Positions 1-43,102 of a DNA stretch of 43,102 nt are shown here, piece by piece. This stretch comes from Candidatus Uhrbacteria bacterium CG_4_10_14_3_um_filter_41_21 (lineage in GTDB: Bacteria; Patescibacteriota; Patescibacteriia; UBA9934). Positions within the stretch are counted from its first letter, which is position 1. Every line of letters begins with the position of its first letter. The notes under the pieces are model-generated. The model made no database searches. It was not told where the DNA came from and worked only from the letters and a program-made list of their open reading frames with translations. Location: the NCBI GenBank assembly GCA_002782865.1, contig PFJC01000004.1, forward strand, positions 1 to 43,102, read 5' to 3'. Both the position numbers and the translations under genes were made by a program.

Positions 1-6944: not shown

Positions 6945-7970
6945 ATGAAAAAATTGATTCCAATTTTACTGATACTTTTCGCCTTACCGGCTTTTGTGGG
7001 TGCGCAAGCAACCAGTGAAATTGAGGCAGTGGTTATTGAGGTAATCAATGATCAACAAATTATTGCTCAAGATTTTTCAGGCAATGAATACGAAGCTCTG
7101 TTGTCATCAACAAAAACAGATGGCTATGATTATAATTTAAAAGCAGGGGATAAGGTGTATCTGCAAATTATAGAATTTAGTGACAACACGGAGCAGATTT
7201 ATTTTGGTGATGTTAATCGCTTGGCCGGTCTGTGGTGGATTTTTATAATTTTTGCGATTTTAGCCATTGCTATTGGCAGACGGGGAGGATTATTTGCTCT
7301 AGTTGGATTAATGGTCACGATCGCAATTTTATTTGGCTGGGTTTTTCCAAAGATTATTGCTGGAGCTGATCCTGTTCTAATAGTTATCTTGGGCGCGGTG
7401 GTTATTTTGGGAGTTAATATGCACTTAACTCACGGTTTTAGAAAGGCGACCTTTATTGCTTTTTTAAGTACGGTCGTTGGCTTGGTTTTTGTTTTGATTT
7501 TTTCTTATCTGTTTGTCTCGCTTGGAAGTTTGACCGGACTGGCGACTGAAGATGCGGTCATGTTGTTTGCCGGTGCGAGCGGTTTGATAATTCCGAAAGG
7601 TATTTTGTTGGTCGGTATAATTTTAGGAGCGGTTGGTGTTTTGGATGATATTGCCATTACTCAACAGGAAACCGTTTTTGAAATTGGCTCGGCTGATCCG
7701 AGTTTGGATAAAAAAGAATTGTTTAAACGGGCAATGAATGTTGGCCGGCATCACATAGCTTCGGTTATAAATACGCTGGTGTTGGCATATGTTGGCGTGG
7801 CACTCCCGCTTTTTCTGATTTTTATGATGAATGACACGATTTCCATCACAAGATTTTTAAATGAAGAATTTGTGGCTGAAGAAATAATCAGAACTTTGGC
7901 TGGAACATTAGCTTTGATTCTGACTGTGCCGATTGCCACTTGGTTTGCAATTTTGATCAGAAAACGATAA
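6945..7970 (+). CDS. YibE/F-like integral membrane protein
   Basis: Signal peptide, ~90-aa extracytoplasmic domain, then 6-7 TM helices. Family assignment is from memory only. Confidence 0.5.
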   Translation: MKKLIPILLILFALPAFVGAQATSEIEAVVIEVINDQQIIAQDFSGNEYEALLSSTKTDGYDYNLKAGDKVYLQIIEFSDNTEQIYFGDVNRLAGLWWIFIIFAILAIAIGRRGGLFALVGLMVTIAILFGWVFPKIIAGADPVLIVILGAVVILGVNMHLTHGFRKATFIAFLSTVVGLVFVLIFSYLFVSLGSLTGLATEDAVMLFAGASGLIIPKGILLVGIILGAVGVLDDIAITQQETVFEIGSADPSLDKKELFKRAMNVGRHHIASVINTLVLAYVGVALPLFLIFMMNDTISITRFLNEEFVAEEIIRTLAGTLALILTVPIATWFAILIRKR

Positions 7971-7983
7971 TCTTTCTACTATT

Positions 7984-9237
7984 ATGAAACAATCACAGCT
8001 TTTTACGCGAACCTCAAAAGAGGCACCAGCTGACGCAGAATCAGCAAATGCTAAGTATTTAGTGCAGGCCGGATTTGTAGATCAGCTTACAGCCGGAGTT
8101 TATACCTATTTACCGCTTGGGCTTCGTGTTTTGCGCAAAATTCAAAATATTGTTCGAGAAGAAATAGACGCTATCGGCGGACAAGAGATTTTAATGCCGG
8201 GACTTACTCCAAAAAAAGTTTGGGAAGACACCGGGCGCTGGGATAGCATTGATGTTTTATTTCGGCTTGAAGGAGCGGGGAATAAAGAGTATGCGCTTGC
8301 AGCCACTGCCGAAGATATTGTAACACCACTTATAAAACAGTTTGCTCAGTCATATAAAGATTTTCCGGTTTTGGTTTATCAAATAAGTGACAAGTTTAGA
8401 AATGAACTTAGGGCAAAGTCCGGAATACTGCGAGGGCGCGAGTTTAACATGAAAGATCTTTACAGCTTTCATTTAACTCAGGAAGGTTTTGATGAATTTT
8501 ACGAAGTTGCCAAAGGGGCTTATTTAAAAGTTTACGAAAGATGCGGTTTGCAGGCGATTGTTACCAAGGCGAGCGGTGGAGATTTTACTAAGAAGTTTAG
8601 TCACGAATTCCAGGTAGAAACTGAAGCAGGAGAGGATACAATTTATATTGATAAAGAAACCGGGGAGGCTTCAAACAAAGAAGTGGTAGAGGAGGCGGAT
8701 TGGGATAATACGGATAAGTACGAAATCAAAAAGACAATTGAGGTTGGAAATATTTTTCCGCTTGAGTCTAGATTTTCAAATGCGATTGACTTTAAAGTGC
8801 CAGATGAAAATGATCATCAAACCGAAATTATCATGGGAAGTTACGGAATAGGTCCAAGTCGAGTGATGGGGTCAATTGTTGAAGTGATGCACGACGACCG
8901 AGGAATCATTTGGCCAAAGAGTGTGGCACCGTTTGCAGTTCATTTAATTTCTTTAAGTTCAAAGACTGACCAAAAGAAGATTGATGGTGAGGCTGAGAGG
9001 ATTTATAAGGAACTGACAAAATCTAGAGTTGAGGTTTTGTGGGATGACCGAGCCGATGTTTCGGCAGGCGCTAAGTTTGCTGATTCTGATTTGATTGGAA
9101 TCCCATTGCGATTGGTTGTATCTGATAAAACATTAGATCAAGATTCAGTTGAATGGAAGGAACGCGCTAGCACTGAAATGGAAATGGTGGGATTGGGTGA
9201 CATTAAAGCAAAGGTTGAAGACTGGGCTCAGGCATAG
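7984..9237 (+). CDS. proS: prolyl-tRNA synthetase, short form lacking the INS editing domain
   Basis: MKQSQLFTRTSKEAPADAES..YLVQAGF N-terminus, class II motif 2 FRNELRAKSGILRGREFNMKDLYSFH, motif 3 GSYGIGPSRV, and a C-terminal anticodon-binding domain. Confidence 0.9.
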   Translation: MKQSQLFTRTSKEAPADAESANAKYLVQAGFVDQLTAGVYTYLPLGLRVLRKIQNIVREEIDAIGGQEILMPGLTPKKVWEDTGRWDSIDVLFRLEGAGNKEYALAATAEDIVTPLIKQFAQSYKDFPVLVYQISDKFRNELRAKSGILRGREFNMKDLYSFHLTQEGFDEFYEVAKGAYLKVYERCGLQAIVTKASGGDFTKKFSHEFQVETEAGEDTIYIDKETGEASNKEVVEEADWDNTDKYEIKKTIEVGNIFPLESRFSNAIDFKVPDENDHQTEIIMGSYGIGPSRVMGSIVEVMHDDRGIIWPKSVAPFAVHLISLSSKTDQKKIDGEAERIYKELTKSRVEVLWDDRADVSAGAKFADSDLIGIPLRLVVSDKTLDQDSVEWKERASTEMEMVGLGDIKAKVEDWAQA

Positions 9238-9260
9238 GTCCCATTGGTCCTATACGATCT

Positions 9261-9308
9261 GTTAAGTAAACGACCACCGACCCTCAGGTCGGCGGTCGTT
9301 TACTTAAC
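9261..9308. terminator. 22-bp-stem hairpin between convergent proS and hup
   Basis: GTTAAGTAAACGACCACCGACC-CTCA-GGTCGGCGGTCGTTTACTTAAC with one A-C mismatch. No adjacent T-tract on the plus strand, so it may be a repeat or stabiliser rather than a classical terminator. Confidence 0.45.
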
Positions 9309-9359
9309 AAAAAAACACCAAAAAACACCGCCATCCTGACAGTGTTTTTTCTCTTGATC

Positions 9360-9662
9360 TTATTCAGCAGAAGTTGACGAGGCGCTTCCTTTAAGCTCAT
9401 CTTTTAACTTTTTTCCTGCTTTGAACTTTGGCACCTTAACTGCCGGTACATCAATAATCTCATTTGGCTTACGCGGGTTAACGCCTTTGCGGGCATGACG
9501 AACTCTTGATGAAAAGGTTCCGAACCCGGCAATGGTCACCTCATCATTTTTCTTAAGAGCGTCAATTATCACATCTTGAAAAATGGCAATAAAATCTTCA
9601 GCTTCTTTTTTAGTAATACTTAGCTGTTCTGCTATTTTAAGTGCAAGAGTTGCTTTATTCAT
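9360..9662 (-). CDS. hup: HU-family DNA-binding protein
   Basis: MNKATLALKIAEQL...GFGTFSSRVRHARKGVNPRKP...VPKFKAGKKLK. Confidence 0.92.
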   Translation of the reverse strand: MNKATLALKIAEQLSITKKEAEDFIAIFQDVIIDALKKNDEVTIAGFGTFSSRVRHARKGVNPRKPNEIIDVPAVKVPKFKAGKKLKDELKGSASSTSAE

Positions 9663-9716
9663 AGGAAGGTTTGATGTTCGATATTTTATCTAATGTTAGG
9701 AATTAAATCAAGCAGT

Positions 9717-9789
9717 TTTAGATTGTAGAAGTTTAGACCAGTAGACTGATAGAATTCGAGATCTGTAGCTCTATTGGTCTAATTTCTAA
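9717..9789. repeat. AT-rich imperfect palindrome, copy B (inverted relative to 2770-2841)
   Basis: TTTAGACCAGTAGACTGATAGAATTCGAGATCTGTAGCTCTATTGGTCTAATTTCTAA aligns with the reverse complement of copy A with only a few substitutions. Confidence 0.75.
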
Positions 9790-9793
9790 TAAT

Positions 9794-11329
9794 CTACCTT
9801 GCGTATTCCATTGTCCTGGTTTCTCGAATCACTGTTACTTTTACTTCACCCGGATATGTTAATTCGCTTTCAATCTTTTTGGCAATATTTTTTGCCAGTT
9901 CGTGAGCGCCGTAGTCATCAATTTGTCCAGGCTCAACAAATACTCGCACTTCGCGACCGGCTTGAATGGCATAGGCTTTTTCAACTCCTTCAAATCCCAT
10001 GGCAGTATCTTCCAGGTTTTGTAGACGAGTAATGTACTCTTCAATTGTACTTCGTCTAGCCCCAGGGCGAGCGCCGCTGATTGCGTCGGCTGCTTTAACA
10101 ATTACGCCGGAAAGAGTTTTTGGTTTATCTTCGTGATGGGCAACTGATTGGTAACACATTTCTTCTGGGAAGCCGAATTTTTTCATGATGTTATAACCAA
10201 TTTGAGGGTGAGCGCCTTGCATATCGTGGTCAACTGCTTTTCCAATGTCGTGAAAAAGTCCACCTTTTTTACATTCAAAAGCGTCGGCCCCCAATTCGTC
10301 AGCCAGCATTCCGGAAATTCTGGCAACTTCAATTGAGTGTTGCAAAACATTTTGGCCATAGCTGGTTCTGAATTTTAGTCTTCCTAAAATAGAAACTAGC
10401 TTTGGATCAATTGATGAAACTGGAATTCCAAGCTCGTAAAGAGCATCTTCGCCAGCTTTTTTCATTTCTTTGGCTAATTCTTTTTTAGCTTGGTTAACAG
10501 CGTCTTCAATTCTAGCTGGTTGAATACGACCGTCTTTGATTAACATTTCCAATGATCGCTTAGCAACTTGCCGACGAACAGGTGAAAACCCGCTGATGGT
10601 AATCATCTCTGGAGTGTCGTCGATAATCAACTCACAACCGGTTAGCCTTTCTAAAGTTTTAATGTTTCGACCTTCTTTACCAATAATTCTTCCTTTCATT
10701 TCGTCGTTTGGAAGTTCAACCAAAGTTGTGGTGGTATCAACCACATGGCTTGAGGCAAATCTTTGAATGGCAAGCGAAAGCATTTTTTGTGCTTTTTTAT
10801 CTAGCTCTTCTTCGCCGTCTTGTTCGAGTTTGTGAATTCGGTTAAGCAACACTTCTTTGCTGTTTTCTTCAACAGCTTTAAAAAGTTCTTCTCGAGCTTG
10901 GTCTTTTGACAGCCCAGCTACTTGTTGAAGTTTGGTTTTTTGTTCTTCTCGAATTGCTTCAATGTCGTCACGGACCTTGAGAACATCAGCTTTTTGTTGT
11001 TCTAGTTTTGTTTTAGTGTCTTCAAGCTCAAGTAATTTTTTATCAAATTTGTTTTCCCTGGCTTCTAATCTTTGCTGGGCACTGCGGATTTCTCGGCGGT
11101 CTTCCTCTGTTTCTCTTTTACTCTCTTCTAATGTTTTAAGAGCTTTTTCTTTAGCGCTGATTAGGACTTCTTGTTCTTTTTCTTTGGCATCTTTAAGGAT
11201 TTTCTCGGCGCGGGCTTCAGCGGATTTGACTTTGCCTTTTACAAGTATCTTTCGGATAATTATTCCCAGAAGAACTCCTATAAAAAGACCCCCAAATCCT
11301 ATGAGCACAGCTAAATATAGCGTTGGCAT
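9794..11329 (-). CDS. rny: ribonuclease Y
   Basis: N-terminal TM helix, long coiled-coil, KH motif GRIIGKEGRNIK, HD domain FHDIGK. Confidence 0.93.
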   Translation of the reverse strand: MPTLYLAVLIGFGGLFIGVLLGIIIRKILVKGKVKSAEARAEKILKDAKEKEQEVLISAKEKALKTLEESKRETEEDRREIRSAQQRLEARENKFDKKLLELEDTKTKLEQQKADVLKVRDDIEAIREEQKTKLQQVAGLSKDQAREELFKAVEENSKEVLLNRIHKLEQDGEEELDKKAQKMLSLAIQRFASSHVVDTTTTLVELPNDEMKGRIIGKEGRNIKTLERLTGCELIIDDTPEMITISGFSPVRRQVAKRSLEMLIKDGRIQPARIEDAVNQAKKELAKEMKKAGEDALYELGIPVSSIDPKLVSILGRLKFRTSYGQNVLQHSIEVARISGMLADELGADAFECKKGGLFHDIGKAVDHDMQGAHPQIGYNIMKKFGFPEEMCYQSVAHHEDKPKTLSGVIVKAADAISGARPGARRSTIEEYITRLQNLEDTAMGFEGVEKAYAIQAGREVRVFVEPGQIDDYGAHELAKNIAKKIESELTYPGEVKVTVIRETRTMEYAR

Positions 11330-11535
11330 AGTTTATTGGAGTTCAGAAATGAAAACAGACAGGTATTACTACCTTAGTTTTGTGATTAGGTTGTCACGGA
11401 ATTTCGTAAAGTTTCTTTGATTTGAGTCGCAGAGCACTTTGCACGAGTTTTGTTTATTGTAACAATCATATCCGGAATCTGTACCTGTCGCCATTCTGAA
11501 CAGTTATTTTAATGAATGACACACCAAAGGTATCA

Positions 11536-12306
11536 TTATATTGCTTTTTCGTCAATTGCCATTTCTTTTAAGGATTTTACCAATATCTGCCAATTATTAG
11601 CTGTCAGATCCTTTAGTTTGATGGCATTTTGAAGCTCAAATTTTCCAATTGAGGTTCGCTTTAAATTGCGCAGATAGCCAACAGTCCCAAGCTCTGCTGC
11701 TAGATCACGAGCTAAGGCTCGGACATAAGTTCCAGAGGAGCATTTAATATGTGCGCTTATGATTTGTGTTTTTTGCTCAACAGGTCTCCCGGAGACCTGC
11801 GGAATTTTGGGTTCGATCATGGTGAATTCTTTGACTCTAATTTTACGAGGCTCAACCCGGACTTCTTCACCTTTACGGGCTGACTTGTACAATCGTTTAC
11901 CCCCGACTTTGATGGCGGAGTGCATTGGTGGTATTTGATCGATCTCGCCGGTGAGTTTTTTCATCGCGTTTTCGATTTCATCGCGCCGTAGGGGCGTATG
12001 ACCATACGCCCCTACGCGATTAAAAATCACCTCGGTTTCTGTATCCAAACTTGCAGTGGTTGCACCAAGCACAATTTGCGCTTCGTAGGTTTTGTCCATT
12101 CCAACAAACTTTGAAATCTCTCTGGTGGTCTCACGACCAATGGCTATAATCAAAAGTCCGGTGGCAAATGGATCAAGCGTACCAGCGTGACCAATTTTTT
12201 TAATGCCTGTCAGTCTGCGCAAAACATCAACAACATCGTGGCTGGTAATCCTCGCCGGCTTGTCGATAAGAATAAAACCTGATTGTGGATCGGTCGTGTT
12301 TAACAT
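11536..12306 (-). CDS. truB: tRNA pseudouridine(55) synthase TruB (short, no PUA domain evident)
   Basis: GFILIDKPARITSHDVV and the catalytic GHAGTLDPFATGLL motif, plus QIPPMHSAIKVGGKRLY. Confidence 0.9.
   Translation of the reverse strand: MLNTTDPQSGFILIDKPARITSHDVVDVLRRLTGIKKIGHAGTLDPFATGLLIIAIGRETTREISKFVGMDKTYEAQIVLGATTASLDTETEVIFNRVGAYGHTPLRRDEIENAMKKLTGEIDQIPPMHSAIKVGGKRLYKSARKGEEVRVEPRKIRVKEFTMIEPKIPQVSGRPVEQKTQIISAHIKCSSGTYVRALARDLAAELGTVGYLRNLKRTSIGKFELQNAIKLKDLTANNWQILVKSLKEMAIDEKAI
11988..12015. repeat. perfect 13-bp-arm GC-rich palindrome inside the truB reading frame
   Basis: GTAGGGGCGTATG-AC-CATACGCCCCTAC, translated on the minus strand as VGAYGHTPL. Confidence 0.85.
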
Positions 12307-12324
12307 ATACTAGGAGAGTAACAT

Positions 12325-12771
12325 ATGCGATACCATTACGGCTATACAAATATCGATGTCATTGGCGCAGTAGTAATTGTGTTTACCGCGATGCTTATTG
12401 TGGCGATGTTTGCCAATCCTGTGCAAAAGTTTGAGTTTGAGCAAGACGAGGTGCTAGCAGACGGCGTGCGTGATTATATGGAAGCGATGCTGGAGCTAGA
12501 AGAAAATGATCCAGAAGTGTTTTGGGAGATTGCTTTCCAGGTTTATGAGAAAGAAGTCTCGGTTGGTGCTTGCACGCAGTGTGTTGATGTTAGCTCATAT
12601 TTAGTTCCAGATTATATTGAGGCTTTGCCAACAGATCTGGATGGCGGATATACAGAGGATAAAACTGGTTATTACTTTTTATTTGAAGATGATGTTCTGG
12701 AAATCGGCGCAAATTCTCCGCACGGTGATTTGCCAATTAGGTTGCTGTGGTTTGTAAAAGAAATAGAGTAG
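12325..12771 (+). CDS. hypothetical acidic protein with an N-terminal membrane anchor
   Basis: MRYHYG/YTNIDVIGAVVIVFTAMLIVAMF loosely resembles a prepilin-type leader (Gly, then Asp at +5). The rest has no recognisable family. Confidence 0.4.
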   Translation: MRYHYGYTNIDVIGAVVIVFTAMLIVAMFANPVQKFEFEQDEVLADGVRDYMEAMLELEENDPEVFWEIAFQVYEKEVSVGACTQCVDVSSYLVPDYIEALPTDLDGGYTEDKTGYYFLFEDDVLEIGANSPHGDLPIRLLWFVKEIE

Positions 12772-12855
12772 GGGTGAAAGGGGCAATAGGGGCCGGAAGT
12801 CCATAATGGTAACTATTTCATTGACCAAAACTCGCTTCTGCGGTATTCTCGGGCC

Positions 12856-14901
12856 ATGAACATTTCAGAACTCGCTCGAAAATTACGAGTTTCTACAGAT
12901 GAGCTACGGGCAAAATTGCCGGAGCTTGGTTTTGACATTGGAGCTAAAGCTATCAAAATTCCAGATAGAGATGCCGGTAGAATCGAATATTCATGGCGTC
13001 AGTATAAAAAGCGTCAATTTTTAGATAAGAAACGAGCTGAGCAGAAAGCTAGAGCTGATCTTAAATTAAAGGTTCAAGAGGGAACGGCTGAAAAGATATT
13101 ATTACCATCATCTATCAGTGTTCGTGATTTTGCAGAAAAATTAAATTTGCCGATCGCCAAAGTAATGCAGGAATTAATGCGGGCTGGAATTTTGGCGTCA
13201 CTTAATGAAAGAATCGATTTTGAAAGTGCTTCAATTGTTGCTGAAGACTTAGGTTATATCGCCGAGTCAGAAGAAGAGGTAACTATTGAAGATCACGACT
13301 TGGAAGGTTTGGAAAAATTAGAAAAAGCTTTGGAGATGCATGAAAGTAAAAACATGCAACCACGCGCTCCGGTGATTGTGGTAATGGGGCATGTTGACCA
13401 CGGTAAAACAAGAATTCTAGACTCAATCCGAAATACAAATGTTATTGATACAGAGCACGGTGGAATCACTCAGCATATTGGTGCCTACCAAGTTCGTCGC
13501 AAAGAGCATGAGTTATCATTTATTGATACTCCGGGTCACGAAGCTTTTACAGTGATGCGTTCTCGTGGCGCTAAAGTAGCTGACATTGCAATTTTAGTTG
13601 TAGCGGCCGACGATGGCGTTCAGCCTCAGACTCGCGAAGCCATCGATATTATCAAAGCGGCTAAAATTCCGTTTGTAGTGGCTATCAATAAAATCGACAA
13701 AGACAACGCCAATATTGAAAAAGTAAAAAATCAACTTTCAGCCGAAGCCGGACTTATTCCGGAAGATTGGGGAGGAAAGACAATTATGGTGCCAGTTTCT
13801 GCTAAGCAAGGAACAAATATTGATGATTTGCTTGATATGATTTTGCTGGTGGCTGATATGGAAAAGGATCATATTATTGCTGATCCTGACCGCTTAGCAC
13901 TTGGAACAATCATTGAGTCAAATGTTGATAAAGCCGAAGGGCCGGTTGCAACTGTATTGGTTCAATCAGGAACTTTAAAGGTTGGAGATTCGTTGGGTCT
14001 ACGGGGAGCTTTGTACGGAAAGGTAAGAGCCATGAGAACTTGGGATGGAAAGGATGTAAAAGTTGCACCACCATCAACTCCGGTTAAAATTTTAGGCTTT
14101 AAAGTAGCGCCGGCTATTGGAGATATTTTAGAAGTGCCGGAGAATCCAAAAGATTTGGAAAAACTTAAGTCTCAGCCAAATCGAAAATCAAGCGTTGACG
14201 AAATGACTGTTCGTAAGACTAAATCAGCTGACAATGGCGAGGAATCAGGATCATCAGAAAGAACTCAAAAAGTAATGCTTAACCTTATTGTTCGAGCTGA
14301 TGTGCTTGGATCGCTAGAAGCTATTTTGGGAATGATGGAAAAAATCGACAGTCCTTATGTTGGTGTGAAGATCGTCTCAAAGGGGCTGGGCTATATTACT
14401 GAATCTGACATTTTAAACGCAGACGCTACTGGCGCAATGTTGATTGCTTTCAATGTTAAGCCATCTACTGCAGCCTCGGTTTTAGCTCGCGATAAAGGAG
14501 TGGACGTTTTTCAGTACAATGTTATTTACAAACTGTTTGAAGAAGTAGTTGAAAAGTTGCGAGTACTGATTCCGGCAGAATTGATTTACACAGAACTTGG
14601 TTCAATCAGCATTTTGGCGGTTTTTCAAAAGTCACCAAAGGGAATGATTGTTGGAGGCCAGGTTAACAAAGGAAGGGTAGAACTTGGAGCCACAGCTCGG
14701 GTTATGCGGGAAGATAAAATTATCGCTGAAGGAAAAATTGGTTCACTTCAAGAAGGAAAAATGGATGTTAAGTTTGTTGAACAAGGCAATCAATGCGGAA
14801 TGGAGTTTGTCGGTAAGGCAAAAATTGAAGTAGGTGATATTTTGGAAATTTATAAAGAAGAAGAACACGCCCGCGTTTTGAATGTAGCTGGTGCGAAGTA
14901 G
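12856..14901 (+). CDS. infB: translation initiation factor IF-2
   Basis: G-domain [30 protein letters not shown], and IF-2 C-terminal domains. Confidence 0.95.
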   Translation: MNISELARKLRVSTDELRAKLPELGFDIGAKAIKIPDRDAGRIEYSWRQYKKRQFLDKKRAEQKARADLKLKVQEGTAEKILLPSSISVRDFAEKLNLPIAKVMQELMRAGILASLNERIDFESASIVAEDLGYIAESEEEVTIEDHDLEGLEKLEKALEMHESKNMQPRAPVIVVMGHVDHGKTRILDSIRNTNVIDTEHGGITQHIGAYQVRRKEHELSFIDTPGHEAFTVMRSRGAKVADIAILVVAADDGVQPQTREAIDIIKAAKIPFVVAINKIDKDNANIEKVKNQLSAEAGLIPEDWGGKTIMVPVSAKQGTNIDDLLDMILLVADMEKDHIIADPDRLALGTIIESNVDKAEGPVATVLVQSGTLKVGDSLGLRGALYGKVRAMRTWDGKDVKVAPPSTPVKILGFKVAPAIGDILEVPENPKDLEKLKSQPNRKSSVDEMTVRKTKSADNGEESGSSERTQKVMLNLIVRADVLGSLEAILGMMEKIDSPYVGVKIVSKGLGYITESDILNADATGAMLIAFNVKPSTAASVLARDKGVDVFQYNVIYKLFEEVVEKLRVLIPAELIYTELGSISILAVFQKSPKGMIVGGQVNKGRVELGATARVMREDKIIAEGKIGSLQEGKMDVKFVEQGNQCGMEFVGKAKIEVGDILEIYKEEEHARVLNVAGAK

Positions 14902-14945
14902 AAGGGTAAAAAGGGCGACACGAGTAATATGGGTAATATCGAGAA

Positions 14946-14968
14946 AGAGGGCTTTGCCCCTCTTTTTT
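14946..14968 (+). terminator. intrinsic terminator after infB
   Basis: AGAGGG-CTTTGC-CCCTCT followed by TTTTTT. Confidence 0.6.
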
Positions 14969-15048
14969 GTTTGTGCTACAATCCCAGCGCTCGATAGCTA
15001 TCAGTTATCCTGCTATTCCCTCTATTATCTATAACCTATAATCTTTTT

Positions 15049-15360
15049 ATGGAACTCACAACCGATAATTTTGACTCAACAGTTTTACAAGCTAAAGAAC
15101 CGGTGCTAGTTGATTTTTGGGCAAGTTGGTGCGGGCCATGCAAGGTAATGTCACCGATTGTTGAGGAATTAGCTGGCGAAATGGAAGGAGTGATTATTGG
15201 AAAAGTTAATGTTGATGAAAACCCGGACTTAGCTAGGCAATTCAATATTCTTTCAATCCCAACTTTTATTATCTTCAAAGGTGGGCAAGCAGTAGAACAG
15301 TTCTCGGGATCGATGAGCAAAGAGATGTTAAAAGAAAAAATGGAAGGACATCTGGGGTAA
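15049..15360 (+). CDS. trxA: thioredoxin
   Basis: VDFWASWCGPCK active site. Confidence 0.93.
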   Translation: MELTTDNFDSTVLQAKEPVLVDFWASWCGPCKVMSPIVEELAGEMEGVIIGKVNVDENPDLARQFNILSIPTFIIFKGGQAVEQFSGSMSKEMLKEKMEGHLG

Positions 15361-15436
15361 AAGTATTCAGGTGATCAAGTATTCGAGATAGAATTATTAA
15401 TTTAATCTCCCCAGTTATGAGGAGTTAAGAGTGGCA

Positions 15437-15469
15437 AAAGGACGAGTCGTAGGGCTCGTCCTTTGATTT
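15437..15469 (+). terminator. intrinsic terminator after trxA
   Basis: AAAGGACGAG-TCGTAGGG-CTCGTCCTTT followed by GATTT. Confidence 0.6.
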
Positions 15470-15572
15470 AACAATTTAAATATACCCCCCTGGGGGGTGT
15501 ACGAAATATTTCGATAGGAGTACACTTAAATTTGAAAATCGGAGGAAGTAAAATTAACTAATTTACTTAGTT

Positions 15573-16496
15573 ATGGAAATACGAAAAACTATAATTATTG
15601 GCTCGGGGCCGGCTGGGTACACGGCCGGAATTTACACGGCTAGAGCAGAGCTAAAACCTCTTTTGATATCCGGATCTGAGCCAGGCGGACAGCTTATGAC
15701 AACGACCGAGGTTGAAAATTGGCCGGGTGAGCCTGAGGGAATTATGGGGCCAGATCTTATTGAAAATTTAAAAAAACAAGCAGTTAAGTTTGGGACAGAA
15801 ATTTTAGCTGACACTGTGACTGAAGTTGATTTTTCAAGCAAACCGTTTGTTGTAAAAACATCGGACAAAGAATTTCAAACTGATTCGATAATTATTGCGA
15901 CCGGCGCTTCGGCAATGTGGCTGGGTGTTCCAGGTGAAGAAAAACTAAAAGGCAAGGGAGTTTCTGCTTGTGCGACTTGCGACGGATTTTTCTTTCGCGA
16001 CAAAAAAGTTGTGGTTGTGGGAGGAGGAGACGCCGCGCTTGAGGAAGCAACGTTTTTAACAAGGTTTGCGTCTGAAATAACGATCTTAGTTAGGCGAGAT
16101 GAATTTAAAGCTTCTAAACCAATGCAAGAGCGGGCGCTCAATAATCCAAAAATCAAAGTGTTGTGGAACACTGAAGCGATTGAATTGATTGGGCAAGAAA
16201 AGTTAGAGCTAGTCAAGATTAAAAATAATCAAACCGGTGAAGAGTCGGAGCTTGAAGCTGAAGGTTATTTTGCCTCAATTGGTCATAAACCAAACACGAA
16301 AATTTTTGAAGGATTGCTAGAGCTTGACCACAAGGGCTACATTAAAGTGAAACCCAATACTACAAAAACAAATATCGAAGGCGTTTTTGCCTGTGGCGAT
16401 GTGATTGATCCGTTTTATCGGCAAGCAATCACAGCCGCAGGGTCAGGGTGTATAGCTGCACTAGACGCCGAGCGTTATTTGTCGGCAAAAGAATAA
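15573..16496 (+). CDS. trxB: thioredoxin-disulfide reductase
   Basis: GSGPAGYTAG FAD motif, redox CATCDG, GGGDAA NADPH motif. Confidence 0.93.
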   Translation: MEIRKTIIIGSGPAGYTAGIYTARAELKPLLISGSEPGGQLMTTTEVENWPGEPEGIMGPDLIENLKKQAVKFGTEILADTVTEVDFSSKPFVVKTSDKEFQTDSIIIATGASAMWLGVPGEEKLKGKGVSACATCDGFFFRDKKVVVVGGGDAALEEATFLTRFASEITILVRRDEFKASKPMQERALNNPKIKVLWNTEAIELIGQEKLELVKIKNNQTGEESELEAEGYFASIGHKPNTKIFEGLLELDHKGYIKVKPNTTKTNIEGVFACGDVIDPFYRQAITAAGSGCIAALDAERYLSAKE

Positions 16497-16528
16497 ATAG
16501 CCCCTAACCCCTGCGATAATTAATAAAT

Positions 16529-17740
16529 ATGAACAACCCATTCGAAAATGCCTTAAACCAAATCCGACGAGCAGCGAGTTTGGCTAGCATCAATCAAGAA
16601 GTGCTCGATGAGTTAAGTGTACCAATGCGCGAAGTGCGCGTTGCCATTCCTTTTGTTCGTGACAATGGTGAGTTACAAATTTTGGAGGGCTTTCGCGTGC
16701 AACACAATAACTGGCGCGGACCGTTTAAAGGGGGAATCCGCTATCATCAAAATGTTGATATTTTTGAGGTGAAAGCACTGGCCACTTGGATGACATTCAA
16801 GTGTGCAGTGGCCGGCATTCCAATGGGAGGTAGTAAGGGCGGCGTGACTTTTAATCCAAAAGAATATAGTGAGGCTGAGCTTGAAAAAATTACTCGCGGT
16901 TGGACCCGTGCCATGAAATCATTAATCGGACCGGAAATTGATGTACCAGCGCCAGACGTTAACACCACTCCCCAAGAGATGGCTTGGATTGCCGACGAAT
17001 TTGGTAGCCCGGCTGTGGTAACCGGCAAGCCGATTGCCAACGGTGGCAGTGAGGGGCGGGGAACTGCGACAGCAACTGGCGGATTTTATGTTTTGGAAGC
17101 GCTAGTCGAAAAGCTTGGACTCGGAAGCGAGGACAAAAAAGTAATTGTTCAAGGTTTTGGAAACGCTGGCAGGATTATGACCGAGATTTTATTTGCCAAA
17201 GGCTGGAAGGTGATTGCCACTTCAGATTCAAAAGGCGCAATTTTCAACCCGGAGGGACTTGATATCAGCGCGCTTGGAGCTCACAAAGATGCAACGCGGA
17301 GCGTTCAGGATTTCAGCGGCGCTCAAAATCTGACAAATGAAGAAATGTTAGAGCTTGAGTGTGATGTGTTAATTCCAGCGGCTCTTGAAAATCAAATTAC
17401 CGAAGCTAACGCCAGTAACATCAAAGCTAAGGCGATTATGGAACTAGCCAACGGCCCAACCACACCGGAAGCAGATGACATTTTGTTTGGTCGGGGCATT
17501 AATGTTATCCCTGACATTTTAGCCAACTCGGGTGGCGTGACCGTAAGTTATTTTGAGTGGGATCAGAATATGAAAGGCGAGCATTGGAGTGAAACCAAAG
17601 TTGATGATAGACTAAAGACAACGATGCGCGAGGCCGCCAGTGCTGTTTGGGAGCGCAAGGAAAAATATTCAACTGATTTGCGTCGCGGCGCATTTACTCT
17701 CGCGCTTGAGCGCTTGTCTGATGCTCATCCTAACAGCTAA
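16529..17740 (+). CDS. Glu/Leu/Phe/Val-family amino-acid dehydrogenase, most likely glutamate dehydrogenase
   Basis: GGIRYH, catalytic-lysine box PMGGSKGG, Rossmann VIVQGFGNAG. Confidence 0.85.
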   Translation: MNNPFENALNQIRRAASLASINQEVLDELSVPMREVRVAIPFVRDNGELQILEGFRVQHNNWRGPFKGGIRYHQNVDIFEVKALATWMTFKCAVAGIPMGGSKGGVTFNPKEYSEAELEKITRGWTRAMKSLIGPEIDVPAPDVNTTPQEMAWIADEFGSPAVVTGKPIANGGSEGRGTATATGGFYVLEALVEKLGLGSEDKKVIVQGFGNAGRIMTEILFAKGWKVIATSDSKGAIFNPEGLDISALGAHKDATRSVQDFSGAQNLTNEEMLELECDVLIPAALENQITEANASNIKAKAIMELANGPTTPEADDILFGRGINVIPDILANSGGVTVSYFEWDQNMKGEHWSETKVDDRLKTTMREAASAVWERKEKYSTDLRRGAFTLALERLSDAHPNS

Positions 17741-17775
17741 TAGCTATCCCGCTATAAGCTATTATCTACTAACAT

Positions 17776-18111
17776 ATGCAAATCATCACCCCCCAAAAAT
17801 TAAAAGAGGAAATGGACCAAGAAACTCCTTGTTGCATTGTTGATCTTCAAGAGCCGGATAAATATGAACATTCTCACATTCCGGGCGCAGTTAACGTTCC
17901 GGTTGAGCAGTTTGATAATGGTTATCAGGAATATTTGAAAGATAAGGATATGGTGGTTGTGGTTTACGGTGAGTTTGATGAGCTGGGAAAAGGGACAAAA
18001 GCGGCCGAGACATTGGAGGCTGATGGTTATCAAAGGGTCGGCCGGCTTGAGGGTGGAGTGATGGGTTGGAAAGAGGCGGGTTTCCCGACCGAAGGGGGGA
18101 TTGAGTCCTAA
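17776..18111 (+). CDS. rhodanese-homology domain protein lacking the catalytic cysteine
   Basis: Rhodanese fold pattern (EY..GHIPGAVN ... GG..GW). The active-site loop reads VVVYGEFDELGKG instead of C-x4-R. Confidence 0.7.
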   Translation: MQIITPQKLKEEMDQETPCCIVDLQEPDKYEHSHIPGAVNVPVEQFDNGYQEYLKDKDMVVVVYGEFDELGKGTKAAETLEADGYQRVGRLEGGVMGWKEAGFPTEGGIES

Positions 18112-18121
18112 AATTAATTGA

Positions 18122-18150
18122 TTGACAAAAAAGCGACTTCTTGCTAGTGT
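18122..18150 (+). promoter_or_regulatory. sigma70-like promoter at the left edge of the high-GC island
   Basis: Consensus TTGACA (18122-18127), 17 nt spacer, TAGTGT (18145-18150). GGAG at 18192-18195 lies 5 nt before the ATG at 18201. Confidence 0.5.
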
Positions 18151-18200
18151 GAGGGGTCGTTTTTCGTTTTGGGGGACGACAATCTCAACCTGGAGCGAAG

Positions 18201-18506
18201 ATGTCTGACAAGATCCGTGTGCGTGTGAAGGCCAACACCCATCGCAACCAACCCGTGGTCGTTGAAGTCGAGATCAGCGATTTCAATGATCCCCGACTCA
18301 CCGAACTCGTTCAGGGCTCGAAGGTCAAGATCGAGATCGAGATCGAAGAGCCGACGGAGGCGCAGGCGTCGCTTCTCGGGCGGCTCATGTTCTTGAGCTC
18401 ACCGGATGCCGTGGCCGACATTGGCAAGTCGGTTCCGCCCTCGACGCGCAAGACCGAGGATTTCCCGGTCGAAGTCATGATCCTGAACCTGCGCAAGCCG
18501 GTTTAA
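18201..18506 (+). CDS. upstream part of an RNA polymerase alpha-CTD-like gene (unknown N-terminal domain), ends at in-frame TAA
   Basis: GC-rich codon usage. The C-terminal residues ILNLRKPV align with the start of the alpha-CTD motif. Same reading frame as 18522-18758. Confidence 0.5.
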   Translation: MSDKIRVRVKANTHRNQPVVVEVEISDFNDPRLTELVQGSKVKIEIEIEEPTEAQASLLGRLMFLSSPDAVADIGKSVPPSTRKTEDFPVEVMILNLRKPV

Positions 18507-18521
18507 GTCCTCGAGCCCTCG

Positions 18522-18758
18522 GTGCGTGCTGCAAACAGAATCGAGGATCATTTTGATGGCATGCGAATCGACGAGATTCCGCTCTGGAGGGTCTGCGAGC
18601 TGGGCGAAGACGAGATTCTCAAGCTGAAGAACTTCGGTCGGTCGAGTTTCAAGCAAACGAAAGAGGCTCTCGACGAGCTCGGCCTCCGTCTCGGCATGAG
18701 GGATTTCATCGAGGAGCACAAGATCGAGATCCTTCGTCAGGAAACCGACCCCGACTGA
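18522..18758 (+). CDS. RNA polymerase alpha-subunit C-terminal-domain (HhH)-like segment
   Basis: VRAANRIED...LKLKNFGRSSFKQTKEALDELGLRLGM compared with E. coli RpoA CTD [10 protein letters not shown]...[28 protein letters not shown] (from memory). Only a GTG start and no RBS are available. Confidence 0.55.
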   Translation: MRAANRIEDHFDGMRIDEIPLWRVCELGEDEILKLKNFGRSSFKQTKEALDELGLRLGMRDFIEEHKIEILRQETDPD

Positions 18759-18760
18759 TC

Positions 18761-18824
18761 GACGCCAACGAGGCGTCATCGTCTGCCCGATCACTGTTAA
18801 CAGGTGGTCGGGTATTTGTTTTGT
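18761..18824 (+). terminator. two hairpins and a T-tract closing the island gene
   Basis: GACGCC-AACGA-GGCGTC (18761-18777). CCCGATCACTG-TTAA-CAGGTGGTCGGG (18786-18812) is followed by TATTTGTTTTG. Confidence 0.55.
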
Positions 18825-18829
18825 CCGAG

Positions 18830-18847
18830 CACATGAACCGCCCCTAC
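18830..18847. repeat. half unit of the CCCCTAC palindromic family
   Basis: CACATGAACCGCCCCTAC. Confidence 0.6.
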
Positions 18848-19055
18848 GATTTCCTCTCCCCATTCAGAGGAGGCCGATAGGCCGACGAAGAATCTCTTTG
18901 TGTCTCCACCCCGGACCTGCCTGCCCGTCCGAAGCCCGAAGGGCGAAGGCGGGTTCCGGGGCCCAGCGACTTTCGTTAGGCACCGGCACTACGGCCGGTG
19001 TGGAAATGAGGGAGGGAACGATTGTGAGTAAAGTGAAGCAATCTCAATTCTTAAC

Positions 19056-19081
19056 GGGCGGACACATGGGTCCGCCCCTAC
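19056..19081. repeat. full unit of the CCCCTAC palindromic family
   Basis: GGGCGGAC-ACATGG-GTCCGCCC followed by CTAC. Confidence 0.8.
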
Positions 19082-19111
19082 GGTAATCAATTTCGTACAT
19101 CCAATTCGATT

Positions 19112-19135
19112 GGACACGGCATGCCGTGTCCCTAC
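19112..19135. repeat. variant unit of the CCCCTAC palindromic family
   Basis: GGACACGGCATGCCGTGTCC is a perfect 20-nt palindrome, followed by CTAC. Confidence 0.7.
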
Positions 19136-19136
19136 G

Positions 19137-19164
19137 TCCAACATCCAACATCCAACTTCCAACA
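19137..19164 (+). repeat. tandem heptamer array TCCAAC(A/T) x4 directly upstream of leuS
   Basis: TCCAACA TCCAACA TCCAACT TCCAACA, then a degenerate TCCTATC. Confidence 0.85.
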
Positions 19165-19217
19165 TCCTATCCCCAAACATTGCACCCAACCCAAATTTCA
19201 GCTAATATTCATTTACT

Positions 19218-21971
19218 ATGTACGACCACAAAGACATCGACAAAAAATGGCAAAAGCGCTGGGAAGACGAAGGCGCCTTTAAGGCCGAAGATGAATCAGA
19301 TAAACCAAAATATTATTGTCTGATTGAATTCCCATACCCTTCGGGCGACGGCTTGCATATGGGGCATCCGCGCAGTTACACAGCACTCGATGTGGTGGCG
19401 CGTAAAAGGCGAATGGAAGGGTACAATGTCTTGTATCCAATCGGCTGGGATGCTTTTGGTCTGCCAACAGAAAATTATGCTATCAAAACCGGTCGTAAAC
19501 CCCAAGATGTAACTCGCGAAAATACTGATACTTTTCGTCGTCAGCTCAAATCTTTAGGATTGAGTTTTGATTGGTCGCGGGAAATCAACACTACCGATCC
19601 GCAGTATTACAAATGGACCCAGTGGATGTTTTTGGAATTTTTCCGCGCCGGTTTGGCTTATAAAAAGAAGATGCCGATTAATTGGTGTTTGAGTTGTAAG
19701 ATTGGTTTGGCAAATGAAGAAGTTGTAGACGGAACTTGCGAGCGCTGTCATGGACCAGTTGAAAAACGCGATAAGGAGCAGTGGATGATTGCGATCACCA
19801 AGTATGCGGACAGACTTTTGACAGACCTCGACACAGTCGACTATCTACCAAAAATCAAAAAGCAACAGCAGGATTGGATTGGAAAATCCGAAGGGGCGGA
19901 GGTTGATTTTGAAATCGAGTCATCCAACATTCAACATTCAACATCCAACAAACTGAAAGTTTTTACAACTCGCCCCGACACTTTGTTTGGCGCAACCTAT
20001 ATGGTACTTGCACCGGAGCATGAACTTGTGAAAAAGATCACGACTGAAGAGCAGAAGTCTGAAGTTGAAAAGTATGTTGCTACGGCGCGAAAAAAATCAG
20101 ACATCGAGCGTGGCGATGCCACCAAAGAAAAAACCGGCGTGTTCACGGGTGCTTATGCCATCAATCCGGCCAGCAACGAAAAGATTCCAATTTGGGTAGC
20201 CGACTATGTAATGATGGGCTATGGCACTGGGGCGATTATGGCTGTCCCGGCGCATGATGAAAGGGATTTTGAGTTTGCCAAGAAGTTTGATTTGCCGGTT
20301 AAGCCAGTAGTAATCAAAGACCAGGATCAGAGCAGAAGTTTTGTGATGGGAGTAGACGAATCAGAAATAAAAAAACTAGGAATTACAATTGTTGAAAAAA
20401 CAGATGATGGTTTTTACAAGATTTTGATCCCGTTTGATCGAATTAATGCTTATAAGGAGTTTATTCGTGAAAAAATGCAGCCAGGGTTTTGGAACGAGTT
20501 CAGCACTTCCAATGGTTTCTATTTTGTCTTCAAACACAAGGATGGTCGATTAGAAGAAATGGAGCTCAACGCTGAAACCAATGATTTGATTGATAAGTAT
20601 GGGATATTATTTAACGATGAGGCGCCAAGAGAAAAGCCGGAGAACGTGTACTTGTGGTTGGCGAAAAATAGTTTTTACGGGGAGATTCTTATTCATACCG
20701 AGGTTGGCGTTGCTATTAATTCCGACTTTCTCAACGGACTTTCGACCGCTGAAGCCAAAGATAAAATGATAACTTGGCTTGAGGAAAATGGAAAAGGGAA
20801 GCGAGCGATTAACTACAAACTTCGCGATTGGGTGTTCAGTCGTCAGCGATATTGGGGTGAGCCGATTCCGCTTATCAATTGTGATAATTGCGGTTGGGTG
20901 CCGGTGCCAGTTTCTGATCTTCCAGTTGTATTACCAGAAGTCGATAAGTATGAGCCAACAGACGATGGGGAGTCGCCACTTTCAACAATCACAGATTGGG
21001 TTAATACAACTTGTCCAAAATGTGGCGGACCAGCAAGGCGGGAGACAGACACCATGCCCAACTGGGCGGGATCGAGTTGGTATTTCTTGCGTTATACCGA
21101 CCCGCACAACAATAAAGCGTTTGCGGACACGGACAAGCTCAAGTACTGGACACCGGTGGACCTTTACAATGGGGGGATGGAACACGTTACACTCCATCTG
21201 CTCTATTCTCGTTTCTGGCACAAGTTTCTATTTGATCGCGGGCACGTCCCAACGAGTGAGCCATACGCTCGTCGTCATTCACACGGTTTGATTTTGGCCG
21301 AAGACGGCAGAAAGATGAGTAAGTCACTGGGCAATGTTGTTAATCCGGACGAGATAATTGGTGAATTTGGTGCTGACTCACTTCGAGTTTACGAAATGTT
21401 TATTGGTCCATTTGAAGAGCCGGTGCCTTGGAACACAAATGGTTTAATCGGGGTGCGAAGGTTTTTGGATAAAGTGATGAAACTTGTGCCACTCATAGGA
21501 GGCAGTGAGCCAGAGTCAGTTACACGCGCACTGCATAAAACAATTAAGAAAGTTACCGAAGATATTGAAGGATTTAGGTTCAATACGGCTGTGTCGCAGA
21601 TGATGATTTTTGTAAACGAAGTAAACTCAGATGGGCAAATTTCAGAAAAGAGCTTAATGGAATTTGCGAGAATCCTTTGCCCATTTGCACCACATGTTGC
21701 CAATGAAATGGCTTTCAAGCTTGGAGCTCAGGATTTACTAGAAACTCATTCCTGGCCTAAATACGATGAAAGTTTAACTGTAGATGACACTGTTACCATC
21801 GCCGTTCAAGTAAACGGAAAATTGCGTGCAACTATCGTGGTTCCACTAAACATCTCTCAAGCCGATGCGGTTGAGAGTGCAATGAAACAAGTAAATGTGG
21901 CTAAGTTTGTTGAAGGAGAACCTAAGAAAGTTATTTATGTAAAAGGCAAATTAATTAACTTTGTTGTCTAG
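19218..21971 (+). CDS. leuS: leucyl-tRNA synthetase with an extra ~110-aa insertion after the editing domain
   Basis: HMGHPRSY (HIGH), TTRPDTLFGATY editing domain, AVPAHDERDFEFA, KMSKSLGN. Confidence 0.95.
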   Translation: MYDHKDIDKKWQKRWEDEGAFKAEDESDKPKYYCLIEFPYPSGDGLHMGHPRSYTALDVVARKRRMEGYNVLYPIGWDAFGLPTENYAIKTGRKPQDVTRENTDTFRRQLKSLGLSFDWSREINTTDPQYYKWTQWMFLEFFRAGLAYKKKMPINWCLSCKIGLANEEVVDGTCERCHGPVEKRDKEQWMIAITKYADRLLTDLDTVDYLPKIKKQQQDWIGKSEGAEVDFEIESSNIQHSTSNKLKVFTTRPDTLFGATYMVLAPEHELVKKITTEEQKSEVEKYVATARKKSDIERGDATKEKTGVFTGAYAINPASNEKIPIWVADYVMMGYGTGAIMAVPAHDERDFEFAKKFDLPVKPVVIKDQDQSRSFVMGVDESEIKKLGITIVEKTDDGFYKILIPFDRINAYKEFIREKMQPGFWNEFSTSNGFYFVFKHKDGRLEEMELNAETNDLIDKYGILFNDEAPREKPENVYLWLAKNSFYGEILIHTEVGVAINSDFLNGLSTAEAKDKMITWLEENGKGKRAINYKLRDWVFSRQRYWGEPIPLINCDNCGWVPVPVSDLPVVLPEVDKYEPTDDGESPLSTITDWVNTTCPKCGGPARRETDTMPNWAGSSWYFLRYTDPHNNKAFADTDKLKYWTPVDLYNGGMEHVTLHLLYSRFWHKFLFDRGHVPTSEPYARRHSHGLILAEDGRKMSKSLGNVVNPDEIIGEFGADSLRVYEMFIGPFEEPVPWNTNGLIGVRRFLDKVMKLVPLIGGSEPESVTRALHKTIKKVTEDIEGFRFNTAVSQMMIFVNEVNSDGQISEKSLMEFARILCPFAPHVANEMAFKLGAQDLLETHSWPKYDESLTVDDTVTIAVQVNGKLRATIVVPLNISQADAVESAMKQVNVAKFVEGEPKKVIYVKGKLINFVV
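19933..19960 (+). repeat. second heptamer array T(C/T)CAACA x4, inside the leuS reading frame
   Basis: TCCAACA TTCAACA TTCAACA TCCAACA, translated as SNIQHSTSN. Confidence 0.85.
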
Positions 21972-22029
21972 TTGTCCACCCCAGCTCTTGACCGAGCTCT
22001 ACAACCATGATGTATTAAATAGCGAAGAC

Positions 22030-22069
22030 AAAACTCCCTCCCTGCTTTCGGGGAAGGGAGTTTTAGTTT
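22030..22069 (+). terminator. intrinsic terminator after leuS
   Basis: AAAACTCCCTCCC-TGCTTTC-GGG(A)AGGGAGTTTT followed by AGTTT. Confidence 0.65.
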
Positions 22070-22085
22070 ACTGCAGATTTTTTAT

Positions 22086-23411
22086 ATGTTTAAAATCACA
22101 CCCAGTCGAGTTCTCCGAGTTGTTTGTGTAAGTTTTTTATTTCTAACAATTCTGCTGGCGCTTACTTTTGATCATCAATCTAAAGTATCGGATTTTTATG
22201 GTCAAAGTGTTCGAATATCTGGAACAATTGTTGATATTGATTACTCTGAAACGCGTCAGAAAATTATTGTCTATTACTTATTAATTGATGACGCTGAAAT
22301 AAAAGATCGAATTATAATCTTTGCCCCACTTTATCCGCCGTTGTCTTATGGTGATCTAATATCAACCCGTTGTCTGCTCGAAAAACCAGAACCTTTTGAG
22401 GAATTTCGTTACGACAGATATCTAGCTGCAAAAAAAGTTTACGCCACCTGTTTTGTAAATAGCGTTCCACTTAAATTAGATTCAGGAAAAGCAAATCAGA
22501 TTAAAGATATAATTTTAAGATCGCGCGCGTTATTTATCTCTCATCTGGATAAAACTTTCGGTGAACCTCACGGCTCATTGCTGGCCGGATTGTTGCTTGG
22601 TGAACAAAGATTTACCGATGAATGGCAAGAAAAGTTTTTACGAACCGGAACAACTCATATTGTGGCGGCCTCCGGCTACAATGTTTTTGTAGTTGTGTAT
22701 TTAATGACAGGCTTATTGGCTTCATTTGGCATTAAAAGATCGCGCGCAATTTCTTTAATGGTCGCCTCGGTTGTTTGCTATGTAATTTTAGCCGGAGCCG
22801 ACGCGGCTGTGGTTCGCGCCGGCGTAATGGGGATTTTAGTTTTGCTTTCAAGATATTTGGGTCGAAGCTCAACCATGGTAAATGTTTTATTGATCACGGC
22901 CAGTCTGATGTTGCTTGAAAATCCGTTGATGATTTTTGATGTTGGCTTTCGCTTATCAATGTTTTCAACCATCGCGCTGATTTATCTTGCGCCGGTAATC
23001 GACAAGAAGTTGAAATTTATCCCAAAGACTTTTGAAATTCGCTCATCAATTTCGGCCACACTGTCAGCTACATTTATGGCATTGCCAGTGATTCTTTTAA
23101 GTTTTAAAAGTTTTTCATTTGCAAGCATAATTACAAATCTTTTAATTTTGCCGTTTATTCCATATGTGATGGGGTTAGGGGCGCTGGCAGTTGCGACAAG
23201 TTTTTTAAATGTTCAGATAGCGGCGATTGTTAGCGGACCGGCTTGGGCGATTCTGTCAGTCATGCTTTGGGTGATTAAAACAGTGTCAGATTTACCGCTG
23301 TTTATTTCCAATATTCCAGTGTGTATATCGGTGGTCGTCACAATAATTTGGATTACTAGCGTTTATATATTATGGAAATTGATTGGAAAAAAATACTACG
23401 CCTTTGTTTAG
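22086..23411 (+). CDS. comEC: ComEC/Rec2 DNA-uptake channel: N-terminal OB-like region plus transmembrane competence domain
   Basis: FLRTGTTHIVAASGYNVFVV competence-domain motif with many TM helices. It ends inside an A7 tract that overlaps the next ORF. Confidence 0.8.
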   Translation: MFKITPSRVLRVVCVSFLFLTILLALTFDHQSKVSDFYGQSVRISGTIVDIDYSETRQKIIVYYLLIDDAEIKDRIIIFAPLYPPLSYGDLISTRCLLEKPEPFEEFRYDRYLAAKKVYATCFVNSVPLKLDSGKANQIKDIILRSRALFISHLDKTFGEPHGSLLAGLLLGEQRFTDEWQEKFLRTGTTHIVAASGYNVFVVVYLMTGLLASFGIKRSRAISLMVASVVCYVILAGADAAVVRAGVMGILVLLSRYLGRSSTMVNVLLITASLMLLENPLMIFDVGFRLSMFSTIALIYLAPVIDKKLKFIPKTFEIRSSISATLSATFMALPVILLSFKSFSFASIITNLLILPFIPYVMGLGALAVATSFLNVQIAAIVSGPAWAILSVMLWVIKTVSDLPLFISNIPVCISVVVTIIWITSVYILWKLIGKKYYAFV

Positions 23412-24229
23412 CTCTGTTTTGGCTGATGGCGATTTTTGTCTGCGCTCAAGGTTTTGTTTCCGGAACTTTATTTTCAGACGAGCGGATTTCAGTTTGGGTT
23501 TTTGATATTGGACAAGGCGATTCGATTTTTATTGATGCGCCTAATGCTCAGGTTTTAGTTGACGGCGGACCAACAAGTGAGGTAGTTGAAAAGCTAACAA
23601 GTGTTTTACCGTTTTGGGATAGAAAGCTTGATTTGATAATTAATACTCATCCACACGCTGACCATGTGACTGGTTTGGTTTCAGTTTTGCAAAGATACCA
23701 AGTTAAAGAAGTTTGGGTGAGCGGACAGGAATATGATTCTGATGTATTTGAATATTTTGAAAAACTTGGCGAAGTCGAAGTTGTGGGCGCCGGCGCAATT
23801 TATAATCTTGGCGCCGGCGCCACCTTGGAAATAGTTTGGCCTGAAGTATCTGTCGAAAATCAAATTTTTGAAGATCCAAATGACGATTCATTAGTTGCGA
23901 TTTTAGTTTATAACGGAACTCGAATATTGCTAACGGGTGACATTGGTTTTGAACAGGAAAATCAATTAACAGAAATTGGCGATATTGATATTTTAAAAGT
24001 TGGTCATCATGGTAGCAGCTCGGCCACCGGTTCTTTATTTTTGGAATCAATAACTCCAGAATATTCAATAATTTCAGTAGGTATTAACAATTCATATAAC
24101 CATCCGAGTCCGGTTACACTCGACCGTCTTCGTTTAATTGGCTCACAAATTTTTAGGACTGATACTCAAGGCGATATACATATTTTGCTAGATAAAGAGG
24201 GTTATAAGGTAACAAGTTTTGAATTGTGA
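23372..24229 (+). CDS. comEC: ComEC C-terminal metallo-beta-lactamase domain as a separate ORF
   Basis: One TM helix, then VWVFDIGQGDS, INTHPHADHVTGL and KVGHHGS motifs. Confidence 0.8.
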   Translation: MEIDWKKILRLCLALFWLMAIFVCAQGFVSGTLFSDERISVWVFDIGQGDSIFIDAPNAQVLVDGGPTSEVVEKLTSVLPFWDRKLDLIINTHPHADHVTGLVSVLQRYQVKEVWVSGQEYDSDVFEYFEKLGEVEVVGAGAIYNLGAGATLEIVWPEVSVENQIFEDPNDDSLVAILVYNGTRILLTGDIGFEQENQLTEIGDIDILKVGHHGSSSATGSLFLESITPEYSIISVGINNSYNHPSPVTLDRLRLIGSQIFRTDTQGDIHILLDKEGYKVTSFEL

Positions 24230-24285
24230 TTTTTGACTCATTAATATCTTTCTGCTAATATTGCCTCAAATATCATAATATTTAT

Positions 24286-24744
24286 ATGGCAGACATTCAA
24301 AGAACATTAGTCCTTATTAAGCCGGATGGAGTTCAAAGAGAGCTAATCGGCCAGGTTATTGGTCGTTTTGAGCGAAAGGGATTAAAGCTTGTTGGGCTTA
24401 AGCTTTTAAGCTTAGACGAAACGATTTTGGCTGATCATTACGCTCACCATATTGGTAAACCGTTTTATGATAGTTTGGTTAAGTTTATGATGGAAACACC
24501 AGTAGTTGCTGTTGTTTTGGAAGGGAATGATGTTGTAAACGAAGTTAGAAAAGTTGTTGGTTCAACCAATCCTCGCGAGGCAGATGCGGGCACAATTAGA
24601 GCTGATTTTTCTATGGATGTTGCCGGAAACATAATCCACGCCTCTGATTCACCGGAAAACGCTCAGATTGAAATTAGTCGTTTCTTTAATGACGGGGAAG
24701 TATTTAGCTACAACAAGCTGACAGATCCATACATTTTTGGATGA
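24286..24744 (+). CDS. ndk: nucleoside-diphosphate kinase
   Basis: RTLVLIKPDGVQR, and NIIHASDS containing the catalytic His. Confidence 0.93.
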   Translation: MADIQRTLVLIKPDGVQRELIGQVIGRFERKGLKLVGLKLLSLDETILADHYAHHIGKPFYDSLVKFMMETPVVAVVLEGNDVVNEVRKVVGSTNPREADAGTIRADFSMDVAGNIIHASDSPENAQIEISRFFNDGEVFSYNKLTDPYIFG

Positions 24745-24769
24745 AAACCATAGTGTAAAGACTGTGGAA

Positions 24770-24800
24770 AAAGAGTGGACAAAATCCACTCTTTCTATTT
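24770..24800 (+). terminator. intrinsic terminator after ndk
   Basis: AAAGAGTGGA-CAAAA-TCCACTCTTT followed by CTATTT. Confidence 0.7.
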
Positions 24801-24831
24801 GCCATATGTTTTTGTGCAGGGGATAATATAA

Positions 24832-25063
24832 GTGCTTCATGGCGGTTGTATCGAAATTGGCTAATTTTCATTGAAAGGATCCAATCTTCAACCATCATCT
24901 GCGAGATTACGCAGTCTAGCTGTTTCCAAGTGGACGCAAGCGGGGATCCAGCGGTCGTCTGTTATGTGGACACGGTGTCTGGGCTAAGGCTCACACAACC
25001 GCGATCTGAATAACATTGCCCACATGTGGCAGAGGACCAGTTCCGATCTCCCGCCTGGAGCAC
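24832..25063 (+). ncRNA. candidate structured RNA of unknown class (~232 nt)
   Basis: 13-bp closing helix: GTGCTTCA(T)GGCGG at 24832-24845 pairs with CCGCCTGGAGCAC at 25051-25063. Internal hairpins include CTGCG-AGATTA-CGCAG at 24899-24914. It is GC-enriched relative to its surroundings. TAATAT lies at 24824-24829 and a hairpin plus T6 at 25061-25091. No credible ORF is present. Confidence 0.45.
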
Positions 25064-25117
25064 CAAAATCATCAGTGACCTGGTGTTTTTTGTTTGAGAT
25101 AGGTAGAATAATCAAGT

Positions 25118-26413
25118 ATGGAAAAACTATTCGTCACAGGCGGAAAGCCACTTTCCGGGACAGTCAAAATTGTTGGCGCGAAAAACGCGGCTTCAAAAAT
25201 GATTATTACTTCGCTTCTTACAGACGAAGAAGTGATACTTCATAATGTCCCACTTCAAAAAGAATCGGAAATTGCCAGAGAGATAATTGAAATGGTTGGC
25301 GCAAAAACTTCTTTGCATGATCATACGCTTACGCTTAGGTCGGAAAGAGTTGATGCCTCTTCAGTAAAAAAATTATCAAGAAAAAATCGCTTGTCGATTT
25401 TGGCAGTGGCGCCGCTGTTGCATCGGGTTGGCGAAGCTGAAGTTCCGCTACCGGAAGGGGACAGAATTGGACCACGGCCGGTTGATTTTCATGTCGAGGC
25501 TCTTAAAAAAATGGGAGCAAAAGTTGAAGATCAAGAGGATTGTTATAAGATGAGCGCGCCAAACGGACTGACAGGCGCGCTAATCGAATTGCCTTATCCT
25601 TCAGTTGGCGCAACAGAAACAATTTTGTATGCCGCTGTTTTGGCAAAGGGCAGAACAGTGATTAAAAATGCCGCCATTGAGCCGGAAATCATCTCACTTA
25701 TAATGATGCTGCAAAAAATGGGAGCGATTATTGAGCGTGGAGCCGGTCGCGATATTGAAATTATTGGAGTTGAAAAATTACATGGCTGTATTCACACAAT
25801 TTTGCCAGACAGATTGGAAGCAGCCTCGTATGCTTGTATCGCGCTTGCAACTCGTGGTGAAATATTTTGCGAAGGTGCAGGCCACAGCTCAATGATCACT
25901 TTTTTAAATGCAATTCGAATGGCCGGTGGGGAATATGAAGTTTCAGAAGACGGGATTTTGTTTAAAGGATCTGGCAAATATAAGGGTTTGCAACTTGAAA
26001 CTGAACCGCATCCGGGGTTTGCCACTGACTGGCAACAACCGTTTGTAGTAGTTTTGACCCTGGCCGATGGCACTTCAGTGGTACACGAAACTGTTTATCA
26101 AGAAAGATTTGGTTATACAAAGGTTTTAAACGAAATGGGCGCTGATATTAGTCTTTTTAATAATTGCTTGGGAGAGTTGCCATGTCGATTCAAAGATCAA
26201 AACTTTAAACATTCGGCAGTTATTAAGGGTCCTTCAAAGTTAAAGGCGACAAAAATGACTGTTCCAGATATTCGCGCCGGGCTAGCTTATGTGGCTGCCG
26301 CTTTGGCCGCTGAAGGAACTTCAGAAATCGACGGCGTTGAACATTTGGAACGAGGCTATGAAGATCTTTATGGTAAACTGGCTTCAATCGGGGCGGATAT
26401 AAGGGTTGAGTAG
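25118..26413 (+). CDS. murA: UDP-N-acetylglucosamine 1-carboxyvinyltransferase, Asp115 variant
   Basis: MEKLFVTGGKPLSGTVKIVGAKNAA N-terminus. The active-site loop reads LPEGDRIGPRPVD. Confidence 0.93.
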   Translation: MEKLFVTGGKPLSGTVKIVGAKNAASKMIITSLLTDEEVILHNVPLQKESEIAREIIEMVGAKTSLHDHTLTLRSERVDASSVKKLSRKNRLSILAVAPLLHRVGEAEVPLPEGDRIGPRPVDFHVEALKKMGAKVEDQEDCYKMSAPNGLTGALIELPYPSVGATETILYAAVLAKGRTVIKNAAIEPEIISLIMMLQKMGAIIERGAGRDIEIIGVEKLHGCIHTILPDRLEAASYACIALATRGEIFCEGAGHSSMITFLNAIRMAGGEYEVSEDGILFKGSGKYKGLQLETEPHPGFATDWQQPFVVVLTLADGTSVVHETVYQERFGYTKVLNEMGADISLFNNCLGELPCRFKDQNFKHSAVIKGPSKLKATKMTVPDIRAGLAYVAAALAAEGTSEIDGVEHLERGYEDLYGKLASIGADIRVE

Positions 26414-26487
26414 TCTCAGCTTTTAGCTACTAGCTCTTAGCTTTTAGGGTTTTCTAACAGCTATAAGCTAACAGCTAACAGCTTTTC

Positions 26488-27162
26488 ATGTTTCTCGAAT
26501 TAATCACCCAAGCTCCAATAATGGCGCTGGCTTGGCTGGCTGTGATTTTGATTTCCATTACTGTCCACGAATTCGCTCATGCCTGGGCAGGAGATAGATT
26601 AGGCGATCATACAGCCGAGCAAATGGGGCGCTTAACCTTAAATCCATTGGCGCATATTGATCCAATCGGAGTTATTCCGCTTTTGCTTTTAGGATTTGGT
26701 TGGGCAAAACCAGTTCCGTTTAATCCTTACAATCTTCAAGACCCAAAATGGGATTCAGTTAAAATCGCATTGGCTGGCCCGGCATCGAATTTAATCGTTG
26801 CTACATTGGCTGCAATTGTTTTGCGTGGACTTTCAACCGCCGGCGTCATTGGAGACTTGAATCTTTTGTCATTCTTTTTGATTCTTTTGGTGATAATCAA
26901 TTTATTTTTACTCTTTTTTAATATCATCCCAATCCATCCACTTGATGGTTCAAAATTGCTAGACGCATTGCTAGTAAAGCCAGAGCATCAAAAGATTAGA
27001 AACGCCATTGCTACTTATGGACCAAGGGCATTAATGTTTCTTATTTTAATCTCAATTTTTACTTCAATCAGTGTTTTCTCATTTATCAGTACCCCAGCCT
27101 ATATGACTTGTGATGCTTTGGTAGGGGAGAGCTGTACGGCAGTTTTGATGCAGGTATTCTAA
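26488..27162 (+). CDS. M50-family (site-2 protease-like) membrane metalloprotease
   Basis: HEFAHA zinc motif inside a TM helix, polytopic, with a second motif region NIIPIHPLDGSKLL. Confidence 0.8.
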   Translation: MFLELITQAPIMALAWLAVILISITVHEFAHAWAGDRLGDHTAEQMGRLTLNPLAHIDPIGVIPLLLLGFGWAKPVPFNPYNLQDPKWDSVKIALAGPASNLIVATLAAIVLRGLSTAGVIGDLNLLSFFLILLVIINLFLLFFNIIPIHPLDGSKLLDALLVKPEHQKIRNAIATYGPRALMFLILISIFTSISVFSFISTPAYMTCDALVGESCTAVLMQVF

Positions 27163-27166
27163 ATAA

Positions 27167-27195
27167 TTGACGATTTTTGAGGGTTGTGATAGATT
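27167..27195 (+). promoter_or_regulatory. sigma70-like promoter of the str operon
   Basis: TTGACG (27167-27172), 17 nt spacer, TAGATT (27190-27195). Confidence 0.5.
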
Positions 27196-27210
27196 ACTCG
27201 CGTATTTATT

Positions 27211-27630
27211 ATGCCTACAGTAAACCAATTGGTCCGAAAAGGACGCAAAGCAAAATCAACTAAGTCCAAAGCTCCTGCAATGCAGTTTACTTTGGATTCT
27301 TTACATCGAAAAAAAACAACTCTTCGACGCGGAGCTCCATTTAAACGAGGAGTTTGTGTACGCGTTTACACAACTACACCTAAAAAGCCGAACTCAGCTC
27401 TTCGAAAAGTTGCTCGTGTTCGTCTTTCAAATGGACAGGAGGTAATTTCCTATATTCCAGGAGAAGGTCATAACTTACAGGAACACTCAATCGTAATGAT
27501 TCGTGGTGGAAAAATTAAAGACTTGCCTGGTGTTCGCTACACTGTTGTTCGCGGTCGCTATGACACTACCGGTGTTGATGGGCGAACTAAAGGACGATCA
27601 AGATACGGAACAAAGAAACCAAAAAAATAA
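27211..27630 (+). CDS. rpsL: 30S ribosomal protein S12
   Basis: [12 protein letters not shown]...[10 protein letters not shown]. Confidence 0.97.
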
Positions 27631-27694
27631 ACAATAATAAAATCTCGAGTACTGTCAGCGCGGCAGGAAGTAAACGAGAATTAATCTAAAAATT

Positions 27695-28162
27695 ATGCGC
27701 GGAAAGCAAGCCCCAATAAGAATAATCGTTCCGGATTCAAAATTCGGAAATGTTTTAGTTTCAAAGCTAATCAATTATGTGATGCAGGATGGTAAGAAAA
27801 CAACTGCAGAAAAAATAGTTTACGATTGCTTTGTTATCATTTCAGATAAAACAAAACAAGATCCAATGGATGTTTTTGATCTTGCTTTAAAAAATATCAC
27901 TCCAGCTATCGAAGTTAGATCAAGACGCGTTGGTGGAGCTAACTATCAAATTCCAACACCAGTTCGTGGGGCAAGAAAACATGCACTTGCTTACAGATGG
28001 TTGCTAATTGCAGCGCGTGGTAAAAAAGGTAAACCAATGGCTGAAAGATTGGCTGGTGAAATAATGTTAGCTGCAAACGGTGAAGGTGATGCAGTTAAGA
28101 AACGACAAGATGTACAGCGAATGGCAGAAGCAAACCGGGCTTTCGCTCATTTCGCAAAATAA
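27695..28162 (+). CDS. rpsG: 30S ribosomal protein S7
   Basis: Operon position, plus VEVRSRRVGGANYQIP. Confidence 0.96.
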   Translation: MRGKQAPIRIIVPDSKFGNVLVSKLINYVMQDGKKTTAEKIVYDCFVIISDKTKQDPMDVFDLALKNITPAIEVRSRRVGGANYQIPTPVRGARKHALAYRWLLIAARGKKGKPMAERLAGEIMLAANGEGDAVKKRQDVQRMAEANRAFAHFAK

Positions 28163-28167
28163 TTATT

Positions 28168-28208
28168 AAAATGAGCTACGACCGGCAGGCCGCGCCTTTG
28201 CTCATTTT
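28168..28208 (+). terminator. hairpin between rpsG and fusA (attenuator or terminator)
   Basis: AAAATGAGC (28168-28176) pairs with GCTCATTTT (28200-28208) around a GC-rich loop. Confidence 0.4.
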
Positions 28209-28266
28209 GCTTAATAAAGTTTAAAAGCTATCGCGCTAAAAGCCAACAGCTATAAGCTAAACAAAT

Positions 28267-30372
28267 ATGCCCCGAGAATATTCATTAGATAAAACACGCA
28301 ACATCGGAATCATCGCTCATATTGATGCTGGAAAAACTACCGTAACAGAGCGCATTCTGTTTTACACCGGTAAAAAGCACAAAATTGGTGAGGTGCATGA
28401 AGGTGAAGCAGAAATGGATTGGATGGAACAGGAGCGTGAGCGTGGAATCACTATCACATCAGCCGCAACTACTTGTTTTTGGAATAATCACAGAATTAAC
28501 ATTATTGACACTCCGGGCCACGTTGACTTTACAGTTGAGGTTGAACGATCTCTTCGAGTTTTGGATGGCGGAGTAACGGTTTTTGATGGTGTTGCTGGTG
28601 TTGAACCACAGTCTGAAACTGTTTGGCACCAGGCTGATAAATATCATGTTCCACGGATTTGTTTTATCAATAAACTAGACAGAACAGGAGCAGATTTTAT
28701 GAAAGACTTGGCCTCGATCAGGGCTCGTCTAACTAAAAACGCTCACCCTATTCAGTTGCCAATCGGTAAAGAAGATAAGTTTGAAGGAATTATTGATTTG
28801 CTTAAAATGAGAGCTTTTTATTATCGCGATGAGCAAGGAAAAATTGTTGAAGAAGTTGATATCCCTGCAGAGTATCTTGAAGAAGCAAAGAAATGGCGCG
28901 CTTCTTTAATAGAAGCTATTGTTGAAAACGACGAAGTTGCAATGGAGAAATACTTTAATGGAGAAGAGCCTTCATTTGAAGATCTAAAAAGAATTTTGCG
29001 TCAAGCAACAATCAAATCAAAAATTTTCCCAGTTCTTTGTGGATCGGCTTTAAAAAACAAAGGAGTCCAGATGATGATAGATGGAGTTGTTGATTATCTC
29101 CCATCCCCACTTGATGTTCCGCCAATGGAAGGATTTGATCCAGATGATAAGGAAACTATAATCACTCGATCGGCTGATGATTCAGCGCCATTTTCTGCTT
29201 TGGCTTTCAAAATCGCAACCGATCCATTTATTGGTCGTTTAGCTTTCTTGCGAGTGTATTCAGGAAATTTAAAAGCTGGAAGTTATGTGCTCAACACAAC
29301 TACTGGAGAAAAAGAACGAATTTCAAGAATTGTTCGAATGCATGCCAATGCCCGAGAAGATGTTAACGAAGTTTTCTCAGGCGAAATCGTAGCTGCCGTG
29401 GGACTTAAAAACACAACAACCGGAAATACACTTTGTGATGCTGAAAAACCAATTGTTTTGGAATCAATTACATTCCCAGAGCCAGTTATTAGTCAAGCGC
29501 TTGAGCCAAAGACGAAAGCTGATCAAGAAAAAATGAGTATTGCTCTTCAAAAATTGGCAGAAGAAGACCCAACTTTCAGAGTCAGAACTGATGAAGAAAC
29601 AATGCAAACTATTATTTCAGGAATGGGAGAATTACATCTTGAAATTTTGGTCGACAGAATGAAGCGCGAGTTTGGCGTTGAGGTAAACGTTGGTAAACCT
29701 CAGGTTAGTTATCGTGAAACAATCAGAGAAGAAGCTGAGGGCGAAGGAAAATACATCAAACAATCCGGAGGTCGTGGTCAATACGGACATTGTTGGTTGC
29801 GAATCGCGCCAATTACCGAGGCTGATGAAGATGGCGAGATTCCAAACTTTGCATTCATTGATGCGATTAAAGGTGGAGCGATTCCAAAAGAGTATATTAA
29901 TCCGATCGAAAAGGGTGCTCGTGAAGCAATGGACCGCGGTATTGTAGCCGGATATCCATTAATTAATGTTCAGGCAACAGTATATGACGGTTCATATCAC
30001 GATGTTGACTCAAACGAGGCAGCCTTTAAGATGGCAGGTTCAATGGCTTTTAGAGCGGCTGCTCAAAAAGCAAAACCAGTTTTGCTTGAACCAACTATGA
30101 AAGTCGAGGTTGTAACCCCGGAAGAATCAATGGGAACTGTGGTAGGAGATTTGAACGCAAAGCGCGGTCAAATTCAAGAGATGGGAGAACGCGGTGACAT
30201 TAAAACAGTTCGCGCAATCGTACCTTTAGCTGAAATGTTTGGTTATGCAACCAGCTTGCGATCAATGACTCAAGGACGAGCTAGCTACACTATGGAATTT
30301 AATGAGTATAAAGAAGTGCCAAATAATGTTGCTAAAGATATTATTGAAAAACGCGGCGGAAGCGCTAGATAA
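28267..30372 (+). CDS. fusA: elongation factor G
   Basis: [22 protein letters not shown], and full five-domain length of 701 aa. Confidence 0.97.
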
Positions 30373-30384
30373 GATAAAGAGTTA

Positions 30385-30428
30385 AAATGACATCCTCCCC
30401 GGGCTTAAGCCCGGGGAGGATGTCATTT
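30385..30428 (+). terminator. 20-bp perfect hairpin after fusA
   Basis: AAATGACATCCTCCCCGGGC-TTAA-GCCCGGGGAGGATGTCATTT. Confidence 0.65.
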
Positions 30429-30548
30429 GCGTCTTGACCACATTTCTAATTGCGATAAGATGCGGGTATATAAGAGTGGCTAGTGACAAGAGTCAGTTGA
30501 CCAAGTTTAATAGAATCACTAATCGCTAATAATTAATCATTGCACTCT

Positions 30549-30914
30549 ATGCTTAACCAAAACTTCAAAAGACTGATAGATTTAGCTAAACGAACAAATT
30601 CGCCACTTATTGTAACTGATTCCGAAGGTGAAGAACCGGTGGTTCTAATGTCAATTGATCAATACGAAAGCTTGGCCGCTGACTTTGATCCAGATGAATT
30701 TGATTGTTGTGGGGAAGACGATTGGTACTCGGGCGAGATGGACGAACCAGCGCTTCATGGCCATAGTATTAGTCAAATTCCAGTAGATTACGAGGAAGCT
30801 ATTCCAGAGGATGAGATATTCGAGGGTGAAATCACTCCAGAACCAGTAGATGATGTTGAAAATATTGATGGAAACGGTGCAGAAGAGCAGTTTTATCTAG
30901 AGCCAATAGAATAG
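30549..30914 (+). CDS. Phd/YefM-type antitoxin-like N-terminal domain fused to a long acidic tail
   Basis: NFKRLIDLAKRTNSPLIVTDSEGEEPVVLMSIDQYESL resembles YefM [37 protein letters not shown] (from memory). I prefer ATG 30549 to the track TTG at 30540. A possible promoter is TTGACC (30434-30439), 16 nt spacer, TAAGAT (30456-30461). Confidence 0.6.
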   Translation: MLNQNFKRLIDLAKRTNSPLIVTDSEGEEPVVLMSIDQYESLAADFDPDEFDCCGEDDWYSGEMDEPALHGHSISQIPVDYEEAIPEDEIFEGEITPEPVDDVENIDGNGAEEQFYLEPIE

Positions 30915-30973
30915 TATTAAAAATGCGAATGTTAGTCAAAAATTATCAATTTAGCTTGTTAACAGCCTGGGAC

Positions 30974-31002
30974 TTGCGTAAATTAGAAGGTTTTGGTATA
31001 CT
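30974..31002 (+). promoter_or_regulatory. sigma70-like promoter upstream of tuf
   Basis: TTGCGT (30974-30979), 17 nt spacer, TATACT (30997-31002). Confidence 0.5.
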
Positions 31003-31081
31003 CGTCCCGCTTGAATATAAAGTCAGAACTGTCTCAAAAAGTAATAATATAAGGCTATAAAGCCACACAATAACTATCAAT

Positions 31082-32260
31082 ATGGCAGAACAGTTTAATA
31101 GATCAAAGCCAAATGTAAATGTTGGTACAATTGGTCACGTTGACCATGGTAAAACAACGCTTACTGCTGCTTTGTCAAAGCTTTTTTCACCTGCAGGTCA
31201 AACTAAAGCATTTGATCAAATCGATAACGCTCCAGAAGAAAGAGAGCGTGGTATCACTATTGCAACTTCACACGTTGAGTACGAGTCAGATGCTCGTCAT
31301 TATGCTCACGTTGATTGTCCTGGACACGCTGACTATGTTAAAAACATGATCACCGGTGCTGCCCAAATGGACGGTGCAATTTTGGTAGTTTCTGCTGCAG
31401 ACGGCCCAATGCCTCAAACACGAGAGCACATCTTGCTTGCAAGACAGGTTGGAGTGCCAACAATTGTAGTATTTTTGAATAAAGTTGACATGGTTGATGA
31501 CCCAGAGCTTATTGACCTTGTTGAAGAAGAAATCCGAGATTTATTGAAGCAGTATGAATATCCAGGAGATGAAACTCCTATTATTCGTGGTTCCGCTCTT
31601 AAGGCTATAGAAGATGGTGGTGATGCTGAGCAGCCGATTAGGGACTTGGTAAAGGCTCTTGATGAATACATTCCAGTGCCTGTTCGAGATGTTGAAAAGC
31701 CATTTTTGATGCCAATTGAGGATGTTTTCTCAATTGAAGGACGAGGAACAGTTGTTACCGGTCGTATCGAACGCGGCATAGTTAATATTGGTGATGAAGT
31801 TTCATTGATTGGTCTTCGAGATACTACAAAAACAGTTGTAACTGGAATTGAGATGTTTAACAAACAGCTTGATAAGGGTATGGCTGGAGACAATGCTGGT
31901 ATTCTTTTGCGTGGTGTTAAGAAAGATGAAATTGAACGCGGAATGGTACTCGCAAAACCAGGATCAGTTACTCCACATAAGAAATTCACTGCTCAGATTT
32001 ACGCTTTGACCAAAGAAGAGGGTGGACGACACAAACCATTTTTCAAGGGTTACAAGCCACAATTCTATATCAGAACAACTGATGTAACCGGTGATGTAAT
32101 TTCACTTGGAGAAGGTGTAGAAATGGTTATGCCTGGCGACACTGTCAATGTTGATATTGAGCTAGGAAAACCAGTTGCTATGGAAGAAACTATGCGTTTT
32201 GCTATCCGAGAGGGTGGTAGAACTGTTGGTGCAGGATCTGTAACTAAAATTATTGAATAA
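31082..32260 (+). CDS. tuf: elongation factor Tu
   Basis: [30 protein letters not shown]. Confidence 0.98.
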
Positions 32261-32264
32261 TGAA

Positions 32265-32303
32265 AGTAGGGAAAGGTCGAAAGGTCTTTCCCTACTTGAT
32301 TTG
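32265..32303 (+). terminator. hairpin after tuf
   Basis: AGTAGGGAAAG-GTCGAAAGGT-CTTTCCCTACT followed by TGATTTG. Confidence 0.55.
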
Positions 32304-32317
32304 AACTATCGTACCTT

Positions 32318-32644
32318 ATGGCCGAAGCTGCAAAAGAAACAAAACAACGCATTAGGATAAAGATCCGTGCATATGATCACAAATTGATTGATTCTGCGTG
32401 TGAGACAATAATTAAAACTGCTCAGCGCAGTGGAGCGATGATTTTAGGACCGGTACCATTACCAACTGAAATGCGTCGCTACACAGTTAACAGATCAACA
32501 TTTGTTCATAAGACTGCTCGCGATCAATACGAAATGCGAATTCATAAAAGACTTATTGATATTCTAAGTCCAAGTGAAGGGACCGTTGATTCGTTGATGA
32601 CACTTAATCTTCCAGCTGGAGTCGATGTAGAGATCAAAATGTAA
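32318..32644 (+). CDS. rpsJ: 30S ribosomal protein S10
   Basis: RIRIKIRAYDHKLIDS...GPVPLPT. Confidence 0.96.
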   Translation: MAEAAKETKQRIRIKIRAYDHKLIDSACETIIKTAQRSGAMILGPVPLPTEMRRYTVNRSTFVHKTARDQYEMRIHKRLIDILSPSEGTVDSLMTLNLPAGVDVEIKM

Positions 32645-32862
32645 TGAGTTAAAAGTAGTTAGTTAGTAAATAATAAAAGTTCTCTAGGTGAACCAAGAAG
32701 AAAGATCCATAGGAAAACCTTCTTGTAGCTTCAACAGGGAATTGAAAGGACACACATTCGCAATAAAATAAACCCCCTCAAGTGGATTTTCTTAAGGGCT
32801 AGAAGCCGTTATACGTCTATTTTGACGCAAAACGACTTCTGGTTTTTAAATCAGATAGCAAT

Positions 32863-33477
32863 ATGAAACTCATTCTAGGTAAAAAAATCGAAATGACTCA
32901 GGTCTTCCAAGAAGACGGTACTGTTGTACCGGTAACTTTGATTGAAGCAGGTCCTTGCGTAGTAACTGCTGTTCGTGAAACAAACGATCAAAAAACAGCG
33001 GTAATTGGATTTGGAGACAAAAAGCACATCGCTAAAGCTCAAAAAGAAGATTGGAAAGAGCTTGGTCAATTCTCCTTTGTAAAAGAGGTTAAAACTGACG
33101 AGGATTTTGAAAGAGGAACAAAGATTGATGTCGGCGTGTTTGAAGTCGGGGACATGGTGAATGTTACCGGTGTTTCAAAAGGAAAAGGATTTCAGGGAGT
33201 TGTTAAAAGACATGGATTCCACGGAAGCCCTGCTACACATGGACACAAAGATCAGTTGCGAATGCCCGGATCTATTGGATCAACTGGACCGCAAAGGGTT
33301 TTCAAGGGTGTAAGAATGGGCGGTAGAATGGGAGGGTCTCAAGTTACAGTAAAGAATTTAGAAGTAGTAAAAGTTGATTCAAAGCAAAACATAATTGCGA
33401 TTAAGGGTGCGGTACCCGGAAGTCGTGGTAGCTATGTGTCAATTGTGGCTACTGATGGAAATATATGGCGAAAGTAA
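32863..33477 (+). CDS. rplC: 50S ribosomal protein L3
   Basis: GKKIEMTQVF...GKGFQGVVKRHGF. Confidence 0.96.
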   Translation: MKLILGKKIEMTQVFQEDGTVVPVTLIEAGPCVVTAVRETNDQKTAVIGFGDKKHIAKAQKEDWKELGQFSFVKEVKTDEDFERGTKIDVGVFEVGDMVNVTGVSKGKGFQGVVKRHGFHGSPATHGHKDQLRMPGSIGSTGPQRVFKGVRMGGRMGGSQVTVKNLEVVKVDSKQNIIAIKGAVPGSRGSYVSIVATDGNIWRK

Positions 33478-34094
33478 TACTATATAAAATTGATGGTACA
33501 AAGACAGGTGATTACGAATTGCCTGATAAGCTTTTTGCTGTAACGGTAAATCCGGAATTAGTACACGAAGCCATTATTAATCAAGAAGCAAATTCACGAA
33601 TTGTCATTGCAAACACAAAAGATAGGAGTGAGGTTCGTGGAGGAGGAAAAAAGCCATGGAAGCAAAAAGGTACTGGCCGCGCACGACATGGTTCGAGCAG
33701 ATCTCCGATTTGGATAGGCGGAGGAGTTACATTTGGACCAAACTTGTTCCGTCAATTTGGAAAAAAAATGAACAAGAAGGCAAAACGAAAAGCTATGGCT
33801 ATGGTTTTGTCAGATAAAGTTATTTCAAATAAACTTGTTGTTGTTGAAGATTTGGCATTTCCTGAGGCCAAAACAAAATTTGTCTCAAAGATGAGAAACA
33901 GCTTACCAGGTAGCGATTCTTCTGCTGTTATTATTTCAGCAAAAGATAATCAAGATATTAAATTAGCTGCAAGAAATTTGAAGAAGACTGGTATTTTACC
34001 TGCGCAAAGCATAAATGTGAAAGATTTGGCACGTTACGACTACGTGATTGCATCAAAAGCAGCAATAGAAGCTATTAAGGAAACATACTTGTAA
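33465..34094 (+). CDS. rplD: 50S ribosomal protein L4
   Basis: RSEVRGGGKKPWKQKGTGRARHGS. Confidence 0.95.
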   Translation: MAKVILYKIDGTKTGDYELPDKLFAVTVNPELVHEAIINQEANSRIVIANTKDRSEVRGGGKKPWKQKGTGRARHGSSRSPIWIGGGVTFGPNLFRQFGKKMNKKAKRKAMAMVLSDKVISNKLVVVEDLAFPEAKTKFVSKMRNSLPGSDSSAVIISAKDNQDIKLAARNLKKTGILPAQSINVKDLARYDYVIASKAAIEAIKETYL

Positions 34095-34095
34095 T

Positions 34096-43102: not shown

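Follow-up and report, generated by a model that had tools for sequence, protein, structure and literature searches.

The gene for the tRNA pseudouridine-55 synthase TruB in this Candidatus Uhrbacteria contig contains a perfect, GC-rich palindrome, and the question is where this palindrome came from and how the protein accommodates it. The window, meaning the whole stretch of 43,102 nucleotides that was analysed, has a GC content of 41% and encodes truB on the minus strand at 11536..12306. The 256-aa product matches Pfam TruB_N (E = 1.8e-45) and TruB_C_2, and its closest named homologues are TruB proteins of Patescibacteria and Uhrbacteria ('TruB [Patescibacteria group bacterium]', '[Candidatus Uhrbacteria bacterium]'). 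The preliminary description had placed a 28-nt palindrome with 13-nt arms, GTAGGGGCGTATG-AC-CATACGCCCCTAC, at 11988-12015 and read it in frame as VGAYGHTPL; both the position and the translation are exact. Written by its parts, the core is GTAG-GGGCGTATG-AC-CATACGCCC-CTAC, and one further C/G pair on either side extends the palindrome to 11987..12016, with 14-nt arms, a 2-nt centre and 100% complementarity. The coding strand reads AAT CGC GTA GGG GCG TAT GGT CAT ACG CCC CTA CGG CGC, which translates to N-R-V-G-A-Y-G-H-T-P-L-R-R as TruB residues 96-108. The palindrome itself, translated on the minus strand, is R97-VGAYGHTPL-R107 (residues 97-107). The best explanation, to which we give a probability of about 0.8, is that a short dispersed hairpin of the GTAG-tagged REP type has come to occupy a permissive surface loop of TruB, where it is read in frame.

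Perfect palindromes with arms of at least 12 nt and a loop of at most 10 nt are found only three times in the 43 kb window, and with arms of at least 10 nt there are eight, against a mean of 0.58 in dinucleotide shuffles. The octamer GTAGGGGC occurs seven times in the window where 0.35 occurrences are expected. The unit is also present, with one SNP, in L144, an independent metagenome contig of the same species that is 99.91% identical to the window over 2278 nt. Because this independent assembly carries the unit, the truB palindrome is not an assembly artefact. Two SNPs separate L144 from the window over these 2278 nt, one of them falling in the palindrome stem, and the L144 strain variant has H102 -> N in the palindrome peptide. 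The palindrome is predicted to fold as a hairpin both as RNA (-31.6 kcal/mol in a 70-nt context, z = -4.1) and as DNA (-17 kcal/mol, z = -5.2).

The same unit is found in many other genomes. Its general form is GTAG-GGGCGTAT-NNNN-ATACGCCC-CTAC, 28 nt long, with the core GTAGGGGCGTAT-NNNN-ATACGCCCCTAC. A scan for GTAGGGGCGTAT-N(0-10)-ATACGCCCCTAC, taking one genome per species, recovered at least 120 genome stretches. Among the matches listed, 66 of 128 copies are the canonical 28-mer GTAGGGGCGTATTGCAATACGCCCCTAC and 15 of 128 have a GGCC centre, and the identical unit occurs in more than 20 phyla, in hosts with 32-69% GC. The hosts among these listed matches include Cyanobacteria, Planctomycetes, Chloroflexi, Bacteroidota, Omnitrophota, Atribacterota, Nitrospirota and Acidobacteria, and within the CPR the Kuenenbacteria and Falkowbacteria. 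Trichormus sp. NMC-1 and Stigonema ocellatum SAG 48.90 are cultured cyanobacterial hosts. A single synonymous transition separates the centre of the window copy (GGTC on the coding strand) from GGCC, and the exact window 28-mer was found in 17 metagenome stretches, all from unrelated organisms.

The flanks of 127 copies carry at most 0.08 bit per position, and the edges of the unit are sharp at GTAG...CTAC. No target-site duplication, direct repeat or insertion motif beyond chance was found around these 127 copies, and the C and G that flank the truB unit are complementary, not a direct repeat. The unit also lies inside other coding sequences: many of its copies are read in frame within genuine genes, such as those for CarB, Lgt (in a Kuenenbacteria genome) and an Eco57I-like methylase. 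Judged by these sequence comparisons, the truB palindrome is one member of a dispersed repeat family, neither a chance palindrome nor a native loop. No description of the unit or of its peptides (e.g. GGCGTATTGCAATACGCC, GRMQYAPT, AYCNTPL) was found in the full-text literature, and no published account of the unit's spread across phyla was found either.

Within the window the unit type is otherwise intergenic, as had been observed from the sequence at the outset. There are nine GC-rich perfect hairpins with arms of at least 8 nt, seven of which fall in the non-coding 13% of the window; the remaining two, the only truly intragenic ones, are both in truB. Besides the truB copy, the GCGTAT stem is seen only at 42772..42797 (plus strand), in an intergenic, decayed copy of the same stem family (GTAGGGGCGTAT-TA-CATACGC, 3' end lost) that begins 4 nt past the stop of a 423-aa ORF at 41497..42768. 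The others carry the GTAGGGGC tag with different stems. Two GTAG-tagged REP units lie inverted with their tags outward, in a REPIN-like arrangement, at 2223..2284 between rpmF (L32) and nusB, and read GTAG-GGGCGACC-CCATGT-GGTCGCCC ... GGGCAAGC-ACATGG-GCAGGCCC-CTAC. The GC-rich spacer upstream of leuS (18830..19136, minus strand) holds three single-tag REP-like units: a decayed one that ends in CCGCCCCTAC at 18847, GGGCGGAC-ACATGG-GTCCGCCC-CTAC at 19056-19081, and GGACACGG-CATG-CCGTGTCC-CTAC at 19112-19136. A further palindrome, AAGTAGGGAAAG-N10-CTTTCCCTACTT, lies at 32264..32297, just after a 392-aa ORF (31082..32260); it has GTAGGG/CCCTAC ends but an AT-richer stem, and its membership of the family is uncertain. 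The copy number within the available 43 kb is one decayed same-stem copy (42772) and about six other GTAG-tagged hairpins. Rfam recognised three tRNAs only in the whole window and gave no match to the palindrome, and a terminator and promoter scan did not call the palindrome on either strand.

By its sequence features the unit belongs to the GTAG-tagged REP superfamily, which was defined together with the CGTC-tagged superfamily by Di Nocera et al. 2013 (PMC3733652). GTAG REPs have GT[AG]G at 0-2 nt from the base of a GC-rich, 6-13 bp stem that closes a short loop, the whole measuring 20-40 nt. In the truB unit GTAG (11988-11991) and CTAC (12012-12015) abut the stem, the stem GGGCGTATG/CATACGCCC continues for 9 bp past the tag, and with its 2-nt centre the unit measures 28 nt in all. 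As a rule GTAG REPs are also extragenic and present many times over in their host genome. The other units of the window are extragenic too, unlike the truB copy, and published REP surveys accept intragenic exceptions (PMC3733652). The intragenic REPs reported there, GTAG- and CGTC-tagged, include copies in the truB genes of S. maltophilia, E. litoralis and S. alaskensis (Sala_0541, aa 169-177), and the same paper recalls that R. conorii truB carries RPE-1 (PMC3733652). Since Di Nocera et al. 2013 (PMC3733652) list such copies, finding a REP in frame within truB has precedent. REPs and REPINs, and their RAYT (TnpA-REP) transposases, were treated by Nunvar 2010 (PMC2817692) and by Bertels & Rainey 2011 (PMC3116915).

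The unit shares with GTAG REPs the GTAG beside a GC-rich stem-loop of 20-40 nt, a family-level link to HUH/Y1 transposases, and the occurrence as singletons and inverted dimers mostly just downstream of genes, with occasional copies in ORFs including truB. It differs from them in being tagged at both ends, with the tag as part of the palindrome (GTAG...CTAC), and in that an identical 28-mer is common to more than 20 phyla, among the matches listed, and is not lineage-specific. It also differs in that the associated RayT-like genes hold the unit inside the ORF and not flanking it, and in having a CPR host, a group outside those surveys.

The preliminary description had likened the palindrome to the Rickettsia palindromic elements (RPEs), and this holds as an analogy. 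RPEs were reportedly described by Ogata et al. in 2000. RPE-1 is roughly 100-150 bp long and encodes 30-50 residues, and we know of no transposase for RPEs. In both cases a palindromic repeat lies in frame in housekeeping genes of a reduced genome, is translated, and is tolerated at the protein surface. The truB unit differs in its size (28 nt, 9-10 residues) and in belonging to a family tied to a RayT-like enzyme, and it shows no sign of sequence kinship with RPEs, the two having been compared by description only. The truB unit is far shorter, and an RPE is ruled out for this reason. The unit is not a MITE either, because the target-site duplication that flanks the terminal inverted repeats of a MITE is absent. 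On the coding strand the hairpin runs into GGCGCGATG, on the other strand into GCGATTAAAAAT; it is not an intrinsic terminator because there is no T-run, and the terminator scan was negative. With IS200/IS605 elements the unit would share the recognition of a hairpin by an HUH-Y1 enzyme, without target-site duplication. It differs from them in lacking both an IS body and separate left and right ends, the mobile entity being a single 28-nt hairpin, and in that no conserved target tetranucleotide lies beside its copies.

The enzyme in question was found by clustering all ORFs around the copies of the unit. The sole specific recurrent neighbour is a Y1 protein of 180-200 aa, encoded at 7 of the at least 120 loci, and in five of these seven the unit lies inside the gene for the Y1 protein, directly after the HUH strand (PNHxHGIIxI-unit-FRSPSxTI). 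Two of the three proteins tested pass the Pfam Y1_Tnp cut-off of 23 bits (27.3 and 24.1 bits). The NCBIfam model REP_Tyr_transpos gives 67 bits, under its cut-off of 80, and the JGI name of the protein is 'REP element-mobilizing transposase RayT'. A PDB search with the single RayT-like sequence gave no match; the family profile alone reached E. coli TnpA(REP), PDB 4ER8, which is its best solved match (E = 8e-6). In the alignment the HUH motif (PNHxHG), the catalytic Tyr and the RAYT-type WQ.(R/N)(F/Y)(W/Y)EH motif (VWQRNYYEH) are conserved. The RayT-like family is large, with at least 7989 matches at E <= 1e-10. By protein pattern match, 100 of 119 close RayT homologues have a palindrome-type peptide at the same spot, and they read it in two frames, VGAYxxTPL-like in 45/119 and RGVxxYAPT-like in 55/119. 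The embedded units have several different stems, and sometimes there are two copies per gene. DNA of two more RayT-like members confirms the embedded palindrome (GTAGGGGCACGTTGCAACGTGCCCC, GTAGGGGCGACCGGCCGGTCGCCCCTAC).

A tblastn search found no RayT-like gene in the window and none at 10 truB loci of relatives; the genomes of the CPR are small, and RayT may be entirely absent from them. In the limited literature searched, no published case of a REP inside a RAYT ORF or of palindromes in CPR genes was found. We hold it as a tentative idea, at somewhat less than even odds, that the RayT-like family keeps a master hairpin in its own ORF and that the truB palindrome is an offshoot of it. Since such a RayT gene would carry its own substrate, its horizontal transfer would explain identical 28-mers in more than 20 phyla.

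In TruB the palindrome falls in the variable stretch before the G(D/E)I(D/E)QIP motif, where the preliminary description had put it. The protein was modelled with AF2 using 120 homologues (mean pLDDT 89.3). In the model, residues 96-107 are coil except for a 3-residue turn, between a short strand (94-95) and a helix (108-117), and block pLDDT is 79-82 at the palindrome loop vs 93-97 in the adjacent blocks. Based on this model, the palindrome sits in a surface loop of TruB that is predicted to be coil and permissive. Between the end of the strand (about F95) and the beginning of the helix (about D109) the protein has four residues more than M. tuberculosis TruB (1SGV) and five more than T. maritima TruB (1R3E), whose loop has 5 residues, in agreement with the initial estimate of about five. 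Measured from D88 to G120, the window protein has 33 residues vs a mode of 29, and 69 of 119 homologues have 28-30.

A second loop, residues 164-179, is also predicted with lower confidence, its pLDDT falling to 69. From F161 to C189 the window protein has 29 residues vs a mode of 22 in the 119 homologues. This second variable TruB loop holds a second GC-rich palindrome at 11781..11799, CAGGTCTCC-C-GGAGACCTG in plus-strand letters, with 9-nt arms, which is read as QVSGRPV (aa 170-176). The second palindrome is unrelated to the 28-nt unit, and among the sequences compared it is found elsewhere only in the same-species contig L144.

The 119 nearest TruB homologues were used as the orthologue set, and DNA was recovered for nine of them. 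Most of the 119 have neither a VGAYGHTPL-like peptide nor a palindrome at the site. Two orthologues, P0006 and P0004, have a similar peptide, and both have a palindrome in their DNA: P0006 (65% identical protein, 55% GC gene) carries the 28-nt unit with one stem mismatch, GTAGGGGCGTATG-AC-CATACGTCCCTAC, and P0004 carries a decayed copy of the unit. The preliminary description had reasoned that orthologues which keep the peptide and lack the palindrome in their DNA would make the resemblance to a repeat coincidental. No such orthologue was seen among those examined, so this test does not refute the repeat reading. Inside the unit, 8 of 9 third codon positions are identical between the window and P0006, vs 32% outside it, and the conservation is therefore at the DNA level.

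The palindromes at the first loop of the few other orthologues belong to different families. They are GTAGGGGCAAGGCG-T-CGCCTTGCCCCTAC in P0013, GTAAGGGCATGGCGCGCCATGCCCCTT in P0002, GTGGGGGCGGG...CCCGCCC in P0090, and a 36-nt perfect palindrome of another type in P0040. The second loop has five palindrome families, one of which is the window's own at 11781-11799. The others are GGGCGTATTGCAATACGCCC, intact in P0002 and decayed in P0004, GGGCAACC-ACATGG-GGTTGCCC-CTAC in P0028, CCCCTCCTTACGAAGGAGGGG in P0011, and a GGNCCTATA-type hairpin in P0065. A neighbour-joining tree, crude and with no support values, places the window in one clade together with P0002 and P0004 and joins P0006 to P0013 in another. 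Repeated insertion at the shared site and turnover of one old insertion are both compatible with these data. The different centres, GT in the window and AC in P0006, were considered as proof of independent insertion and rejected, because two different single transitions from a GGCC centre explain them equally well.

The lengths bear out the earlier suspicion that the element had replaced a loop rather than simply extended it. A length of 28 nt is not divisible by three, which rules out a pure in-frame insertion of the unit, and since the net gain in the window is just +12 nt relative to the 29-residue mode, about 16 nt of the earlier loop are gone. With a net addition of only 4-5 residues, the unit therefore replaced part of the loop. 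The net gain is +6 nt in P0006 and +9 nt in P0013, where units of 28 nt and 29 nt respectively each occupy exactly 30 nt from the same codon, and across the window, P0006 and P0013 some 16-22 nt of the earlier loop are missing. As far as the sequences go, trimming after insertion and a patch overwritten by recombination both fit. Loop length by itself was rejected as a sign of insertion: in another TruB clade a loop of 33 residues is native (EGHRIIVTKDEL type) and, judged at the protein level, lacks the palindrome-type (V-G-A ... P-L) peptide.

The recombination account says that short-patch recombination, gene conversion or template switching from another copy overwrote the loop with no transposase insertion, and that later swaps via the shared GTAGGGGC/GCCCCTAC ends put different stems at one site. 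It would accommodate a 28-nt unit with a net gain of +12 nt and about 16 nt lost, for which clean in-frame insertion is impossible, and the 28-nt and 29-nt units of P0006 and P0013 that fill exactly 30 nt, beginning at the same codon. [quoted passage not shown] However, the flanks of the 127 copies are random and offer no homology outside the unit to guide an exchange, and the unit family is tightly linked to a Y1 transposase elsewhere. An insertion followed by a selected frame-restoring deletion would yield the same end state. We consider recombination in place of transposition unlikely.

It is quite improbable that the hairpin is a selected cis-acting element in the truB mRNA or DNA, serving RNase processing or stability, a folding pause or an internal attenuator. 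Hairpins do recur at the same two places of orthologous truB, but most of the 119 nearest orthologues have none there, and those present are of unrelated sequence families, some of them decaying (P0004, P0002). The high predicted stability of the hairpin (-31.6 kcal/mol, z = -4.1) would fit such a role, but one of the 2 strain SNPs in 2278 nt strikes its stem, no T-run follows the stem, the terminator scan is negative on both strands, and Rfam is blank in this region. The identity of the unit DNA at 8/9 third positions, vs 32% elsewhere in the gene, is what selection on the hairpin might leave, but an identical unit also occurs in unrelated genes and spacers across phyla.

At least three lineages, those of the window, P0006 and P0004, keep the segment in frame, as might be expected if VGAYGHTPL were an adaptive protein insertion, e.g. 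a new contact surface, and the DNA palindrome incidental. This is very improbable, as RayT homologues read the unit in two frames (VGAYxxTPL in 45/119, RGVxxYAPT in 55/119), orthologues encode quite different peptides at the site (VGARRRLAPT and VRAWRAMPL), the local model confidence is lower, and a strain variant has H102 -> N. That the palindrome arose by chance in a native loop, or during assembly, has the short unit length and nothing else in its favour, and is effectively refuted by the shuffles (about 0.6 palindromes at arms of at least 10 nt, vs 14-nt arms in truB), by the recurrence of the exact 28-mer in unrelated genomes and by the independent assembly L144.

The preferred reading, a REP-type hairpin now in frame in a TruB surface loop, suggests the following mechanism. 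The units would fold as hairpins in single-stranded DNA, where RayT/TnpA(REP)-like HUH-tyrosine (Y1) transposases would recognise the GTAG tag and the stem, and these enzymes would cut and join single strands without target-site duplication. A copy in a coding region would survive only if it changes the length by a multiple of three overall, if the frame avoids the TAG within the tag, and if about 10 added or altered residues are tolerated at the site. Two loops of TruB would pass these filters. The 28-nt unit would have displaced about 16 nt between strand 94-95 and helix 108-117, for a net +4 residues; it is simply translated, as VGAYGHTPL, and a catalytic role is improbable. We infer that a RayT moved the unit to its place in this genome, that the unit is neutral for TruB, and in what order insertion and trimming took place. 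A separate observation is that simple cut-and-join leaves the loss of about 16 nt, and the shared 30-nt footprint of the 28-nt and 29-nt units, unexplained.

For truB itself the novelty is modest, and this is an ordinary case of selfish hairpin DNA that is tolerated and translated. The embedded-substrate arrangement of RayT and the spread across phyla deserve follow-up. The translated selfish hairpin now extends to the Patescibacteria/CPR, whose tiny genomes are usually thought to hold little mobile DNA. Across CPR TruB orthologues the two loops together have at least nine different palindromes, which form a natural map of where the fold tolerates change, and they are a warning that such loop peptides are driven by DNA and are not adaptive motifs. 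Segments such as VGAYxxTPL and RGVxxYAPT are repeat-derived, and annotation pipelines and family models should recognise them as such. If the RayT-like gene with its own hairpin in the ORF is new, it pairs an enzyme with its substrate and makes REP recognition and spread directly testable. If the truB palindrome is an offshoot of such a gene, the embedded-substrate RayT would explain why such units settle in permissive loops of essential genes, the minimal genomes of the CPR included, the two loops of TruB would be recurrent landing pads, and thousands of natural enzyme-hairpin pairs would be usable for reading the recognition code.

The truB gene of the window carries a second GC-rich palindrome, CAGGTCTCC-C-GGAGACCTG, at 11781-11799, where it is read as QVSGRPV. 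It is unrelated to the 28-nt unit and sits in the other variable loop of TruB, which is seven residues longer than the orthologue mode. In the TruB homologue P0046, the second loop holds a 43-residue G- and P-rich insertion (LPLPLIRKEGGSNPELASPPSQGGGGGGC...), known from the protein sequence, which suggests that several repeat units may be stacked in one loop. The loop that holds the 28-nt unit in the window is also the site of a 36-nt perfect palindrome, GCGTACGATTTGGTCCGG/CCGGACCAAATCGTACGC, in the truB of homologue P0040 (L147:916-951), where it is read as AYDLVRPDQIVR. The identical peptide is present in P0042, and a related one, VRPDQIV, in both P0037 and P0073.

The truB hairpin was also compared between two strains of the species, using an independent metagenome contig (L144:802-1572 against window 11536-12306). 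Only two SNPs separate the strains over 2278 nt, and one of them is the palindrome base adjoining the centre, a C to A change giving H102N. The comparison hints that the hairpin is under relaxed constraint or has a higher mutation rate.

A GTAG...CTAC palindrome also lies within the ORF of RayT-like HUH/Y1 transposase genes, directly past the HUH motif. Seven such genes lie at L007:2799-3428, L020:5846-6391, L048:2855-3361, L084:7638-8000, L107:2253-2774, L150:10001-10570 and L151:6850-7398. The palindrome is found in two alternative reading frames, and its stem sequence varies among members. By peptide pattern match, a palindrome-type peptide is present in 100 of 119 close RayT-like homologues; no publication describing a palindrome embedded in a RayT-like ORF was found.

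Other palindromes in the window were noted. The longest of the whole window, a 44-nt perfect palindrome of a different family from the 28-nt unit (AAATGACATCCTCCCCGGGCTT / AAGCCCGGGGAGGATGTCATTT, 30385-30428), lies directly past a 701-aa ORF (28267..30372). Within a 285-aa ORF (23372..24229) there is an inverted repeat without the GTAG tag, GGCGCCGGCGC-N14-GCGCCGGCGCC, at 23786-23821, read as VVGAGAIYNLGAGA. The stretch 18200-18760 is visibly GC-rich (51% GC in the 18-20 kb bin versus 41% for the whole window) and may be foreign DNA. It holds two small ORFs, one of which had no match in a Pfam search, and is flanked by a rhodanese gene and leuS; three REP-like units come after it.

Copies of the unit were also found in open frames elsewhere. 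In an Omnitrophota MAG, a single long ORF (L035:1495-3765) has two in-frame copies, one read as VRAYRNTPLR and the other as VGAYRNTPLR. The exact window 28-mer occurs in nine soil metagenome contigs (L127, L129, L130, L132, L133, L134, L138, L140 and L143). In each it lies in an open frame, some 26 codons from the start, and a conserved gene for a membrane protein follows downstream. Its position is the same in all nine, which shows that one copy has been stably inherited, vertically, across related strains.

Follow-up and report, generated by a model that had tools for sequence, protein, structure and literature searches.

The C-terminal domain of the RNA polymerase alpha subunit (alpha-CTD; Pfam PF03118; PDB entries 1LB2, 3N4M and 9ZUM) has an (HhH)2 fold and is carried, in RpoA proteins of ~315-340 residues, on a flexible linker that extends from the N-terminal domain. 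In E. coli, residues R265, N268, G296, K298 and S299 form what we take to be the DNA-binding '265 determinant', and positions 258, 259 and 261 of RpoA are presumably the contacts to region 4 of sigma, as positions 285-289 and 317 are presumably those to CAP.

The C-terminal helix-hairpin-helix domain of Sxy/TfoX has been placed in the alpha-CTD superfamily (10.1101/284836). Sxy/TfoX is a small protein made up of an N-terminal domain and this C-terminal HhH domain, and it is an earlier example of an HhH protein that stands alone and acts at promoters with RNA polymerase and an activator. In the literature searched no paper on free-standing alpha-CTD proteins was found; such proteins are annotated by domain, and stand-alone alpha-CTD-domain proteins are already present as annotated entries in the databases. 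One of them is the Candidatus Uhrbacteria protein MDP2631173.1 (P0122 in this work), named at NCBI 'DNA-directed RNA polymerase subunit alpha C-terminal domain-containing protein'. It has the same two-domain architecture as the protein described here, and belongs to the same family and the same host phylum.

The stretch of DNA analysed, referred to below as the window, is the 43,102 nt contig PFJC01000004.1 of Candidatus Uhrbacteria bacterium CG_4_10_14_3_um_filter_41_21. A preliminary description, made from the letters of the sequence, had pointed to an alpha-CTD-like gene that is interrupted by an in-frame TAA within the conserved motif. Here we compare this locus with the systems mentioned above and consider the origin of the stop codon.

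Two reading frames

An upstream reading frame of 101 codons starts with ATG at position 18201 of the window and ends with TAA at 18504-18506. Five sense codons after this stop the same frame has its first start codon, GTG at 18522, and remains open to TGA at 18756-18758. This layout, on which the sequence and the list of open reading frames agree, is the one given in the preliminary description, and the read-through string reported there equals the translation obtained here. ATG 18201 is preceded, at a distance of 5 nt, by a ribosome-binding site, GGAG (18192-18195, forward strand). No Shine-Dalgarno sequence could be found before GTG 18522, as had also been stated. An in-frame ATG at 18561, with GAGGA 14 nt upstream, is taken as the start by some annotators.

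Evidence of two kinds links the two frames. There are orthologous alleles that encode the 185-aa protein intact (P0001, P0002 and P0006, present in sister contigs, and P0008 and P0009), and alignments with RpoA alpha-CTDs cross residue 102, the position of the stop. These comparisons show that ORFs 18201-18506 and 18522-18758 are a single gene (18201-18758, forward strand), which encodes a 185-aa protein and is interrupted in this strain. The downstream ORF (18522-18758, forward strand) is the 3' part of this gene rather than a separate gene, and the database entries that correspond to it, P0004 and P0007, are annotation fragments. By the terms of the preliminary description, homologues consistently occurring as two genes with their own starts would have spoken against it; the homologues found are single genes.

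Downstream of the gene the hairpin search detected a strong intrinsic-terminator-like structure with a 12-bp stem and a T tract (18784-18824, forward strand). The same hairpin is covered by a weak, terminator-like Rfam match (Atu_C7, E 0.28), which was the only Rfam match in the GC-rich island described below. The presence of this hairpin suggests a monocistronic unit.

On the opposite strand there is a 154-aa ORF (18399-18863, reverse strand), which some of the assemblies with the broken allele annotate as a gene. It is probably a shadow ORF: it had no family match and lies opposite a gene that has homologues. Its sequence is GC-rich.

Relationship of the C-terminal domain to the alpha-CTD

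The resemblance of the C-terminal part of the protein to RpoA, proposed earlier by alignment with the E. coli sequence, was borne out by searches of several kinds, which agree in assigning an alpha-CTD-like (HhH)2 domain to residues ~96-167 (18486-18701, forward strand). The NCBIfam RpoA model NF003513 matched residues 94-167 to RpoA 251-318 (E 7.3e-9). A phmmer search of all PDB sequences found RpoA alpha-CTDs only (best E 2.5e-4, residues 97-166), and a profile built from the protein and its six closest homologues found RpoA chains only (E 2.3e-25). In the AlphaFold2 model residues 91-180 have pLDDT values of 81-92, and Foldseek superposed 69-76 residues on alpha-CTD chains of E. coli, Vibrio, Caulobacter and Bacillus with an rmsd of 1.2-2.1 Å and TM-scores of 0.73-0.91 (normalised to the target).

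The Pfam profile PF03118 (RNA_pol_A_CTD), the test suggested in the preliminary description, gave a weaker result with the window protein itself. With Ser or X at codon 102, the score was 18.9 bits (E 1.2e-3), below the gathering cut-off of 23.8 bits, and the match was confined to the second hairpin; no other Pfam family matched the protein. The seven closest homologues scored 48-72 bits each over profile positions 2-67. The low score of the window protein is probably due to a six-residue insertion, HFDGMR, after helix 1 of the domain. Judged by homology and by the predicted fold, the C-terminal domain belongs to the family of alpha-CTD domains.

The alignments with RpoA cover residues 94-167 or 97-166 of the query and run without a break across residue 102, so the domain spans the stop and the TAA lies inside it. 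Residue 102 is aligned with D258 of E. coli RpoA, which is the first Asp of VDDLEL, just as had been described.

Alignment with E. coli RpoA showed that the minor-groove contact residues are largely preserved: the equivalents of R265, N268, N294, G296 and S299 are kept in the window protein. At the K298 position it has Ser, whereas seven other family members have K or R. The position of G279 is occupied by a Trp that is invariant in the family. In contrast to the DNA-contacting residues, the positions corresponding to the sigma contacts (258, 259 and 261) and to the CAP contacts (285-289 and 317) are not conserved.

The arrangement of a domain, a flexible linker and an alpha-CTD mirrors that of the alpha subunit. 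There are nevertheless clear differences from RpoA. The window protein has only 185 residues and is without the alpha-NTD (no match to PF01193 or PF01000), its best RpoA equivalog score was 35 bits as compared with a cut-off of 302, and the gene lies outside an rpsD-rpoA-rplQ ribosomal operon such as that in which E. coli rpoA is found. The protein is not RpoA, since the NTD is missing, the location is different and none of the scores comes near its equivalog cut-off.

With Sxy/TfoX the window protein shares its small size and the combination of an N-terminal domain with a C-terminal HhH domain. TfoX_N and TfoX_C gave no Pfam match in the window protein even at E <=10; unlike Sxy/TfoX, it has a C-terminal domain that is specifically of the alpha-CTD type, and there was no sign of a CRP-like partner. 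Within the literature searched, Sxy/TfoX is the closest functional analogy.

A family-specific N-terminal domain

Residues 1-64 (18201-18392, forward strand) make up an N-terminal domain that was recognised by a family profile and by its motifs, DPRL and P-x-T-x-E-x-A-x-x-LG-R/K-L-x-F/Y. Residues 65-88 (18393-18464, forward strand), which come next and have pLDDT values below 50, are predicted to be a disordered linker. The N-terminal domain had no match in Pfam, among PDB sequences or in fold searches; its pLDDT in the AlphaFold2 model was 48-76, and the Foldseek matches were meaningless (E >=0.5). Collinear phmmer and MAFFT alignments had given rise to the idea that this domain could be a remnant of the RpoA NTD, left by an internal deletion. 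Comparison with RpoA NTDs did not support this, hmmsearch giving scores of at most 2.3 bits and hhalign a probability of 0.1%.

When 1.84 billion representative proteins were searched exhaustively with phmmer, 99 matches were obtained, most of them only to residues ~95-167. Most of these, as judged from a sampled subset that was checked, are apparently RpoA or other proteins with an alpha-CTD, and the matches of a profile search were likewise dominated by proteins that the sources name RpoA. Six phmmer matches of 161-171 aa (P0010, P0015, P0022, P0028, P0031 and P0057) align with the window protein over most of their own length, and P0122 (155 aa) was added by profile search. A profile of the N-terminal ~90 residues matched the members of this family only, together with one truncated relative (P0222). 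In the 1.84 billion proteins searched, the family consists of 8 clusters, at least two of which are from Uhrbacteria.

The membership of P0122 was supported by an N-domain profile from which P0122 had been left out (E 1e-12). P0122 is an intact protein that passes the Pfam threshold and is without the helix-1 insertion. It shows ~32% identity to the window protein (tblastn), and its gene has a different neighbourhood. Between two lineages the dN/dS ratio of the N-terminal domain was 0.29, indicating a real, constrained coding sequence. Across the loci compared, family members had no conserved neighbour genes; PHROGs gave no match for the protein family, and PADLOC only a marginal one, to PglW, with a single homologue (E 0.006).

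Alpha-CTD-like segments were also encountered in proteins of other design. P0025, P0108, P0113, P0118 and P0123, one of which is from Bradyrhizobium sp. USDA 4448, are ~320 aa long and combine a conserved N-terminal domain with two tandem alpha-CTD-like repeats, and P0029, a 318-aa Uhrbacteria protein, has a single C-terminal alpha-CTD. The only viral contig with such a segment (IMGVR_UViG_3300030419_002867; L106, 4638-5300) codes for a protein of 220 aa whose N-terminal part is different and, by eye, looks like a helix-turn-helix. By these domain comparisons, alpha-CTD modules are reused in several architectures.

Origin and distribution of the stop codon

When the joined sequence was searched against 5.8 billion proteins, one cluster was found, and its representative is the intact 185-aa protein. 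The contig that carries this representative (L001) matches the window over 2066 nt with 99.8% identity; it has C at 18505, and its codon 102 is TCA. Other intact variants in the cluster are P0002, which corresponds to the hypothetical proteins PIZ54409.1 and PJB84353.1 of Candidatus Uhrbacteria, and P0006, P0008 and P0009, whereas P0003 (101 aa) and P0004, P0005 and P0007 (63-78 aa) are annotation fragments of the broken form. SNP tables show that the in-frame TAA at codon 102 (18504-18506, forward strand) arose by a single C to A change at 18505, which turns a Ser codon (TCA) into a stop. In homologues the position of codon 102 is occupied by D, G, N or Y. Inspection of this codon, a check that had been suggested with the preliminary description, therefore revealed TCA in the sister strains and a sense codon in all of the distant homologues, which identifies TAA as the derived state.

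It has been pointed out that artefacts account for many of the 'pseudogenes' with internal stops in assemblies (PMC11017572), and metagenome consensus sequences can mix strains. Both points would favour a sequencing or assembly error in the window contig as the source of the TAA. The first of them is answered by the recurrence of the TAA across samples and assemblers. Seventeen contigs, obtained from different samples, encode the 101-aa product, and A at 18505 was found with at least four pipelines: NCBI MAGs (GCA_002793535.1 and GCA_002788995.1; three with the window included), JGI, ENA assemblies with megahit and with SPAdes contig names, and Logan. Samples that do not have the TAA form consistently give C at 18505, and the flanking sequence of the TAA form is otherwise identical between contigs. 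A one-off error is strongly disfavoured by this recurrence, and we find it hardly credible as an explanation.

The intact 185-aa forms are commoner than the TAA form: 36 blocks of the collection list P0002, and 24 contigs carry P0006. In a set of 22 related contigs, which are ~99.9% identical, the A/C difference at 18505 was the chief segregating site.

Decoding of the UAA, either by read-through or by suppression, would allow the full 185-aa protein to be made even from the TAA allele. Past the stop, the frame is open throughout and does not differ from that of the intact P0002, as this explanation demands, but the same is equally expected of a very recent mutation. Against decoding stands the use of TAA in the window, where it is the commonest stop and terminates 30 of the 46 long ORFs, the remainder ending with TAG (14) or TGA (2). 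TGA is thus a rare terminator in this segment of the genome. Moreover, the three tRNAs encoded in the window are ordinary ones for Thr, Lys and Arg, and the stop lacks conservation: a sense codon stands in its place in the sister strains and in every homologue. To our knowledge, no bacterial code reassigns UAA. Recoding is very unlikely on these grounds, and we do not regard the stop codon as a pointer to a new decoding mechanism.

Of the three options left by the preliminary description, a recently inactivated allele is the best supported. It is favoured by the TCA codon of the sister strains; sequencing error is opposed by the 17 contigs, and read-through by the usage of TAA and by the homologues, none of which has the stop. 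Two features expected of a nonsense (unitary) pseudogene allele, namely an intact orthologous allele and a stop that is reproducible across independent data, were found. A stop conserved in orthologues, which would be characteristic of read-through or reassignment, was not found, and TAA is a normal terminator in the window.

Another possibility is that the truncation is functional or selected. In this case the 101-aa N-domain product would work alone, a restart at GTG 18522, 15 nt past the stop, might provide a separate alpha-CTD, and the population would contain two functional states. Several observations are compatible with such a scheme. The TAA allele is common, as described above, and is found together with either version of an indel located upstream of leuS. 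The stop is at a domain boundary, past the linker and a short helix. The variants in the population are clustered in codons 93-131 and are mostly non-synonymous, although this excess is biased, because the contigs were fetched via distinct protein variants.

An independent case of alpha-CTD loss was also seen. A second family member from the same sample set (ENA ERZ27293400, k141_1360676; L100, 1-1977) is 79% identical at the nucleotide level to the gene of P0122, but the similarity ends after 'SVRVANC', in helix 1 of the alpha-CTD. The next gene encodes an ISL3-family transposase (Pfam DDE_Tnp_ISL3, E 3.5e-43), and the N-domain ORF has remained intact despite the insertion, which removes the alpha-CTD only. 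However, every disruption of the 3' half of a gene leaves the 5' half, and two cases are weak evidence. No natural family member was found that consists of the N-terminal domain only and has no visible disruption, and a restart has to contend with the lack of a Shine-Dalgarno sequence before GTG 18522. Selected truncation is, in our estimation, improbable. The ISL3 disruption of the L100 member at the same time makes decay of the window gene plausible.

Taken together, the comparisons between contigs make it probable that the TAA is a naturally segregating nonsense allele that would entail loss of function, or truncation, of a stand-alone alpha-CTD gene in a near-clonal groundwater population of Candidatus Uhrbacteria. 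On this evidence the allele is an instance of ordinary strain-level gene decay in a little-known family. Both versions of the leuS-upstream indel, as established by comparison with L002 and L014-L016, were found with the stop allele and with the intact allele. The occurrence of TAA on both haplotypes needs recombination, recurrent mutation or chimeric assemblies. The stop codon matters chiefly for annotation, as fragments that are listed as separate small proteins, one of 101 aa and the other of 65 or 78 aa, are one gene. In addition, the locus offers a natural pair of intact and truncated alleles for population studies.

Diversification of codons 93-131 by a mechanism of the DGR type was also considered. 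It was rejected, since no second copy of the island (18141-19140), which includes the variable stretch (18483-18592), is present in the window.

Locus and possible function

The gene is located between a rhodanese gene and leuS and has its own terminator-like hairpin. A composition scan showed that it is part of a GC-rich island (18140-19140) with 55-62% GC as compared with ~40% for the genome; the island comprises the gene and ~320 nt of GC-rich non-coding DNA. The GC3 value of the gene is 0.757, whereas that of the 46 window genes is 0.32 +/- 0.06 (z = 6.9). In three other host loci (L017, 6001-6468; L101, 6001-6486; L105, 6001-6492) the GC3 of the family gene was the highest or joint-highest, and the gene of P0122, like that in the window, is a GC3 outlier in its own locus. 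Over the loci examined, the window included, GC3 of family genes ranged from 0.70 to 0.88. That the family gene was at the top in every locus examined suggests that horizontal transfer has occurred repeatedly, or that an unusual constraint acts on composition.

Related Uhrbacteria keep the order TrxR-GDH-[variable]-leuS, but the gene is absent there. In L047, L052, L054, L055, L058, L060 and L093 the interval between gdh (or the rhodanese gene) and leuS is 17-1843 nt long and contains ORFs that are unrelated from genome to genome. The absence of the gene from this slot in related Uhrbacteria points to a lineage-specific acquisition in a variable slot. By composition and gene order, the window gene is a compositionally foreign accessory gene upstream of leuS. 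A bounded mobile element was considered and rejected, as the GC-rich island is not flanked by terminal repeats, either direct or inverted. The island had no similarity to the other fetched loci.

Conservation of the DNA-contact residues makes it probable that the intact protein, like the alpha-CTD, binds to the minor groove of A/T-rich DNA. Judging from these residues, binding would involve the conserved surface formed by R109, N112, G146 and S149. The N-terminal domain would provide a second contact, either to a partner or by oligomerisation, and the intact protein could be a small transcription factor, perhaps an activator, or it could compete for UP-like sites or titrate factors that bind the alpha-CTD. 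As regards the decoy or adaptor role suggested in the preliminary description, conservation is seen in the DNA-contact residues only and does not extend to the sigma and CAP surfaces. In TAA strains translation would end at residue 101, giving a product that consists of the N-terminal domain and the linker and has no alpha-CTD. If this picture is correct, the proteins constitute a rare family in which the part of RNA polymerase that binds promoter DNA has been separated from the enzyme and joined to a new domain, in bacteria with very small genomes, and they would offer a simple handle on DNA recognition of the alpha-CTD type outside RNA polymerase.

A more ambitious interpretation can be formulated. 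It would see in these proteins a mobile, foreign 'mini-alpha' family (novel N-terminal domain, linker and alpha-CTD) that acts in Uhrbacteria at UP-like A/T tracts or titrates the partners of the alpha-CTD. Loss of the alpha-CTD would have been selected repeatedly at this site, once through a nonsense mutation and, in a different lineage, through insertion of ISL3, and the TAA/TCA difference would be maintained as a switch between on and off or between full-length and truncated states. We consider this combination of assumptions unlikely to be right, and prefer to regard the TAA as a nonsense allele with loss of function.

Repeats and non-coding DNA near leuS

Between the terminator-like hairpin and leuS there are 392 nt of non-coding DNA (18826-19217), of which the first ~320 nt are GC-rich. 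The folding z-score of this segment is -3.4, and several perfect hairpins occur in it, one of them being GGACACGGCATGCCGTGTCC at 19112-19131. It gave no Rfam match and showed no likeness to the other fetched loci. The indel mentioned above is at 19140-19157, where the window has TCCAACA repeats and other contigs have a 59-nt GC-rich segment (CCCGGCGAAGCCGGGCCAGGCTCCGCCTGGC...TGCCAACTGCCAAC).

Tandem arrays of heptamers, with ~4 copies each, were noticed at 19137-19167, 19921-19950, 26414-26483 and 30514-30539. The TCCAACA array is 50 nt upstream of leuS, and a near-identical unit occurs in frame within leuS, at codons ~235-245, where it encodes SSNIQHSTSN. TCTTAGC and CTAACAG arrays lie directly upstream of the gene at 26488, and an AATCACT array directly upstream of ORF 30540.

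In one contig (L013) five synonymous differences from the window were found within 16 nt of leuS (19469-19484), close to the end of the match at 19488. They represent either a short recombination tract or an assembly artefact caused by the mixing of strains.

Follow-up and report, generated by a model that had tools for sequence, protein, structure and literature searches.

The window analyzed here, a 43,102-nt stretch of DNA from Candidatus Uhrbacteria bacterium CG_4_10_14_3_um_filter_41_21 in which positions are counted from the first letter, contains ndk and murA and, between the ndk stop codon (24744) and the murA start codon (25118), a spacer in which only short ORFs occur; the ndk-murA gap without a credible ORF of the preliminary description is thus real. 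Within this spacer lies a candidate RNA gene with its own predicted transcription signals (Table 1). The predicted promoter is of the sigma-70 type, with 10 of 12 consensus matches, and its GATAAT element corresponds to the TAATAT box that had been recognized earlier. The predicted start, G24834, is located 7 nt past this box, and boxes resembling TTGC..-N17-GATAAT can be aligned 5' of all homologs described below, including the copies that lie on the opposite strand with respect to ndk. The hairpin and T-run already reported to follow the RNA form a predicted intrinsic terminator, which ends 27 nt 5' of the murA ATG, and a hairpin plus T-run is also found 3' of the RNA in most homologs. Judged from these predicted promoter and terminator signals, the RNA is an independent transcription unit. 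The RNA stretch has a G+C content of 52%, compared with 41% for the genome, in agreement with the GC enrichment previously noted, and the minimum free energy of the stretch is -96.3 kcal/mol (z = -3.5), a value reached by 0/200 shuffles. When the conserved helices are enforced, the RNA of the window folds at -79.4 kcal/mol, as compared with -84.5 kcal/mol for the unconstrained fold. No reading frame is shared among 26 homologs, in which the longest stop-free frame shifts both strand and frame, and the insertions and deletions among homologs are not multiples of three. A separate -10-like element, TAGAAT, is present 8 nt 5' of the murA ATG (window 25104-25118), with no obvious Shine-Dalgarno sequence; the murA mRNA may be leaderless or nearly leaderless, or may derive from read-through of the RNA terminator.

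Table 1. Features of the ndk-murA spacer and of the RNA gene in the window
Feature	Position	Strand	Sequence or remark
ndk	24286..24744	+	Constant neighbor, outside the RNA
Promoter (predicted)	24799..24827	+	-35 TTGCCA 24799-24804, 17-nt spacer, -10 GATAAT 24822-24827
RNA gene	24834-25065	+	~232 nt
Rod 5' strand	24834..24862	+	P1a, bulged U24840, P1b, P1c, P2
P1a	24834-24839 / 25056-25061	+	GCUUCA / UGGAGC; closing rod
P1b	24841-24845 / 25051-25055	+	GGCGG / CCGCC; closing rod
P1c	24850-24853 / 25044-25047	+	AUCG / CGAU; closing rod
P2	24856-24862 / 25034-25041	+	AUUGGCU / GGaCCAGU; long-range helix
Joiner J2/3	24863..24876	+	Single-stranded, ~13-14 nt; near-invariant 3' end (G)UGAAA before P3
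P3 domain	24877..24949	+	Encloses P3a, P4, P5
P3	24877-24882 / 24944-24949	+	GGAUCC / GGAUCC; long-range helix
P3a	24883-24898	+	Variable stretch; hairpin there optional
P4 hairpin	24899-24903 / 24910-24914	+	CUGCG / CGCAG, loop AGAUUA
P5 stem-loop	24916-24943	+	
Joiner J3/6	24950..24956	+	AGCGGUC; near-invariant, unpaired
P6 three-tier hairpin	24960..25015	+	Base UGUUAU 24960-24965 / AUAACA 25010-25015
P6 tip	24980-24993	+	UGGGC-UAAG-GCUCA; invariant G24982.U24991 wobble
P7 hairpin	25018..25030	+	GCCCACAUGUGGC; small, loop conserved; then joiner AGA 25031-25033
Rod 3' strand	25034..25061	+	P2, P1c, P1b, P1a
ACCA tail	25062..25065	+	Directly 3' of the terminal helix, then AAAA
Intrinsic terminator (predicted)	25070..25095	+	Hairpin CAUCAG-UGAC-CUGGUG (25070-25085) plus T-run UUUUUUGUUU

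The two ends of the RNA pair with each other in a rod of about 25-30 bp, which opens into a four-way junction. A closing helix between GTGCTTCA(T)GGCGG (24832-24845) and CCGCCTGGAGCAC (25051-25063) had been proposed before; it forms as proposed and extends inward through P1c and P2, to a total of about 25 bp in this copy. The rod forms in 26/26 sequences tested, at -20 to -36 kcal/mol, and its middle covaries, with cognate duplexes averaging -10.3 kcal/mol and non-cognate duplexes -5.5 kcal/mol (0/10000 permutations, permutation tests being inflated by kinship among the sequences). For example, a G-C pair of P2 has become A-U in two homologs (L002 and L004), and in three genera (g3, g7, and g8) the P1 sequence is wholly different with the pairing kept. 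Long-range helices such as these were tested by our own scripts, the covariance models spanning the 5' half of the RNA only. Past the rod, the GUGAAAG of joiner J2/3 is retained even in the divergent forms of genera g3, g8, and g29. In the 38-sequence alignment, which was fitted to a covariance model and whose pair counts consequently lean towards structure, P3 is 100% paired, with 4/6 pairs changed on both sides (variants include GAAUCC/GGAUUC, GGAGCC/GGCUCC, and GAGUCC/GGACUC), P4 is 99% paired, and P5 is 83% paired, with 12/12 of its pairs covarying. Joiner J3/6 contains the invariant columns A117, C119, G120, and G121, and its CAGCG is retained in all variant forms. The shape of P6 recurs in 24 homologs folded individually (mean z = -2.6); its base strands give -9.1 kcal/mol as cognate and -5.3 kcal/mol as non-cognate duplexes (0/10000 permutations), its tip helix covaries, and the G.U wobble in the tip is present in 18/18 sequences. 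P7 is 93% paired, two of its pairs having changed on both sides, and no other block is as conserved in the BLAST matches. The internal fold of the preliminary description therefore stands in part. Its hairpin CTGCG-AGATTA-CGCAG, here P4, is real and covaries, and two of its other pairings are specific to the copy in the window: TTGAA..TTCAA (24871-24891) gives way to P3, which takes up GGAUCC 24877-24882, and the proposed pairing of GCGGTCGTCTG with CACACAACCGC gives way to the unpaired joiner AGCGGUC followed by P6. The long-range helices P2 and P3, as well as the RCCA tail discussed below, had been missed. A pseudoknot between the P4 loop and GUAAU was considered and rejected for lack of conservation in the P4 loop.

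An alternative partner of the P2 5' strand is the stretch that adjoins it (GUAAUU-GGCC-AAUUAC, window 24854-24870), and this hairpin would exclude P2. It can be drawn as well in L002, L009, L019, L148, L163, L165-L167, and L170-L172, forms in about half of the homologs, and covaries across lineages (GUGAUU/AAUCAC, AUGUGAUU/AAUCACAU, and AUGGG/CUCAU). Such an alternative pairing may constitute a two-state switch, or it may have been left behind when the P2 3' strand was duplicated.

Taken over the whole fold, RNAalifold returned 37 pairs, 16 of which show compensatory changes. When 18 sequences were aligned with MAFFT, 43 pairs were 94% paired and 19 of them had changed on both sides (0/500 shuffles), and pairing falls to 28-47% when the partners are slid by 1-3 columns; in the 38-sequence set, the covariation score is 0.47 as against 0.18. 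The check proposed earlier, covariation in orthologous spacers, thus finds the helices kept by compensatory changes in 38 genomes, whose homologs keep the fold of the structured RNA of about 230 nt that had been suspected, and because these compensatory changes extend across genera they indicate selection on the fold. The Rfam scan that had also been proposed matched no known family: with Rfam 15, no family matched the RNA at its gathering score, none matched the 451-nt stretch from 24700 to 25150 at E<=10, and ten diverse homologs gave nothing at E<=5. The matches seen were chance matches, such as sraA on the ndk terminator. Literature searches did not retrieve any description of this RNA. 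Together, these data make it highly probable that the spacer encodes a real, independently transcribed, and so far undescribed family of structured RNA.

To define the distribution of this RNA, 301 nt were compared by BLAST with 60 relatives; many genera of the same family gave a single match in each genome, at 67-78% identity. The borders of the match (window 24820-25068) fall at the promoter and the closing helix, and a second copy was not found in the window's own genome. Sets of genomes were then searched with covariance models built from the 5' half in three rounds (R1-R3), with which distant homologs may be missed. In the same family (f1), the RNA was present in 24/36 genomes with R1 and in 35/64 with R2. 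A second family, f6, also of this order, had it in 3/9 genomes with R2, including 3/3 of genus g29. The remaining five families of the order gave 0/77 with R2 (0/65 for family f2 and 0/12 for the four others) and the rest of the class 0/147 with R1, these sets being samples, so that the absences hold for the genomes searched. Three weak class-level matches of R3 (E 0.025-0.038, above the cut-off of 0.01) were counted as false; none of them is next to ndk, one evidently falls within a chaperonin-like gene, and a second, perhaps also the third, seems to be coding sequence as well. Examination of the ndk loci of 80 other CPR and other genomes revealed no further homologs. A structured-looking, GC-rich spacer of about 300 nt is present after ndk in one differently named CPR genome (L050, 1960-2330), where CUGAAAG...CUGCG-loop-CGCAG resembles J2/3-P4; R1 and R2 do not recognize it.

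In total, 38 single-copy homologs were collected, and ndk lies within about 1 kb of the RNA at 37/38 loci. In the window, as in roughly half of the loci, the RNA is placed directly 5' of murA, which would suit a cis-acting leader, i.e. a riboswitch or attenuator in which a sensor domain is followed by a terminator upstream of murA, but the constant neighbor is the upstream gene, ndk. The downstream side varies: murA does not follow within the locus in 7/18 loci and is about 700 nt away in an eighth, so that in at least seven loci another protein follows or the downstream gene is some 700 nt off, and where murA is not next, a different protein of about 430 aa follows the RNA. In one genome (G012), the RNA lies between ndk and murA with both genes on the opposite strand, and in another (G015) it runs opposite to ndk, in a locus that does not include murA. 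Moreover, two relatives (L049 and G008) have ndk, its terminator, and murA, with the two genes only 85 nt apart, and do not carry the RNA, and no alternative pairing with the terminator was seen. In view of the inverted copies and the varying downstream genes, the idea of a murA riboswitch was dropped as highly improbable.

The presence of the RNA is patchy within genera (1/2 genomes in g7, 6/14 in g8, and 4/17 in g3). This pattern, together with the clean empty ndk-murA site, the two inverted copies, and insertions in or beside three copies, is what might be expected if the RNA had come from a mobile or selfish element, cryptic or no longer existing, for example as a guide or scaffold that has lost its protein gene, and had become fixed beside ndk and begun to decay. 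The insertions comprise about 140 nt in the P5 loop (L145 of G014, at about 1400-1560), 40 nt in the P6 tip (L006 of G025, at about 1660-1700), and, downstream of the RNA end but ahead of the terminator, about 170 nt (L144 of G019, after position 1036). On the other hand, the RNA is always single-copy and at the same locus, and the loci read contain no flanking repeats and no nuclease, transposase, or reverse-transcriptase genes. A 24-base pattern of the RNA had no match in 2.9 million viral contigs, and a pattern scan of metagenomes yielded only four copies of an already known sequence and two chance matches. Since the compensatory changes discussed above also speak against it, we regard such an origin as unlikely, although the uneven occurrence within genera would also suit a relic in decay. 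Other natural variants are shorter: in two genomes of genus g9 the interior of P3 has been replaced by a 6-nt loop, which leaves the domain as a 7-bp hairpin and the RNA at 184 nt in total, and in the g8 form the 3' domain is greatly shortened. Peripheral helices thus grow, shrink, or vanish in sub-lineages, and the rod, GUGAAAG, P3, and CAGCG are constant in all variants.

Among known bacterial RNAs, the preliminary description had seen no likeness to RNase P RNA, SRP RNA, 6S RNA, or tmRNA by eye, and the Rfam searches agree with it; the RNase P RNA of the genome (RF00010, 163 bits) is on contig 45, with none at the ndk-murA locus, and its tmRNA is on contig 8 (12116-12500). The case of 6S RNA (SsrS, RF00013) deserves more attention. 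Like 6S RNA, the spacer RNA is encoded by a non-essential, stand-alone gene, about 200 nt long and equipped with a promoter and a terminator of its own, and its irregular end-to-end rod leads into about 14 unpaired nucleotides. If it were a highly divergent 6S RNA, the rod would mimic downstream promoter DNA and J2/3 would serve as the template strand, so that sigma-70 RNA polymerase would be sequestered. No 6S RNA was found with RF00013 in the genome at E<=1 or with the Rfam 6S model in 40 relatives, and because that model detects 6S RNA in only 5/14 control genomes, undetected 6S RNAs are to be expected. However, RF00013 gave no match at E<=10 on the 451-nt stretch or at E<=5 on the ten diverse homologs. 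The architecture also differs, since instead of a bubble between two rods there is a four-way junction in which the strand opposite J2/3 bears a hairpin of 55-100 nt (P6) and a second hairpin (P7), and the arm past the supposed bubble is dispensable in some lineages, being reduced to the 7-bp hairpin in the two g9 genomes. Furthermore, the RNA occurs in only part of one order, being missing from nearly half of its family and, bar one genus, from the other families searched, whereas RNA polymerase is universal. A 6S identity is therefore unlikely on present evidence.

A different set of comparisons is suggested by the 3' end. The terminal helix is followed by RCCA in about 17/26 typical copies, those of the second family included. 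RCCA is absent from about a third of typical copies (several of genera g4 and g5) and from all g3 and g8 forms, so that it looks ancestral but dispensable. A terminal helix of both ends followed by an RCC(A) tail is the arrangement recognized by RNase P and by the enzymes that act on tRNA 3' ends, and it is shared with 4.5S/SRP RNA and tmRNA. In Escherichia coli, 4.5S RNA is a long rod of paired ends with an RCC-type tail, and the lack of any Rfam SRP RNA elsewhere in the genome would leave room for a divergent SRP RNA of the 4.5S or scRNA type at this locus. However, the spacer RNA has no helix-8 motif, and RF00169 and RF01854 matched neither the stretch nor the genome, RF00169 also being absent from 61 genomes of the order (0/61). 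The protein side of the particle is lacking too: neither PF02978 (the M domain) nor PF00448 (the SRP54-type GTPase), and hence no Ffh/FtsY, was found in the window genome, and no DTAGR motif was found in any of its frames. PF00448 was detected in 14/14 control genomes and in 0/61 genomes of the order, with one weak partial match each in the samples from the class (1/61) and the phylum (1/81). Loss of SRP thus appears phylum-wide in the Patescibacteria genomes sampled (the window genome and 202 others), as already reported for Parcubacteria, which have lost ffh and ffs (Nelson & Stegen 2015, PMC4508563). The spacer RNA is, in addition, missing in half of the family. With the protein partner absent, the SRP RNA reading is refuted for practical purposes.

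The same terminal arrangement might point to a tRNA-like or tmRNA-like molecule whose RCCA end is aminoacylated and is then used on the ribosome or by a transferase. The terminal helix of 6+5 bp is followed by a discriminator-like purine and CCA, as at the ends of the tRNA genes of this genome, where CCA is encoded by 39/41 tRNA genes and by the tmRNA gene and is often followed by an A-run, and the RCCA end is conserved across two families. Nevertheless, ARAGORN and the Rfam models for tRNA (RF00005) and tmRNA (RF00023) found nothing at the locus, and the genome has its genuine tmRNA elsewhere. The strands of the rod run uninterrupted on both sides, which leaves no place for a T-arm or D-arm. 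There is no G3:U70 pair or other minihelix identity element either, and, in contrast to tmRNA, the RNA has no tag reading frame and no pseudoknots. The loss of the tail from at least a third of copies is also at odds with such a function, which we consider very unlikely. Also rejected was a pairing of the T-box type between the RCCA tail and UGGN of P2, because in the alignments the discriminator does not covary with N. Finally, a stem of paired ends combined with a tRNA-like feature recalls the Y RNA YrlA, the partner of Ro/Rsr, but here the tRNA-like part is a 3' tail and not an internal mimic of the T- and D-arms, the RNA is twice the size, and the genome has no Ro; with the TROVE/Ro domain (PF05731) absent from the window genome, the Y RNA reading was dropped.

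The closest general resemblance is to raiA, OLE, ROOL, GOLLD, and HEARO RNAs, which likewise have multiple helices around a conserved junction core, are restricted to particular lineages, and are known by comparative genomics only. In contrast to them, the spacer RNA has no match in Rfam 15 and occupies one chromosomal locus with no link to phages or transposons; it is also smaller than OLE, ROOL, and GOLLD. As an overall reading, we propose a gene of about 232 nt for a stable, trans-acting structured noncoding RNA, belonging to an undescribed family confined to Candidatus Uhrbacteria, and we rate the chances for and against this reading as about equal. The RNA would act in trans as a stable molecule, in which the invariant junction (GUGAAAG, CAGCGG, and P3) would be the working part. 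Most likely this junction would offer a specific surface to a protein, making up an RNP, and less likely it would be a pocket for a ligand or for catalysis; an RNP-type mechanism is plausible, if a little short of probable. The paired ends and RCCA would recruit the enzymes of tRNA end maturation and repair, namely 3' exonucleases, the CCA-adding enzyme, and possibly RNase P, which would define and protect the ends and thereby give a long-lived RNA, as is the case for 4.5S RNA and tmRNA. Because RCCA is missing from about a third of the copies and from the g3 and g8 forms, this end-maturation step is not essential to the function, and RNase P might find no extra 5' nucleotides to cut off, since the helix begins at the very base predicted as the start. 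The function itself is probably accessory rather than essential, because many genomes of the family do not have the RNA.

At a more speculative level, this RNA may be, though this is less likely than not, the core of a new RNP or ribozyme specific to a branch of the CPR, in which the junction, together with the invariant G.U of P6, would carry out a defined biochemical task, the ends would be handled by the tRNA machinery, and a pairing switch at P2 would be possible. Few bacterial RNAs combine many helices in a complex fold with a conserved junction core, and those of this kind whose function has been solved proved to be ribozymes, RNP scaffolds, or global regulators. The CPR/Patescibacteria are uncultivated organisms with tiny genomes that have lost standard RNPs such as SRP, and in a genome of about 0.9 Mb a structured RNA of 230 nt that is under selection is unlikely to be idle. 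From a practical point of view, 38 members, a testable structure, natural deletion variants, and RNA-free genomes are enough to seed an Rfam family, and they also suffice for phylogenetic profiling of partner genes and for biochemistry on in vitro transcripts.

Some further features of the tRNA genes of this genome were noted. A tRNA-like gene on contig 27 (13227-13304) was left by the caller with its anticodon undetermined. At 1678-1755 of the window, ARAGORN reports a tRNA-Thr whose anticodon, AGU, is uncommon in bacteria, and the Rfam score of this gene is 42.8 bits, compared with about 70 for its neighbors. Several tRNA genes of the genome share the 3' word CCGAGCTT, which suggests a shared downstream repeat or a processing signal following these genes.
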